64,000 bases of DNA, taken from assembly GCA_038231275.1 (NCBI GenBank), contig JBBRLQ010000007.1, positions 160,001-224,000 of the forward strand. Reading direction: 5' to 3'. A program made the translations under genes and the position numbers. The notes under the pieces are model-generated. The model did no database searches and was not told the origin of the DNA. It saw only the letters and a list, made by a program, of their open reading frames with translations. This document shows, piece by piece, positions 1 to 64,000 of this stretch (positions are counted from its first letter, which is position 1; every line of letters starts with the position of its first letter). The stretch is from Polyangiales bacterium (GTDB taxonomy: Bacteria > Myxococcota_A > Polyangia > Polyangiales > Polyangiaceae).

Positions 1-1
1 G

Positions 2-616
2 ATGGGCGGCCCCATCGACACGCGCCGCAGCCCCACCGAAGTGAACGCGCTCGCGCTGCGCAGGTCGTACGAGTGGTTCGAGACGACGGTCATCTGCGAC
101 GTGCCCGAGAAGTACCCGGGGTACATGCGCCGGGTCTATCCGGGCTTCCTCCAGCTCGGCGGCTTCGTAGCGATGAACCCGTCGAAGCATCTGCAGTCGC
201 ACTGGGACTTCTACAAGGACCTCGTGAAGGGCGACGACGAGGACGCCGAGGCGCACCGTCGCTTCTACGACGAGTACAACGCGGTGCTCGACATGCCGGC
301 GGAGTACTACCTCGACACGATCAAGACCGTGTTCCAGGATCACGCGCTCGCGAAGGGGACGTGGCACGTGAGGGGCGTACGCGTCGCGCCGGAGGACATT
401 CGGGACGTCGCGCTCTTCACGATCGAGGGCGAGCTGGACGACATCTCTGGCAGCGGGCAGACCGAGGCGGCGCATGGGCTGTGCACCGGGATTGCTGCGT
501 CGCACAAAGAGCACTTCACGGCGCCGCAGTGCGGTCACTACGGCATCTTCAGCGGGCGACGGTGGCGCGAGGTCATCTATCCGCGCCTCCACGATTTCAT
601 CCGCGCGCACGCGTGA
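2..616 (+). CDS. phaZ: Intracellular polyhydroxyalkanoate (PHB) depolymerase, C-terminal part (5' end outside window)
   Basis: MGGPID, RRVYPGFLQL, EGELDDI and GHYGIF motifs typical of the PhaZ1-type PHB depolymerase C-terminus; followed by bdhA. Confidence 0.9.
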   Translation: MGGPIDTRRSPTEVNALALRRSYEWFETTVICDVPEKYPGYMRRVYPGFLQLGGFVAMNPSKHLQSHWDFYKDLVKGDDEDAEAHRRFYDEYNAVLDMPAEYYLDTIKTVFQDHALAKGTWHVRGVRVAPEDIRDVALFTIEGELDDISGSGQTEAAHGLCTGIAASHKEHFTAPQCGHYGIFSGRRWREVIYPRLHDFIRAHA

Positions 617-642
617 GCGGGCGCCGCGAGTAGGAGCGGGAC

Positions 643-1419
643 ATGCGGCAGCAGGGAGAGTTCCTGAAGGGGAAGCGCGCGCTCGTGACGGGCGCGGCGT
701 CGGGGATCGGCCTCGCAGTGTCGCGGGAGCTCGAGTCGGCGGGCGCCGATGTCGTCATGAGCGACGTCCAGGAGGGGCTCTTGCGCGACGCCGCGGCCGG
801 AGTTCCGCGCGCGACGGCGATCGCCGCGGATCTCTCCTCGCGCGACGCGCTGCACGATCTCGCGCGCGCGGCAGGGGAGATCGACATCCTCGTGAACAAC
901 GCGGGCCTCCAGCACGTGCGCCCGGTGGAAGAGTTCGACGAGGCGAAGTGGGATCTGCTCCTCGCGACGATGCTGACCGCGCCGTTCCTGCTCATTCGTA
1001 AGCTCCTCCCCGCGATGTACGCGAAGGGCTGGGGGCGCGTCGTGAACGTGGGGTCGGTGCACAGCCTCGTCGCGTCGGCGTACAAGACGGCGTACGTGTC
1101 GGCGAAGCACGGCCTCATGGGCCTCACCAAGACCGTCGCGCTCGAGACCGCGGCGCGCGCACCGGGGATCACCGTCAACACGGTCTGCCCGTCGTACGTG
1201 CGCACGCCGCTCGTCGAGAAGCAGATCGCCGATCAGGCGCGCGTGCATGGCATGTCGGAGTCGGACGTTGTCGAGCGCGTGCTGCTGACCCAGAACGCGA
1301 ACAAGCGCCTCATCGAGCCGGAAGAGGTCGGCCAGTGCGTCGTCTTCCTGTGCTCGGGTGCGGCCGCGTCGATCACGGGCTCGGCGTTCACGATGGACGC
1401 CGGCTGGCTCGCGCATTGA
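643..1419 (+). CDS. bdhA: 3-hydroxybutyrate dehydrogenase (SDR family)
   Basis: TGAASGIG, NNAGLQHV, YVSAKHG and CPSYVRTPLVEKQI motifs; AGGAG RBS; downstream of PHB depolymerase. Confidence 0.9.
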   Translation: MRQQGEFLKGKRALVTGAASGIGLAVSRELESAGADVVMSDVQEGLLRDAAAGVPRATAIAADLSSRDALHDLARAAGEIDILVNNAGLQHVRPVEEFDEAKWDLLLATMLTAPFLLIRKLLPAMYAKGWGRVVNVGSVHSLVASAYKTAYVSAKHGLMGLTKTVALETAARAPGITVNTVCPSYVRTPLVEKQIADQARVHGMSESDVVERVLLTQNANKRLIEPEEVGQCVVFLCSGAAASITGSAFTMDAGWLAH

Positions 1420-1451
1420 GCGGGCGAGAGCCCGCTCAATGCATCGTTTTT
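1413..1451 (+). terminator. Intrinsic terminator after bdhA
   Basis: Perfect 13-bp inverted repeat GCATTGAGCGGGC-gaga-GCCCGCTCAATGC followed by ATCGTTTTT. Confidence 0.7.
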
Positions 1452-1552
1452 GTGGGCCTGCGGCCCCTCCCCGCCGAGGAACGGCGCGGAGGCCTCCCCG
1501 CATCGCCCTGCGGGCGAAGTCGTGCTGCGCGCGACGGCGACCTGGAGCCTGA

Positions 1553-2233
1553 CTAGCGGCCGGGGGGCTTGAGCGGGAGCTGGCTGGTGGAGGGCGGAGG
1601 GGGCGGGATTTTCCCGCTCTTGCCGTCTTCCGTCATCATCTCGAGGGCGAGGAGCGCGTTGAGGACGCGGTCCATGCCGTGCTCGAGCGCTGCTTCCTTC
1701 TGGAAGATCGACGCGACGCGGACGAGCCGGAGCGACGTTGTCTTGCCGAGATCGATCTCGCGCTCGAGGAACGCCTCGAAGGTGCCGTAGCCCTTCGCCT
1801 CGTAGAGGCGGCGGAGCTGGACGTCCTTGAGGACGATCCCGATGTCGAAGAAGCCCTTGTTCAGGTTCTTCCGGAAGCCTTTGATCTGGACGAGCGCGTT
1901 GTGAAGGTCGGCGATCTTCGCCTTGATGTCCTCGGCCCCGGTGGGGACGCGGATCGTGGCGCGCGCGCTGCCCGGAAGCGGCGGCTCGGCCGCACGGGCA
2001 CGCGCCTCGGCGGCGTGCTTCGCGGCGTGACGGGCGGCCCACGGCGCGGCGCCGCGGAGACCGAGCTTTCGCTTGCCGTCCACACCTTTGGCAGCGCCAG
2101 CCGGTGCTGCGGCGGCCGCGGGTTTCCCCGACGACGGCTTCGGGCCCTTGCCCACTTTGCCGGCCGCCGCCGACGAACCCTTCGCGCCAATCGGCGCTTG
2201 CTTCTTCGTGCTCCCCATCAATTGCGCCTGCAT
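1553..2233 (-). CDS. Hypothetical protein with Lys/Ala/Gly-rich N-terminus and a helical, possibly DNA-binding core
   Basis: High-GC3 frame; core IGIVLKDVQLRRLYEAKGYGTFEAFLEREIDLGKTTSLRLV; start uncertain (ATG 2233 or 2218). Confidence 0.75.
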   Translation of the reverse strand: MQAQLMGSTKKQAPIGAKGSSAAAGKVGKGPKPSSGKPAAAAAPAGAAKGVDGKRKLGLRGAAPWAARHAAKHAAEARARAAEPPLPGSARATIRVPTGAEDIKAKIADLHNALVQIKGFRKNLNKGFFDIGIVLKDVQLRRLYEAKGYGTFEAFLEREIDLGKTTSLRLVRVASIFQKEAALEHGMDRVLNALLALEMMTEDGKSGKIPPPPPSTSQLPLKPPGR

Positions 2234-2375
2234 ATCCTCGAAAGTCTTGAGGACCCCAGTACCACTTGTCGACGCCTTAGGTAAAGAATCATTCAGTCCG
2301 CGCGAGCGCGGATTGCCCATCCACGAGCATCCAAGGCAGGATGCGACCGCGGCGTGTGCGCCGTGACGAGGTCTC

Positions 2376-3350
2376 TTGGCCACCTTCACAGCGCTCGAAC
2401 CGTCCGACGTGACCTCGCTCTTGCAGGCGTACAACTTGCTGGAATTAGGCGCGTTTCACGGAATTCCCGCGGGGAGCGTGAACTCGAACTTCGAGATTTT
2501 CGCCGGCGACGCCAAGATTTTTCTGCGCGTGTACGAGGAGCAAGATCGGGCCGGCGCAGAATCGGAGACGCGTCTCCTCGCGTCGCTCGCCGCGCGAGGG
2601 GTGAGGACGCCGCCGCCGATCGCGCGGAAGGACGGCGGGCTCGTCTCCGAGGTGCGCGGCAAGCCGGCGGCGCTCTTTCCGTGGCAGCCGGGGGGCATGC
2701 GTTGCCAAAAGGGGGTGACGCCGGAGGACGCGGCGCGTGTCGGCGAGGCGCTGGCCCGTGTCCACGTCGCGGGGGAAGGGTTGCCGCGCGGGGAGGGGCG
2801 GTTTCGGCCTTCCGACCTGCGCGCGCGGCTCGGTCGCATCGCGGCATCTCCCGACGCGAAGCTCGCCGAGCACGCAGAGCCGCTCGGCAAGTCCCTCGAT
2901 CGGTGGGAGCGCGCGCGAACCGATCTGCCGCGTGGCCTCATCCACGGCGATCTCTTCCGCGACAACGTCCTCTGGAGCGGAGGCGGCGAGATCTCGGCGC
3001 TCCTCGACTTCGAGAGCGCGTCCGACGGAGTCCATGCCTACGATCTGATGGTCACGATCCTCGCGTGGTGCGTCGGCGACGATCTCGAGCTCGAGCTCGC
3101 GCAGGCAATGGCGCGTGGCTACTCGGGCGTGCGTCCGCTCTCGCCGGAGGAGAAGCGCGGCCTCCTGACCGAAGGATGCCTCGCCGCGGTGAGGTTCACC
3201 ATCACACGCCTCACCGACTATGCGATGCGCGTCGGCGAGGGCCCGCGCGTGATGAAGGACTACCGGCGCTTCGCGATGCGCCTCACGCGCCTCGAGCGCA
3301 TCGCCGACACGATCGGGGGAGAGGGCTTTGCGTCCGCGCTGGATCTCTGA
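2376..3350 (+). CDS. thrB: Homoserine kinase type II (APH/choline kinase-like fold)
   Basis: GSVNSNF, RGLIHGDLFRDNVL and LLDFE motifs; TTG start. Confidence 0.85.
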   Translation: MATFTALEPSDVTSLLQAYNLLELGAFHGIPAGSVNSNFEIFAGDAKIFLRVYEEQDRAGAESETRLLASLAARGVRTPPPIARKDGGLVSEVRGKPAALFPWQPGGMRCQKGVTPEDAARVGEALARVHVAGEGLPRGEGRFRPSDLRARLGRIAASPDAKLAEHAEPLGKSLDRWERARTDLPRGLIHGDLFRDNVLWSGGGEISALLDFESASDGVHAYDLMVTILAWCVGDDLELELAQAMARGYSGVRPLSPEEKRGLLTEGCLAAVRFTITRLTDYAMRVGEGPRVMKDYRRFAMRLTRLERIADTIGGEGFASALDL

Positions 3351-3900
3351 GATCTGCGTGGCGGCGTGTCTAGTCCTCGCGCCGACGACGGCGAGCGGGT
3401 CGGAGACGAAGGCCACGGAGCCTGCCATCGCGCCGACCGTCGCGTGGATCGCGACGCAGTTCATCCCGAGCCCCGAGGTCGCCGCCGGCGCCGGGCACAC
3501 GCACGCGGGGCTGCGCTGGCAGGTGACGCCGCTCCTCTACTCGTGGGGCATCAACCGCAAGCTGTCGCCTTGGCGCGTCCTCGTCGCCGAGCCGCTGTCG
3601 CGCCAGAGCGGATCGATCGAGGCGTTCCTCTCCCCCGAGTTCATCGACGTCGACGGCGACGCGACCGACAAATGGCTGCTCCGCCCCGGCCTCCGCGCGT
3701 ACTTCCCGATCCTCCAGCACGGCGAGTACCTGAGCATGTCGGTCGGCTCGAGCTACCAAAACGTTCAGGGCCGCGGCAGCGCGGCGTTCGAAGGGGGCCT
3801 CTACGTGCTCTACGGGCTCTTCGGCGTTCAAGTCACCTACGCCCCCTTGCCGCATCAGCCCGCAGGGACCATCGTGACCTTGAGGTTTCGGTATTTTTGA
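3328..3900 (+). CDS. Hypothetical exported protein, possible small outer-membrane beta-barrel
   Basis: Signal-like N-terminus, amphipathic beta-strands, C-terminal TLRFRYF; TGATG overlap with next gene. Confidence 0.65.
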   Translation: MRPRWISEICVAACLVLAPTTASGSETKATEPAIAPTVAWIATQFIPSPEVAAGAGHTHAGLRWQVTPLLYSWGINRKLSPWRVLVAEPLSRQSGSIEAFLSPEFIDVDGDATDKWLLRPGLRAYFPILQHGEYLSMSVGSSYQNVQGRGSAAFEGGLYVLYGLFGVQVTYAPLPHQPAGTIVTLRFRYF

Positions 3901-4907
3901 TGCGCGCACCGTCCACACTCCGTCGGCCTCGCCTCGCGATCGCGGCGCTCACCTTCCTGGCGACGACGTCCTGCGTGACGGCGAGCAAGATGGCGGGCAG
4001 GAACATGGTCGCGCTCGTCTCGGCGCCGCGTGAAGTGCAGACGCGCATCACCCACCCGCAGCGGCCGGACGCCCGCCTCGCCGTGCTCTGGATCGGCCAC
4101 GCGACGACGCTCGTACAGATGGACGACAAATTCATCATGACCGATCCCGTCTTCACCGGCAGCGTGGGGCAGCTGTCGAAGCGCCTCGTCGAGCCGGGGA
4201 TCGACCCGAATTTCCTGCCGATCGTCGACGTTACGGTGATCTCGCACATGCACTTCGATCATCTGTCGCTCGGCTCGCTCGATCTCGTCGAGCCGAAGCT
4301 GCGCCAGGTCCTGGTCCCCAAGGGGGGCCTCATCTACGTGCCGAACTACCGCTTCGAGACCGACGAGGTCGCGATGTGGCGCTCGTGGCAGAGCGGCGAT
4401 CTCAAGGTGACGGCAGTGCCGGTGGAGCACGTCGGGTTCCGCTACGGCATCGACGCGACGTGGATGACGACGACCTTCACCGGCTGGGTGTTCGAGTACC
4501 ACGGCATGACCGTCTACTTCGGAGGTGACACCGCGTACGTCGCCGAGAACTTCAAGAAGACGGCGGCGCGCTTCCCGCACATCGACGTCGCGCTCCTCCC
4601 GATCGCGCCCATCAACCCGCGCGGCTTCATGAAGCGCACGCATGTAGATCCCAAGGAGGCGGTGCAGGCGTTCCTCGATCTGGGCGCGAAGGTCATGATC
4701 CCGATCCACTTCGACACGTTCGTGAACAGCGAGGACGAGCCGGGCGAGGCGCGGCACGTGCTCGAGGGCGTGATGAAGGAGCGAGGGCTCGGCGCCGATC
4801 GGGTGCAAATCCTCGCGATCGGGGAGCAGCGCGTCCTGATCCCGGTCGCGCCGATCGCGCCGGTGGCTCCCCCGGCGGCGGAGGCGCTCGTCAGAAGCGG
4901 ACCGTGA
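3900..4907 (+). CDS. MBL-fold metallo-hydrolase (NAPE-PLD/RomA-like), probably exported
   Basis: WIGHAT, TDPVF, SHMHFDH (HxHxDH), YFGGDT and IPIHF motifs. Confidence 0.88.
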   Translation: MRAPSTLRRPRLAIAALTFLATTSCVTASKMAGRNMVALVSAPREVQTRITHPQRPDARLAVLWIGHATTLVQMDDKFIMTDPVFTGSVGQLSKRLVEPGIDPNFLPIVDVTVISHMHFDHLSLGSLDLVEPKLRQVLVPKGGLIYVPNYRFETDEVAMWRSWQSGDLKVTAVPVEHVGFRYGIDATWMTTTFTGWVFEYHGMTVYFGGDTAYVAENFKKTAARFPHIDVALLPIAPINPRGFMKRTHVDPKEAVQAFLDLGAKVMIPIHFDTFVNSEDEPGEARHVLEGVMKERGLGADRVQILAIGEQRVLIPVAPIAPVAPPAAEALVRSGP

Positions 4908-5838
4908 TCGCGCCCCCGGCGGGGCCGACCGTGGCGGTGGCCGACGAGGCGCCGTTCTTGGGCGCCGTGACGACGAGGACCACGCCAGTCGCCGCGAGCA
5001 CGCCTGCGGCGACCCAGGCGATGTTGGTCACCGTCCGCAGCGAGTCGGCGCGATCGTGCGCACTCTGGTCGCGGTGGCCCGAGTCGTTGAAGTCGTTCTT
5101 CGCCGAGATCGCCGCCAGGCCGAAGGTGACGCCGAGCCCGGACGCGATGACCGCTCCGCCCAGCGCGACGAAGCCGGTGATTTTTCGCGCGCTCGTCCCG
5201 GAAGATGGCGGGGGGGGCTCGCGCTTCTCGACCGGCGGTGGCGCGGGCGAGGGGAGGGGTACCCCTGCAATGTCGCTCCGCGGCGTCTCCAACGCGAAGG
5301 GCGTCACGCCGCCGGCCGCGACGTTCACGCGCGGCCTCGAGGACGCTCCTCCGTCGAATCGCGCGGCGATCTCGTGGCTCCCGGCGGTCACGTGGATCTT
5401 CGCAGGGAGCGTCGCTCCTTCGCGGTGCGCCACGGTCACCGTCGCGCCGGCCGGTCCGGTGATCTCGAGGCGTCCGAGCATCTTCTCGAGGTTGCCGAGC
5501 CGCGTCTGGGCGTCTTTCTTCTGCTGCGCGCCGAGATCGCCGAGGTCGAGCGCGGCGGCGTACGCGTCGGCCGCGCGCGGTCCCTCGCCGGCGGCTTCCC
5601 ACGCGAGCCCCGCGTTGTAGATCGCGGCGCCGCGCGGCGACTCCTTGAACGCGCGCTCGAACGCCGCCGCCGCGCCGCGGTAGTCGCTCTTCTGGTACGC
5701 GCTCGCCCCGGCTTTGAACGCCTCGGCCGCCGCGGCGTCGCTCGCGAACGCGTTCGAGCTGAGCGCCGAGAGGAGCATCGCCGACGCGATCGCGAAGGAG
5801 CGCGCGCGAATCGGGATCGTGGAGCGGACGGATCGCAT
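4891..5838 (-). CDS. TPR + PEGA-like exported protein (kinase partner)
   Basis: Signal peptide; TPR helices (AFKAGASAYQKSDYRGAAAAFERAF...IYNAGLAWE); PEGA-like beta region; C-terminal AITVRF. Confidence 0.8.
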   Translation of the reverse strand: MRSVRSTIPIRARSFAIASAMLLSALSSNAFASDAAAAEAFKAGASAYQKSDYRGAAAAFERAFKESPRGAAIYNAGLAWEAAGEGPRAADAYAAALDLGDLGAQQKKDAQTRLGNLEKMLGRLEITGPAGATVTVAHREGATLPAKIHVTAGSHEIAARFDGGASSRPRVNVAAGGVTPFALETPRSDIAGVPLPSPAPPPVEKREPPPPSSGTSARKITGFVALGGAVIASGLGVTFGLAAISAKNDFNDSGHRDQSAHDRADSLRTVTNIAWVAAGVLAATGVVLVVTAPKNGASSATATVGPAGGAITVRF

Positions 5839-7646
5839 CAGCGGGCGTAGGGATCGGGAGCGAGGGGCGCCGGCTTCGGGGCAAGAGGCACGAGCGGCGC
5901 GACCGCAGTCGGCGGGGTCGGCGCCGCGGGGCGCGCAGTCGGCGGAAAGTCCATCTTGAGCGTGACGGCGCCGGGCGCGAAGGCGGTCCGCGCCTCACGG
6001 CCGTCCGTGGCGATCGCGTCGATGCGGCCGCCTTTCTCGCGCTCGGCAGGGTCGAGCGCGACGTCCACATCGCGCGAAGGCCGGGCGATCGCGATGACAC
6101 GGCCGTTCACGCGGAGCGAAGCGACCGGCGCGCTGGCGTGGAGGGCGAGGGGAGAGGCGCCCGTGGCGGTGGGCGGCGGCGCGGCAGCAGGCGCGTCGGT
6201 GCGCGATTCGTCCTCGGGCTCGCTCGGCACGACGGGCACGACCGCCGAAGGCGCGCTGGCCGCGGTCCGCGTCGGGCGCGCTGCGCCGCGCGACACCATG
6301 ACGATCCCGACGCCCGCGAGGACGACGACGAGCGCCGCGCCCGCCGAGATCGCCGCGACGATGCCAGGGTGCGCCCCGCGGCGAGGAGGCTCGGCGCCTG
6401 GAGTCGACGTCGACACGGACGTCGTGTCGGTTCGCGTCGGCGGCTCGTACGAGGGCGGCGGCACCCATGCCTCCACGGCCGGCGCGCTCGGCGCGCTCGT
6501 GACGGTCGGCGCTTCCATCTCGGGGATCGGAACGGGAGTCCTTGTCGACGCCGGCGGCGCCGTCCTCCCGACGCCGAGCATCTCTGCGCTGGGCGTGCCC
6601 ACGGACGTCTCCGTCGCCTCGGTGATCTGTCCGACCCGCGTGCGAAGACGGGCGATCTCCGTCGTCGCGCGCCGCCGCTCGGCGATCTTCGGCCCGACGA
6701 GCTCCTGCATGAACTCGGCGATCTCTTCGTACTCGGCGAGCTCACCGGTTGCGCGGCACGCCGCCGTCAGCTCTTTCGCGAACGCGCTTGCCGTCGGCGT
6801 ACGGAGCGCGGGGTCCATCATGAGCGCGCGCACGACGGCCTCCTCGACCCCCGGCGACACGTGCGGCGCGACGCTGCGGAGGCGCGGCGGGACCTCGGAG
6901 ACGACCTTCAGCAGGGTGGAGACGTCGTCCCCTTGCGGGTAGAGGCGGATGCCGCTGAAGAACTCCCACGCGACGATCCCGGCGGCCCACACGTCGCATC
7001 GACGATCGATGGCGCCGGCCTTTGCCTGCTCGGGCGCCATGTACGCGATCTTCCCCTTCACGAGCCCGCTGCGCGTCTGGCTGAGCCGGCTCGACGCGCG
7101 CGCGATCCCGAAGTCGGTGAGCTTGACCACGCCGTCGAGCCCCACAAGGAGGTTCTGCGGCGAAAAATCACGATGCACGACGCCGAGGTCCTCGCCATCC
7201 CCGCCCTTCAGCTCGTGCGCCGCGTGGAGGCCGGCGAGCGCGTCGACGAGGATGCGGGCGGTGATGCCGGTCGGGATCTCGACACCCGCGGCGGTCGCGC
7301 GCCGGCGAATTCCGGCGAGCGTGTCCCCCTCGACGTAATCCATGACGAGGAACGCACCGTTCGGATCGTCGCCGACGTCCAGGATCGAGATGACGTTCCG
7401 ATGGCGGATGCGCGCGGCGAGCTTCGCCTCCTCGAGGAGATCGATCACGAACTCGCTCGTCTCGCGCAGATGGGCGTGCGTGAGCTTGAGGGCGACGTCC
7501 TGCTCGAACCCGCCGAGCCCTCGCGTCCGCGCGAGGTACACCGTCGCCATCCCCCCGCTCGCGATGGGCAGGAGGATCTCGTACTTTCCGACCCGCTCTG
7601 GTCCTCGAGCGGTGCCGGCGTGCGAGCTCGGCACGTTGGCGCTCAT
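5838..7646 (-). CDS. Membrane-anchored Ser/Thr protein kinase
   Basis: ASGGMATVY, VALK, HRDFSPQN, DFG and YMAPE motifs; TM helix, then Pro-rich/PEGA-like region; start could be 7670. Confidence 0.93.
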   Translation of the reverse strand: MSANVPSSHAGTARGPERVGKYEILLPIASGGMATVYLARTRGLGGFEQDVALKLTHAHLRETSEFVIDLLEEAKLAARIRHRNVISILDVGDDPNGAFLVMDYVEGDTLAGIRRRATAAGVEIPTGITARILVDALAGLHAAHELKGGDGEDLGVVHRDFSPQNLLVGLDGVVKLTDFGIARASSRLSQTRSGLVKGKIAYMAPEQAKAGAIDRRCDVWAAGIVAWEFFSGIRLYPQGDDVSTLLKVVSEVPPRLRSVAPHVSPGVEEAVVRALMMDPALRTPTASAFAKELTAACRATGELAEYEEIAEFMQELVGPKIAERRRATTEIARLRTRVGQITEATETSVGTPSAEMLGVGRTAPPASTRTPVPIPEMEAPTVTSAPSAPAVEAWVPPPSYEPPTRTDTTSVSTSTPGAEPPRRGAHPGIVAAISAGAALVVVLAGVGIVMVSRGAARPTRTAASAPSAVVPVVPSEPEDESRTDAPAAAPPPTATGASPLALHASAPVASLRVNGRVIAIARPSRDVDVALDPAEREKGGRIDAIATDGREARTAFAPGAVTLKMDFPPTARPAAPTPPTAVAPLVPLAPKPAPLAPDPYAR

Positions 7647-7712
7647 CCAGCTGGGAAGGCTAGCATCCACCGCCCCGTGGAGGGGAGTTCGCAGTGTGGC
7701 CGCCGATGTGGA

Positions 7713-8666
7713 CTACGGCCCGACGTTGTAGTTTTGCTGGACCTCTTTCAGTGCCAGCGGACGCTGGTAGACCGCCGCGAGGTGCATCGTCCCCACGAAG
7801 GGGCGCGTTCCGTTCGCCGAGTTCGCGAGGTTCATCGTCCCGTTCTGATCCCACGTGGTCGCGAAGGAGCCGGCGATCGAGCCGTTCGCGGTCGGGTTGC
7901 CGTTCACGTAGGTCACCCACGCGCCGGCCGCGTCGCGCGTGAAGACGAAGTGCGTCCTGGTGAGCGTGACCGCCGAGGCGCTGTCGAAGGTCGTCGTGCC
8001 GGCGCCCATGCCCCTCAGGGAGCCGCCCCAGTTCACGGAGAGCTGCGCGATGTCGAAGTTGGTGCCCGAGATCGCGGCGGTCCCGCAGGAGACGAGGCGC
8101 GCGGAGGTCGCCGTGATGGCCATCGTCGAGGACGTCGCCCAGGCCTCGACGGTGAGCGCGTTCGAAACGGTGATCGCGTTGATGACCTTGAGCGCCTGCA
8201 CCCCGCTAAGGATGTTGGTCGCCGTCCCGATGTGCAGTCCCGACGCAATCCACGTGGTATTTGCAGGCTCCTCGATGGTCATGTCGAGCGGCGCGCCGAA
8301 GCCCGAGACGTCGTGCACCGTCGCGCCGGCGCCCTCCTTGAAGGTGTAGAGGGCGACGAGGCCTGCCGTGACACGCGTGGGCCCCGCGTCCACCCCGGTG
8401 TCGATCGGTGGCGCCGTGTCCCTGCCGTCACCTGGCGCGGCGTCCGTCGTCGACGTGTCCGCGCCCGAGTCCGCGCCGACCGCGCCATCGCTTCCCGTCG
8501 TGGAGTCGAGCGTCGCGCCGTCGTCCGGCACGGTGCCGTCGGGCGTGCCTCCGCCGTCCACTTGGGGGGCGCCGGTCTCGACCTCGCCGAGCTCGAAGGA
8601 GCACGCGGCCGTCGCGCTCGCGAAGAGCGCGACCACCACGCCGAGGCGCCACGCGCGTTGGCTCAT
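7713..8666 (-). CDS. LamG/concanavalin-like domain lipoprotein
   Basis: Lipobox TAAC; Asp/Gly/Thr linker; GLVALYTFKEGAG, LTVEAW, YVNG and AVYQRPL LamG-like motifs. Confidence 0.8.
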   Translation of the reverse strand: MSQRAWRLGVVVALFASATAACSFELGEVETGAPQVDGGGTPDGTVPDDGATLDSTTGSDGAVGADSGADTSTTDAAPGDGRDTAPPIDTGVDAGPTRVTAGLVALYTFKEGAGATVHDVSGFGAPLDMTIEEPANTTWIASGLHIGTATNILSGVQALKVINAITVSNALTVEAWATSSTMAITATSARLVSCGTAAISGTNFDIAQLSVNWGGSLRGMGAGTTTFDSASAVTLTRTHFVFTRDAAGAWVTYVNGNPTANGSIAGSFATTWDQNGTMNLANSANGTRPFVGTMHLAAVYQRPLALKEVQQNYNVGP

Positions 8667-8749
8667 CGAACCAAGAATGTCACGTTCGCGCCGCTCGGGC
8701 TAAGTCTCGTTGCCCGATCTACGGCCCGTCCCACAAGGTGCGTGGGCCG

Positions 8750-10807
8750 CTATTTCGGGTCGCGCGTGAACGTGTACGCCTGCTGCGGCGATTCCAGGGT
8801 GAGCGTCGCTTTGCTCTCGTCGCCGCCGCCGCCGCCGATGGTGAGCTCGGTGCCCGTGAGCGGCGGATCGAGGAGGCACGCCTTGATCGTTCCGTCGGTC
8901 ATCTTCTTTTGGCCGAGTGCGCTCTTCCATTCGCCGGCGTCGAACCAAAGAACGCCCTTCTTGTCGAGCGTGACCTTCACCTTGCCGAGACTCGGGTTCG
9001 TGTACACGCCAACGAGCTTGGCGCTCCACTCCTTGTCCGGCTCGCGGGTGATCTTGGCGAGCTCGCGCTCGACCTCGTCTTTGCGTTGCTTCTGCGCGTA
9101 GGCGACGCGGGGCTTGGCGAGGTCCTTCCCATCGAAGAGCTCCTCGATGATCTTGCGTTGCACGGCCCCGTTGAACGCCCCCGCGTCGACGACGTTCGAA
9201 AGGACCAAGATCGCGGTTTTCTGCTCGGGGAGCATGAACATGAGTGTCGTGAAACCGAACGTGCCGCCGTCGTGCCACAGGATTGGTAGGTCGCGGTACG
9301 TGCCGACGCCGAGGCCGAGCCCGTAGCTCTGGGTGTCGCCCATCTTCACGTTGGGCTTGCGACGCTCGATGAGGTTCGCCTCGCTGACGACGCGTTTGCC
9401 CTCGGGCGTCACGCCGCCCGCCATCTCCGTCATCACGTAGCGCTCCATGTCCTTCAGGTTCGACCACGTGCCGCCGGCGGGGCGCACCGGAAGGCTGAAG
9501 TGCTCCATCGCGAGCGGGATCGGCTTCACCTCGTACGCCACGTTGGCGCTGTGGGGTGTCGCGTGCTCGGCGCGCGCGGCGGCGGTGAAGTCGAGCGTGG
9601 ACGACTTCATCCCGATGGGGTCGAAGATCTTTGCCTTCATCGCCGCGTCGTACGCGGGGCCGAGCGCCTTCTTGGGGTCGAACGCGTGCCCCGCCGCGTA
9701 ACCGCCGGCGGCCACGAGGAGGTTACTGTACTGGAACACCTCGCCGAACGGCGTCGTCGGCTTCATGCCCTTCATCGAGGCGACGCGCTGCTCCGGGGTG
9801 ACGGCGGCGTACTCGAAGAGGAACTCCATGTCCTGACGCGGCATGCCGGTGCACGCGCACGACGTGTACGCCAAGGTCAGCTTCTTCGTGGTCTCCGGAT
9901 CGCCGAGCGCGAACGTCGGGAGCACGTCGGTCACCGGCGTCGTCCAGGTGAACTTTCCGGCGTCGACGAGCGTGGCCTCCATCATCGTCGTCATGCTCTG
10001 GCCGATGGATCCCATCATGAAGAGCGTCTTGGGGGTGACCTTGTCCTTCTTGCCGAGCGTTCGCGTGCCGAAGCCCTTCTCGTAGACGACCTTGCCGCCG
10101 CTGACGATCGCCACCGCGGTCCCAGGGACGCTCAGCGCGATCCGCGCCTCCTCCACGAACGCGTCGATCTCCCCCGTTCGCTTCGCGTCGAGCTCGTTCG
10201 GCGTCTTGCCCTTGAACGACTCCTCCGCCAGGCCCTTCGGCGCGAACGTCCAGAGCGCGGCGTCCAGTTGCGCGGAGCGTCGATCGAGCGCGGCGTCACC
10301 GGCGCCGACGAGCGCGACGTAGTGCTTCTCGCCGAACTTTCGCGCGAGCGCAAAGACCGCCCGATGCTCGGTGGTCTTGGTCTCGTACTCGACCTCCGTG
10401 ACGTGGTCCCACCCGCGGATCGGCGGCGGGCTCTCCGTCCGCTTGATCGCGCGCGCGAAGTCGGGACGCACGACCGACCACGCTGCGGCGACCGCCTTCG
10501 CAGGATCGCTCTCCGCGACCTCGAGAAAGGAGACGCGCATCTCCTTGTCGGGATCCTCGAGGATCGTCACGTCACCCTCGGTGACCCACCAACCCTTCGA
10601 GGCCGTGAACGTCGCGCCGGAGGGCGTGGTGATCGGGGTGTCGTCGGTCAGCTGGCGCGCAGACGGCGTCGGAGGCCCGAGCTCGTCGACCATCGGGGGG
10701 ACCGGAGTAGACGGGATCGGCGTCGGCGTCGGCGCCGGGGGAGGCGGCGGTTTGCTCCCGCAGGCGACGATGAACGTGAGGAGGGAGACGAGAGCTGCGG
10801 AGCGCAT
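8750..10807 (-). CDS. Serine hydrolase/beta-lactamase class C-like lipoprotein (SxxK motif reads SIGQ)
   Basis: Lipobox IVAC; VPGTAVAIV, FMMGSIGQ, FQYSN and WHDGG motifs. Confidence 0.85.
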   Translation of the reverse strand: MRSAALVSLLTFIVACGSKPPPPPAPTPTPIPSTPVPPMVDELGPPTPSARQLTDDTPITTPSGATFTASKGWWVTEGDVTILEDPDKEMRVSFLEVAESDPAKAVAAAWSVVRPDFARAIKRTESPPPIRGWDHVTEVEYETKTTEHRAVFALARKFGEKHYVALVGAGDAALDRRSAQLDAALWTFAPKGLAEESFKGKTPNELDAKRTGEIDAFVEEARIALSVPGTAVAIVSGGKVVYEKGFGTRTLGKKDKVTPKTLFMMGSIGQSMTTMMEATLVDAGKFTWTTPVTDVLPTFALGDPETTKKLTLAYTSCACTGMPRQDMEFLFEYAAVTPEQRVASMKGMKPTTPFGEVFQYSNLLVAAGGYAAGHAFDPKKALGPAYDAAMKAKIFDPIGMKSSTLDFTAAARAEHATPHSANVAYEVKPIPLAMEHFSLPVRPAGGTWSNLKDMERYVMTEMAGGVTPEGKRVVSEANLIERRKPNVKMGDTQSYGLGLGVGTYRDLPILWHDGGTFGFTTLMFMLPEQKTAILVLSNVVDAGAFNGAVQRKIIEELFDGKDLAKPRVAYAQKQRKDEVERELAKITREPDKEWSAKLVGVYTNPSLGKVKVTLDKKGVLWFDAGEWKSALGQKKMTDGTIKACLLDPPLTGTELTIGGGGGDESKATLTLESPQQAYTFTRDPK

Positions 10808-10869
10808 GCGCCGCAGCATAGAGCAAGGCCAGTTCGCAAGAACAGAGACCAGAACAGTTAGACCAGAGC

Positions 10870-12759
10870 CTACGCTCCGTCGCCGGCCGCTCCGGTGGCG
10901 ACGTCGACCCGGACCTTGTCGCGCGGTAGCCAGAGGGCGGCGCGCAGCTCCTCTACCCGTTTTTGCCCCTTTTCGAGCCGTCCCGCGAGATCCTCCACCA
11001 GCGCGATCGCCGGCGCGTCGTTCTCGACACCGTCGGTGCGCGCGGCCTGCGTCGCGTGCAGGACCTCGAGGACCTCGCGGTGCAGCTCCTCGCCGGCCGT
11101 GAGGACCCACGCGTCGAGCTTCGCGGCGAACTCGTCGATCATCTCGTCGAGCTTGGGCCCGACCTTCGCGGCGGCTTGCTTCAGCACCTCCGGCGCGACC
11201 TCCTTCGCCTTCTTCCGGTACTCCTCTTCCACCTTGCCCTTGACGACGAGCGCGAGGATCGGCGCGGCGACCGTGAGGAGGCCGCCGACGAGGAGGTTCA
11301 CGAACATGACGCCGAGGCCCACCGTGATGAGCGCGGCGATGCCCATGTCGTACTTGAACGTGTCGATCTGCACCTCGAGGCGCTTCACGTCGGTGCCGAG
11401 CTTCTCGCCGACGCGGCGGGTCGTGTCGTGCGCGTCCTCGCGGACGAGCGCGATCGTCTTCTCTGCGAGACCCTCCAGCTGGGCGGCGATGTCCTTCGCT
11501 TCGACCTCCGCCCATTGGCGGAACGTGTCCTCGAGGAAGGCCGGGAGGTAGTTCTTGAGATCGTCGGATTTCGCCGAGTCGATCACGTTGGGGATCTGCT
11601 TGATGACGTCGTCGACGAAGCGATCGAGATCCTTGCGGGCGCCGACCTTGATGCCGGTGACGTCTTCGCGGATCTTCTGGCGGCGCTGCTCGATCGTCAT
11701 GGCCTGGCCGGCGAGATCTTGCTCGAGGGCCTTGATGCGACGATCGAGCTCTTCGACCTTCATCGCCACCGCGCGGCGCCGCGCGTCGACGCCGCGACCG
11801 AGGAGGGCCGCGACGTTGAGGCCCGCGCCGAGCGCGTTGTCGAGGAGGATGCGCCCGCGCTCTTCGGCGAGAAAATGCGTGAGGTGCTCGAGGAGATCGG
11901 TCATGCCGCTCTCGGCCACGCGCCCTCCCTGGAGCGCCGTCTCCGCGCTGACCGGGAAGACGAACGGATCCTTCACGAGCTTGCCGAGCTGGAGCTTGGC
12001 GTACGCGAGCGCCTCTTTGCGCTCAGCGTCGTTCAGGATGTCCCACTTCGTGATGACGAAGACGATCTTGTCGCGCGACGCGGCGAGGAGCTTCTCCTGG
12101 AGGAAGACGCGCTCGCTCTCCTTCAGGATCTGACCGGCGTCGAGGAGGAAGAGGACGGCGTCGGCGCGGGGAATGTAGCTGTAGGTGATGTCCGCGCGCT
12201 GGAGCGAGAGATCGTTCACGCCTGGCGTGTCGACGAGCAGGATTCGTTCCTTGAGCAGCTGCGCGGGGTAGCCGACCTCGAGAAAATCGACCTCCTCCGT
12301 GTGCGCGCTGCCGCCGACGGCGAAGTTGCGCGTGTCGCCGAACGGGATCGTCTCGCGCCGTCCGGACGCGAACTGCACGGTGGCCTCGGGGACCTCGGAG
12401 TACTTGAGGTGGTGGATGGCGGCGGTCGTCGGCGTGACGCCGACTGGGAGGACCGACTCGCCGAGGAGCGCGTTCACGAATGTCGACTTGCCGTGGTTGA
12501 ACTCGCCGACCACCACGAGGTGGAAGCGATCTTCCTCGAGCTTGTGCACCAAATCGCGATCGACGCGCTCCTTGAGCGTCTTGGCGCCGACCGCCTCGGC
12601 GAGCGCGGAGAGCTCCGCGAGGGCGCTTGTCACTTCGGTCTTCTTGTCGCGGAACGCGTCGAGCATCGCCTTTCCCTCACCCCTCTCGGAAGCCGATCCA
12701 ACCACCAAATGCGTGCCGCTCGCCTCGCTCGCCCCGTTCACACCGTTCGTCGCGCTCAT
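10870..12759 (-). CDS. Bacterial dynamin-like GTPase
   Basis: G1 GEFNHGKST, G2 PTT, G3 DTPG, G4 TKWD, PVSA; coiled coil and hydrophobic paddle GIAALITVGLGVMFVNLLVGGLLTVAAPILALVV. Confidence 0.9.
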   Translation of the reverse strand: MSATNGVNGASEASGTHLVVGSASERGEGKAMLDAFRDKKTEVTSALAELSALAEAVGAKTLKERVDRDLVHKLEEDRFHLVVVGEFNHGKSTFVNALLGESVLPVGVTPTTAAIHHLKYSEVPEATVQFASGRRETIPFGDTRNFAVGGSAHTEEVDFLEVGYPAQLLKERILLVDTPGVNDLSLQRADITYSYIPRADAVLFLLDAGQILKESERVFLQEKLLAASRDKIVFVITKWDILNDAERKEALAYAKLQLGKLVKDPFVFPVSAETALQGGRVAESGMTDLLEHLTHFLAEERGRILLDNALGAGLNVAALLGRGVDARRRAVAMKVEELDRRIKALEQDLAGQAMTIEQRRQKIREDVTGIKVGARKDLDRFVDDVIKQIPNVIDSAKSDDLKNYLPAFLEDTFRQWAEVEAKDIAAQLEGLAEKTIALVREDAHDTTRRVGEKLGTDVKRLEVQIDTFKYDMGIAALITVGLGVMFVNLLVGGLLTVAAPILALVVKGKVEEEYRKKAKEVAPEVLKQAAAKVGPKLDEMIDEFAAKLDAWVLTAGEELHREVLEVLHATQAARTDGVENDAPAIALVEDLAGRLEKGQKRVEELRAALWLPRDKVRVDVATGAAGDGA

Positions 12760-13655
12760 CAAGCGTCTCCCTTGAGGAGCTGGAGGACCTTGTCGTCCAC
12801 TTCCTTCATCGACAGCCCCGACGTCCCGAGGCCCGCCGCTTTGCGGTAGAGCTCGCTCTCCGCGAAGACGCGCATCGCGAGGACGCGCTTGGGGAGCCAT
12901 GGGTGCGTCGCGAAGACTTCCATGTAGCGCCCGAGGCCGTCCTTGCCCTCTTCGTACTGGTCGAGGAAGGCGTCGATGTTGAACTCTTCGTACAGCTTGC
13001 GCGATCCGAGGACGAGCTTCGTCAGGGCGCGGGCGGAGACCTGGTCGTTCTTGCTGCACAGCATGCCGGCGCGGTCGCACGTGATCTCGGCGCGGCGGCT
13101 CCATGCGCGGAGAGCGATGAGCGCGGGCTCGGTGATCCACTGCACGAAGACGCCGGCCATTCGCGTCAGGTAATGCAGCGCCGTGAGGTACACGACGTGC
13201 GAGTTGTGGATGTGGCCGCACTCGTGGCCGAGCACCGTCAGGAGCTCCTCGTCGGTGTAGTGATCGATGAGCGCCGAGTGCACCATGATGAACGACTCTT
13301 CGTTCGTGCCGTAGGTGGCGGCGTTCAGGTGCGGCGAGTTGACGATGTAGACCTGCGGCGTCTGAATCTGGAGGGTGTCCGCGCACGTCTTCACGAGCGA
13401 CTGGATTCGCGGGAACTGGCGCTCGCTGACGCGGACGGCGCTGCCGAGGAGCTGGCTCTTCCAGACGGTCTTGAACATGCGCACGGTGCTCGTGACGGCG
13501 AGCTCGACGGGCTTGGCGCGTTCGAAGGCGGCGCGCGTCTTCCGATCCATCACGTACGCGTACTCGTGCCCCGTGGTCTCCGCCCCACCCCCCGCGCGCT
13601 CGCTCTTCTTCCTCGCGACGAAGGCATCGAAATTCAAGGTGGGAGCGTTCGGCAT
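12759..13655 (-). CDS. M48 family Zn metallopeptidase (Ste24/HtpX-like)
   Basis: LNAATYG, GHECGH (HExxH), AEITCDR and THP motifs; TGATG coupling to dynamin gene. Confidence 0.88.
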   Translation of the reverse strand: MPNAPTLNFDAFVARKKSERAGGGAETTGHEYAYVMDRKTRAAFERAKPVELAVTSTVRMFKTVWKSQLLGSAVRVSERQFPRIQSLVKTCADTLQIQTPQVYIVNSPHLNAATYGTNEESFIMVHSALIDHYTDEELLTVLGHECGHIHNSHVVYLTALHYLTRMAGVFVQWITEPALIALRAWSRRAEITCDRAGMLCSKNDQVSARALTKLVLGSRKLYEEFNIDAFLDQYEEGKDGLGRYMEVFATHPWLPKRVLAMRVFAESELYRKAAGLGTSGLSMKEVDDKVLQLLKGDA

Positions 13656-13854
13656 GGGAGACCTTTCCTTAAGGGACGCGGCACCAGAAACGTAAGGCGC
13701 CCGGGTGGGCCGTGCAATCCACACCTAGCCGACGTGGTTTTGAGCGCAGCAGGCAAGGCGAGGAGAGCGACCCACGAGGTGCATACACACGGCAGAGCGA
13801 TTCTCTTCCTCTCAGCTCTACGGGTGGGACCCTGCGCGCGATCTAAAGGGGCGT

Positions 13855-14865
13855 CTAAAACGACTGGATCTTGAGGCCGCCGTTCACGAAACGGCTCTCG
13901 GAGCGCGACTTGTCGAAGGCGCCGGTCGCGGCGAGGGTGACGCCGGTGGCGACGAGGACCCCGGTGACGAAGAGCGCGCCCGTGGCCCAGCCAGGCCAGT
14001 GTCGGATCGCGGGCTCCTCGGTCGGACCCTCCTGCAGCGCGACCGGAGGGCCGACGCGCCACTCGGCGAGAGGACCGCAGGAGCCCCCTTCGCACGACGC
14101 GACGCCGAGCGCGGTGCCCATCGGCGCGACGGCGATCCAGCTCGAGCAGCGCACGCCGTCCGCCCGGACCGCGCCGTCGTCGAGGCGCGCGGATTCCACA
14201 TCGCCGCTGGAGCACGCGGGCGCGCCGCTGATCTGGACGCGCACCTCGGCGCCGGGCGCGGTGGAGAGCCAGCTCGCGAATCGGAGCGCGCCGCCCTCGG
14301 AGACGGTGAGGACGTGCTCGCCGGCCGGACGATCGGCGATCGGCGCGCCGTCGAGGAGGACGATCGCCTGCTCGCTCGCGCCGTCGACGACGATGCGCGC
14401 GCGCACCTTGGGCTCGGCGCTCGCCGCGATCTCGCCGACGCCCGCGACGCGTCCTCCGTCGAGCGCGGCCGCGCGACGCCACGCCGCGTCGCCGCGCGCG
14501 GGATCCCTCGGTTCGAGCCGGTGCCAGCGCGACGACCAGAGGCGATTCACTTCGGCCATGAGCCACGCCGCGTTGGGAAGCTCGGGGTGCGCGCGCAGAA
14601 CCGCCTCCGCCCGGGCGAGGGCGCGCTCGATCGCGTCGGGCTCCTGCGCCGCCAGTGCGTCGCGCGCGCGCTCGATTTCGTCCTCGACCCGCTCGATCCC
14701 CGCGAGATCGATCTCGATGGGCGCCGCACGCCCCGCCGCCGGAGTCACCAGTCGGACGCCACGCGCCAGCGCCCACTCCTCGAGGGCGTGCTGATCCGCC
14801 GCCCCGCGCGACGGAGCGAGCCACACCACCGGCGTGGGCGCGAGCTCCGGCGGCGCGGCGTCCAT
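13855..14865 (-). CDS. Hypothetical protein (helical N-terminus, PEGA-like middle, C-terminal TM segment)
   Basis: Starts 2 nt after bcp stop; VLLDG and GEHVL PEGA-like motifs; hydrophobic segment near C-terminus. Confidence 0.65.
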   Translation of the reverse strand: MDAAPPELAPTPVVWLAPSRGAADQHALEEWALARGVRLVTPAAGRAAPIEIDLAGIERVEDEIERARDALAAQEPDAIERALARAEAVLRAHPELPNAAWLMAEVNRLWSSRWHRLEPRDPARGDAAWRRAAALDGGRVAGVGEIAASAEPKVRARIVVDGASEQAIVLLDGAPIADRPAGEHVLTVSEGGALRFASWLSTAPGAEVRVQISGAPACSSGDVESARLDDGAVRADGVRCSSWIAVAPMGTALGVASCEGGSCGPLAEWRVGPPVALQEGPTEEPAIRHWPGWATGALFVTGVLVATGVTLAATGAFDKSRSESRFVNGGLKIQSF

Positions 14866-14867
14866 CG

Positions 14868-15464
14868 TCAGCGCTTCCCTGCGGCCGATTTCTTCGCGGC
14901 GCTCTTCTTGGCAGCGCTGTTCTTGGCAGCGCTCTTCTTGGCAGCGCTCTTCTTGGGGGCGCTCTTCTTCGGCGCGCTCGCCTTGCTCGGCGTGGCTGCC
15001 GCGTCACCGCCTCGAAGCGCGGCGAGCACCGCGTCGGCGTGGCCGTCGACCTTCACGGAAGGGAACACCTTCGCGAGCTTTCCATCGGGACCGATGACGA
15101 ACGTGCTGCGGATCGTGCCGAGCACCTTGCGGCCGTACATCGTCTTCTCGCCGTACGCCCCGAACGCTTTGTGAACCGAGAGGTCGGCGTCGGAGAGGAG
15201 GGGGAAGTTGAGCGCGTACTTGTCGCGGAAGCCGCAGTGGCTCGTGACCGAGTCCTTGCTGATGCCGAGCACCGTCGCGCCGAGCTTCGCGAGCTCCTTC
15301 TTTGCGGCTGAGAATGCTTGCGCTTCGCGCGTGCAGCCGGGCGTGTTGTCGCGTGGGTAGAAGTAAACGACCACGGGCTTGCCCGCGAAATCGTCGAGCC
15401 GAACGTTCTTTCCCGCGTCGCTCGGCAGCTCGAAGCGGGGCGCCTTCTGTCCTTCTTTCAGCAT
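14868..15464 (-). CDS. bcp: Bacterioferritin comigratory protein (peroxiredoxin Q) with Lys/Ala-rich tail
   Basis: VVVYFYPRDNTPGCTREA and RSTFVIG motifs; KKSAA repeats at C-terminus. Confidence 0.92.
   Translation of the reverse strand: MLKEGQKAPRFELPSDAGKNVRLDDFAGKPVVVYFYPRDNTPGCTREAQAFSAAKKELAKLGATVLGISKDSVTSHCGFRDKYALNFPLLSDADLSVHKAFGAYGEKTMYGRKVLGTIRSTFVIGPDGKLAKVFPSVKVDGHADAVLAALRGGDAAATPSKASAPKKSAPKKSAAKKSAAKNSAAKKSAAKKSAAGKR
14881..14985 (-). repeat. Seven imperfect 15-bp tandem repeats encoding K[K/A/N]SA[A/P]
   Basis: Units like GCAGCGCTCTTCTTG on + strand. Confidence 0.85.
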
Positions 15465-15528
15465 CGGATCTCCGTGGATCTCAAGGGGGCCGTTCCTGGT
15501 ACACTTTGGGTGTGAGGTCCCAAGGCTC

Positions 15529-16275
15529 GTGCAGCTAAATTTCGCCGCTCGTGAGGTCACGATCAAGCTCGTTTACTACGGGCCGGCGCTCAGTGGGAAG
15601 ACCACCAACCTCAAAGCGCTGCATCAGATCGTCAAGGACGAGAGCCGCGGGCGCCTGATGACGCTCGAGACCAAGGACGACCGTACCCTGTTTTTCGACA
15701 TGCTCCCGCTCACGTTCAAGGCGGGCGAAGAAGGCGGGCCGGCGTCGCACGGGATGAGCATGCGCCTCAAGGTGTTCACGGTCCCCGGACAGGTGCTGCA
15801 TTCGAGCACGCGGCGCCTGGTCCTCCAGGGAGCGGATGGGGTCGCCTTCATCGCCGACTCGCAAGTCGCGCAGACCGAGAACAACGCCGCCGCCTTCCTC
15901 GATCTCCGCGACAACGTGAAGGAGATGGGGCGGAGCATCAAAGACTTGCCGCTCATCATCCAGTTCAACAAGCGCGACATGCCGAACGTGCGAAAAGACG
16001 CCGAGATCGAGCAGCTCGCCCAGAAGGGCAAAGAGCCGGTGTTCACCGCGTCGGCCGTCAACGGAGAGGGCGTGCTCGAGTCGTTCTTCGGCCTCCTCTA
16101 CTTGACGTGGCAGCGGCTCGACGAAGAGCACCAGCTCGCGAGCAAGCTCGGCATCCGCCCCGACCAGTTCCTCACGATGGCGGCGCGCAAGCTCGGCCAC
16201 CAAGGTGACGTCGGCACGCTGCTCGCCGCGTGCGTGGGCGGGAGGCTGCTCCCCCGCGCAGGGAAGGCGCGCTGA
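15529..16275 (+). CDS. MglA/SofG-like small Ras-family GTPase
   Basis: KLVYYGPALSGKTTNL, DRTLFFD, TVPGQ, GADGVAFIADS, NKRD and ASA motifs; GTG start. Confidence 0.9.
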   Translation: MQLNFAAREVTIKLVYYGPALSGKTTNLKALHQIVKDESRGRLMTLETKDDRTLFFDMLPLTFKAGEEGGPASHGMSMRLKVFTVPGQVLHSSTRRLVLQGADGVAFIADSQVAQTENNAAAFLDLRDNVKEMGRSIKDLPLIIQFNKRDMPNVRKDAEIEQLAQKGKEPVFTASAVNGEGVLESFFGLLYLTWQRLDEEHQLASKLGIRPDQFLTMAARKLGHQGDVGTLLAACVGGRLLPRAGKAR

Positions 16276-16276
16276 C

Positions 16277-17719
16277 GTGACCGCCGATCCGCGTAGCACC
16301 CCGGACGTGACCGAGCTGGCGATCGATGGCCTCCTCAGGCTGGAGGATCTCGTCGATCGCACTGCGCTCACCGAGCTCACGAAGAGCTTCTTCACGCTCT
16401 TCGGCATCCCGGTGCGCATCTACTCGAACGACGGCCTCCTGCTCGCCGACGCGTCGAACGAGCACGAGGTGTGCGCGTACGTGAACACTACCGGCGGCGG
16501 ACGAAAGGCGTGCACGGAGACGGTGCGCGGCGTGCGAACGTCGGAGCTCGAGGACGCGACCAACGAGGTCGTCCACACCTGCTTCACCGGCAACGTCTAC
16601 CGCGTCGTCCCGCTCGAATACGACAGCCGCCGCATCGGCCGCATCATCCTCGGCCCCTACGCGCCGCCGTCGTTGACCAGCGTGCCGCAGACCTTGCTCG
16701 ACGTCGACAAGGGCATCGAGAAGGGGCGCGCGCTCACGCTCCTCGGCAAGGTGCCGCGCGCCAAGCCCGAGACGATCACGCGCATCGGCAACCACCTCAA
16801 AGCGGCGCTCGATCTCATCCTCTTCAGCGGGCACAAGTCGCTCCTGACGAGCCAGATGCACCTCCTCAGCGTGCGCGAGAGCTACCGCGAGCTCCAGGAG
16901 AAGAACGCGAAGCTCCAGGAGGCCTACGACCGTCTGAAGGAGCTCGATCGCCTCAAATCGAACTTCCTCGCCACCGTGAGCCACGAACTGCGCACGCCGC
17001 TCACGTCGATCATCGGCTACAGCGAGATGCTCAGCGAGGGCATCGCCGGCGAGTTGAGCGGCGAGCAGGCAGAGTTCGTCAAGACGATCCACGAAAAGGG
17101 GGAGCAGCTCCTCGGGCTCATCAAGGGTCTCCTCGATCTGTCGAAGCTCGAGAGCGGCACGATGTCGATGCGCCGCCGGACGATCGTGATCAAGGAGGTG
17201 CTCGACGAGGTGCTGTCGACGCTGACCCCGATCGCGCGCAAGAAGGGCGTGGAGCTGCGGCTCGACGTCGAGGGGGTGTCGACCGAGCTGCGCGCCGATC
17301 CCGAGCGTCTTCGTCAGGTGTTCATCAACCTGGTCGACAACGCGCTCAAGTTCACGCCGCAGGGCGGCTCGGTGACGATGCGCGCGCGCATGGTGAGCTC
17401 GTCGAGCGACGGCGAAGAGGACTCGGGCTTCGCGCTGATGGCGCCGGCGCTGTCGAAGATCGAAGTGCGCGTCATGGACACTGGCATCGGCATCCCCGCG
17501 CACGAACGGGCGAAGGTGTTCGATCCGTTCTACCAGGTCGACTCGTCGTCGACGCGCGAGTACGGCGGCACTGGGCTCGGGCTCTCCATCGTGAAGCGGC
17601 TCGTCGAGGCGCACGGCGGCACCGTCGGGATCGAGGGGAACGAGCCGCGCGGCACAGTCTTCGTGGTTCGGCTGCCGCCGGCGTCGCTCGCGTCGGGGCG
17701 ACCGCCCGCGATGGGCTGA
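16277..17719 (+). CDS. Soluble sensor histidine kinase with PocR-like N-terminal domain
   Basis: HisKA SHELRTPLT; NLVDNALKF, DTGIGI and GGTGLGL boxes; N-terminal 'FGIPVRI...C...C...C' PocR-like pattern; no TM. Confidence 0.9.
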   Translation: MTADPRSTPDVTELAIDGLLRLEDLVDRTALTELTKSFFTLFGIPVRIYSNDGLLLADASNEHEVCAYVNTTGGGRKACTETVRGVRTSELEDATNEVVHTCFTGNVYRVVPLEYDSRRIGRIILGPYAPPSLTSVPQTLLDVDKGIEKGRALTLLGKVPRAKPETITRIGNHLKAALDLILFSGHKSLLTSQMHLLSVRESYRELQEKNAKLQEAYDRLKELDRLKSNFLATVSHELRTPLTSIIGYSEMLSEGIAGELSGEQAEFVKTIHEKGEQLLGLIKGLLDLSKLESGTMSMRRRTIVIKEVLDEVLSTLTPIARKKGVELRLDVEGVSTELRADPERLRQVFINLVDNALKFTPQGGSVTMRARMVSSSSDGEEDSGFALMAPALSKIEVRVMDTGIGIPAHERAKVFDPFYQVDSSSTREYGGTGLGLSIVKRLVEAHGGTVGIEGNEPRGTVFVVRLPPASLASGRPPAMG

Positions 17720-17726
17720 GCGCGCG

Positions 17727-18683
17727 ATGGCGACGGAAGAGGAGCGCATCCAGAGGCTCCGCGCGCGGCTCGGCGTCGCGACGCCGGGGGTGACGCTGGG
17801 GATCGGTGACGACGCAGCGATCCTCGAGCCGCCGCCGGGCCGGCGCCTGGTGTGGACGGTGGACACGCAGGTAGAGGGTGTGCACTTTCGCAGCGCGTGG
17901 CTCGTGAGCGCGAAGGACGCCGGGTACCGCGCCTTCATGGCGGCGGCGAGCGACGTGGCGGCGATGGGCGCGGAGCCGTGGTGCGCGCTCTCCGCGCTGG
18001 AGCTGCCGGCGGATTTGGACGACGCGACGTTCGACGCGCTCGTGAGCGGCCAGCGCGCGGCGGCCGATCGCGTGGGCGCGCCCATCGTCGGCGGAAATCT
18101 CTCGCGCGGGCCCGTGCTCGCGATCACGACGACGGTGCTGGGCGCGGCGACCTTTCCGATCACGCGCGGCGGCGCGAGGGAAGGGGACGGGCTCTGGCTC
18201 TCGGGACCGGTGGGCCTCGCCGCCGCCGGTCTCGCGTCGCTCATGGCGGGCAACGACGATCCGCGTCTCGCCGCTGCGATCGCCGCGTGGCGCTCGCCCG
18301 ACGCGCGGATCGCATCCGGCCGGGCGCTCGCCGGCGTCGCGCACGCGGCGGTCGACGTCTCGGACGGCCTCGCGCGCGACGTCGGTCACGTCGCCACGGC
18401 GAGCGGCGTGCGCGCGATCCTCGACGAGGCGCTCCTCCTCGCCCACGCGGGCGACGCGCTCGCGCAGGCGGCCGAGGCGCTCGGCGTCCCTGCGCTGGAG
18501 CTGGCCCTCTTCGGCGGCGAGGACTACGCGCTCGTCGCGGCGAGCGCGACTCCGCTGCCAGGCTTCACCCGCGTCGGCGAATTCCGCGCGGGTTCAGGCT
18601 TGGGTCTACGGGGCAAGAGCGGCGAGACCGAGCTCGCCCCTCGCGGCTTCGATCACTTCGCCGAGCGAACCGCCAGAGGCTAA
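17727..18683 (+). CDS. thiL: Thiamine-monophosphate kinase
   Basis: GIGDDAA, SDVAAMGA, VGGNLS, DVSDGL and GGEDY motifs. Confidence 0.93.
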   Translation: MATEEERIQRLRARLGVATPGVTLGIGDDAAILEPPPGRRLVWTVDTQVEGVHFRSAWLVSAKDAGYRAFMAAASDVAAMGAEPWCALSALELPADLDDATFDALVSGQRAAADRVGAPIVGGNLSRGPVLAITTTVLGAATFPITRGGAREGDGLWLSGPVGLAAAGLASLMAGNDDPRLAAAIAAWRSPDARIASGRALAGVAHAAVDVSDGLARDVGHVATASGVRAILDEALLLAHAGDALAQAAEALGVPALELALFGGEDYALVAASATPLPGFTRVGEFRAGSGLGLRGKSGETELAPRGFDHFAERTARG

Positions 18684-19117
18684 ATCCCCGCGCAGAGCGC
18701 CGGGAGGTTCTTCACCAGCTTGAGGAGCGGACGCAGCGCGTTGAGCTCCGGCGCGTTGGGGTTCGCCTTGAGCTGCGCCGCCGTCGAGTTGCACGTCGTC
18801 ACGGCCTGCATCATCTCCGGCGGGTTACCGTTCTCTTTTGCCTGCTTCGACAGCGCGCTGCAGCATTGCGCGATGCGACCGATGATCGGATCGACCGGCC
18901 TTCCCCCGCCGCCCGTGTGGTGCCCCGCCTCGGCGGCGTCTACGCCGGAGTCCTCTACGATCGGTTCCAGGACGTTCGGGGCTGCGTCGAACACCACCTG
19001 CGGCGGCTCGGCGTCGACGACGACGGGCTGCGTCTTCTTCGGGCACGCGGCCATCGTGGGGACGATGCCGGCGACGGCGAGCGCAATCAGGGCACGGTGC
19101 AGCAAGGGACGGGTCAT
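18680..19117 (-). CDS. Hypothetical lipoprotein with helical CC..C..C C-terminal domain
   Basis: Lipobox MAAC; high-GC3 frame. Confidence 0.7.
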   Translation of the reverse strand: MTRPLLHRALIALAVAGIVPTMAACPKKTQPVVVDAEPPQVVFDAAPNVLEPIVEDSGVDAAEAGHHTGGGGRPVDPIIGRIAQCCSALSKQAKENGNPPEMMQAVTTCNSTAAQLKANPNAPELNALRPLLKLVKNLPALCAGI

Positions 19118-19246
19118 CGGGAGGGCCTCCGGGGCGTTCGCGGGCAACGATCGATTTTTCTACGCACGGGAACGTACAAGGTTCTCGGAATGACGAGAAA
19201 AGTTTTCGCGAATTTCCGTGCTAACTTCCTCTTCTGGAGGTCTCAC

Positions 19247-20236
19247 GTGAGAAGAACGTCCTCTTGTGACGCCTCGTTCGTGCTCGTGGCGTTGGCGTCG
19301 GCCGCGCTTGGCGCGTGCTCGGGCTCCAAATCGGCCATCGGCTTCGCGGACGACGGCGGATCGAGCGGCGGCAGCAGCGGTTCGAGCGGCGGCAGCAGCG
19401 GTTCGAGCGGGAGCCTGCTCGGAGGTGACGGCGGCACAGGCAGCAGCGGGAGCCCGGGCGCGGGCTGCAGCGAGGCGGCGAAGCTCGTGTACGTCGTCTC
19501 CGACGCCAATGACCTCTACAGCTTTCAGCCCTCCGCCCTCACGTTCACCAAAATCGGTGCGCTCAAGTGCAACGCCGGCAGCGAACAACCCAACTCGATG
19601 GCCGTCGATCGCAGCGGCACCGCGTGGGTCAACTACTCCGACGGCCGCCTGTTCAAGGTGAGCACCGCCGACGCCAGCTGCCAGAGCACCGCGTTCAAGA
19701 CCGGACAGCACGGCTACAAGAAGTTCGGGATGGCCTTCGCCACCGACGCCGCGGGAGGCACCGCCGAGACGCTCTTCGTGAGCGGCATCGTCGACAGCCA
19801 GATCGGCGGATCGCCGCAGGGCCAGGGCGTATCGCGGATCGATCTGAGCACCCTCGGCCTCACCTATATCGGTGATTTTTCCGGCTCGCTCCAGGGCGCG
19901 GGCGCCGAGCTCACGGGCAACGGCGCGGGCAACCTGTTTGGCTTTTTCACGACCGCGCCGGCGCACCTCGCGCAGATCAACAAGGCGAGCGGCGCGACGA
20001 GCTCGGTCATCCCGCTGAACAACGTGAGCACCGGCACCGACTGGGCCTTCTCGTTCTGGGGCGGCGACTTCTGGTTTTATACGGCGGACACGTCGTTCAA
20101 CAAGAGCGACACCACCAACGTCACGCGCCTCAAGGCGGCCACCGACAACTCGCTCAGCGTCGTCAAAGAGCAGATCGGGTTCCGAATCGTCGGCGCCGGC
20201 GTCTCGACGTGCGCGCCTACGACGCCGCCGAAGTGA
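19247..20236 (+). CDS. Hypothetical lipoprotein (Ser/Gly linker, beta-propeller-like domain)
   Basis: GGAGG RBS and GTG start; lipobox LGAC; SMAVDRSG and AFSFWGGDFWFYT segments; ends GAGVSTCAP. Confidence 0.78.
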   Translation: MRRTSSCDASFVLVALASAALGACSGSKSAIGFADDGGSSGGSSGSSGGSSGSSGSLLGGDGGTGSSGSPGAGCSEAAKLVYVVSDANDLYSFQPSALTFTKIGALKCNAGSEQPNSMAVDRSGTAWVNYSDGRLFKVSTADASCQSTAFKTGQHGYKKFGMAFATDAAGGTAETLFVSGIVDSQIGGSPQGQGVSRIDLSTLGLTYIGDFSGSLQGAGAELTGNGAGNLFGFFTTAPAHLAQINKASGATSSVIPLNNVSTGTDWAFSFWGGDFWFYTADTSFNKSDTTNVTRLKAATDNSLSVVKEQIGFRIVGAGVSTCAPTTPPK

Positions 20237-20275
20237 GGCGCGGCCCGCCGACGGAGCGCGGAGCGGTTGGGGGGC

Positions 20276-20602
20276 TCAGGCGGTGGCGTACGTGACGTTG
20301 CCGGTCGCCGCGAGGATGCGCGCGCGCTCGGCGGGGGCGAGATCGTCGAAGACGACTGCGAACCCGGCGCCACCGACCATCGGCGCGCGGCTCACCGTGC
20401 CGTGAACGGAGAGCGCGCCGCCGGGCAAGGTGAGCTCGACCTGCACGCTCGTGCCTTCGCGGACGCTGTGGAACGTCGAGACGAAGACGCCCTCGACGGT
20501 GAGCCCGTTCGCGAGCGCCGCGAAGGCGCGGCCCTCGTGCGGGACTCTCACCTCGACGGCCAGCGCTGACGACTTGGAGCGGGTACCAGAGCTGGTTCTC
20601 AT
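20276..20602 (-). CDS. PilZ-like domain protein
   Basis: GLTVEGVFV...VQVELTLPGG...GTV...GFAVVFDDL PilZ-type strands; RxxxR/DxSxxG motifs degenerate. Confidence 0.7.
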   Translation of the reverse strand: MRTSSGTRSKSSALAVEVRVPHEGRAFAALANGLTVEGVFVSTFHSVREGTSVQVELTLPGGALSVHGTVSRAPMVGGAGFAVVFDDLAPAERARILAATGNVTYATA

Positions 20603-20777
20603 CTTTGTTGTGGAAGCCCTTAAGCAAGGGACAGGCCTCCCGTGTGACCACCCCGCGCGGACGTCCTTTCAAGCAGATAGCCCGCGCCAATCCACGCTTG
20701 CGGACGAAAAAGGGCCTCGTGCTGCAAAAAGTAGCGGGTGATCGCGGGCCCAGGTGCCCGTGTAATGTACACGGGCC

Positions 20778-22136
20778 ATGGCGCAACGCCCCGTCCTCCT
20801 CATCGTCCTGCTCGGCGCGTGTGCGGTGTCGCCGAACCCGCCGTCTTCCCCCGCGGCGCCGTCGACCGCCGCGTCTTCGTCGTCACGCGGGGCCGGTCGC
20901 CGGGCGCCACCTGAGGTCGTCGTGACGGTTGGAGCGGTCGACGCCGCGCGCGCGATCGGGGTCGTGCGCAAGCTCACGTCCTTCGGGACGCGGCATACGT
21001 TGAGCGACACCGCGTCGGCGACGCGCGGGATCGGCGCCGCGCGGCGGTGGCTGAAAGAGGAGCTCGAGAGATCGACCGCGCTCCAGGTCTCGTTCGACGC
21101 GCACACGCTGGACGCCGACGGCGCGCGCGTGCCCAGCGCGATCGAGCTCGTCAACGTGGTCGCTGTCCTTCCCGGTGCGATGCCCGAGGCGAGGGCACGT
21201 CGCTACTACGTCGTCGGTCACTTCGACTCGCGCGTGAACGACGTGATGGACGCAACGAGCGACGCGCCGGGCGCGAACGACGACGCGTCGGGTGTGGCGG
21301 TGGTCCTGGAGGCGGCGCGCGTGATGGCGTCGCACAGGTACGACGCTACGCTCGTCTTCCTGGCGACCGCCGGCGAAGAGCAGGGACTCTACGGCGCAAA
21401 GCTCCACGCCAAGGCCGCGCGCGCGGCGTCGCTCGACGTGCGCGCGGTCTTGAACGACGACATCGTCGGCGATCCGAGCGGCCCCAGCGGTGCGCGTCAC
21501 ACCGGCGCGATCCGCCTCTTCTCCGAGGGCATCCCCGCCGCCGCCGACGTGGCCGAGATCCGCAAGCTCGCCGCCGAGAGCGACTCGCCTTCGCGCGAGC
21601 TCGCCCGGTACGTCGCCGACGTCGCCGCGCAGCACGCGCTCGCCGTCCAGCCGACGCTGATCTTCAGGGCCGATCGCTTCTTGCGCGGCGGCGATCACAC
21701 GGCGTTCAACGAAGTCGGCTACCCGGCGGTTCGCTTCACGACCGTCGAGGAGACGTACGCCCGTCAGCACACGCCGGCGGATCTTCCGGGCGCGGTGGAC
21801 CCGGCGTACCTCGCCAACGTCGCGCGCGTGAACATCGCCGCGCTCGCGCACCTCGCCAACGCACCGCGCCCGCCCGACGCCGCGCGCATCGTGACGGCGG
21901 AGCTCGGCAACGACGTGGTGCTCAGGTGGTCGGCCTGTCCCGAGCCCGACGTCGCCGGCTACGAGATCGTGTGGCGAAGCACGACCGGCGCCACGTGGAC
22001 GCACGCAAAGGACGTCGGCACCGTGCTCGAGGTCCGCCTGCCCATGAGCAAGGACGACTACTTCTACGGTGTGCGCGCCTACGATCGCGACGGCTACGTG
22101 AGCCCGGTGGCGTTCGCCAAGGCGGCGCAAAAATAG
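20778..22136 (+). CDS. M28 family metallopeptidase lipoprotein with C-terminal FN3-like domain
   Basis: Lipobox LGAC; GHFDS, GANDDASG, GEEQGL and GDH motifs; W...GYEI...Y.VRAYD FN3 pattern. Confidence 0.88.
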   Translation: MAQRPVLLIVLLGACAVSPNPPSSPAAPSTAASSSSRGAGRRAPPEVVVTVGAVDAARAIGVVRKLTSFGTRHTLSDTASATRGIGAARRWLKEELERSTALQVSFDAHTLDADGARVPSAIELVNVVAVLPGAMPEARARRYYVVGHFDSRVNDVMDATSDAPGANDDASGVAVVLEAARVMASHRYDATLVFLATAGEEQGLYGAKLHAKAARAASLDVRAVLNDDIVGDPSGPSGARHTGAIRLFSEGIPAAADVAEIRKLAAESDSPSRELARYVADVAAQHALAVQPTLIFRADRFLRGGDHTAFNEVGYPAVRFTTVEETYARQHTPADLPGAVDPAYLANVARVNIAALAHLANAPRPPDAARIVTAELGNDVVLRWSACPEPDVAGYEIVWRSTTGATWTHAKDVGTVLEVRLPMSKDDYFYGVRAYDRDGYVSPVAFAKAAQK

Positions 22137-22204
22137 CCGCGAGTTTGCGCCCGAGGGGTCAACTCCGGCGCGCTTCGTCCGTATGTGAGAGAGGAGTCCT
22201 TCAC

Positions 22205-22543
22205 TTGCAGACGAAGTCCGCGCGCGCTGCCGGTCCTGGGCCCGCACAGAGGTGCGAGGTCGACGCCTCCGATCTGCGCCAGCTCGGCGTCGTTCACGAG
22301 ATCCTCGCCCTCTTGAACGATCCGCGGCAGGGCGCGAAGCCGATCGCAGAGCTCGTTCGTAGGCTGCCGGTCTTGGAGGCGCGTGTGCGACGCGTGCACG
22401 GCCGAAGCGCGCGACTCGACGCCGATCGCCAGCCGCCGTCGATCGCGGCGGCGTTGGCGCTGATCGGCAACCGCGGGTTCGAAGAGATTTTGTTCGAGCT
22501 CCTCGAGGATCTCACGGTCCTCCACTCGAGCCAGGAACGCTGA
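22205..22543 (+). CDS. Small HDOD-like protein
   Basis: GAGGAG RBS then TTG; 'IAELVRRLPVLEARV...SIAAALALIG' resembles the HDOD N-terminal half. Confidence 0.55.
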   Translation: MQTKSARAAGPGPAQRCEVDASDLRQLGVVHEILALLNDPRQGAKPIAELVRRLPVLEARVRRVHGRSARLDADRQPPSIAAALALIGNRGFEEILFELLEDLTVLHSSQER

Positions 22544-22582
22544 CGATCGCCCGTCACCCCCGAGAGGGCCGCGTCCTCGGTC

Positions 22583-24097
22583 TCACTTGGCGACGACCAC
22601 TCGGTTGCGCCCCGCTTGCTTCGCCTGGTAGAGCGCCGCGTCGGCGCGTCCGACGAGCGCCTCGGCGCCGTCCTTGCACTGCGTTCCCTTGACGACCGCG
22701 ACGCCGAAGCTGGCGGTCACCTTGAGCGGCCCCTTCGGCCCCGCGACCTCGGTCCGCTCGAGCGCCGCGCGGATGCGTTCCGCAACGACGCGCGCTCCTT
22801 CGATGTCCGCGCCCGGCAGGATCGCCATGAACTCTTCGCCGCCGTAGCGGGCGGGGACGTCACCGGTGCGCACGCTCTTCTTCAGCACGGCGCCGACCTG
22901 CGCCAAGACGAGATCGCCGGTCTGGTGTCCCCATGTGTCGTTGAATTTCTTGAAGTGGTCGACGTCGCACATGACGACCGCCAGCGGCGCGCCGCTCCGA
23001 TCGGCACGCGCCAGATCGCGTGCGAGGGCTTCGCCGAGGTGTCTGCGGTTCGGGAGGCCGGTCAGCGAGTCGGTCGTCGCGACCTTGCCGAGCTCCACGT
23101 TGGCGGCCGCGAGCTCGTCGGCGAGCGCCTGCTTCTCCTTGAGGAGGCCTTCGAGGCGTTGCACGAGGCGCTCGTAGCCGTGATTGAGCTCCACGAGGCG
23201 CGCGTGGGCGTCGACCGCCAGCGCTTCGAGATCGATCTGCGCGTCGATGGGGCGATTGAAGACCGCCGCCGCAGAGGTCACGAGCTCGGGAACGGCGCGG
23301 AGAAGCCCGTCGATGGCGCTCGCGGCCACGCCGACGTCGGCGAGCGCTTTCTGGGCCTCCTCTCGCGCACGTTCGACGTGTCCGCCCTCCCACGCGCCGG
23401 CGACGCGCTCGGCGGCCCACGCAATCTTCGCCAGGCGCGTCGACGGCGCAACGGGATCGTGGTGGTGAGCAATCGCGTCGACGACCGCCGCGGGAAGCCT
23501 CATCTTCTCCCCGGTGGCCGCGCCGGTCATCGTGTGATCTTCGTAGCCGAACGCGCGCTCGACGACGGTGCGGTGCGCGGCCGGCATGCGGGCCACGTTC
23601 GCGGCCCCTGCGACGTCGCCGCGCGCGCGCGTGAGGATTCCGATCTCGAGAAAGAGGCCCGTCGTGAAGGCGTCGTCGAGCGCTCGCTCTCCGATCGCTT
23701 CGGCGACGAGGCGCGCGGCCACCGCGCGACGGAGCGACGTCGTGAGCAGCACGTTCCCGTCGTCCCCCGTCGGAACCATGTCCCCCACCACGAGCGCCAA
23801 CGCGACGTTCCGCAGCCCGCGCACGCCGAGGAGCGCACACGCGTGCCGTACGTCGGACACGGCCCTCGGGAGACCGTAGGTCGCACTGTTCACCACCGAC
23901 ACGACGCGCGCGGCGAATCCGGGATCGGCCATGGCCAACTTCGAGAGGTCGCCGACCGACACGTCCTCACCCACCGCCTCCTGCACAATGCGGGCGGCGA
24001 TGACGCTGAGCGGCGGCTGGCTCGGGTCCTGGCGCTTTCGTACGCCGTTCAGAGTCGTCGGTTCCCTGGACCACGCGATCGCTTCAGCCGGCTTCAC
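22583..24097 (-). CDS. HDOD + GGDEF diguanylate cyclase
   Basis: DPGFAARV..VNS HDOD motif; DSLTGLPNRR, DVDHFKKFND, RTGD I-site and GGEEF active site. Confidence 0.92.
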   Translation of the reverse strand: MKPAEAIAWSREPTTLNGVRKRQDPSQPPLSVIAARIVQEAVGEDVSVGDLSKLAMADPGFAARVVSVVNSATYGLPRAVSDVRHACALLGVRGLRNVALALVVGDMVPTGDDGNVLLTTSLRRAVAARLVAEAIGERALDDAFTTGLFLEIGILTRARGDVAGAANVARMPAAHRTVVERAFGYEDHTMTGAATGEKMRLPAAVVDAIAHHHDPVAPSTRLAKIAWAAERVAGAWEGGHVERAREEAQKALADVGVAASAIDGLLRAVPELVTSAAAVFNRPIDAQIDLEALAVDAHARLVELNHGYERLVQRLEGLLKEKQALADELAAANVELGKVATTDSLTGLPNRRHLGEALARDLARADRSGAPLAVVMCDVDHFKKFNDTWGHQTGDLVLAQVGAVLKKSVRTGDVPARYGGEEFMAILPGADIEGARVVAERIRAALERTEVAGPKGPLKVTASFGVAVVKGTQCKDGAEALVGRADAALYQAKQAGRNRVVVAK

Positions 24098-24219
24098 ACT
24101 GGGTCAGAACGGCGCAGGCGGGGAAACCCTTAGGGCGACTTCACCCACCGGAGGAGGGCGTTCTCGGCACGACCGCAGAAAACTGGCCCGTTCGTGCATC
24201 CAGTGGCGACGATGGGCGC

Positions 24220-24564
24220 ATGATGACGTACGAGCGCCGTGCCCGCCGATCGAGCTTTCGCCGGGAAGCCCTCGACAACCTGCTCTCCGCCTGCCGCGCC
24301 GGCGCCGATCTCGAGGCCATCGTGCTCTCCGACGCCGTCGGGACCGTCGTAGCCGCGTCGGCCGCGCCGCACGTCGACGCGCGCGTCATCGCGGCGGCCC
24401 TCCCCGACCCCACGCTCATCGCAGGGTGCTCCTTGGTCCGCGCCGTTCGCTTCGTCCACGCGGACGCCACCCTCTACATGGGCGCCGTCGGCGCTGGCCC
24501 TCGCGCCTTCGCGCCCATTCCGGCGGCGATCGAGGGTGCGAAGCGGATCCTCGCGACGACGTAG
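24220..24564 (+). CDS. Roadblock/LC7 (MglB-like) domain protein
   Basis: 114 aa; EAIVLSDAVGTVVAAS roadblock-like motif. Confidence 0.6.
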   Translation: MMTYERRARRSSFRREALDNLLSACRAGADLEAIVLSDAVGTVVAASAAPHVDARVIAAALPDPTLIAGCSLVRAVRFVHADATLYMGAVGAGPRAFAPIPAAIEGAKRILATT

Positions 24565-24632
24565 TCGCGACCGCGGCGGCGTCGGCGCGGGGACGCCGCG
24601 CGCCCTGTCCTCGGTCACGTCGCGTCAAAAAA

Positions 24633-26870
24633 TCAAGCTCGTCGCAGCGCTTCGGCGGTGATGGGAAGCGCGCGGACGCGCTTGCCGCAAGCGGCGTACA
24701 CCGCGTTGGCGACCGCGGGGGCGACGAGCGGCACGGGATGCTCGCCGTACCCTGCCGGCATCCCATCCGGGTTCTCGACGATGACGGTCTCGACGCGCGG
24801 CATCGCGTCGATGCGCAGCACGCGGAAGTCGCCGTAGCCGCTCTGCACGGGGCGGCCGTTCACGAAGTTCATCTTCCCGAGAAGCGTCGCCGAGAGTCCC
24901 CACGCAATGCCGCTCTCGGTCTGGCCTTCGATGCCGAGCGGGTTCAGCGCTGCGCCGCAGTCGACGACGGTGAGCGCTCGCTCCACGCGGAGCTTCGAGA
25001 GGTCTTTCGCCACCGCGACCTCGACGACCATCGCGACGTAGCTATTGCCGCTGTAGACGTTGGCTGCGACCCCACGGCCGACGACCTGGCCTTCGCGCGG
25101 CGCGAGCGGCGTGTTCCAACCGCTCCGCGTGCGCGCGATCTCGAGCACGCGAGCGAGGCGCGCGCGGTCGATTTTGTAGGGACCGATCGCCTTGATTCCG
25201 GGGGGAAGGAGCTCGAGGCGGTACGCGATCGGGTCGACCTTCGCGAGGTGAGCGAGCTCGTCCAAGAACGACTCGCGCGCGAATACGGTGGACGGATACT
25301 CGACCGCGCGCCAAGGGCCGGTCGGAACGGGGCTCGTGACGTCCGCGCAGTCGAGGCGCAGGCTCGCGAGCTCGTAGGGGTTGTCGAACGCGCCCCACGG
25401 CCTCTCGTCGGCGGCGTAGTCGACGGGGCCGCGCTTCGGCGGATCGTGCCAGATGTCCTTGCCTTCGTGGAGCTCGTCGATGGTGAGCGTGGACGCCGTC
25501 GCGTCGTGCACGAGGCCTGTAATGCGGCCGCGCGCGTCGAGGCCGGCGGTGAAGCGCTGCGCAGTAGCCGGTTGGAAATACCCGGAGCGCATGTCGTCGG
25601 CCCGCGAGTAGACGAGCTGCACCGGCTTCTTGGTCGCCACGGAGAGCTCGACGGCCTCGCCCACGAAGTCCGCGTAGAGCCGGCGCCCGAACCCGCCGCC
25701 CATGAGCTCGCAGTGGAGGGTGACCTTCTCCTTCGGGCAGTGTGCGACCTTCGCCGCCATTTCGATCGAGCGCACGTCGGTTTGGGTCGGCGCCCAGACC
25801 TCGACCTCGCCGTTCCTGACGTGGGCGGTACAGTTCATCGTCTCGAGGGAAGCGTGCGCTTGGAACGGATAGACGTACGTGGCCTCGAAGCGCCGCGGCG
25901 CCGCGGCGATCTGTGCTCGTGCGTCGCCTTCGTGGCGCACCTCGACGAGCGTGCCTTTGAACGCGTTGGGCAGTTCTGCGAGGAATCGCTCGGAGTCGAA
26001 TCCATCGATGGGGCTCGCCTCCCATTCGACCTTCAGGGCATCGCGCGCCCGGAGCGCGGTCCATGTATCGATGGCGACGACGGCGACGCCGGGGTGGATG
26101 CCCGCCGAGACGCGGTGTACCCCGAGGACGCCCGGGATCGCGCGCGCGGCCGCGTCATCGACGGATTTGACGCGGCCCCCGAGCGTCGGCGTCCGCATGA
26201 CCGCCGCGAACACCATCCCCGGCACGCGTACGTCCATCCCGTAGCGGACCTTACCGGTGACGATGTCGTGGCCGTTCACGCGCTTCTGCCGCTTGCCGAG
26301 CTTCGTCCACGCCGCCACCGGCTTGAGCGTGGGCGCCGAGGGCACCGGCATCGTGCGGGCGAGCGGGACGAGCTCGCCGTAGCCGAGCGCACGCCCTGTC
26401 GTTGGATGAAGCACGCGCCCTCGCTCGGTGGTGCACGTCGTCGCGTCCACGCGCCATGTCTTCGCTGCTGCTCCGGTCAGCATCTCGCGCGCGGCCGCGC
26501 CGGCGGAGCGGAGCTTCCGGAACGCTTCGCGGCTGCTCCCGCTCCCACCGGTGTGCAGGCGCACGCCGGAGAAACGTGGGCCCGGGATGGCGGTCTCGAT
26601 CGTCACCTGCGCGAGATCGACGTCGAGCTCCTCCGCGAGCATCACGGGCAGCAGCGTGCGTATTCCCTGCCCCATCTCGAGCCGCGTCGCGTAGAGCGTG
26701 ATCGCGCCACTCGCATGGACGCGCAAGTACGCGTTCGGCTCGAACGGAGGCCCGGCGGCGAGCGGGCGCGCGGGCAAGGCGCGATTCGCCGTCGGCGCGC
26801 AGCCGTCGAGCTCGAATGCGATCGTGAGTGCCGCGGCCGCCTCGAACAGTCTTCGCCGGCCGAGCTTCAT
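24633..26870 (-). CDS. Xanthine dehydrogenase family molybdopterin-binding subunit (IorB-like)
   Basis: Tat-like RRRLF; EMGQG, TGGS, MGGGFGRR, WRAV and GYGE motifs. Confidence 0.92.
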   Translation of the reverse strand: MKLGRRRLFEAAAALTIAFELDGCAPTANRALPARPLAAGPPFEPNAYLRVHASGAITLYATRLEMGQGIRTLLPVMLAEELDVDLAQVTIETAIPGPRFSGVRLHTGGSGSSREAFRKLRSAGAAAREMLTGAAAKTWRVDATTCTTERGRVLHPTTGRALGYGELVPLARTMPVPSAPTLKPVAAWTKLGKRQKRVNGHDIVTGKVRYGMDVRVPGMVFAAVMRTPTLGGRVKSVDDAAARAIPGVLGVHRVSAGIHPGVAVVAIDTWTALRARDALKVEWEASPIDGFDSERFLAELPNAFKGTLVEVRHEGDARAQIAAAPRRFEATYVYPFQAHASLETMNCTAHVRNGEVEVWAPTQTDVRSIEMAAKVAHCPKEKVTLHCELMGGGFGRRLYADFVGEAVELSVATKKPVQLVYSRADDMRSGYFQPATAQRFTAGLDARGRITGLVHDATASTLTIDELHEGKDIWHDPPKRGPVDYAADERPWGAFDNPYELASLRLDCADVTSPVPTGPWRAVEYPSTVFARESFLDELAHLAKVDPIAYRLELLPPGIKAIGPYKIDRARLARVLEIARTRSGWNTPLAPREGQVVGRGVAANVYSGNSYVAMVVEVAVAKDLSKLRVERALTVVDCGAALNPLGIEGQTESGIAWGLSATLLGKMNFVNGRPVQSGYGDFRVLRIDAMPRVETVIVENPDGMPAGYGEHPVPLVAPAVANAVYAACGKRVRALPITAEALRRA

Positions 26871-27340
26871 CGCTTGCCCGCCTTCGCGTAGCTCGCGGCA
26901 ATCTTCACCGCGCGTCGCAGGCGATCATAGGTTCCGCATCGGCACACGTGCCCGCCGAGCGCCTCGTCGATGTCCGCGTCGGTCGGCGCGGGCTTCGCGC
27001 GGAGGAGCGCGGCCGTCTCCAGGATCATTCCGGCCTGGCAGAAGCCGCACTGCGCGACGTCCTCCTCGAGCCACGCGCGTTGACAGGGGTGGTCCGCGCG
27101 CTCCGAGAGCCCCTCGATCGTCGTGTAGGCATGGCCCGCGGCGTCTGCGATCGTGACCATGCAGCCACGCACGGCCTGTTCTCCCTCGAGGACCGTGCAT
27201 GCGCCGCACTCGCCGACGCCGCACCCGAAGCGCGTGCCGAAGAGGCCCAGGCGATCGCGTAAGACCCACAGGAGCGGCATCTGCGCGTCCGCGTCGATCT
27301 CGTGCGACGCTCCGTTTACCGTGAGGCGGAAGACCGGCAT
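26867..27340 (-). CDS. 2x[2Fe-2S] subunit (IorA-like)
   Basis: CGVGECGAC, QCGFC and CRCGTY motifs; overlaps the large-subunit start. Confidence 0.93.
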   Translation of the reverse strand: MPVFRLTVNGASHEIDADAQMPLLWVLRDRLGLFGTRFGCGVGECGACTVLEGEQAVRGCMVTIADAAGHAYTTIEGLSERADHPCQRAWLEEDVAQCGFCQAGMILETAALLRAKPAPTDADIDEALGGHVCRCGTYDRLRRAVKIAASYAKAGKR

Positions 27341-27429
27341 GCCCCGAAGGCTCGCCCAGCCGCCCTCGCCGCGCAATCGCCGACGGTCACCGGATTGCGC
27401 CAGCTTCACCTCACGAGCTGCGGGGAAGC

Positions 27430-28149
27430 TCAGGCAGAGAGGAGCTTCGCCAGCCACGCGCGCGACGCCCGGGCGTCGATGGCGAGCGCGTCGAGCCCCG
27501 GGAAGATGACGTCGTCGAGCGCGTCGACGAAGACCTTGCGCCTCATCGCGTAGGGCAGGACGCCGTGCTCGACGAGCTCCGACTCCGAAGGGTCGTCGCT
27601 GCTGCCGCCGCCGCGTAAAGGGTCGCGCTTGAACGAGTCGCCGGCCGTCGTGCTCAGCATCCACGGGATCCATCGCGAGAGGAACGCGAGATCGTCGGTG
27701 TCCTTGTGGCTCGCCAGGATCGCCCAGCCGAGCCGCGCGTGCGCCACCTCGTCCTTCGACAGCTCGCGGAGGAGCCGTCGCATCTTCACTCCGCGCACGT
27801 TCTGGATCAGCGTGACGAGCATGACGGAGCTCTCCGTCTCCGAGAGGCAGAAGGCCGCCACTTCGTAGAGCGCGCGCTTGCGGGACGTCAGGCGCGGCGG
27901 CGCGATCTCGCTCGGCGCATCGCTCATCGGCAGGAGCGGGCGCTTGTAGTGGTCGGCGAGCTCCGCGCAGAGCTCGGCGTGACGCCCCTCGTCCTTCGAC
28001 GCCTCGTGCGTCTTCGCGATCAGCGACGCCGGGGTTCCGATGCGCTCCAGCCGACCCGCCAAACGTGCGAAGCGCGCTTGCGCGTCACGCTCGACCCAGT
28101 TCCGGAAGGCCCACGCCTTGCCGGCGACGACGCGACTCTCCTCGCGCAC
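27430..28149 (-). CDS. Ferritin-like diiron-carboxylate domain protein
   Basis: E...DEGRH and E...DEVAH paired ExxH motifs; GTG start inferred 2 nt after upstream stop. Confidence 0.8.
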   Translation of the reverse strand: MREESRVVAGKAWAFRNWVERDAQARFARLAGRLERIGTPASLIAKTHEASKDEGRHAELCAELADHYKRPLLPMSDAPSEIAPPRLTSRKRALYEVAAFCLSETESSVMLVTLIQNVRGVKMRRLLRELSKDEVAHARLGWAILASHKDTDDLAFLSRWIPWMLSTTAGDSFKRDPLRGGGSSDDPSESELVEHGVLPYAMRRKVFVDALDDVIFPGLDALAIDARASRAWLAKLLSA

Positions 28150-28151
28150 GA

Positions 28152-28445
28152 CTACCAGCTGCAGAGGCCGTGCGAGCAGTCCCCGGGCCTGTTGAGGCAC
28201 GCGTCCGCCGCGGCGAGCGCGTCGGAGATTCCCCCGTCGGCGGCGCCTTCGCTCTGGGCATCGGCAGGTCCGCCGCCCGTGTCCGCCTCCGCGTCGGAGC
28301 CCGAAGGACTGTCCTTCGCGCCGCCGCCGTCGTTGCTCGCGGTGGTCGTCGGATCGCTGGAGCACGCGGGCGCCGCCATCGCGAGACCCCCCGCGACGAG
28401 GACGTGAAAGAGCTTCTTGGAAGGGCGTGACGGAATGGAAGCCAT
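28152..28445 (-). CDS. Small lipoprotein with acidic linker and Cys-rich C-terminus (CLNRPGDCSHGLCSW)
   Basis: Basic-hydrophobic signal with APAC lipobox; high-GC3 frame; abuts the ferritin-like gene. Confidence 0.7.
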   Translation of the reverse strand: MASIPSRPSKKLFHVLVAGGLAMAAPACSSDPTTTASNDGGGAKDSPSGSDAEADTGGGPADAQSEGAADGGISDALAAADACLNRPGDCSHGLCSW

Positions 28446-28513
28446 GCCCCGAGTATGACCGAAGGGACCGCCGACGTCGACGACGCCGGCGGACGAGACA
28501 CCGAACGCACGAA

Positions 28514-28537
28514 GACCCCGCGGTTTCCCGCGAGGCC
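28514..28537 (-). terminator. GNRA-capped hairpin downstream of nrdJ, likely terminator
   Basis: Minus strand GGCCTCGCGG-GAAA-CCGCGGGGTC followed by TTCGTG; weak U-tract. Confidence 0.5.
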
Positions 28538-28575
28538 CTCGTTCGTGTCATCGAACTTCGGTTACGACGATCCGC

Positions 28576-31500
28576 TCAGGAGCAACCCATCGAGTTGCCG
28601 CAGTTGAGGCACTTGTAGCAAGCGCCGTTGCGAACCGTGATGTGACCGCAGACGTCGCACACCGGTGCGTCGCCCATCATCTCTTCGAGCTGCGCGTCGA
28701 GCGCGCTCGTGGCGCTCGCCGTCGTCGTCTCCATGCCGGGGAAGCTCGCGCTGTGCTTGCTCCCTTCGAGCCCCTCGCTCATGGACGCGGATCGTGCGAC
28801 CGCCTCCTTGGTGTGCGACAGCGCGGGCATCTCCATCGTCTTGCTCAGGTTGGAGAAGTCACGCGTCGAGCTCACGTCGCGGCCCGAGATGGGGGCCGCG
28901 TCGACCTCGCGGTACGGGGTCTTGGGCTGGTCGACCGACACGTCCTCGCCTTCCGGCTTCACGTGCGCCAAGTCGTAACGGTGCAGGTACTCGATGCCGA
29001 GCACGCGGAACAGGTAATCGACGATCGACGTCGCCAGCTTGACGTTCGGGTGTCCCTCGACCGAGCCCTGCGGCTCGAAGCGGGTGAACGTGAACTGCTC
29101 CACGTACGTCTCGAGCGGCACGCCGAACTGCAGGCCGATCGACACGCTCATCGCGAAGCAGTTCATGAGGCTGCGGAAGGCCGCACCCTCCTTGTGCATG
29201 TCGATGAAGATCTCGCCGAGCGTGCCGTCCTGGTACTCGCCGGTGCGGAGGAAGATCTTGTGACCGCCGACGCGTCCCTCCTGCGTGAAGCCGTGGCGCT
29301 TGCGCGGCAGGCGGACGCGGAGGCCGTGCGGGCGGGTGAGCGGGAGGACGAGCTGCTGCGTGTCCTGCTGCTCGGTCGTGATCGGGATCGGCGAGAGGCC
29401 GGGCATGAGCGTGTCGGCCTTGGCCTTGGCCGCCGCCGCGTCCTTCTTGTCCTTTGCGTCGTCCTTGCTCTCTTTGCTCGAGGTGGAGAGCGGCTGCGAC
29501 GCCTTGCATCCGTCGCGGTAAAGCGCGACCGCCTTGAGGCCGAGGCGCCAGCCCTCCTCGTAGACCTTCGCGATTTCTTCGACGGTGGCCTCGTTGGGGA
29601 GGTTGACCGTCTTGCTGATGGCGCCTGAGAGGAAGGGCTGCGTCGCGCCCATCATCTTCACGTGGCTCATCGGCGCGAGGTAGCGAACGCCCGTCTTTCC
29701 GCAGCGGTTCGCGCAATCGAAGATCGCGTAGTGCTCCGGCTTGAGGTACGGCGCGCCTTCGATCGTCATGTGACCGACGATGGCGTCGTTCGCCTCCTCG
29801 ATCGCCTCCTTCGAGAAGCCGAGGTGCGTGAGGAGGCTGAAGCCCTTCTTGCTCTTCTGCTCCTTGCTCACACCGAGGCGCTCGTACGCCTCTTCGCCCA
29901 AGACCCACGGCCCGAAGGCGTAGTCGATCTCGAACACGCCCGGGAGCGCCGCCTCGGCCTTCGCGAGATCCGCGTCGGTGAGACCCTTCTCCTTCAGCGA
30001 CCGGCGGCTCACGTGCGGCGAGCCGAGGAGCGTGTTGGTGCCTTGCACGAAGGCCACGATCTCCTGCACCTCGCGCGCCGAGTAGCCGAGACGCGTGAGC
30101 GCCTTCGGCACCGACTGGTTCACGATCTTGAAGTAGCCGCCGCCGGCCAGCTTCTTGAACTTCACGAGCGCGAAGTCCGGCTCGATGCCGGTCGTGTCGC
30201 AGTCCATGAGGAGGCCGATGGTGCCGGTCGGCGCGAGCACGGTGGCCTGCGCGTTCCTGTACCCGTGCTTCTCGCCGAGCTTGACCGCGTGATCCCAGTC
30301 CTCGCACGCCGCCTTGTAGAGGTCGGACGGGCAGAGATCGCGGTTGATCGCGCGCGCGGCTTCGCGGTGCATCCCCATGACGCGGAGCATCGAGTCGCGG
30401 TTCTTCGCGTAGCCGACGAACGGCGTCTTCGCGGCGGCCATCTCGGCGCTCGTCTTGTAGGCGTGGCCGCACATGATCGCGGTGAGCGCGCCGGCGATGG
30501 CGCGACCCTCGTCCGAGTCGTACGGCACGCCGAGCTGCATCAGCATGGAGCCGAGGTTGGCGTAGCCGAGGCCGAGCGGGCGGTAGTCGTGGCTGTTTTT
30601 GGCGATCTGCTTGGTCGGGTAGCTCGAGAGATCGACCAGGATCTCCTGCGCGATGAAGAACGTGCGGCAGGCGTGGCGGTAGCCGTCGACGTCGAACGTC
30701 TGGCTGCCGTCGTCTGCGTCCTTGAGGAATTTGGTCAGGTTGACCGACGACAGGTTGCACGCCGTGTCGTCGAGGAACATGTACTCGGAGCACGGGTTCG
30801 ACGCGTTGATCTTCCCGCTGTTCGGGCACGTGTGCCACTTGTTGATCGTCGAGTCGTACTGCACGCCCGGATCGGCGCACGACCACGCGGCCTCGGCGAC
30901 CATCGTCCACAGGTCTTTGGCTTCGAGGGTCTCGCAGACCTCGCCGCTCGTGCGCATGATTGTCTGCCACTTGCCGCCCGCGAGGACCGCCTTCATGAAG
31001 TCGTCGGTCACGCGGATCGAGTTGTTCGAGTTCTGCCCGCTGATCGTGTGGTAGGCGTCGCCGTTGAAGTCGCTCGAGTAGCCGCCGGCGATGAGCGCGT
31101 GCGCCTTCTTCTCTTCGCGCTGCTTCCACTGGATGAAGTCGACGATCTCCGGGTGGTCCATGTCGAGGCAGACCATCTTGGCGGCGCGGCGCGTGGTGCC
31201 GCCGCTCTTCGTCGCGCCGGCCGCGCGATCGAACACCTCGAGGAAGCTCATGAGACCCGAGCTGGTGCCGCCGCCCGAGAGCTTCTCCTGCTTGCCGCGG
31301 ATCGAGCTGAAGTTGGTGCCGGTGCCGGAGCCGTACTTGAAGAGGCGCGCCTCGAACTTGATGAGGTCGTAGATGCTCATCAGGTCGTCGTCGACGTGCT
31401 GGATGAAGCAGGCCGAGCACTGCGGGCGCTCGTACGCGTTCGCCGTCTCCGTCATGGTGGAGGCGGACTCGTTGCCGTCCCACGCCCAGTTGCCGCCCGA

Positions 31501-32106
31501 GCCCTCGATGCCGTAGCGGTGCCAGAGGCCGCAGTTGAACCACACCGGGCTGTTGAACGCGCCGTACTGGTGGACGAGCAAGAAGGAGAGCTCGGCCTCG
31601 AACGTCTCGGCGTCGGCCTTCGTGGCGAAGTACCCGCCGAACTGCTCGCCCGCTTCGCGGATCGTGTGCGCGATGCGGTACACGACCTCACTGACGCTCT
31701 TCTCGCCCTTCGCCTTGTCGCCGTGCAGGCCGGCCTTGCGGAAATACTTGGAGATGACGATGTCCGTCGCGAGCTGGCTCCAGCCGGCGGGGATCTCGGC
31801 GCCTTCCATCTTGAAGACGACCGAGCCGTCGGGGTTCGTGATGATGCTCGATCGGCGCTCGTACTGAACCTCCTCGAGCGGGTTCACGCCCGGCGCGGTG
31901 AAGTGGCGCGGCATCGCGACGCCGGCGTGCGCGCCCTGCTTCGCCACGCCGGCGTGAGCGGTCGGCTTGGACGCCGCGCTCTTCGTCTTCGTACTAGGGA
32001 GGCCCGGCTTTCCGCTCTGCTTGCGCGCTGCTGTTACCACGCTGTGTCCGTTCTTCTTGCCGCCGTCGACCGGCGAACGCACCCCGAAGTCCGATGATTG
32101 TGCCAT
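28576..32106 (-). CDS. nrdJ: Vitamin B12-dependent (class II) ribonucleotide reductase with C-terminal TSCPD-like domain and Zn ribbon
   Basis: FNSP, QCSACF, NPCSEY, ACNL, LAPTGTIG and ISKTVN motifs; CDVCG...CLNCG; AAGGAGG RBS before ATG 32106. Confidence 0.96.
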   Translation of the reverse strand: MAQSSDFGVRSPVDGGKKNGHSVVTAARKQSGKPGLPSTKTKSAASKPTAHAGVAKQGAHAGVAMPRHFTAPGVNPLEEVQYERRSSIITNPDGSVVFKMEGAEIPAGWSQLATDIVISKYFRKAGLHGDKAKGEKSVSEVVYRIAHTIREAGEQFGGYFATKADAETFEAELSFLLVHQYGAFNSPVWFNCGLWHRYGIEGSGGNWAWDGNESASTMTETANAYERPQCSACFIQHVDDDLMSIYDLIKFEARLFKYGSGTGTNFSSIRGKQEKLSGGGTSSGLMSFLEVFDRAAGATKSGGTTRRAAKMVCLDMDHPEIVDFIQWKQREEKKAHALIAGGYSSDFNGDAYHTISGQNSNNSIRVTDDFMKAVLAGGKWQTIMRTSGEVCETLEAKDLWTMVAEAAWSCADPGVQYDSTINKWHTCPNSGKINASNPCSEYMFLDDTACNLSSVNLTKFLKDADDGSQTFDVDGYRHACRTFFIAQEILVDLSSYPTKQIAKNSHDYRPLGLGYANLGSMLMQLGVPYDSDEGRAIAGALTAIMCGHAYKTSAEMAAAKTPFVGYAKNRDSMLRVMGMHREAARAINRDLCPSDLYKAACEDWDHAVKLGEKHGYRNAQATVLAPTGTIGLLMDCDTTGIEPDFALVKFKKLAGGGYFKIVNQSVPKALTRLGYSAREVQEIVAFVQGTNTLLGSPHVSRRSLKEKGLTDADLAKAEAALPGVFEIDYAFGPWVLGEEAYERLGVSKEQKSKKGFSLLTHLGFSKEAIEEANDAIVGHMTIEGAPYLKPEHYAIFDCANRCGKTGVRYLAPMSHVKMMGATQPFLSGAISKTVNLPNEATVEEIAKVYEEGWRLGLKAVALYRDGCKASQPLSTSSKESKDDAKDKKDAAAAKAKADTLMPGLSPIPITTEQQDTQQLVLPLTRPHGLRVRLPRKRHGFTQEGRVGGHKIFLRTGEYQDGTLGEIFIDMHKEGAAFRSLMNCFAMSVSIGLQFGVPLETYVEQFTFTRFEPQGSVEGHPNVKLATSIVDYLFRVLGIEYLHRYDLAHVKPEGEDVSVDQPKTPYREVDAAPISGRDVSSTRDFSNLSKTMEMPALSHTKEAVARSASMSEGLEGSKHSASFPGMETTTASATSALDAQLEEMMGDAPVCDVCGHITVRNGACYKCLNCGNSMGCS

Positions 32107-32550
32107 AGCCGCCTCCTTCTTCATCACGCGCTTGAGCCCGCTCGAGCTCCGGCGCCGCTGCCGTGCTCGAGACAAAAAAATCCCCGCCCCTCACGGACCA
32201 GGCCATGGGGGGTTGCCGTCACCCGTCTCGTCTCGTCTGTGGAGAACTTGGGGGGCGATCGCCGACGTCCCGAAGGACCGCCCCGTTTTGCCTTGCTCCG
32301 GCTCCCGCCTCGTTCCCACTCCGCCCCCTCCTCTCGAGAAGAGCAGGGAGTCAGGTGACGCCAGCGTTCATCCGTACAGGCTTCCGTATCTCAGCTTGAA
32401 CGTGCGTTCAGGTTCGCCATCTCCCAATCACTTGCCCGCCACTCGCCTGCCACTCGGCCGCCCTCGTACCGATGGGTGCAGGCTGCATGCTTGCACCTTC
32501 CACCCATCGTCCGCCGGCTGCCGCGAGAGATTCGCGAACGACAGCGGAAG
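32107..32550 (-). promoter_or_regulatory. Long structured 5' leader of nrdJ (candidate cis-regulatory RNA)
   Basis: Several hairpins, including GUCC-UUCG-GGAC nested in GGGGCG/CGCCCC (32251-32284) and a stem plus U7 tract (32174-32211). Confidence 0.5.
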
Positions 32551-32552
32551 CC

Positions 32553-32584
32553 AGCATATAACCCCAAGATCTAGTAGCTGTCCA
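32553..32584 (-). promoter_or_regulatory. Sigma70-type promoter of nrdJ
   Basis: Minus strand TGGACA-N17-TTATATGCT. Confidence 0.6.
32562..32577. promoter_or_regulatory. NrdR box 1
   Basis: CCCCAAGATCTAGTAG fits consensus acaCwAtATaTwGtgt; lies in the promoter spacer upstream of an RNR gene. Confidence 0.78.
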
Positions 32585-32593
32585 GGAATATGG

Positions 32594-32609
32594 ATACTCC
32601 ATCTCGTAC
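32594..32609. promoter_or_regulatory. NrdR box 2
   Basis: ATACTCCATCTCGTAC, weaker match, 32 bp from box 1 (three helical turns, typical of tandem NrdR boxes). Confidence 0.6.
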
Positions 32610-32727
32610 CCACACTGTGAGGCAGTGGGTCCCATGGACGACAGATCTCACACCTCTTGTGTAAGCATTTGGGATCCTTGGGATCACTGAACCGCTCGAA
32701 CAGCCCTGAACGGAGGTTAGGCCCAAG

Positions 32728-32824
32728 TGTTCCACAAGCTCAGCACAACGTAGGGGGCGGTTGTTCAGGAGTTCTCCACGGCCTTACCCACAACTTTCGA
32801 GCGCGAATCGAGGGGTGTGGAAAA
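32728..32824. promoter_or_regulatory. Cluster of DnaA-box-like 9-mers
   Basis: TGTTCCACA (32728), TTCTCCACG (32772), TTACCCACA (32784) and TGTGGAAAA = rc TTTTCCACA (32816), versus TTWTNCACA. Confidence 0.55.
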
Positions 32825-32958
32825 GAAAAGCGACAAGCGAACGCCGCGGCAGGCGTCGTCACGTGCTCGCGGACACCTTGGCTCGGATGCGGCTTCAGAG
32901 ATCGATCGGGCCAGCCGTTGGTGGAGTTGGAGCACCGCTCCTTAAAGAAAGGCTCCCT

Positions 32959-33204
32959 ATGCGATTGGTTCTTCGGACTGCGGGCGCGTGGGCGCTCGTC
33001 GCGATGACACTCGTTGGATGCAACGGTTCGTCTGGAAAAAACGCCGATGTTGGCGCCTCGGGCGCGACGGGTGCCTCGAGCGGAGGCGGCACGAGCGGCG
33101 TCGGATCGAGCGGATCCGGAGGACCCGGCGGAACCAGCGGAACCAGCGGAACCGGCGGCCAACGCGGCACCGGCACCGTGAAGCTCACCCTCAAGGTCAA
33201 GTAG
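32959..33204 (+). CDS. Small Gly/Ser/Thr-rich lipoprotein
   Basis: AAAGG RBS; lipobox LVGC; ends GTVKLTLKVK just before the GAGGAG RBS of the next gene. Confidence 0.6.
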   Translation: MRLVLRTAGAWALVAMTLVGCNGSSGKNADVGASGATGASSGGGTSGVGSSGSGGPGGTSGTSGTGGQRGTGTVKLTLKVK

Positions 33205-33216
33205 AGGAGCCGTACG

Positions 33217-34280
33217 ATGAAAGCTCGTTTCACGCGTTGGGGTTTTCGTGCAGGGTTCGCGCTCCTCGCAGCGCTCACGCCGGCCACGCTGGTGTACGGC
33301 GCCACGGGGGAGGTCAGCTTCACGCCGACGGGCTTCAAGGTCTCGATCATGAGGATCGCAATCGCGGCGCAGTCCGACGGCGGGCAGCCGACGTCCGAGC
33401 AGGTCCTCTACACGTGCAAGGGAACGACCGAAGCCGAGTGCCTCGTCGACGTGACGAACCAAGCGGAGCTCGACGCGATCACTGCGCAAGCCGCCGGTGT
33501 CGCCGTACAGGTCGGGAGCTACGACGTGATCTCGCTGAACATGTGCGCGCCCGGATCGGGCGGCACGACGCGCGTACCCGGATTCGTCCGCGGAGCGTTC
33601 TTCGTCCCCAGCGAAGGCAAGACGTACGCGACCGATCCCGACGCGGCCAACGTCACCGGGCTCAAAGAGGTCCCCGATCTCGCGGACGCGGGCGCCGAGT
33701 TCACCGCGATCGGCAACTGGTCGTGCAACACGAAGACGGTCCTCCTCCGCACGCCCATCGTCGTCGCGAGCGGCGCCATCGCGCCTCTCACCGTGGTCGT
33801 CGACGCGAAGGTCATCGCGTTCTCCACCTCGCACGTCTCCCCGGGGATGGGCGGATGCCGCGGAAACGCGAACGGGCAAGGGCGCGGGCTCTGCGTGTCG
33901 TACCCGTCCATCTTTCCGCTGGTCAGTGACGACGACGCCGAGCTCGATCGCTTCCTCATCGCGCACCACCGAACGGATCCCGACGCGACGACGCGGGCGA
34001 GCCGCTCACCGCGTTCGTCCGCCCCTTCTTCAGCGAGACGTCCGCGCAGATCAGCCAGAGCGTCGTCATGGACCCCGTCTTCGGCGGACCGGGCTACATG
34101 GGCGAGACGATCGTCCCGAGCTTCCACGACGTGGGCGACGCGTCCGTGAGCTTCATCACCGGCGGCAGCCTCGACGAAGGGGCCATCTTCCGGCACTTCG
34201 AGCTGAGGGATCACAAAGGAACGGTCGACACGTACGACGCAGGATCGTGGCGCTACCACGCCGCGCCGCTCGTGCCCTGA
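33217..34280 (+). pseudogene. Exported hypothetical protein interrupted by a frameshift near 33985
   Basis: Frame 1 reads well to ...HHRTDPDA, then becomes Arg/Ser-rich; frame 3 continues DDAGEPLTAFVRPFF...HAAPLVP* with high GC3. Confidence 0.7.
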
Positions 34281-34365
34281 CGCCTATTCGGCCCGTACCT
34301 CCCGAGCTCGACGTCATGCTGCCGAGACTCGTGCACGCCGGATCAAGAGATCATCGAGCGCACCG

Positions 34366-35730
34366 TCAGCCAGCCGAACGCGACGGGGGATCGGTGACTT
34401 CGACGGGCCGCTGCGTCAGCGTCGGCTCTGCGTCGCGCTTGGCGATGATGCGATCGGCGAGCCCGAGGAGCACGTCTTCGCTCCCCGGCGGTCCGAGCAG
34501 CTGGATCGCGCGCGGGAGCCGCCCGTCGAACGTTCCGAACGGGATCGCCAAGCCCGTCGCGTCGGCGAGGTTGCCGGCAACGGTGTACGCGAGGAGCTTG
34601 GTCGTCCAATTCGATCGTAAGATCTTGGGCGGCGGATGAACCGTGACCGGCATGACGATCACGTGCCCTTCGTCCCAAAGCGCGCGAAGCGCGTCGCGCA
34701 CGCCGAACGCGCGTGCGAGCGCCTTCTCCTTGTCTCGGAAGATCGTCAAGCGCCCCAGCACGATGAGGAGCAAGAGCTCCGCGGTGATCGGATGGAACCG
34801 GCGATCGCCCAGTTTTCCGCGCAGAACCGCGGCGCTGAGCACCCCGCCGAGGCCCGCCCGCAACGAGATCGAGGGGTCCGAGTCGAGCAAGTCTTCGAAG
34901 TGGGAGCACCAGACCGCCGCGTTGATCGAGAGGAGCTCGGACGGCGAAGGAAGAGAGGTCGCCGTGTCGATCGGCAGATCGAAAGCGCTCCTCAGGATGG
35001 CGCCCGCGTCGCGCGCGAAGGTCGGCCACACGCCGGCGAGCGGCGCCCAGAGGGAGAGTTTGCGCAGCTCGAACGGCCGCGTTTCTCCCTTCTTCATGTG
35101 CGGCGCCGCCACTGCGAGTACTGCCCGCATCTGCGCGGTCGTGCGCGTGAACGGACCCTGACCGCACATCCAGGCCATCGCCGGTGGGACCGCCGGGAAG
35201 AGCTCCTGAATCGGCCACGTCGCGTGACTGAGTCGCAGCCCGAGGACTCCGCAGAACGCCGCCGGCAAGCGGATGCTCCCGCCGATGTCGGTCCCCCAGT
35301 CGAACGCGTGGAGGCCATACGCCACCGCCGCAGCCGATCCGCCGGAGCTGCCGCCGCTCGTCCGTGTTCGATCGAACGGGTTCTTGGTCGCGCCACCGAC
35401 GAAGCTCGTCGCTTCCGGTGTGAGGCCCATGTCGCTGAGGTTGGTCTTGCCGATCAGCACTGCGCCCGCCTCGTCGAACGCCCGACAAGGCGCGCTCTTG
35501 CGATCGGGCCGGCGATCGCGGTGACGGTACGAACCGCCGGTGGTTGGCAAGGGCGGCGCGTCGTATTCGTCCTTGAGCCCGTAAGGGACACCACGAAGCG
35601 CTCCACCGGTCGGCGCCGCCGCGAGCGCGTCGTCGAGCCGCGTGTTCACGTAGCAACAGAGCTCCGGCTCGTAGGCACGAATGCGCGCGACCGATTGGGC
35701 GACGGTCAACGGAAAGAGCGCGGCGCCCAT
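34366..35730 (-). CDS. Amidase signature family protein
   Basis: GLKD, GKTN, GGSSGGSAAAVA and GTDIGGSIRLPA motifs. Confidence 0.92.
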   Translation of the reverse strand: MGAALFPLTVAQSVARIRAYEPELCCYVNTRLDDALAAAPTGGALRGVPYGLKDEYDAPPLPTTGGSYRHRDRRPDRKSAPCRAFDEAGAVLIGKTNLSDMGLTPEATSFVGGATKNPFDRTRTSGGSSGGSAAAVAYGLHAFDWGTDIGGSIRLPAAFCGVLGLRLSHATWPIQELFPAVPPAMAWMCGQGPFTRTTAQMRAVLAVAAPHMKKGETRPFELRKLSLWAPLAGVWPTFARDAGAILRSAFDLPIDTATSLPSPSELLSINAAVWCSHFEDLLDSDPSISLRAGLGGVLSAAVLRGKLGDRRFHPITAELLLLIVLGRLTIFRDKEKALARAFGVRDALRALWDEGHVIVMPVTVHPPPKILRSNWTTKLLAYTVAGNLADATGLAIPFGTFDGRLPRAIQLLGPPGSEDVLLGLADRIIAKRDAEPTLTQRPVEVTDPPSRSAG

Positions 35731-35928
35731 CCGGCTACTCTACTCGCCCACTAGGGCGTCCACCCGGATGGTCACCAACGAGGCCTGGGCACCCGCGGGC
35801 CGCGCGCTGCGGCTCCCATTGTTGGTGGATCCTCTTACCTATACCCACAGTGGCTTCATTCTCCCATCGCGCACGGATGGATCGATGAATTCAACGCAAA
35901 ATCATGTACTTGTGCATATGTAGGGAAA

Positions 35929-35944
35929 TGGCACTCAATGTGCT
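35929..35944 (+). promoter_or_regulatory. Sigma54 (-24/-12) promoter of the PLD gene
   Basis: TGGCACTCAATGTGCT (GG-N10-GC) preceded by an AT-rich tract. Confidence 0.7.
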
Positions 35945-35956
35945 GAGTAGCCGGTC

Positions 35957-37633
35957 ATGATTCGAATCCGCGTGGCTCTCGGGGTGGTTTTCGGACTGAC
36001 GATTGCCAGCGTCGGGGTCGGCTGCTCGTCCGCGGCGGGCAACTCGGATTCGTCCGACGAGGCCGTCTCGGCCGGCGAGCCGTCGTACATCGGCAAGGCC
36101 GTCCTCGCGCGGCTCGATGCGATGCATCCCAAGACGAAGGGGAAGGCCTGGAGCCTCTCGCGCGACAACACCTTCTCCGGTGACTTCGCCGTGCAGATCC
36201 CCGCCAAGTCGACCTGGGGCGAGGCCGAGATCACCATCGCGCCGATGTGCACCAAGGACGACGCCGGATGCGATCCCGACTTCCTCCTGACGATGTGCTC
36301 GACGGACGCCGACTGCGTGGCCGGTGGGCGATGCACGACGCTCAAGGCGACGATCGCGCATCGCGGTGACTCGGCGCGCGGGCTCTGTGCTGGCGACGCC
36401 GACACGGTGATCGACGCGGTGTGGAACGGCATCGCGATGGCGACGCAGACGGTGGACGTCTCCAGCCTGACTCCGCCCGATGGCCGCTACGAGGCCGCGG
36501 TGCGCAACGCCGTCACCTACGCGAGCGAAGCCCAGCCTCCGCCGCGCGTGCGCATGCTCTTCGGCGACTACCCCGGCGCGTTCACCTCTGCGAAAAAGAC
36601 GCTCGCCAGCCTCACGCGCGACGTCGCCGACGGCTCGGGCCTCGTCATGTCGGTCGGCACGTACCGCTCGGGCGTGACGTCGTGGAACCACTCGAAGATC
36701 ATCAGCCGCGACGGCAATTTCGCCGTGATGGGCGGCGCGAACATGTGGGACTCGCACTACCTCCGCAAGAACCCCGTCCACGACATCTGGATCACCGAAA
36801 ACGGCGGGGCCGCGGCGGACGCGGCGCGCTACCTCGACGAGCTCTGGGCGTACGCGTGCGGGAAGTCGGGCATCATGGACATGACGGCCGTGGCGTCGCG
36901 CGGCATCGAGGGCTGCCAACAGCCGTTCGCCGCCGAGCCCGCCGCCGCTGCTCACGGACCGGGCAACACGCCGGTCATCTCGATCGGCCGACTCGGTACG
37001 CTCGGTGAGGAGCCGAGCGACGACGCGATCCTCGCGATGATCGACAGCGCAAAGACGTCGATCCGCATGTCGCAGCAGGACATTGGTCCCATCCGCCGCG
37101 CCGGCGTGTCGCTCGGCGCGTGGCCCGAGGCGACGGTCGCCGCGCTCATCCGCGCGATGGATCGCGGCGTCAAGGTGAGCCTCATCCTATCGAACACCGG
37201 CGCTGTGCCCGGCGACATGAACGCGATCGAGGCGACCTTCAACACCTACGACAACGGCTGGACGCCGAAGGGCGTGCTCGAGAAGTTCGCGAGCGTCGCG
37301 GCGGCGCACCCGGACCTGCATCCGAAGGTGGCGAGCGCGTCGGCGCTCATCTGCAACTCGTTCACACTGATGCGCCTTCGCTCGAGCGACTCCGAGACGT
37401 GGCCCAGCGGAGGGACGCTCGCCAACCACGCAAAGATCGTCGTCGTCGACGACCGCGCCTTCTATGTCGGCTCGCAGAACCTGTACGTCGCCAACCTGGC
37501 CGAGTTCGGCGCCATCGTCGACGACGCCGCCGCGACGAAGCTGTTCCTCGCGAACTACTTGGACCTGGCCGAGAAGTACTCCAAGCGAACCGCCGCGAGC
37601 GGTGCGGGCGTCGCGTGCGAGCTCACTCGGTGA
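35957..37633 (+). CDS. Phospholipase D family lipoprotein (two HKD motifs)
   Basis: Lipobox GVGC; NHSKIISRDG..GGAN and NHAKIVVVDD..YVGSQN motifs; SQQD. Confidence 0.9.
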   Translation: MIRIRVALGVVFGLTIASVGVGCSSAAGNSDSSDEAVSAGEPSYIGKAVLARLDAMHPKTKGKAWSLSRDNTFSGDFAVQIPAKSTWGEAEITIAPMCTKDDAGCDPDFLLTMCSTDADCVAGGRCTTLKATIAHRGDSARGLCAGDADTVIDAVWNGIAMATQTVDVSSLTPPDGRYEAAVRNAVTYASEAQPPPRVRMLFGDYPGAFTSAKKTLASLTRDVADGSGLVMSVGTYRSGVTSWNHSKIISRDGNFAVMGGANMWDSHYLRKNPVHDIWITENGGAAADAARYLDELWAYACGKSGIMDMTAVASRGIEGCQQPFAAEPAAAAHGPGNTPVISIGRLGTLGEEPSDDAILAMIDSAKTSIRMSQQDIGPIRRAGVSLGAWPEATVAALIRAMDRGVKVSLILSNTGAVPGDMNAIEATFNTYDNGWTPKGVLEKFASVAAAHPDLHPKVASASALICNSFTLMRLRSSDSETWPSGGTLANHAKIVVVDDRAFYVGSQNLYVANLAEFGAIVDDAAATKLFLANYLDLAEKYSKRTAASGAGVACELTR

Positions 37634-37698
37634 GAAGACTCGGCTTCAACGGCCAGACGGTGGAGATCGTTCTCCGAGTCGGAGGCGGCGGCGGGGTT

Positions 37699-38403
37699 TT
37701 ATAGGCTGTAGCAGTGGACCGTGACGTTGCCGCTGATCTGATCGCACGAGACGGGCTTGCACGTCCCGGCGGTGGCGATCGCGTTCACTTCGCACGTGCA
37801 GCTGTAGTCACCGGCGCAGGCGCCGGGGTTCGGCAGGCACTCGTAGGGCCCGGTCTGGCCGCCGCTGGCGGTGGCGACGTCGAGGCACACGTCGCCCGAG
37901 ACGCAGCTCTTGTCGCCGCACGCGAACCGGGTCGCTCCCGCATCGGTCGCGCACGCGGTGGTGCAGGTCCACTTTCCGCTGCCGGGATCGCATTGCGCTG
38001 AGCACTTGCAGTTGACAGGGCACGCGCAGGGAGGGGGCGGTCCGTTGCAGAATGGGGGCGGCGGACAGGGCGGGATCGGAGGGCACCTGAACACGCCGCG
38101 CACGCACACCTCGGGCACGAGGCCGCCGGTGCACCCGCCGGGACAGATCGACGGCCCCTGTTGGCCCTCGACGCACGCGCCTCCCGAGCTCGAGCCGCCC
38201 GAGGACGAGCTCGACGAGCTGGAGCCCGACGAGCTGGAGCCCGATGAGGAGGAGCCGCCCGAGGAGCCGGAGGACGATCCGGAAGACCCGGAGCTCGAGC
38301 CGCCGCTCGACGACGATCCTCCCGGCAAGACGACGCTCCCTCCGCACGCGGCGATGAGGAGGGTCGCGGCGGCGGTGGCGAGTCGGGCGCGCGGCGTGGA
38401 CAT
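37699..38403 (-). CDS. Cys-rich lipoprotein with Ser/Gly linker
   Basis: Lipobox IAAC; poly-SG linker; many Cys. Confidence 0.75.
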   Translation of the reverse strand: MSTPRARLATAAATLLIAACGGSVVLPGGSSSSGGSSSGSSGSSSGSSGGSSSSGSSSSGSSSSSSSSGGSSSGGACVEGQQGPSICPGGCTGGLVPEVCVRGVFRCPPIPPCPPPPFCNGPPPPCACPVNCKCSAQCDPGSGKWTCTTACATDAGATRFACGDKSCVSGDVCLDVATASGGQTGPYECLPNPGACAGDYSCTCEVNAIATAGTCKPVSCDQISGNVTVHCYSL

Positions 38404-38577
38404 GCTGAAAACGTAGCACGCGCAGCCCCGCCCTCTATGCGCTGGCCCTCACCGACGCCGTTCTTTTGATCGCCAAAAAAAAGAAACGACCCGATGTTCA
38501 CAAACGGGGCGGAGCGGCACCTACCTCCACGGCAGCCGGGGTTGGGCGCAGCCGAGCCATTCAGACGAGGAGTCATG

Positions 38578-41500
38578 ATGAAGGACCGGGGAATCGTTTC
38601 GGCAGCGGGCACGGGCGGGGTCGGGGTCGGGGCGTCGATGGAGCAGCGAGGGCGCACCGTCAGCCCTAGGTACATCACGCCGTGGCTCTGCCTCGCGGCC
38701 GTGCTCGGCGGCTGCACCTCCACGGCGCCTCCCGACGACAGCGGCCACGTCGGCGCGACGGCCGAAGCCCTGACCAGCTCCGTCACTTACCGGCGCGGCG
38801 TGCTCGGCACGGTCACGGACACCTTCATCAGCGCGTCCGAGATGGGCAAGGGCTTCGGCGCTCAGGAGAAGCTGCGCGTGAGCGCGAAGAACGAAGCGCT
38901 CCTGCGCTTCGACCTCTCCGCGATCCCGTCCAGTGCCGTAATCAACAGCGCCACCCTCTCGCTTTACCTCAACGGCGGTGACGACGAGCAGGACGACGAC
39001 TGCGACGAGGGAAGCCGAGAGGGCTTCCCGGTCGTGCCGATCAAAATCCACCGCGCCACGGCCGCCTGGGGCGAGAGCACCGCCACGTTCTCGAGCTTCA
39101 ATCAGCAGTTCGACCCGACCGTCGCGGGAACCGTTCTGCCGACGAGCGCCAACGTCTTCAAGTCGGTCGACCTCAAGACGCTCGTGCAGCAGTGGGTGGG
39201 CGGCGCGCCGAACTACGGAATGCTCATCCGCACGACGGGCAGGCGGCACACCATCTTCGTCAGCAGCGAGGGCGGCAAGGTATCTCTACGTCCGTCGCTC
39301 ACGATCAGTTACACGACGCCCGATGACCACTGCGCGCCGAACCCGTGCGCGAACGCAGGCAAGTGCCAGAACAGCGCGAACGGCTTCACGTGCACATGCG
39401 CGACGGGGTACGCAGGCCCGACGTGCCAGACGCTCGTCGACAACTGCGCAGGCAGCCCCTGCATGAACGGCGGCACCTGCACGAACGGCGTCGACAGCTA
39501 TACCTGCAGCTGCGCGTCGGGCTACACCGGCACCAACTGCCAGACCAACATCAACGAGTGCGCGCCGAACCCCTGCCAGAACGGCGGAGTCTGCACCGAC
39601 GGCGTCAACAGCCACACCTGCGCGTGCGCTCCCGGCTACACCGGCGCGAACTGCGAGACACTCGTCAACAACTGCGCGAGCAGCCCCTGCCAGAACGGCG
39701 GCACCTGCACGAGCGGCGTCAACACGTACACGTGCTCGTGCCCCGCCGGGTACACGGGCGCCAACTGCGAGGCGCTCGTCGACAACTGCGCGCCGAATCC
39801 TTGCCAGAGCGGCGGCACGTGCGCGAACGGGGTGAACAGCTACACGTGCAACTGCGCGCCAGGCTACGCGGGCGCGACGTGCGGGACGCTGGTGGACAAC
39901 TGCGCGAGCGGGCCCTGCCAGAACGGTGGCTCATGCACCAACGGCGTTGGTACGTACGCGTGCGCGTGCGCGCCGGGGTACTCGGGTGCGAACTGCGAGG
40001 TCGACATCAACGACTGCGCCGCGCAGCCGTGCGGGAACGGCGGCGTCTGCGTCGACGGCATCAACAGCTTCTCATGCATCTGCGCCCCCGGCTTCACCGG
40101 CGCAACCTGCGCGGTCAACATCGACGACTGCGCGGGCGCCCCGTGTCACCACGGTGGCACGTGCAGCGACGGGATCGCGTCGTTTGCGTGCGCGTGCAGC
40201 GCGGCGTGGACGGGTCCGACCTGCGACGTCGCGGTCGATGCGTGTGCGGCTCAACCATGCTTGCGTGGTGGCACCTGCACGGCCGGCAACCCCGGAGAGT
40301 TCTCCTGCGCGTGTCCGCCCAACTTCGGCGGCGCGCGCTGCGAAATCGACGCGTCGCAAGGGCTGGCGGTCACGGTGCCGGCCGTTCCCGCCAACACGAC
40401 CATCCCGCATACGATTCTTGCCGGCGTCGCGACGACCCTGAAGGGCCGTGCGCTAGGCCCCGCCACGCAGTTCTCCTGGGATTTTGGCGATGGCTCCGGC
40501 GGCACCGGCTGGGCAACCATCGCCGACGCGGCGAGCCTCGACGTCAAACACACCTACCAGGGCCCCGCGGGATACCGCTTTTTTGCCACGCTGTCTGTCC
40601 GGCTGTCGGCGTTCTCCGCCCCGCAGAGCGCGGTCTATCCGCTGATGGTCGCAGATCCGGCGAGCTCTCCCGATCCGCGGACGGCCATCGCGATCGATGA
40701 GGGCTTGTGGTTTTTGCACAAGCGTCTTGGACGTAGCAGCACCCCTTCCGGGATCGCCCTCGGGAGCGAAGGAGGGGGAGACTGCCAATCTCTTGCAGCA
40801 TTCGAGCGTCATGGGTCGAGCGTCACGGGATCGATTTACTCGGATCCGTACAGCGACGACGCTCAGCGCCTTCTCGCCAATGTCTCGCTTCAAATTCATG
40901 ACGTCCACGGCAACGGACGCCTCATGCTCGAGAGTTTCTCCGGGTCTTCCGAAAATCTCGGCGCGTGCGGCGACGCGCTCTTGGCGGTGCCCCGCTCCTA
41001 TGTCATGCCTGCTGGTGCCGCCGTCGGGCGCACGCTAGGCGATCTCACTCAGGGGTTCGCCGACGGCGTCGTGCTCGAACAGTTTCCTGACGGCAGCTGG
41101 GTTCACGATCCCTTCGCAACCTACGGCGCCACGCGCTGGTTGGACAACATCCAACGCCTCGGCGCTGTCGTGCCAGCACGAGTCTGGTCCGCAGCGAACG
41201 ACTGGTGGTCATCGGGAGGGGCCGTGTATACGCAGTGCTCAGCGACGCCCTCGACTCTGGACTTGGGTTGGGACTTCGTCTTCAACTCGCAGAGGTTGTA
41301 CGACGCGCTGCTCGCGGGGACCCCTGCGAGCGCTGCATTGATCCAGGGCGGCTACGGCTTCCTTGACGCTCACTGGTCCGATGCACTGTTTGGCTGTGCG
41401 GTCACCGAGGAGGCCGCTGTACTCGCGCTCGAGGCGAGCAATACCACCCAGCTCGCTCCGAATGCCTGCGACGGAACGGCGACCGGACTGGGCTTCGACT

Positions 41501-41661
41501 GGTACGCCGATCCGAGCAGGGGTCTGGCGCACGTGCTTGCGGCGCGCCAGCGCCCTGACGGGAGTTGGGTAGACCTCGACGATGCAGGTCACGCGTGCTT
41601 CAACTTCGCGGGAATTGGCGGCGCGACCGCCATCACCGTGTCGTTGCTGATTGGCCGATAG
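38578..41661 (+). CDS. Large lipoprotein: DNRLRE-like domain, nine EGF-like repeats, PKD-like domain, terpene-cyclase/prenyltransferase-like helical C-terminus
   Basis: GAGGAG RBS (alternative start 38638); lipobox LGGC; LLRFDLSAIP..INSATLSLY; 9x 38-aa six-Cys repeats; FSWDFGDGS; Q.PDGSW twice. Confidence 0.85.
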   Translation: MKDRGIVSAAGTGGVGVGASMEQRGRTVSPRYITPWLCLAAVLGGCTSTAPPDDSGHVGATAEALTSSVTYRRGVLGTVTDTFISASEMGKGFGAQEKLRVSAKNEALLRFDLSAIPSSAVINSATLSLYLNGGDDEQDDDCDEGSREGFPVVPIKIHRATAAWGESTATFSSFNQQFDPTVAGTVLPTSANVFKSVDLKTLVQQWVGGAPNYGMLIRTTGRRHTIFVSSEGGKVSLRPSLTISYTTPDDHCAPNPCANAGKCQNSANGFTCTCATGYAGPTCQTLVDNCAGSPCMNGGTCTNGVDSYTCSCASGYTGTNCQTNINECAPNPCQNGGVCTDGVNSHTCACAPGYTGANCETLVNNCASSPCQNGGTCTSGVNTYTCSCPAGYTGANCEALVDNCAPNPCQSGGTCANGVNSYTCNCAPGYAGATCGTLVDNCASGPCQNGGSCTNGVGTYACACAPGYSGANCEVDINDCAAQPCGNGGVCVDGINSFSCICAPGFTGATCAVNIDDCAGAPCHHGGTCSDGIASFACACSAAWTGPTCDVAVDACAAQPCLRGGTCTAGNPGEFSCACPPNFGGARCEIDASQGLAVTVPAVPANTTIPHTILAGVATTLKGRALGPATQFSWDFGDGSGGTGWATIADAASLDVKHTYQGPAGYRFFATLSVRLSAFSAPQSAVYPLMVADPASSPDPRTAIAIDEGLWFLHKRLGRSSTPSGIALGSEGGGDCQSLAAFERHGSSVTGSIYSDPYSDDAQRLLANVSLQIHDVHGNGRLMLESFSGSSENLGACGDALLAVPRSYVMPAGAAVGRTLGDLTQGFADGVVLEQFPDGSWVHDPFATYGATRWLDNIQRLGAVVPARVWSAANDWWSSGGAVYTQCSATPSTLDLGWDFVFNSQRLYDALLAGTPASAALIQGGYGFLDAHWSDALFGCAVTEEAAVLALEASNTTQLAPNACDGTATGLGFDWYADPSRGLAHVLAARQRPDGSWVDLDDAGHACFNFAGIGGATAITVSLLIGR
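39322..40347 (+). repeat. Nine ~114-bp tandem repeats encoding EGF-like modules
   Basis: Unit e.g. INECAPNPCQNGGVCTDGVNSHTCACAPGYTGANCE. Confidence 0.92.
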
Positions 41662-41766
41662 GGTTTCCGCAGAGGGCGTTCTCGACGACGTGGCCGACGA
41701 CCGGCTAGAGTCGGGGCATGCGCCCCGGCGTTCCGACCAACGTAGCGCCGGTCGGCGGCTGACGGC

Positions 41767-43146
41767 GTGCCGGCGTCACGAGCTGCACGCAGATGGGCCG
41801 CGGCGCTCCTCGCGGCCACCTCCGCAGCGTGCGCGACGGTGCTCGGGATCGACACCGTCAGCTACGAGTCCGCCGTCGACGGCGGCGACGACGCGAAGGC
41901 GCCCCTCGAGAGCGGGCCGTCGGACGGCGCAACGACGCCGGACGCTGACGCGAGCGACGTCGACGCGAGCGCCACGGTCACCTACTTCGACTTCAACGCC
42001 GCCAACGTCGAGACCTTCGAGGCCCGCGGTGCCGGCGTCATCGCGCCGGGCGCCGGCTACTACGGCGGCGCGTCGAACGACGCTTACGTGTATTACGCAC
42101 CTTTCTCGACGGCGCTCCCCGACGGTGGCCGCATCTACAACGACGCGGTCGTCCGCTACGATCGGCGGGGCGCGTTCGGCGATCCCGCGTCATGGAGCGT
42201 CTTCCACTTGCAGGTGAAGGAGTCACGCGCCACCGGGTACATCGGTGCCATCGCCGCGCGTGGGAGCGTCGTCTTCTGCCCGTTCGCGCCCGGATCCACC
42301 GGCTACGTCGCGATCCACGACGCCACCGGCGCGTTCACCGACGCGGCCGCGTGGTCGATCGACGACGCGGTCGCGATCTTCGGGGCCAGCGCGTCCGGGT
42401 TCCGGGGGGGCGCTTCGGACGGCACGAACGCGTACCTTGCCGGTCTCGCAGGCAACGTACTCCGCATCGATGCGGACGGCGGCGCGCGGCTCTTTTCCCT
42501 TTCGACGATCGACGCGGGGGCCGTGACCCCGTTCGGTGCGGTGTTCGACGGACGCTACGTCACGCTGGTGCCCGAGCACGCGGCGGGAAATCTGGCGAGC
42601 TCCGCAGTGCGCTTCGACACGACGAGAGACTTCGCCAGCGCGACGGCGTGGGACCAAGGCCAGCCGACGACGAACGGGCGCAACCTCCACTTCGAGAGCG
42701 GCGGCTTCGACGGCGCCTTCGTCTACTTCGCGTCGTTCGCCGAGTTCGCGCCCGACGGCGGGCGCTTGCCTGTACCCGGCGTCGTCACCCGCATCGCGCG
42801 AGCGGGGCCGCTCGACGACGCAGGAGCGTGGGAGAGCGTGGATCTCGCTTCGTTCGACGACTCGTGGCGAGGATGGTTTTCGATTGTCCACGACGGACGC
42901 TACGTCTACTTCGGCGGAACGTCTCGCGCGACCCTCCTCCGCTACGACACGATGAAGCCGTTCACCGAACGCGGGTCGTGGGAGCGGCTCGACATCGCGA
43001 CTCTCCTGGGGCTCTCGGGCCCGTTCGCGGGCCTCGTCTTCGACGGAGAATACGTCTACCTGGTGCCCGGCGAGGGCTCACGCTTCCTTCGTTTCCACGC
43101 GCGAGCTCCGCGCGCCGCGGTGAGCGCTACCACCGCGGCTCCCTGA
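41767..43146 (+). CDS. Lipoprotein with FDG[R/E]YVY-type beta-propeller repeats
   Basis: Lipobox SAAC; repeats AVFDGRYVTLVP, GFDGAFVYFA, VHDGRYVYFG and VFDGEYVYLVP; RYD..F....W. Confidence 0.78.
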   Translation: MPASRAARRWAAALLAATSAACATVLGIDTVSYESAVDGGDDAKAPLESGPSDGATTPDADASDVDASATVTYFDFNAANVETFEARGAGVIAPGAGYYGGASNDAYVYYAPFSTALPDGGRIYNDAVVRYDRRGAFGDPASWSVFHLQVKESRATGYIGAIAARGSVVFCPFAPGSTGYVAIHDATGAFTDAAAWSIDDAVAIFGASASGFRGGASDGTNAYLAGLAGNVLRIDADGGARLFSLSTIDAGAVTPFGAVFDGRYVTLVPEHAAGNLASSAVRFDTTRDFASATAWDQGQPTTNGRNLHFESGGFDGAFVYFASFAEFAPDGGRLPVPGVVTRIARAGPLDDAGAWESVDLASFDDSWRGWFSIVHDGRYVYFGGTSRATLLRYDTMKPFTERGSWERLDIATLLGLSGPFAGLVFDGEYVYLVPGEGSRFLRFHARAPRAAVSATTAAP

Positions 43147-43185
43147 GGCGAGAGTCCCCGCTCGATGCGTCGAATTTCCGACCCG

Positions 43186-43542
43186 TCACTCGTGAGTGGG
43201 AACCTTCGCGTGAGCCTTGGCCGGCTTCTCCTTGGGAAGCTCGATCTTCGGCTTCTTCGCCTTCCCGCCCTTCGCAGGCGCGGGCGCCTTGTAGAGGAGG
43301 AACGTCCGGCCGATCACCTGCGCGAGGATCGCGTGCGTCTCCTTCGCGAGCGCTGCGGCGGCCTCTTTGCGATCGAGCGGCGCTTCGGTGGCGACGCGGA
43401 CTTTGATGAGCTCGTGTGCGACGAGTTGCACGAGGGTCTGCTGAACGAGCGCGGGCGTGATGCCGGCCTTTCCGATCTGCACGACCGGATCGAGCGAGTG
43501 TCCGAGGGCGCGCAGGTGGGAGATGGCTTTCTTCGAGATCAT
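43186..43542 (-). CDS. yhbY: YhbY/CRM-domain RNA-binding protein
   Basis: HLRALGHSLDPVVQIGKAG, HELIKVRV and QVIGRTFLLY motifs; ATGA overlap with upstream gene. Confidence 0.92.
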   Translation of the reverse strand: MISKKAISHLRALGHSLDPVVQIGKAGITPALVQQTLVQLVAHELIKVRVATEAPLDRKEAAAALAKETHAILAQVIGRTFLLYKAPAPAKGGKAKKPKIELPKEKPAKAHAKVPTHE

Positions 43543-45092
43543 TTCTGCTCCGATGCGAGGGTCCGAATGGACGCGAACTGCTTCTCTGGATCGACCACCG
43601 TGACCTCGCCGAAGCGCGCGAGCGCGGGGCCGATCGCATCGGCGTCTCCCGCGACGACGATGAGACCGGTATCGGGCTGGTACAGCTTTGCGGCGGCTGC
43701 GGACGCGGCGCTCGGCGAGGTCGCGCGGACGGCGGCGCGGTACGTGTCCCAGTACTCGTAGGGGAGGCCGAGGCCTGCGAGCTCGGCGGTCATGTTGGCG
43801 ATGGCGCCCACGGTCTCCATGCGGATCGCGAAGACGTCGCTCAGGTAGCGGCGCGCGGCCTCGGTCTCGTGCTCGGTGACGCCGGACGCGACGACGCGCT
43901 GCTCGTTCTCGAGGAGGCCGGTCACCGCGTCGGCGGTCTTCTCGGTCTGCGTGCCGGCGTACGCGAGGACGGGCTGAGGGCCGTGCGCGAGCTCGACGAC
44001 GCGCGAGTAGGCGGAGTAGGCGAGGGAGCGCTGCTCGCGGACGTCGGCGAAGAGGCGCCCGGCCATCCCGCCGCCGAGCACGTGGTTGCAGACGCGCGTC
44101 TCGGCCCACGTGGACGCGTCGCGCGCGGGGCCGAGGCCGACCACGAACACGTCGCTCTGCGCGCTCTTCGGCCGGTGCGCGATGATCACGCGGCGCTTGG
44201 CGGCGGCTGCTTTGGTCGGGAAATCGAGCTTGGGAGGCGCGTCGCCGGCCATGGCGCCGAATGCCTTCTCGACCTGCGCGGCCGCGGCGTCGCCGTCCAC
44301 ATCGCCGGCCACGACGACGGTGACGTTCTTGGGGACGTAGAAGTGCTTGTGGAAGTCACGGACGGCGGCCGGGCCGATGCGCGCGATGTCCGACGGGAGC
44401 GCGCCGTACGTGGCGTAGGGCGAGCCCTCCGCGTAGAGCTCGTGGAAGAGGACGTGCATCGCGGTGAACTGACCGCTCGAGCGCAGCTGATCCTCCGCCT
44501 CGTCGCTCGCGCGCGCCTTGAGCTTGCCGAGCTCCGTGTCGTCGAAGCGCGGCGACTGCACGACCTCGGCGACGATCGCGAGCGCCTCGGCGAAATGCGT
44601 GCGCGTCACGCCGGTCGCGATCGTGGTCGTGTCGAGATCGACGTCGACGGACAAGTCCGCGCCGAGGCCCTCGATCCTTCGCAAGAGCTCTGCGCTCGTC
44701 ATCGAGCGCGTGCCGCCGGCCTTCAGCATCTCGCCGGTGAGCTCGGCGAGGCCCGGCTGCTTGGGCGCGTACCCCATTCCTGCGCGCACGACGACGCGGA
44801 GCTGCACGATCGGCAGCGCGTGCGCTTCGACGATCGCGACGGAGAGCCCATTTTTCAGCGTCCGCGCGCGAACGGCGGGGAACGGCGACGGACGCGCCTC
44901 GCGGGACGCCGGAGGACGCTCGCGGCCGGACGACGAATTGGTCGGCTCCTTTCCGTCCGGCGCGTAGGTCGTGAGATCGGCGTGCGCGGGGCCCTTCGAC
45001 GCCGTGACCGTGTCGCCGCACGCCGGGACGAGGGCGAGCGCGCCGAGGAGGGCGAGCGCGCCGACGAGGGAGACGTTCGGGAGGGAGCTCAT
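43539..45092 (-). CDS. M16B peptidase, non-catalytic subunit (lipoprotein)
   Basis: M16 fold without HxxEH; VREQRSLAY R/Y pair; lipobox VPAC. Confidence 0.88.
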   Translation of the reverse strand: MSSLPNVSLVGALALLGALALVPACGDTVTASKGPAHADLTTYAPDGKEPTNSSSGRERPPASREARPSPFPAVRARTLKNGLSVAIVEAHALPIVQLRVVVRAGMGYAPKQPGLAELTGEMLKAGGTRSMTSAELLRRIEGLGADLSVDVDLDTTTIATGVTRTHFAEALAIVAEVVQSPRFDDTELGKLKARASDEAEDQLRSSGQFTAMHVLFHELYAEGSPYATYGALPSDIARIGPAAVRDFHKHFYVPKNVTVVVAGDVDGDAAAAQVEKAFGAMAGDAPPKLDFPTKAAAAKRRVIIAHRPKSAQSDVFVVGLGPARDASTWAETRVCNHVLGGGMAGRLFADVREQRSLAYSAYSRVVELAHGPQPVLAYAGTQTEKTADAVTGLLENEQRVVASGVTEHETEAARRYLSDVFAIRMETVGAIANMTAELAGLGLPYEYWDTYRAAVRATSPSAASAAAAKLYQPDTGLIVVAGDADAIGPALARFGEVTVVDPEKQFASIRTLASEQK

Positions 45093-46480
45093 TTTTTGTC
45101 TCCCTTCGGCGCGCCCTTCGGCGCGGGTTCCGCGGGCTTCACCTCCACGCGCGACGTGCGGGCTGGCGTGAGGTACTTGCCGACGGCGCGCTGGATGTCG
45201 GCCTTGCCGATCGCGAGGTACCGCCCCAGCTCGCCGTTCACGAGGCTCGCGTCACCCCAGAAGAGCTCCATCTGCGCCAGCCGCTGCGCGCGCGCGAAAT
45301 TCGACTGAAGCCCCAGTAGGAAGCTCGCTTCGAGGCGCGCCTTGAGCTTCTTCATCTCGTCGTCGGTCGGCCCGCTCTTGGCGATCTGCGCGAGCTCCGC
45401 GACGATCACGCGCTCCACGTCGGCCACCTTGGCCCCCTTCGCCAGCTTCGCCTCGATCTCGAGCGCGTCGGGCCCGCGATGGCTCCCGAGCGACGCGTCG
45501 ATCTCGATCGCGAGGCCACGCTCGCGGACGAGCATCTTGTAGAGGCGCGAGCTCTCGCCATCCGAGAGCAGCATCGCGGCGAGCTCGAGGGCGTAGTGAT
45601 CCGGCTCGCGCGATTTCGGCACCGACCAGCCGAGGAGCAGATCGGGGAGCTTCGCGTGCGCGTCGAGCACCACATCGTCGCGGGGCGCCGTCTGCTCCGG
45701 CATCGGGCCCGGCGCATACGGTGGCACGGACGCGATCGGCCGCGCGCCACCGAAGAAGCGCCGCACCAGCGCCATCGCCTCCTCTTTCTCGAAGTCTCCG
45801 GCGATCGCGAGCACGGCGGTGTTGGGGCCGTAGTACGCCTCGTGAAACGCGCGAACCCACGAGAGCTCCGCCGCGTCGAGATCCTTCATCGTCCCGATCG
45901 CAGAGTGCTCGTAGGGCCAATACCCCTGGAAAATGAGCTCTTCGAGGCGGATCGACGCGGGGACGTACGCCGCGTTCTCGACGCGCATGCGGTACTCCTC
46001 TTTGACGACGGCGCGCTGGTTCTCGAAGTTCTTCTGGCTGACGTCGAGCGACTTCATCCGGTCCGCCTCGAGCCACAGGGCCAGGGGCAGCTCGCTCGAC
46101 GGGAGCATCTCATAGTAGTTCGTGCGATCGCCGTTGGTCGTGCCGTTGAGGACGCCGCCGTGCGCGCTGACGAGGGTGGCGTGCTCACCTCGCGCGACGT
46201 TGCGCGAGCCCTGGAACATCATGTGCTCGAAGAGGTGCGCGAAGCCGCTCCGCCCGCGCTCTTCGTTGCGCCCGCCCACGTCGTACATGACGTCGACCGC
46301 GATCGTCGGCGACGTGTGATCGACGGAGAGGACGACCCGCATCCCGTTGTCGAGCGTCACCCGCTGCACGTCGAGCTTCAGCGCGGGCGCAGGTGAAGGC
46401 GCAGGTGCCGGTGCTTGTGCGACAGCAGGGGACGTGACGCAGACGAAGGCCGATGCCAGGAGAATCGCGAGCGTTCGCAT
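45089..46480 (-). CDS. M16B Zn peptidase, catalytic subunit
   Basis: GFAHLFEHMMF (HxxEH), NGTT, LEADRM and VVKEE motifs; signal peptide. Confidence 0.93.
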   Translation of the reverse strand: MRTLAILLASAFVCVTSPAVAQAPAPAPSPAPALKLDVQRVTLDNGMRVVLSVDHTSPTIAVDVMYDVGGRNEERGRSGFAHLFEHMMFQGSRNVARGEHATLVSAHGGVLNGTTNGDRTNYYEMLPSSELPLALWLEADRMKSLDVSQKNFENQRAVVKEEYRMRVENAAYVPASIRLEELIFQGYWPYEHSAIGTMKDLDAAELSWVRAFHEAYYGPNTAVLAIAGDFEKEEAMALVRRFFGGARPIASVPPYAPGPMPEQTAPRDDVVLDAHAKLPDLLLGWSVPKSREPDHYALELAAMLLSDGESSRLYKMLVRERGLAIEIDASLGSHRGPDALEIEAKLAKGAKVADVERVIVAELAQIAKSGPTDDEMKKLKARLEASFLLGLQSNFARAQRLAQMELFWGDASLVNGELGRYLAIGKADIQRAVGKYLTPARTSRVEVKPAEPAPKGAPKGDKK

Positions 46481-46565
46481 GGGGCTCGTCGACGTTTAGC
46501 ACGCCCGACGGTCCGCCTCCTGTCGTCCGACGCGGCGAAGGTCTTCGATCGATGGACGGCCCTCG

Positions 46566-47444
46566 TCAGGGAAGCGCGCCCTGCTCGATCCAACGCCGGA
46601 TCATGTCGACCTGCGCCTGCGGCAACGGCGCGGCGGTCGGCATCGGATCGCTCGCCACGCCCGGCGCTTTCTCGCCGAACGGGCCGCCCGTCATCTTGTT
46701 GTACAGGTAACTGTTCGCGGGATCGCCGGGCCGCACGTAGCGGCGGAGCTGGCCGTTCGGCGTCTCCCACGCGTCGAGCTTGGTGAGGCGATCGTAGAGC
46801 GACACGTCCGGGCAACCGGTGGCCTGGCCGCCGCTCGGGCCGCCGTAGATCTGCGAGCCGATCATCGCGTCCTCGAGCGAGAGCCAGCCGCGGCACGACC
46901 GGTCCTTCGTCGCGGCGTACATGTCGCGGATGTGGCAGGACGAGTTGCCCGCGCCGCACGACGCTTGGAGGACCGGCATGATGTCGCGCCGGAACGTCGG
47001 GTTCGCGACGCTCGCGTCGATCGCGGCTGCGTCGACGGGCGCGCCGCCATCCCCACTGGCGCCGGCGGGCGCGGCCATCGCGATCTCATTGGAGTACGCG
47101 CCGGCGCGCGACGCGTTTATGGCGCGGACGCGGTACGTGTACGTCCCGCCGGGGGAGACGCTCGCGTCGTGGTACGAGTTCGTGTCGAACGGCACCGCGT
47201 AGATCTTCGCGAAATCGCCGGTGCCCTTTCGCTCCACCTCGAAGCTCGTCTCGTCCGGCGAGTTGTCGTTCCACACGAGGTGGATGCCGCCGCCCATCGC
47301 CTCCGCCGTCAGCTTCGACGGCGCGGCGAGTGAGGATCCGGACGCGGATCCGCTCGACGCTCCGCCCGGCGCGATGTCCGCCGATCCCGAGCCGCTGCAC
47401 CCCGCGCAGATCCCGACGAACACGAGCGCGTGAACCGTTCTCAT
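46566..47444 (-). CDS. Lipoprotein with FN3 domain and planctomycete-cytochrome-c-like domain
   Basis: GGAGG RBS; lipobox CAGC; WNDNS...YTYRVRA FN3; PTFRRDIMPVLQASC-x6-CH...VRPGDPANSYL...MP...IRRWIEQGA. Confidence 0.75.
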   Translation of the reverse strand: MRTVHALVFVGICAGCSGSGSADIAPGGASSGSASGSSLAAPSKLTAEAMGGGIHLVWNDNSPDETSFEVERKGTGDFAKIYAVPFDTNSYHDASVSPGGTYTYRVRAINASRAGAYSNEIAMAAPAGASGDGGAPVDAAAIDASVANPTFRRDIMPVLQASCGAGNSSCHIRDMYAATKDRSCRGWLSLEDAMIGSQIYGGPSGGQATGCPDVSLYDRLTKLDAWETPNGQLRRYVRPGDPANSYLYNKMTGGPFGEKAPGVASDPMPTAAPLPQAQVDMIRRWIEQGALP

Positions 47445-47467
47445 GGCTGCCTCCGCAAAAAGATTTT

Positions 47468-47496
47468 TCGAGTCAGGAGCGCTTCGCTCCACTCAA
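47468..47496. terminator. Hairpin between the multicopper oxidase and FN3/cytochrome genes
   Basis: GGAGCG-ctt-CGCTCC with flanking GAGT/ACTC extension and adjacent A/T tracts. Confidence 0.4.
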
Positions 47497-47497
47497 G

Positions 47498-48925
47498 TCA
47501 CTGCATGACCATCAAGTCGCCCATCATTCCGCGCTCGGCGTGCTCGAGGATATGGCAGTGGAACATCCACATCCCGACCGCGTCGTAGCGAACGGCGAGC
47601 CGTTGGGTCGCCGATTTCTTCACGTTCCACGTGTCTTTCCAGCCGTCGCGCAGATCCGGCGCGCCTTGCTCGTCGAGCGGCTGGAAGAACATGCCGTGGA
47701 GGTGAATCGGGTGATCCATCTCCGCGGTGTTCACGATCTCCCAGATCTCCGTCGCCCCTTGCTGCACCATCACCGCGGTGTTGAAGGGCCAGTACTCGTC
47801 GTTGATGTAGAAGCGCGGGCCGTCGGTCGCCTCGATCTCGCGGAGCACCATCTTGCGCACGGTCGTCTTCGCGCCGATCGCGAGCGGTTGCGCGGGGCGG
47901 AGCGAGGTCGGGATCGGCGCGAGCGTGCGCGGCGCGCGGGGACCGTAGACGACGTCGAGGAGCGGCTTGGGACCGACGTCCGGCATGTCGTGGCCGCGGT
48001 CGTAGTAGACGGTCTCGAGCGGGACGCGCGCTCCTTCAGCGGCGGGGAGGTCGACGAGGACGTCGTAGCGTTCGCCGGGGACGACGAGGAGCTCGTCGAC
48101 CGCATACGGCGCGGGGACTTGACCACTGTCGCCGCCGACCACAGTGAAGCGGTGGCCCGCGAGGCGAAGCTTGAAATACCGGCCATTCGCTGCGTTGACG
48201 ATGCGCCACCGCTCGCGGCCGCCGGCGTCGACGACGAGATCGCCGCCCTTCTTGCCGTTGACGAGGACCACGTTGCCTTGCCGCCCCATCATCATGTCCA
48301 TCTGGTCCTCGTCGAGGGCCAGCTGTCCGTCGGCGGTGATCTTCACGTCGTCGAGCACGAGGTAGCGCTCACGCGTGACGTCGAGCGGCGCGTCGTCGCC
48401 ATGCACGACGAGCGGCGCGTGGAGGCCTTTCTCGATCTGGACGTCGGCGTGGACGTGCGGGTGGAACCAGAAGGTGCCGGCGTCGAGGACCGTGAAGGTG
48501 TAGTCGAACGACGTTCCAGGCATCACGACTTGCTGGGTCGACGACGAGCCATCCATCGCGTTCGCGAGGCGGATGCCGTGCCAGTGGATCGTCGTCGATT
48601 CGGGGAGATCGTTCTGGAGATGGACGATGACGCGATCGCCTTTTTTGGCGACGAGCATCGGGCCGGGGACGGTGCCCACGCTGCCCGGGATCGCGCCGTC
48701 GCGGTACGCCCACACGTCCGCGGGCTTCCCCGGTAGATATTCGACGCGCGCGAGGCCGGCGACGACGCGCACCTCGACGACGTCCGGATCGGCGTTGATG
48801 TCGGTCAACGTCGCGATCGCGAAGGGATCGCTCGCCGGAGCATCGCCGGCCGTGCTCGGCGTCGTCGACGCGTGCGACGTGCACCCCATGACGAGCGCGA
48901 GGGTCACGGTAACGAGGCTTCTCAT
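47498..48925 (-). CDS. Multicopper oxidase lipoprotein
   Basis: HWHG, WFHPH, HPIHLHG and HCHILEHAERGMM copper motifs; lipobox VMGC. Confidence 0.95.
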   Translation of the reverse strand: MRSLVTVTLALVMGCTSHASTTPSTAGDAPASDPFAIATLTDINADPDVVEVRVVAGLARVEYLPGKPADVWAYRDGAIPGSVGTVPGPMLVAKKGDRVIVHLQNDLPESTTIHWHGIRLANAMDGSSSTQQVVMPGTSFDYTFTVLDAGTFWFHPHVHADVQIEKGLHAPLVVHGDDAPLDVTRERYLVLDDVKITADGQLALDEDQMDMMMGRQGNVVLVNGKKGGDLVVDAGGRERWRIVNAANGRYFKLRLAGHRFTVVGGDSGQVPAPYAVDELLVVPGERYDVLVDLPAAEGARVPLETVYYDRGHDMPDVGPKPLLDVVYGPRAPRTLAPIPTSLRPAQPLAIGAKTTVRKMVLREIEATDGPRFYINDEYWPFNTAVMVQQGATEIWEIVNTAEMDHPIHLHGMFFQPLDEQGAPDLRDGWKDTWNVKKSATQRLAVRYDAVGMWMFHCHILEHAERGMMGDLMVMQ

Positions 48926-49395
48926 AGGCATGCTCCGCAGGCGATCCATCCGCCGGTTCCGCTCCCGTCGCAGCCGCACACGCGGAAGCCCTGCACGCCG
49001 CCCGCGCAGTGCTGCGCGCCGAGATCTCCCGGGCAAACGTGCTCGCCGCTGATCTCGTCGACGCACGGGGCGCCTGCCTCGCAGTGCGGGACGCAGTGAC
49101 CGCCGGAGCAAACGGCCCCTGCGCACGCGCCGCATTGATGCCCGCCGCACGCCACCCGCCCGCACACGAGCCCGGTGCAGTCGCACGGCCCATCGACGAC
49201 CGCATCGACGGCGACGTCTTGCGCCTGCGTCTCGGACGCGTCGCCTTGTGCATCCGTCACGAAGGCGTCCGTTGCCGCATCGCCGGTGTCCCCGGGAGCG
49301 AGGCCGCCGACGCTCGTCACATGGGCGCCGCACGCCCCCGCCACCAAAGCGGCAAAGGCGACGGCTACGAAGCGGCTTGCGAGCGAGCGTTCCAT
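48922..49395 (-). CDS. Cys-rich lipoprotein
   Basis: Lipobox AGAC; many Cys; ATGA overlap with the oxidase gene. Confidence 0.78.
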   Translation of the reverse strand: MERSLASRFVAVAFAALVAGACGAHVTSVGGLAPGDTGDAATDAFVTDAQGDASETQAQDVAVDAVVDGPCDCTGLVCGRVACGGHQCGACAGAVCSGGHCVPHCEAGAPCVDEISGEHVCPGDLGAQHCAGGVQGFRVCGCDGSGTGGWIACGACL

Positions 49396-49406
49396 CGCGT
49401 CGTCTC

Positions 49407-49436
49407 GTACGTGGGGTCAGGGTCGGCGCGCGATCA
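49407..49436 (-). promoter_or_regulatory. Putative ECF-sigma promoter, copy 1
   Basis: Minus strand TGAT-N17-CCCACGTAC, ending 11 nt before ATG 49395; same layout as 50724-50753. Confidence 0.7.
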
Positions 49437-50177
49437 CAAAAACGCCCGAACGCGCGAGGCGAGCGGACTCTTTGGGTATTTCTGGAGAAAGCTCCGCGCC
49501 TGCCGCGCCGCGCCGTCGCGATCCCCGGACGCCGCGAGCGCTTCGATGCCGAGCACCTGTCGCTCCTGGCCGAGGACCCCGTTCGGAAACCGCGTCCTCG
49601 CGGTGTCGAGAATCGCGAGCGCGCCCGAAGGATCGCCGCCATGCAATGCGTCCCGCGCGCGCGCGATGAGGGCCGACTCCTCGCGGAGGGCGTCGGGATC
49701 GACGGAAGGAGGCGGCTTGCGGGCGGTCGCGGTCGCGGTCGTGGTCGCGGTCGCGGCCGTGGTCGTGGTCGGGGTCGGATTCGTGGTCGTGGTCGTGGTC
49801 GGAGTCGGGGTCGAAGTCGGGGTCGGAGTCGTGGTGGAAGTCGGGGTCGGAGTCGGAGTCGGCATCGGCGTCAGTGTCAGCGTCGGTCGCGACGTGTAGA
49901 CCAGCCCTCCCGCGACGAGCGCAACCGCGAAAAGCGCGCCGAGGACCTTCCCCTTCGCGACGATCGCCGTCCCGCCAGCCGCCGGTCCTCCGCCTCCTGC
50001 TCCACCTCCACCGCCGGTCCCACCCCCGCCAGCGGGTGGAATTCTCCCCGCGATCGCGGCCCACACGGAGTCCTCCGCGCCTCGCGGGGGCTCGGCGCCG
50101 TCTGCGCTTCGAAGGAGATCGCGCTCGGTGTCCGTCGCGCCGCCGTCGTCGTCGAGCCATCGCTTCGGATCGGTCAC
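49434..50177 (-). CDS. Putative anti-sigma factor (single TM, Pro/Thr linker, C-terminal TPR-like domain)
   Basis: GTGA overlap with ECF sigma stop; TM VLGALFAVALVAGGLV; EESALIARARDAL...RFPNGVLGQER. Confidence 0.78.
   Translation of the reverse strand: MTDPKRWLDDDGGATDTERDLLRSADGAEPPRGAEDSVWAAIAGRIPPAGGGGTGGGGGAGGGGPAAGGTAIVAKGKVLGALFAVALVAGGLVYTSRPTLTLTPMPTPTPTPTSTTTPTPTSTPTPTTTTTTNPTPTTTTAATATTTATATARKPPPSVDPDALREESALIARARDALHGGDPSGALAILDTARTRFPNGVLGQERQVLGIEALAASGDRDGAARQARSFLQKYPKSPLASRVRAFL
49727..49882. repeat. 6-bp microsatellite-like repeats encoding the Pro/Thr linker
   Basis: GTCGGN/GTCGTG/GTCGCG units. Confidence 0.75.
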
Positions 50178-50707
50178 GGCGAACCTCCTTCGAGGCGATC
50201 GATGCGGCCGCGCGCGTGCATGCGGGACGTCACTTTGCGGAACGCGTCGCGCGCGAGGCGGAGGCGGGAATGCACGGTGCCGACGGGGATGTCGAGAAGC
50301 TCCGCGATCTCGTGGCCGGGGAGGCTCTCCAGCTCGAAGAGGACGAACACGGTGCGCTGCTCTTCGCCGAGCTCATCCAGGATTTCCTCGAGCAGCGTGA
50401 GGCGGCGACGGCGCTCGAGATCGGCGGCGAGATCGGCCGAGGAGTCACGCTTCGCGTCCGCGGTGGCGTCGCCGTCCGGGACCTCACGGCGCGCGCCGGC
50501 GCGCTTGTAGTCGCGCGTCATGTTCATGCAGATCGCGAAGAGCCAAGTCGTCATCTTCGAGCGTCCTTCGAACTCCACGAGCTTGCGGTGGACGACGAGG
50601 AATACGTCCTGCGCGATGTCGGGCACGTCGGCCTCGCGCACGCCGAGCCGCCGGAGCGATCGCCACACGAAACGGAAGTGCTCGTCGTACACCTCCTTCA
50701 GGCTCAT
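50174..50707 (-). CDS. ECF RNA polymerase sigma factor
   Basis: DIAQDVF and TWLFAI (region 2); EIAELLDIPVGTVHSRLRLAR (region 4). Confidence 0.95.
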   Translation of the reverse strand: MSLKEVYDEHFRFVWRSLRRLGVREADVPDIAQDVFLVVHRKLVEFEGRSKMTTWLFAICMNMTRDYKRAGARREVPDGDATADAKRDSSADLAADLERRRRLTLLEEILDELGEEQRTVFVLFELESLPGHEIAELLDIPVGTVHSRLRLARDAFRKVTSRMHARGRIDRLEGGSP

Positions 50708-50723
50708 TTCGGGTTTCCGATCG

Positions 50724-50753
50724 GTACGTGGGTCGAGGAGGCCGTCCTCATCA
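50724..50753 (-). promoter_or_regulatory. Putative ECF-sigma promoter, copy 2 (autoregulatory)
   Basis: Minus strand TGAT-N17-CCCACGTAC, ending 16 nt before the sigma ATG. Confidence 0.7.
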
Positions 50754-51737
50754 ACGAAACGTCACGCGGAGCCCGGCCGCAAGCACGATCGCGACGCGTG
50801 GAGGGTCGTACGCCACACCGGCGCCATCCACGCCGAACGCCTCACTGGACGTAGGGACGAGCGCGCCGGCGCGGGCCGTCCATCCCAGCGGCCCCACCAG
50901 ATCGCCTCCCGCGATCGCGGCGCCGCCGATCGCGAAGAGAGGTCGACTGCCGGAGCCCTCTCGAAAGTACCCGACGCCCGACGCTTGCACCGACGCGAGC
51001 GTCGCACCACCGCACGCGGCGAGGGTGATCGGGCGGAGAAGCGGTAGGTAGCACGCCATCGCTTCTCCACCGAGCAGCCGCACGTCGACATGGCCCGGCG
51101 CGAGGGGAAGGCTCTGCTTCGGCACGAGGATCCCGCCGAGCACGAAAGCCAGCTGCGGAATCGGCGTAAGCGCGAGGTCGATCGCGAAGATCGGCGCGGC
51201 TGAGCGGACGAGACCGAGCGCGACGCCGGCCGTCACGTCGGTATGAAACGCAACGGGGCTCGAGGCAGTCGGTGGAGGAGGTGACGGGCGCGCGGGCTCC
51301 TCGGTGGGCGCGGCCCTCGGCGGGGAAGGAGGAGGCTCTGCGTGAGGGGGTGGCGGCTCCGGCGGTCGCCACTCCGGATCGAGGAGCACGGCGAGCGAGA
51401 TCGCGACGGCGCGCGAGAGCTCCGTGCACGCGGCGCCGCCGTGAGACAGGACGCGCACGCCCGCACGGCTCCCTTTTGCGCGAATTTCGGCGCGAAACGT
51501 CGCTCCTGCGCGCGTGAACGAGACGTCGATCCGCTCCTGGGCGTCGGCGAGCTCCGGATCGAGCGTCACCTTCGCCGTGAGGCGGGCAACCTCGTCGGCG
51601 AGCGCGCGCGCGTCGGGGCACGTCGCGGCGGACGGAGAATGACGGACACCGAACGCCTCGCGGGTCTCGTCGGCGAGGGCGTGTCGAGCTGCGGCGATGG
51701 CGCCGAGCGCGACGAGGACCGCGACGCCACTTCGCAC
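50751..51737 (-). CDS. Exported protein with Cys pair, Pro linker and C-terminal beta-barrel-like region
   Basis: Signal peptide; CP...C..L..A.A motif; amphipathic strands ending GLRVTFR. Confidence 0.75.
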   Translation of the reverse strand: MRSGVAVLVALGAIAAARHALADETREAFGVRHSPSAATCPDARALADEVARLTAKVTLDPELADAQERIDVSFTRAGATFRAEIRAKGSRAGVRVLSHGGAACTELSRAVAISLAVLLDPEWRPPEPPPPHAEPPPSPPRAAPTEEPARPSPPPPTASSPVAFHTDVTAGVALGLVRSAAPIFAIDLALTPIPQLAFVLGGILVPKQSLPLAPGHVDVRLLGGEAMACYLPLLRPITLAACGGATLASVQASGVGYFREGSGSRPLFAIGGAAIAGGDLVGPLGWTARAGALVPTSSEAFGVDGAGVAYDPPRVAIVLAAGLRVTFR

Positions 51738-51773
51738 TACCTCGCGCCCCCAGCCACGGCAGCTTTCTACCAG

Positions 51774-51811
51774 AAGACGACCACAAGACGATCACAAGAC
51801 GACCGAAGACG
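51774..51811. repeat. Four helically phased AAGACG direct repeats
   Basis: AAGACG at 51774, 51785, 51796 and 51806 (period 11, 11, 10). Confidence 0.8.
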
Positions 51812-51812
51812 C

Positions 51813-52943
51813 TTAGAAGAGGCGTGCCGCGGTGTCGTCGGTGAAGAGCCACGCGTCGCGCGGGATCCGGAGGACGCTTCCCTCGTGAACGAGGCGCCCG
51901 CGCGCCGTCAGTCGTTCCGTCTCGCGCGTCCGATCGGCGGTCCAAGGATCGATGCCGAGCTCGCGGCCGGCGGCGTCGATGTCGAAGCCGGTCGCGAGGC
52001 GGAGCCCCAGCATGATCCGCTCGCGCAAGAGCGCCAGCGCGTCGAGCGGCTCGCGGCTCACCTCGGTTGCGGTACTTGCACCTTGCACGTATTTGCGCGG
52101 ATCGATCGGGTTTCGATACCTCGCGCCGCGCGCGTAGCCGTACGCCGCGCAGCCGAGACCGACGTACTCCTCGCCGCGCCAGTAGCCGAGGTTGTGACGC
52201 GCCTCCTCACCGGGGCGCGCGTAGTTCGAGATCTCGTAGTGCGCGAGGCCCCGCCCGGCGAGCGCCTCGTCGATCGCGAGGAACGACTCCGCGACGGCCC
52301 CCTCGTCGGCGAGCGGCAACCGCCCGCGCTTGGCCAGTTCGCCGAAGCGCGTGCCCGGCTCAATCGTCAGCTGGTAACACGACACGTGAGACAGCCCCAT
52401 GTCGGCGAGCGATGTCGCTTGCTCGCGCGCATCTTCCGGCGACTGGTCGGGCAGACCAAAGATGAGGTCGGTCGACACCCTCGGCACGGTCGCGAGCGCC
52501 GCCTCCACCGCGCGCCGCGCGCCCGAGGGATCGTGGAGGCGCCCCAAGTACGTCAGCTGATCCTGACGAAGCGACTGCGTGCCGATCGACACGCGCCCGA
52601 CGCCGACATCGGCCAACGCCTTCGCGCGCTCCGTGTCGAGCGACGTGGGGTTGCACTCGACCGTGACCTCCACGTCGTCCGTCACGCGCGCGCGCGACCG
52701 TATGCCGGAGAGGACCCGTCCCAGCTCGGCCGGATCCCAAAGGCTGGGTGTTCCGCCGCCGAAAAAGACGCTCGCGATCTCCCGATCCTCGAAGAGCGCC
52801 GCGCGCGCATCCAGCTCAGCCAGGACGGCGTTCGCGTATCCGACGTGGTCGATGTTGGCGCGTTCCTCCGCGTACGAAACAAAATCGCAATAGGGGCACT
52901 TCGCTAAGCACCACGGAAAGTGGACATAAACCGACGCGCGCAT
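51813..52943 (-). CDS. hemW: Radical SAM heme chaperone HemW
   Basis: YVHFPWCLAKCPYCDF, GGGTPS, YEISNY and HNLGYW (HNxxYW) motifs. Confidence 0.92.
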   Translation of the reverse strand: MRASVYVHFPWCLAKCPYCDFVSYAEERANIDHVGYANAVLAELDARAALFEDREIASVFFGGGTPSLWDPAELGRVLSGIRSRARVTDDVEVTVECNPTSLDTERAKALADVGVGRVSIGTQSLRQDQLTYLGRLHDPSGARRAVEAALATVPRVSTDLIFGLPDQSPEDAREQATSLADMGLSHVSCYQLTIEPGTRFGELAKRGRLPLADEGAVAESFLAIDEALAGRGLAHYEISNYARPGEEARHNLGYWRGEEYVGLGCAAYGYARGARYRNPIDPRKYVQGASTATEVSREPLDALALLRERIMLGLRLATGFDIDAAGRELGIDPWTADRTRETERLTARGRLVHEGSVLRIPRDAWLFTDDTAARLF

Positions 52944-53026
52944 GGGTGTGGGGCTCTCGGAATGCTCCATAGCGCCAATTGCCGGAGAGGGGGGGCGGTG
53001 TTAGATTTTGAGACGATCTTCCCGAA

Positions 53027-55192
53027 ATGTTGCAGGTCGAACACATCGTCGAGCGAGTAAGGGCGTACCAGCCCGCGGCAGACGCCGACCTCATCAAGCG
53101 GGCGTACGACTACAGCTTCAGAATGCACGCGGGTCAGATGCGCAAGAGCGGCGACCCGTACTTCGTCCATCCGGCGAGCGTGGCGGGCATCATCACCGAG
53201 CTGCGCCTCGACACCGCGAGCGTGTGCGCGGGGCTCCTCCACGACGTCGTCGAGGACACGCTCGCCTCGACCGCCGACATCGAGCGCGAGTTCGGCGTCG
53301 AGATCGCGCAGCTCGTCGACGGCGTCACCAAGCTCAGCAAGATCAACTTCACCAGCAAGGAAGATCGCCAGGCGGAAAACTTCCGCAAGATGGTGGTCGC
53401 GATGGCGCAGGACATCCGCGTCCTGCTCGTCAAGCTGTGCGACCGCATCGACAACATGCGGACGCTCGAGCACATGAGCCACGAGGCGCAAGAGCGCATC
53501 GCGCGCGAGACGATGGAGATCTACGCGCCGCTGTCGAACCGGCTCGGCATGCAGAACTTCAAGAGCGAGCTCGAGGATCTCTCGTTCAAGTACCTCGAGC
53601 CCGACGCCTACCAGGACCTGTCGACCGCCATCACGCGCACCAAGCGCGAGCGCGACAAGTACATCAGCGAGGTCTGCAAGACGCTGTCGGCGCGCCTCGC
53701 CGAGCAGGGCTTCGCCTCCGACGTGACCGGCCGCGCCAAGCACCTCTACTCGATCTGGCGCAAGATGCAGTCGCAGCAGTGCACGCTCGAGCAGATCCAC
53801 GACATGATCGCCTTCCGTGCGCTCGTCGAGAGCGTGAGCGACTGCTACGCGGCGCTCGGCGTCATCCACTCGAAGTGGACCCCGGTGCCCGGCCGCTTCA
53901 AGGACTACATCGCGCTGCCGAAGCCGAACATGTACCAGTCGCTCCACACGACGGTCATCGGCCCCGGCCGCGAGCGCGTCGAGGTCCAGATCCGCACCCA
54001 CGAGATGCACCGCGTCGCCGAGCGCGGCATCGCAGCGCACTGGAAATACAAGGACAAGGGCGGCGGCGGCCTCGCCGATCAGGACGCGCAGCGCTTCGGG
54101 TGGCTCCGCCAGCTCATGGAGTGGCAGAAGGAGCTGAAGGATCCGGCCGAGTTCCTCGAGGGCGTGAAGGTCGATCTCTTCCAGGACGAGGTCTACGTCT
54201 TCACGCCGAAGGGGGACGTGCGCGTCTTCCCGCGCGGCGCGACGCCGATCGATTTCGCGTTCGGCATCCACTCGCAGCTCGGTGAGCACATCACTGGCGC
54301 GCGCATCAACGGCAAGATCGAGCCGCTCCGCTACAAGCTCCGCAACGGCGACATCGTCGAGGTCATGACGTCGGCGACGCAGCAGCCGAACAAGGACTGG
54401 CTCGACATCGTCGGCACCACGAGAGCGAAAGCCAAGATTAGAAACTACCTCCGCCTCGAGCAGCGCGACAAATCGCTGCGCCTCGGGCGTGAGCTCCTCG
54501 AGCGCGAGCTTCACAAGTCGAGCGTCTCGCTCAACAAGCTCCTCAAGAACGACAAGGAGCTCCGCAAGGTGCTCGAGGAGCTGAAGATCCAGTCGGCCGA
54601 GGAGCTCTTCATCGGTATCGGCTACGGCAAGATCGACCCGCAGGAGGTCCTCGCCATCGTCGCCCCGCCGGACGACGCCGGCCACGAGAGCAAGCCGCCC
54701 GATCAGCTCCGCGAGGGGCGCGTCGCCGGCTTCGTACGCAAGGTCACCAAGCGCGACGAGGGCGGCATTCGCCTGAACGGCATCGACGACGTGCTCGTCC
54801 GCTACGCGCGGTGTTGCAACCCGCTCCCCGGCGACGACATCCTCGGCTTCATCACGCGCGGCCGCGGCGTCACGATCCACCGCCGCGGGTGCCAAAAGGC
54901 GTTCGACACCGATCCCGAGCGCCGCGTCGAGATCGCGTGGGACAGCAAGGCGAAGATCAACCGCAGCGTGCAGCTGCGCGTCGTCACCGCCAATCGCCCA
55001 GGCATTCTCGCGACGGTCGGGCACACGTTCAGCGCGCAGGGCATCAACATCAGCGAAGCCAACTGCCGCGCCGGCGACGACGGCCGCGCGGTCAACGTCT
55101 TCACGTTCAACTGCTCGGACCTGACCCAGCTCAAGAACGTGATGCGCGCGCTGCAGAAGGTGCAGGGCGTCGTCGCGGTCGAGCGCGTGTAA
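53027..55192 (+). CDS. rel: Bifunctional (p)ppGpp synthetase/hydrolase (long RSH)
   Basis: LLHDVVEDT hydrolase motif; RFKDY and YQSLHT synthetase motifs; TGS, CCNPLPGD and ACT domains. Confidence 0.96.
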   Translation: MLQVEHIVERVRAYQPAADADLIKRAYDYSFRMHAGQMRKSGDPYFVHPASVAGIITELRLDTASVCAGLLHDVVEDTLASTADIEREFGVEIAQLVDGVTKLSKINFTSKEDRQAENFRKMVVAMAQDIRVLLVKLCDRIDNMRTLEHMSHEAQERIARETMEIYAPLSNRLGMQNFKSELEDLSFKYLEPDAYQDLSTAITRTKRERDKYISEVCKTLSARLAEQGFASDVTGRAKHLYSIWRKMQSQQCTLEQIHDMIAFRALVESVSDCYAALGVIHSKWTPVPGRFKDYIALPKPNMYQSLHTTVIGPGRERVEVQIRTHEMHRVAERGIAAHWKYKDKGGGGLADQDAQRFGWLRQLMEWQKELKDPAEFLEGVKVDLFQDEVYVFTPKGDVRVFPRGATPIDFAFGIHSQLGEHITGARINGKIEPLRYKLRNGDIVEVMTSATQQPNKDWLDIVGTTRAKAKIRNYLRLEQRDKSLRLGRELLERELHKSSVSLNKLLKNDKELRKVLEELKIQSAEELFIGIGYGKIDPQEVLAIVAPPDDAGHESKPPDQLREGRVAGFVRKVTKRDEGGIRLNGIDDVLVRYARCCNPLPGDDILGFITRGRGVTIHRRGCQKAFDTDPERRVEIAWDSKAKINRSVQLRVVTANRPGILATVGHTFSAQGINISEANCRAGDDGRAVNVFTFNCSDLTQLKNVMRALQKVQGVVAVERV

Positions 55193-55274
55193 GCCAGCGG
55201 AACCGCTGGCGATCGCGAACGGCCGTCATCCCTTCGGGCGACTTGCTCGGCGCAGCGGTACGCGCCATACCCTC

Positions 55275-56207
55275 ATGATGCCGAGCACCGGACCGCGCAC
55301 GTTCGTCCTCGTAACGACGGCGCTGGCTCTCGCGGCGTGCGTGCAGAGCTCCGCGAACCCCGCGCCGGATGGGGGGCCGGGAACCTCGTTCGGATCGGAC
55401 GGCGGACCGGACACGAGCGTTCGCGACTCCGCGCCCCCTCCCGAAGGCGACGCGTCGACGCCGCCCGATGCAGAGAATGGCCTCGACGCGGACGCGGCGC
55501 CCCTCGACGCCGGGCCTTGCACGAAGCCGCTGAACAAGGCGCTGCAGTTCGCGGGCGGGCAGCTCGCGACAGCGCCCGACTCGGTCTCGCTTCACCTGAG
55601 CGATCTGACCGCCGAGGCCTGGGTGAATTTCGCGACCCTCGCCAACCCGTATCAGACCATCATCGCAAAGCCGTACGGCGCTGCGACGGGCGATTCGTTC
55701 ACCATCTGGTACGAGAGCGGCGGGTTGCACGCGGGCGCGAACCCAACGAGCGTGACCGACGCAATCGGCTACACGTGGGCGCCCGCGATCGGCTCGTGGC
55801 ACCACGTCGCCTTCACGTTCGAAAAGGCCACCCTGGCGCAGAAGCTCTACGTCGACGGCGGCCTCGTTGCGTCGGGAACCGCCGCGAGCGCACCCGTCTA
55901 CGACACGCACGCGTTCTACGTCGGCGCCGACGCAGACTTCGGGAACCCGAGCGGATTCTTCAACGGGCAGATCGACGAGGTTCGGATCTGGACCTCCGTG
56001 CGCGCGATCGCGGACATCGGGGGAGACCTTCGGACCTGCATCCCCGGATCGTTCACGGGCCTCGGCGGCTACTGGCCGCTCGACGAAGGAAGCGGCCAGG
56101 CCGCCGGCGACGTCAGCGGCAACGCGAACAACGCGCAGCTCGGCGCGGCCGCGGGGGCCGACGCCGCCGATCCGGTCTGGGTCGATTCCACGGTCCCGTT
56201 CAAATAG
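55275..56207 (+). CDS. LamG-like domain lipoprotein
   Basis: Lipobox LAAC; LTAEAWV, WHHVA, LYVDG and GQIDEVRIW motifs. Confidence 0.85.
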   Translation: MMPSTGPRTFVLVTTALALAACVQSSANPAPDGGPGTSFGSDGGPDTSVRDSAPPPEGDASTPPDAENGLDADAAPLDAGPCTKPLNKALQFAGGQLATAPDSVSLHLSDLTAEAWVNFATLANPYQTIIAKPYGAATGDSFTIWYESGGLHAGANPTSVTDAIGYTWAPAIGSWHHVAFTFEKATLAQKLYVDGGLVASGTAASAPVYDTHAFYVGADADFGNPSGFFNGQIDEVRIWTSVRAIADIGGDLRTCIPGSFTGLGGYWPLDEGSGQAAGDVSGNANNAQLGAAAGADAADPVWVDSTVPFK

Positions 56208-56216
56208 ACGCGGCGA

Positions 56217-57766
<1,550 letters not shown>

Positions 57767-57767
<1 letters not shown>

Positions 57768-58723
57768 CAGAACCGCGCGCTCAACGTGGCGGTGACGGTG
57801 GGCGCAGGGCCTGGTCCCGTAGACCAGCCGATCGCGAAGAGCCCGACGGCCGCCGTGGCCGCGCCGCTCGCCGCCGTCACGAGCGCCAGGACGTTCGTGC
57901 GGACCTGCGCGTCGGAGCCGGCGGTGGATGTCGGCGCGGACGGCTTGGCGACGAAGTCGTCGTGCTTGCTCTTCGTGTCGAGCGCGGACCACACGGTGAC
58001 GCCGCCGACGACGGCGGTGACGGCGGCGCCGACCCAGAACCACACCGGCGAGATTCCGCCGTCGCGCCGTGGCGGATCGTGAGGCGCGCGCGGAGGGGAG
58101 GGGGCGACCGTGCGGGGTGGCTCGATGGCGCGCGCGGGCGGCGGCGCGATTTTGCTCGGCGGCGGCGCGGGCGCGGGGGGCGGCGTGGGGGCGACCTCGA
58201 CGCTCGCGCCGATCGCGACGACGACCTTCTGCTTCTCGGGCGCGCCGTCGGCCGTCAGCTCGACGACGTGCTCGCCCGGCTTGACCCACCGCTTCACGCC
58301 GATCGGCGTGTGACGCCCGTCGACGTGCACGTTGCAGAACGTGGCGGGCGGCGGGCACGTCACGGTGAGCTGGCCCACGTCGCGCGAGAACCGCGCGCGC
58401 GCCGTCTTGCCCTTCTCCCACAGCGGCGTCGACGGAGGGACGCGCCGCTCGACACGCTCGACGAGATCCATCGCGGTCGCCGCGTCGCGCGCGCGAACGG
58501 CGGCCTCGAGCGCGAGGCCGAGCACCGTCACGTTGGGCGAGAGCTCGTCGGCGAGCGCGAGGTCCACCGCCGCCGTCGCGTACCCGCCGGCGTCGTAGGC
58601 GGCGGCGCCTCGATCGTACGCGGCGCGCGCCTGCGCTACGGAGGCGTCGTCCTGCGCCGATGCGACGCGCGCGACGAGCGCCAGCGACAGCGTCACGACA
58701 ACGCGCATGAAAACCCGCCGCAT
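57767..58723 (-). CDS. TPR + PEGA-like exported protein (kinase partner)
   Basis: Signal peptide; AYDRGAAAYDAGGY TPR; VHVDG..PGEH PEGA; ends TLSARF; TGATG coupling to kinase. Confidence 0.8.
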
Positions 58724-58777
58724 CTCCCAAGAATACAGACAAAACGCGGAAGCCGCGTCGGCCTTCTGCTCGCGCGC

Positions 58778-60121
58778 CTACGTCTTGGTCAGCTTGTGCT
58801 TCACGAGCAATCGCCCGAGGTAGGAGCGATCGAGGCCCGCGAGCTTCGCGGCCGACGACTGGTTGCCGCGGGTGTGGGCCATGAGCGCCTGAAGGTAGAC
58901 GCGCGTGAAGCGCTCGGCGAGCTCCTCCTTCTGGTCACCGTACGGACGGTTCACGTCGACCAGATCGCCGAACGCCATCTCCAGGGTCGTCGACGTCGAG
59001 CCCGCGGGCTCGGGGAGGACGCCGAGCGCGGCGTACGCGTGGATGACGTTGCGGAGCTCTCGCGCGTTTCCCGGCCACGCGCGGGCCTTCAGCTGCTCGA
59101 TCAGCGGCGCCGAGAGCGCACCGAGGCCCACGTGCTCGGCGAACTGGCGCGCGAGCGGCTCGATGTCCTCCGGGCGCTCGCGGAGCGACGGGAGGGAGAG
59201 CTTCACGACGGCGAGCCGGTAGTAGAGATCCTCACGGAAGCGGCCGGCCCGCACCTCGGCCTCGAGATCGCGGTTCGTCGCGGCGATGACGCGCACCTGG
59301 ACGTGGCGTGCGGCGTCGGCGCCGATCGGCCGTACCTCTCCGGTCTCGAGCGCGCGCAAGAGGACCGGCTGCATCTCGAGCGGCAGCTCGCCGATCTCGT
59401 CGAGGAAGAGCGTGCCATGATCGGCGCACTCGAACGCGCCCTTGCGCGCCTGCGCGGCGCCAGTGAACGAGCCGCGCGTGTGGCCGAAGAGCTCGCTTCC
59501 CACGAGGTCGCGCGGGATGGCGCCGCAGTTGACGTTCACGAGCGGCCCCTCGGCGAGCGAGCCCTCGTGGAGCGCGCGCGCGACGAGCTCTTTGCCGACG
59601 CCCGACTCTCCGCCCACGAGCACGGTGACGAGCGAGCCCTCGAGGCGCGCGAGGGTCGCGAAGACGCGGCGCATCGCCAGGCTGGCGCCGACCATTCCGC
59701 GGAACGACTCGCCCGCGAACACCGCGCCGCCGGTCAGCGACTCCGTGTCCGCGTCGAGCGCGACGTCGGTGTTCCCGATCTTGATGCGCGCGCCGAGCGC
59801 GAGGCTCATTCGCTCGACGCGCTGTCCGAGGTACCACGTGCCGTTGCGGCTCCCGAGGTCGGTGACGCGCACGCCCTCGGGCACCAATGCCAGCTCGACG
59901 TGGGCGCGCGACACGCCGGGCTCCAAGACGACGATCGCGCTCCCGCTCGCCGAGCCGAGCACGCACGTGCCGGTCTTGAGCCGGAACGCCGCCGGCGTCG
60001 CGCGCGCGCCGAGGACACGGATCACGGCGCCCAGCGGTCGCGGCGAGCTCGTCCCTTGACGAACGAGCGTCGCCGTCGCCGGATCCGGTGAGCCTTGCTT
60101 CGTGCGCGCCACGAGGCTCAC
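58778..60121 (-). CDS. FHA-domain sigma54-dependent enhancer-binding protein
   Basis: [47 protein letters not shown] and WPGN motifs; Fis-type HTH. Confidence 0.95.
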
Positions 60122-60131
60122 AGGATACCCG

Positions 60132-61082
60132 TTACTTCTTGGGCTCGCAGCACTCGTACTTCGCCGTCGAGTAGCCGCCGGCGGCGCACGCGTCGCCGAG
60201 GATCGAGGTGTTCACGACGTAGCCCTTGCTGGTGCACACCTTCGTGACCTCGTCGTTCAGGATCTGCGCCGACTCGCACGCACCGGTGATCGCGCCCGAG
60301 AAGCACGCGCGCGGGGGCGGCGGGGGCGGCGGCGGGGGCGGCGGGGGCTTGACGTCGCAGCACTCGAACTTCACGTTTTCGTAGCTCTTGCCACCGACCG
60401 GGCCGGCGCATGGGGTGCCGTATTCGAGCTGCGTCAGCGTCGCGCCCTTCTGCGAGCAAGTGTCCGAGGCGTACTGCTTCCAAATGTAGTCGGGCTTGCA
60501 GGACGTCGGGTCGCCGAGGCCCACCGTGAAGCACGAGGGCGGCGGGGGAGGAGGCGGCGGCGGGGGCGGCCCCGCGAGGCAGCACTCGAACTTCGTGTAG
60601 CGGTAGAGATCCTTCCCGCACGAGTCGGCGTACTCGATGACGACGACGTCGAGGCCCTTGGCCTTGCACTCCTCGGCGGCGTACGTCTTCCACGTCGCGG
60701 AGTCCTTGCAGCTGGTCGGGCCGCCCTGCGAGTCGACGAAGCACGCGACGGGGCCGGGGTTGGGGACCGGCGTGGGGTCGGGCTTGCAGCAGTACCACTT
60801 GGCGCCGTTGAACCCGTCGCCGCACTTGTCGCCGTAGCCGAACTCGCTGACCTCGAGGCCGCGCGACTCGCACGACGCAACGGCGTCCTTCTTCAGCTCC
60901 TCGGCGGTCGCGCACTTCGGGGTCGAGACGCCCTCGCCGATGCACTGCCCCACCTTAAGACCCTCTTGTGACGCTCCGCTATTGTCGCCGCCAATCGTCG
61001 GGGACGATCCCGAGCTACAGCCGACGATCAGCGCGGCGCCGACGAACGAGAGACCAAAAGCAATGTGGATGTTCCTGACCAT
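60132..61082 (-). CDS. Lipoprotein with four six-Cys repeats separated by Pro-rich linkers
   Basis: GAGGAGG RBS; lipobox IVGC; repeats ending K[F/W/Y][E/Y]CC. Confidence 0.82.
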   Translation of the reverse strand: MVRNIHIAFGLSFVGAALIVGCSSGSSPTIGGDNSGASQEGLKVGQCIGEGVSTPKCATAEELKKDAVASCESRGLEVSEFGYGDKCGDGFNGAKWYCCKPDPTPVPNPGPVACFVDSQGGPTSCKDSATWKTYAAEECKAKGLDVVVIEYADSCGKDLYRYTKFECCLAGPPPPPPPPPPPSCFTVGLGDPTSCKPDYIWKQYASDTCSQKGATLTQLEYGTPCAGPVGGKSYENVKFECCDVKPPPPPPPPPPPPRACFSGAITGACESAQILNDEVTKVCTSKGYVVNTSILGDACAAGGYSTAKYECCEPKK

Positions 61083-61112
61083 GACGACCTCCTCGGGGTT
61101 GTCGTCCTCCAT

Positions 61113-61128
61113 CGCAACGTGTGTGCCG
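61113..61128 (-). promoter_or_regulatory. Sigma54 (-24/-12) promoter
   Basis: Minus strand CGGCACACACGTTGCG (GG-N10-GC), about 30 nt before ATG 61082. Confidence 0.72.
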
Positions 61129-61253
61129 CGCCTCCGAAATCGCATTTTGCGCGGAATATTGCGGTCCGGGTGGGGACATGTGCCATCGGGAGTAGGAGTC
61201 GACTCCGCAGCCTGCTCACTCGAGTCTGCAGGGGGGCTTCGCGGCGCTCTCCG

Positions 61254-61910
61254 TCAGGGACTGCAAACGAGCGTGAGGCCGCCGTCGCCGGGATCGCAGG
61301 TGAGCGTCTTGCAACTCGTCTTCGCGCACGTGCAGTCGTGGGCGGCGGCGTCGCAGCCTTGCTTGTCCCAGTCCACGCACGCGTAGACGGCCTTCGTCTT
61401 GTAGGTCTGACAAAAGGACGTGGCGCGATTGCAGTACTCGTAGCCGCACTGGAAGTGATCGGCGCCGGCGCCTGTGCAGCCGCCGACGTCGAGATCGACG
61501 CCCTGGTTGAAGAGCTCGCAGTCGCTCTTCGCAATTTTGTTTCCGCAGCCGCAGTAATAGGCGGTGTCCTGCGAGCACCCGGAGCCGGGGATCGGCATGC
61601 AGACGCCGGTGGCCCCGCGGCCGCACTGGTGGTCATCGTAGAAGCAATACGAGCCGCCCGGGCATCCGGTCTTGCAGTTGGGAGGGACGAAGTTGTCGGG
61701 GAGGGGAGGCACGTCGTCCGAGGGGGCGTCGGCCGCGTCGGAGTCGGCGCCGCCGTCGAGGATCGAACCGTCGTGTCCGGCGTCCCCGCCGTCGCCACCG
61801 TCTCCGGCACCGTCGAACGTGAAGTCGTAGAAGCACGCCGCAGCGAGGGGTGCCGCCGCGACCGCCACGACGACGGCGAAGAAGCGGGTGCTCGCGCGCG
61901 TGACCATCAT
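61254..61910 (-). CDS. Cys-rich lipoprotein with Kazal-like segment
   Basis: Lipobox AAAC; GVC.....C......YCGCGN......C pattern. Confidence 0.75.
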   Translation of the reverse strand: MMVTRASTRFFAVVVAVAAAPLAAACFYDFTFDGAGDGGDGGDAGHDGSILDGGADSDAADAPSDDVPPLPDNFVPPNCKTGCPGGSYCFYDDHQCGRGATGVCMPIPGSGCSQDTAYYCGCGNKIAKSDCELFNQGVDLDVGGCTGAGADHFQCGYEYCNRATSFCQTYKTKAVYACVDWDKQGCDAAAHDCTCAKTSCKTLTCDPGDGGLTLVCSP

Positions 61911-61923
61911 ACGGATCCTACGC

Positions 61924-63141
61924 TCACTCCGCGTACATCTGGATGCCGGTCGCCGCGAGCCGCGCCATCCGCAGCGCCTCGTCCCAATCGGGGTGCCGGA
62001 GGTGGACCCAACCGTCGGAGAGAAGCGTCTGCCGCCAGTCGCGTCGCAGCTCGCCCGGCCGGAGCAGGCGCTCCTCCATCACCCAATGACCGCACTCGCG
62101 GAGCCACTCGCGCAGGCCTTCGATGCGCGTGATGCGCCCGTGCCCCTGCGCGCGTTTGTAGACGATCGCGGCGTTGTACTTTCGCTCGGTGCTCGCGTCG
62201 AAGTGCTTCCAGCACGCGACGCGGGCCCACTCGCGGAAGTGATCGACGTCGCACGTGAAGTTCATCTGATCGACGATGCCGGCGCCGCCGGGGCGCGCGC
62301 CGATCTCCCCGAACACGGCCTCGCCTTTGGAGGTGAGGAACCACTCCATGTGCGTGAACCCGTCGGTCATGCCGAGCGCGGTGAGCACCTTGCGCCCGAG
62401 CGCGATGCCGCCCTGGTATTTCTGCTGCGCCATGTCGCGCACCGTGATGCCGATGGGACTGACCCACTCGTTCATGCGCATCTCGAGCGGCTTGGGGAAG
62501 TACGCCATGATGCTCTCGGTGGCGGGTACTCCGTCGATGCAGATCGTGTCGAACGTGAACTCCTCGCCGTCGATGTACTCCTCGCAGCTCACCTCCGGCA
62601 CGAGGCGCAAGCACGCGATGAAGTGATCGAGCTCGGGCGGCGTGTCGACGCGGTAGGTGTCGGCGCTGCCGGCGCCCGCGATCGGCTTCAGGATGAGCGG
62701 GTAGCCGATCTCCTCGGCGGCCTCACGCGCTTCGTGCGCCGTCTTCACGCGGCGGGAGCGCGGGACGCGGATGCCCGCGGCGGCGACGCGCTCCTTCATG
62801 AGCTGCTTGTCGCGAAAGCCGCGCGCCGTGTCGAGGCTCATCCCCGGCATCCCCCAGCGCTCGCGGAGCCGCGCGGCGAGCTCCACCACCGGCTCCCAGT
62901 TGGCGAGGACGCGATCGACCGTGCGGCCTTGCAGCCACGCCGAGACGCGCTCCATGACGTCGGCCTCGTCCATGATGCGTGGAACCTGCAAGTAATCTCG
63001 CAGGTACGGCTTCACCGCGGCGGGCAGCTGCTCGCGCGGCGTGTCCGCGACGCCGTACACCTCCGCGCCGACCTCCGCGAGGCCGCGCGTGTACTGCACC
63101 ATCTCGGGGGGATATGCGGGGGAGAGAAAGACGACGCGCAT
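61924..63141 (-). CDS. ATP-grasp domain protein (carboxylate-amine ligase)
   Basis: RDKQLMK, LKPIAGAGS, EEYIDGEE, HMEWF and GEIGARPGG motifs. Confidence 0.88.
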   Translation of the reverse strand: MRVVFLSPAYPPEMVQYTRGLAEVGAEVYGVADTPREQLPAAVKPYLRDYLQVPRIMDEADVMERVSAWLQGRTVDRVLANWEPVVELAARLRERWGMPGMSLDTARGFRDKQLMKERVAAAGIRVPRSRRVKTAHEAREAAEEIGYPLILKPIAGAGSADTYRVDTPPELDHFIACLRLVPEVSCEEYIDGEEFTFDTICIDGVPATESIMAYFPKPLEMRMNEWVSPIGITVRDMAQQKYQGGIALGRKVLTALGMTDGFTHMEWFLTSKGEAVFGEIGARPGGAGIVDQMNFTCDVDHFREWARVACWKHFDASTERKYNAAIVYKRAQGHGRITRIEGLREWLRECGHWVMEERLLRPGELRRDWRQTLLSDGWVHLRHPDWDEALRMARLAATGIQMYAE

Positions 63142-63154
63142 GGGCGGCGCTCGA

Positions 63155-63958
63155 TCAGCCGCCTTGCTGGTGCGCCTTCTGCGTTGCGCCGCGGTACATG
63201 CCGCCGAGGCCGCAGAAGATGCCGATGCCGATGCCTTGGGCGGCGAGGAAGATCGCGCTCGAGAAATCCATCTCCTCGAGGACGAGGCCGAGCCCGAGAT
63301 CGCCGACGCCATAGAGGATCGCCGACGCGATCACGACGCCGGTGACGAGCCCGCGTCCGGCCTTCGTGAAGAGCGCGCCGCCGTAACCTGCGCCCGCGAA
63401 CGAGAGAGCGGTCGTCGCATACCAGATGTACCCGGTCGGATCGTGGATGACCTTCGTGAAGACGATGTCGAACACGAGCGCGACGATCGCCGCGCCGATG
63501 CCCATCACGAACGCGAGCGCCGACGGCATCCCCGAGGCTTTTCCCGCAGGCATCGACATGCCGCCGAGCCCGCCGAAGCCGGGAATCCCGACGCCGAGAC
63601 CGCCGAGGTTCTGCGCCGGCGCCTGCTGCTGCGGCGGCTGCCCGTACGCTTGTTGCTGCGGCGGCTGCTCGTATTGCGGTTGCTGTTGCGGCGGCTGCCC
63701 GTACGCTTGTTGCTGCGGCGGCTGCCCGTACGCTTGTTGCTGCGGCGGCTGCCCGTATTGCGGTTGCTGTTGCGGCGGCTGCCCGTATTGCGGCTGCTGC
63801 TGCGGTGGCTGCCCGTATTGCGGTTGCTGCTGCTGCGGTTGCCCGTACGGCTGACCTTGCTGACCTTGCTGACCTTGCTGACCTTGCGGCGGATAGCCCT
63901 GCTGAGGATACTGACCGTAGCCGGGAGGAGGGCCGCCTTGGCCGGGGGGCTGGTTCAT
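63155..63958 (-). CDS. Membrane protein with Gln/Pro/Tyr/Gly low-complexity N-terminus and ~4 TM helices
   Basis: QQQPQYGQPP repeats followed by hydrophobic segments. Confidence 0.8.
   Translation of the reverse strand: MNQPPGQGGPPPGYGQYPQQGYPPQGQQGQQGQQGQPYGQPQQQQPQYGQPPQQQPQYGQPPQQQPQYGQPPQQQAYGQPPQQQAYGQPPQQQPQYEQPPQQQAYGQPPQQQAPAQNLGGLGVGIPGFGGLGGMSMPAGKASGMPSALAFVMGIGAAIVALVFDIVFTKVIHDPTGYIWYATTALSFAGAGYGGALFTKAGRGLVTGVVIASAILYGVGDLGLGLVLEEMDFSSAIFLAAQGIGIGIFCGLGGMYRGATQKAHQQGG
63621..63915 (-). repeat. 27-30-bp tandem repeats encoding QQQ(PQ/A)YGQPP
   Basis: Units like GCTGCCCGTATTGCGGTTGCTGTTGCGGCG on + strand. Confidence 0.88.
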
Positions 63959-64000
63959 GAGCTCGAGAGTACGTGCAGGCCGCGCGCGGAACAATCCCTT

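What the first reader, a model, noticed from the sequence alone, without database searches (positions are those of the whole stretch)
32107..32550. ~440-nt structured nrdJ leader ending in a terminator-like element: candidate new riboswitch or attenuator
Seen (minus strand): the promoter and NrdR boxes place the start near 32548, about 440 nt before the ATG. The leader has competing pairings at 32470-32509 (CGATGGGTG/CACCCATCG versus GGTGCAGGC/GCTTGCACC), a long imperfect hairpin at 32346-32425, a cUUCGg tetraloop nested in GGGGCG/CGCCCC (32251-32284), and a GC stem plus U7 about 70 nt before the ATG. No credible ORF lies here. Known: cUUCGg marks stable RNA hairpins, and an orphan 'nrdJ' RNA motif is catalogued in Proteobacteria. 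I could not match that motif or a cobalamin riboswitch by eye. Inference: a second, RNA-level control on dNTP synthesis, or an sRNA released by premature termination.
Basis: partly seen in the sequence, partly recalled or inferred. Interest (0 to 1): 0.75.

Follow-up and report, generated by a model that had tools for sequence, protein, structure and literature searches.

The report
Long regulatory leader before nrdJ
The only ribonucleotide reductase gene of this myxobacterium-type genome sits behind a long untranslated leader that holds a repressor-controlled promoter, a DNA-damage (LexA-type) operator, a conserved RNA-like core matching no catalogued RNA family and a terminator-like stop signal, but nothing yet shows that it is a riboswitch.

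Summary
The gene is class II RNR nrdJ, the only RNR large subunit found in the genome. A conserved promoter with NrdR boxes lies about 440 nt before the ATG; this start site is inferred. No Rfam family matches, cobalamin included.

The "competing pairings" hairpin is strong in this sequence but missing in relatives. The cUUCGg register is not kept in the same-genus genome G001. The "long imperfect hairpin" is better read as a 16/17 match to the Myxococcus LexA (SOS) box, which recurs in nrdJ leaders of five lineages.

Kept in G001 and in three metagenomic relatives is a ~150-nt core (32388-32237). Single-base indels rule out coding, and a variable-length hairpin sits between invariant blocks. 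G001 also keeps the hairpin+U7.

Covariation (two sequences) and folding energies are not decisive. The core occurs in 2 of 383 family genomes. No RNA data exist.

Best reading: a composite control region made of an NrdR operator, a LexA-type operator and a genus-specific attenuator RNA. A true riboswitch is possible but unlikely. An earlier scan note (e1-886354) reported a terminator hairpin before nrdJ in another phylum.

The parts
32687..32711 (-). Three GTTCAG/GTTCGA direct repeats upstream of the promoter, about 10 bp apart
   Evidence: Read. Similar paired GTTCAG repeats lie upstream of the NrdR boxes in the relatives printed. GTTCAG repeats also flank the -10 of the lexA and recN promoters of this genome. 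Function not tested.
32594..32609 (-). Weak NrdR box 1
   Evidence: It starts 32 nt before box 2, as in relatives, where the spacing is 31-33 nt. It matches 9 of 14 specified positions by my own count. It is nearly identical in G001, and L090 has a better box beginning with the same 9 letters.
32556..32584 (-). Promoter: -35 TGGACA (32584-32579); NrdR box 2 (32577-32562) filling the 17-nt spacer; -10 TTATAT (32561-32556). Inferred start about 32549.
   Evidence: identical in G001; box score 13 of 14; tandem boxes found in most of 39 relatives. An NrdR gene is present in the genome. The tool's sigma-70 scan found no site, so the promoter is inferred.
32535..32552 (-). Conserved first bases of the transcript, complementary to the start of the core (CUUCCG with CGGAAG) and to 32309-32302
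   Evidence: Identical in G001. The 8-bp pairing 32550-32543 with 32309-32302 is kept in both sequences. No differences are listed at 32535-32552 in X4 (a partial list).
32466..32512 (-).
   Evidence: Free energy -24.7 kcal/mol, z -4.7. Deleted in G001. Lies inside the stretch replaced by unlike letters in X5 and partly in X4.
32396..32412 (.). LexA (SOS) box-like palindrome at about +136 of the leader: CTGAAC-N4-GTTCAA on the gene strand
   Evidence: The plus strand matches 16 of 17 positions of the M. xanthus SOS box consensus quoted in PMC9705874. It is one of 5 such sites in the genome; another lies in the recA promoter spacer. It is kept in G001 (14/17). A match of 15/17 or better occurs in 17 of 39 nrdJ leaders and in 0 of 39 coding controls.
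32237..32388 (-). Conserved non-coding core of about 150 nt. It has invariant blocks (32388-32359, about 32313-32289, 32265-32237), a hairpin of variable length (about 32354-32314) and a second hairpin (32284-32251). The proposed closing helix pairs 32379-32366 with 32247-32237.
   Evidence: Aligned at 80% or more in G001 and in contigs of X3, X4 and X5, while both flanks are replaced there. Indels of 1-2 nt are present. The RNAalifold model has 48 pairs, 3 changed on both sides, 7 on one side and 0 broken. It is single-copy in the genome.
32174..32212 (-). Terminator-like element: a C-run/G-run hairpin (proximal form 32202-32182), then A, then U7 (32180-32174)
   Evidence: G001 keeps it, with a more stable hairpin (-24.2 kcal/mol, z -2.9) and the identical 17-nt block GGGGA-U7-GUCUC.
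32104..32116 (-). Shine-Dalgarno GGAGG (32116-32112) and ATG (32106-32104) of nrdJ
   Evidence: Identical in G001. Complementary to the C-rich 3' block of the core in the RNAalifold model.
28576..32106 (-). nrdJ, class II (B12-dependent) ribonucleotide reductase, 1176 aa
   Evidence: Pfam matches. It is the only Ribonuc_red_lgC gene found in the genome, and no NrdB was found; the genome is 94% complete.

Best explanation
The stretch between the nrdJ promoter and the ATG is a composite control region for the cell's only RNR.

1. Shown by sequence and comparison: a promoter overlapped by NrdR boxes sits about 440 nt upstream.
2. Inferred: a LexA-type operator lies inside the transcribed leader, at about +136. 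There it could block or slow RNA polymerase until DNA damage removes LexA.
3. Inferred: the RNA folds into a genus-specific domain of about 150 nt. Its two invariant ends pair with each other, and alternatively with the arms of a downstream hairpin+U7.
4. Inferred: that terminator stops part of the transcripts 67 nt before the ATG. Read-through into nrdJ therefore depends on the state of the core.

The input that sets that state (a protein, a small RNA, a metabolite or the speed of transcription) is unknown.
For: - Gene identity and sole-RNR status.
- Promoter and NrdR boxes are identical in G001. Tandem boxes lie 125-442 nt before the ATG in 39 related loci. An NrdR gene is present.
- SOS box: 16/17 to the consensus in PMC9705874. 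Five such sites exist genome-wide, one of them in the recA promoter. In nrdJ leaders, 17 of 39 score 15/17 or better against 0 of 39 coding controls, always in the same orientation and at +60 to +136.
- Core: kept in 4 relatives while both flanks are replaced. It is non-coding, as shown by 1-2-nt indels and the missing start codon in G001. A hairpin of variable length between invariant blocks suits RNA better than phased DNA sites. All 48 model pairs hold in both sequences, 3 of them with changes on both sides.
- Terminator; kept in G001. The strands 32376-32370 and 32249-32242 of the core are complementary to terminator strands 32198-32192 and 32185-32178 in both genomes.
- A sister lineage of 14 leaders has its own conserved fold, with 9 of 55 pairs changed on both sides.
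- Sense-strand T runs are frequent in these leaders: 16 of 39, against 3 of 39 with A runs.
Against: - There is no transcript evidence of any kind. No RNA run holds the locus.
- The tool's promoter scan finds no sigma-70 site.
- Folding energies of the leader and of the core are ordinary: z -1.3, -0.5 and +0.5.
- The covariation test is not significant (62 of 500 shuffles as good), and the structure was derived from the same two sequences.
- The hairpin that scores best thermodynamically leaves 5-6 nt between stem and U-run. Only a weaker 7-bp form abuts the U-run.
- In X3 the terminator stretch does not align at 80%.
- With a strict terminator definition, only 9 of 39 leaders carry one, against 4 of 39 coding controls.
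- The other three genome-wide SOS-box matches are not beside recognisable repair genes.
- In the sister lineage the box lies within a predicted RNA helix, so an RNA role for it is not excluded.
Confidence: 0.45

Rival explanations
1. New riboswitch. The 150-nt core is a ligand-binding aptamer, for example for a deoxynucleotide, a nucleotide alarm signal or adenosylcobalamin. Ligand binding fixes the closing helix and so decides whether the terminator forms.
For: The architecture resembles an aptamer plus expression platform: invariant junction blocks, hairpins of variable length, and a closing helix whose strands can also pair with the terminator. No known family matches, so it would be new.
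Against: The core occurs in 2 of 383 family genomes. A covariance model built from it finds nothing with E below 0.5 in 99 related loci. Other genera have unrelated leader sequences before the same gene. Covariation is not significant. There is no second copy before any other gene.
Confidence: 0.13
2. No RNA-level control. The conserved blocks are DNA sites (operators, or a second promoter) for LexA, NrdR or other proteins. The hairpin+U7 is only a pause or a weak constitutive terminator. The long leader merely spaces these sites.
For: One block is a convincing LexA-type box. GTTCAG repeats also lie upstream. Folding energies and covariation give no positive support for RNA structure.
Against: The spacing between the invariant blocks varies by 5-30 nt among close relatives, which is awkward for cooperating DNA sites. 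No promoter-like hexamers were found inside the leader. The two outer invariant blocks are mutually complementary over 11 pairs. The U7 block is strictly conserved in G001.
Confidence: 0.22
3. A small RNA derived from the 5' UTR. Transcription from the NrdR promoter mostly ends at U7, releasing a stable RNA of about 370 nt that acts in trans. This can coexist with attenuation.
For: A terminator-like element lies well before the ATG and is kept in G001. The core is conserved.
Against: No expression data exist. No target or seed is evident. It matches no sRNA family.
Confidence: 0.08
4. Attenuation through a leader peptide. A 42-codon uORF (GUG at 32319, stop at 32193-32191 inside the terminator hairpin) is translated, and the ribosome hinders terminator folding.
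For: A GGAGG lies 6 nt before the GUG, and the stop codon lies in the hairpin.
Against: G001 has no start codon in that frame. X4 carries +1 insertions inside it. The identical blocks show no third-position changes.
Confidence: 0.03

Closest known systems
NrdR operators of ribonucleotide reductase promoters (tandem 16-bp NrdR boxes; Rodionov and Gelfand 2005, recalled, not read here)
   Same: Two palindrome-like 16-bp boxes, 32 nt apart start to start, overlap the -35/-10 region of an nrd gene. An NrdR gene is present.
   Different: Box 1 is weak here (9 of 14). The promoter lies unusually far from the gene, about 440 nt here and 125-442 nt in relatives.
Myxococcus xanthus SOS box CTRHAMRYBYGTTCAGS, bound by LexA at lexA and recA2 (PMC9705874, passages read)
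   Same: A 16/17 match. The same motif lies in the recA promoter spacer of this genome.
   Different: It lies at about +136 inside the transcribed leader, not over a promoter, and reads on the strand opposite to the gene. That paper does not mention nrd genes: 0 occurrences of 'nrd' or 'ribonucleotide'.
Terminator-based attenuators and riboswitch expression platforms. Examples are the B12 riboswitch before class I nrd genes in Streptomyces and the 2'-dG riboswitch before RNR genes in Mesoplasma (both recalled, not read here).
   Same: A conserved structured domain is followed by a hairpin+U-run before an RNR gene, with strands that could pair alternatively.
   Different: It matches no cobalamin, purine/2'-dG or other Rfam model. 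It is confined to one genus. No ligand or switching has been shown.

Membership tests
   0 matches at gathering score in the whole window. At E up to 10 over 31800-33000 there were only 6 chance-level miRNA/snoRNA hits, best E 0.096, none in the core. A sister-lineage leader (L011) also gave nothing relevant.
Riboswitch (generic) | Conserved aptamer with covarying helices | tested here: inconclusive
   48 pairs all hold in window and G001, 3 with changes on both sides. However, 62 of 500 shuffles do as well, and the structure came from the same two sequences.
Riboswitch (generic) | Aptamer conserved across distant taxa or before several genes | tested here: not met
   An invariant 25-mer of the core, with up to 3 mismatches, occurs in 2 of 383 family genomes. 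The covariance model has no hit with E below 0.5 in 99 loci. It is single-copy in its own genome.
Riboswitch (generic) | Direct ligand binding that changes structure | not testable with these tools
   Needs in-line probing or in-vitro transcription.
Intrinsic terminator / transcription attenuator | G+C-rich hairpin directly followed by a U-run, on the sense strand between promoter and start codon | tested here: met
   Tool hit at 32197-32183 plus tail. A 7-bp form at 32202-32182 ends 1 nt before U7. Kept in G001. The more stable fold leaves a 5-6-nt gap.
Intrinsic terminator / transcription attenuator | Mutually exclusive antiterminator pairing | tested here: inconclusive
   Conserved complementarities between core strands and terminator strands exist, but such 7-8-bp matches are easy to find in G+C-rich sequence. 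No test of exclusivity was made.
Intrinsic terminator / transcription attenuator | RNA 3' ends at the U-run and conditional read-through | not testable with these tools
   No RNA run holds the locus.
NrdR operator | Tandem 16-bp boxes about three helical turns apart at an nrd promoter, with NrdR encoded in the genome | tested here: met
   Box 2 scores 13 of 14, box 1 scores 9 of 14, and they are 32 nt apart. The same layout is seen in relatives. NrdR (TIGR00244) is present at 198 bits. The consensus used was my own degenerate form, recalled.
LexA / SOS box, Myxococcus type | Match to CTRHAMRYBYGTTCAGS and presence of the motif at core SOS genes of the same genome | tested here: met
   16/17 at 32396-32412. 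It is one of 5 such sites in 9.3 Mb, another being in the recA promoter spacer. recN carries a 15/17 site over its start. A lexA gene is present.
LexA / SOS box, Myxococcus type | Operator overlaps the promoter of the regulated gene | tested here: not met
   The box lies about 136 nt downstream of the inferred start, and at +60 to +136 in relatives. No promoter-like site is nearby.
LexA / SOS box, Myxococcus type | LexA binding and damage induction | not testable with these tools
   Needs a gel shift and expression assays.

The most novel reading that the evidence does not exclude
The 150-nt core is the aptamer of a new, narrowly distributed riboswitch. It reads a nucleotide-pool or cofactor signal and gates the cell's only ribonucleotide reductase by termination. 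It is layered on NrdR repression and on a LexA roadblock inside the same leader. The unrelated structured leaders of sister genera would then be independent solutions to the same control problem.
Probability: 0.12. Interest if true: 0.8.

Novelty: new member of a known kind. Interest (0 to 1): 0.4.

Why it matters
nrdJ appears to be this organism's only route to deoxynucleotides, so its control sets the pace of replication and repair.

If the reading holds, three control layers are stacked on one gene. NrdR senses the nucleotide pool at the promoter. A LexA-type operator acts inside the transcribed region. An RNA attenuator follows.

A LexA site placed at +60 to +136 in five lineages of this family would be an unusual, testable case of SOS control by roadblock, and it would link DNA damage directly to dNTP supply.

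The conserved core is a concrete candidate, 150 nt long, for structure probing. As a riboswitch candidate it is weak. That is worth knowing before bench time is spent on ligand screens.

Tried and rejected
- Rfam at gathering score and at E up to 10: nothing relevant.
- DNA search of the leader in 61 relatives found only G001, plus a 38-nt match elsewhere in G031. G002, of the same genus, has no nrdJ N-terminus assembled.
- blastn and nhmmer of the leader against 157 related loci found only promoter and start-codon similarity.
- The covariance model of the core found no credible hit. The best-looking local similarity, in L156, lies inside a coding region.
- Sequencing runs: no RNA holder is listed, so nothing can be said about expression.
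- Laying contigs of X2-X5 gave the limits of conservation but not full sequences, and the tables are cut: 107 differences and 43 indels are not shown. Parts of the stretch without cover in these runs are not evidence.
- Genome-wide hairpin energy upstream of T7 runs did not separate them from random sequence, so it was dropped as a terminator test.
- A palindromic CTGAAC-N4-GTTCAG search gave 5 sites with at most 1 mismatch, including recN.
- The other three 16/17 SOS-box sites lie beside FHA, glutathione synthetase, phosphoesterase, DUF4388-TPR or unannotated genes. That does not support an SOS role for those sites.
- The leader-peptide idea was rejected.
- Literature: two searches for nrdJ leader or riboswitch, and for LexA control of nrd genes, listed nothing on point (search listings only). 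An absence in print is claimed for those searches only.
- ORFs upstream of the promoter (32740-33969 on the minus strand and three overlapping ones) have no Pfam match.

Full report
WHAT IS THERE

The ORF at 28576-32106 (minus strand) is a class II, B12-dependent ribonucleotide reductase (Ribonuc_red_lgC 1e-136, Ribonuc_red_2_N, TSCPD). In the 94%-complete genome it is the only Ribonuc_red_lgC gene, and no class I small subunit was found.

Upstream of it, on the same strand, lie a -35 (32584-32579), a 16-bp NrdR-type box filling the 17-nt spacer (32577-32562) and a -10 (32561-32556). A weaker box starts 32 nt further up. The stretch 32634-32535 is almost identical in the one other assembled genome of the genus that has this locus, G001.

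The same layout is seen in 39 related loci from genomes and metagenomes: tandem boxes 31-33 nt apart, far from the gene. The inferred leaders there are 125-442 nt long. An NrdR gene is present. The start near 32549 is therefore reasonable but inferred. The tool's sigma-70 scan calls nothing here, and no RNA run holds the locus.

- The whole leader folds no better than shuffles (z -1.3).
- The 32466-32512 hairpin is strong (z -4.7), but it is deleted in G001. It also lies in the part that metagenomic relatives replace with unlike sequence.
- The proposed long hairpin at 32346-32425 is not recovered.
- The GGGGCG/CGCCCC stem is kept in G001, but the inner hairpin is kept in a UCGG/UCGG register rather than the cUUCGg one.
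- The hairpin+U7 is real, ends 67 nt before the ATG, and is kept in G001 with an identical 17-nt block around the U-run.
- T runs of 7 or more are rare in this 69% G+C genome: 180 on both strands.
- No Rfam family matches at gathering score or at E up to 10.

WHAT IS CONSERVED

Contigs from three other public runs (X3, X4, X5), laid at 80% likeness or more, all cover 32237-32388. The stretches on either side of it do not align:
- In X4, 74 unlike letters stand in place of 104 on the upstream side.
- In X5, 122 unlike letters stand in place of 143 on the upstream side.
- In X3, 71 unlike letters stand in place of 83 on the downstream side.

G001 shows the same pattern. Within this core, three blocks show no listed difference in any relative. 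Most substitutions and all the 1-2-nt indels fall in one hairpin (about 32354-32314) and in a short A-rich linker. The core is therefore under constraint and is not coding.

The only uORF with a Shine-Dalgarno-like site has no start codon in G001.

RNAalifold on window plus G001 pairs the two outer invariant blocks into an 11-pair closing helix (32379-32366 with 32247-32237). It gives 48 pairs in all. All hold in both sequences, 3 with changes on both sides and 7 with changes on one side.

This is not statistically decisive. In the shuffle control, 62 of 500 shuffles do as well. The structure was derived from the same two sequences. Minimum free energies are ordinary, with z -0.5 and +0.5.

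The core is confined to the genus:
- An invariant 25-mer, with up to 3 mismatches, occurs in 2 of 383 family genomes.
- A covariance model finds nothing credible in 99 related loci.
- There is no second copy in the genome.

A DNA OPERATOR INSIDE THE LEADER

On the plus strand it matches 16 of 17 positions of the M. xanthus SOS box, whose consensus and LexA gel shifts are described in PMC9705874 (passages read).

With an exact GTTCAG half-site, only five 16/17 sites exist in 9.3 Mb. One of them lies in the spacer of the recA promoter. recN carries a 15/17 site over its start, and the lexA promoter has two GTTCAG repeats.

Among 39 nrdJ leaders, 17 have a match of 15/17 or better, against 0 of 39 coding segments of equal length. 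These 17 fall into five leader lineages. All are in the same orientation, at +60 to +136 from the inferred start. That control used a first-order resampling, not an exact dinucleotide shuffle.

Sequence rather than pairing is what is conserved across lineages whose leaders are otherwise unalignable. That points to a protein site on DNA.

Caveats: the other three genomic sites are not beside repair genes. In a sister lineage the box also lies in a predicted RNA helix.

CONTEXT FROM RELATIVES

A sister lineage of 14 leaders of about 240 nt has its own conserved fold: 55 predicted pairs, 9 with changes on both sides. Structured nrdJ leaders are therefore not peculiar to this genus, although the sequences are unrelated.

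Sense-strand T runs of 5 or more occur in 16 of 39 leaders, against A runs in 3 of 39. Several lie 50-91 nt before the ATG and follow a G-rich arm. With a strict perfect-stem definition, however, only 9 of 39 leaders carry a terminator, against 1 of 39 on the antisense strand and 4 of 39 in coding controls. A terminator is therefore not a general feature.

HOW IT MOST LIKELY WORKS

NrdR sets initiation. A LexA-type protein bound at about +136 may hinder elongation until DNA damage removes it. The transcript then folds into the core.

Two strands of the core can pair either with each other or with the arms of the terminator. These complementarities (32376-32370 with 32198-32192, and 32249-32242 with 32185-32178) are kept in both genomes. 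The share of polymerases that pass U7 into nrdJ would therefore depend on the state of the core. The C-rich 3' block of the core is also complementary to the Shine-Dalgarno and start region. All of these steps are inferred.

A metabolite-sensing riboswitch is not excluded. It is made unlikely by the narrow distribution and by the lack of any shared core among genera that regulate the same gene.

VERDICT

The finding is real as a conserved, uncatalogued leader element with a terminator-like end. It is only partly as described. As a riboswitch candidate it is weak.

I did not test that note.

Noticed in passing
window 32687-32711, and the relatives printed (for example L012 about 1944-1970, L009 about 1516-1541): Two or three direct GTTCAG repeats lie 50-150 nt upstream of the NrdR boxes in most related nrdJ loci. 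In this genome's lexA and recN promoters a GTTCAG(G) sits directly before the -10. nrdJ may therefore also have an upstream, damage-controlled promoter or a looping partner for the leader box.
   Followed up: partly
L011, L106, L109, L111, L113, L115-L117, L120, L121, L123, L158, L104, L112 (alignment A3): A sister lineage has a conserved nrdJ leader of about 240 nt. Its 5' CCUCUGCUC strand can pair either with a downstream GAGCAGAG or with the Shine-Dalgarno GAGGAGG, which resembles a translational switch.
   Followed up: partly
G000 C18:106705 (locus L082), recA promoter: The -35/-10 spacer of one of the two recA genes holds a 16/17 SOS box. The second recA (C9) shows none in the 460 nt printed. 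This recalls the split recA1/recA2 regulation described for M. xanthus.
   Followed up: no
window 32830-32847, minus strand: A terminator-like hairpin with a T-rich tail lies inside the mechanical ORF 32740-33969. The real upstream gene therefore probably ends before 32847. None of the overlapping ORFs has a Pfam match.
   Followed up: no
window 32286-32293 with 32170-32177: The U-run plus GUCU is complementary over 8 bp to AGGCAAAA in the core. G001 has an A-to-G change that keeps the pairing as G-U. This could be a long-range contact or chance.
   Followed up: no
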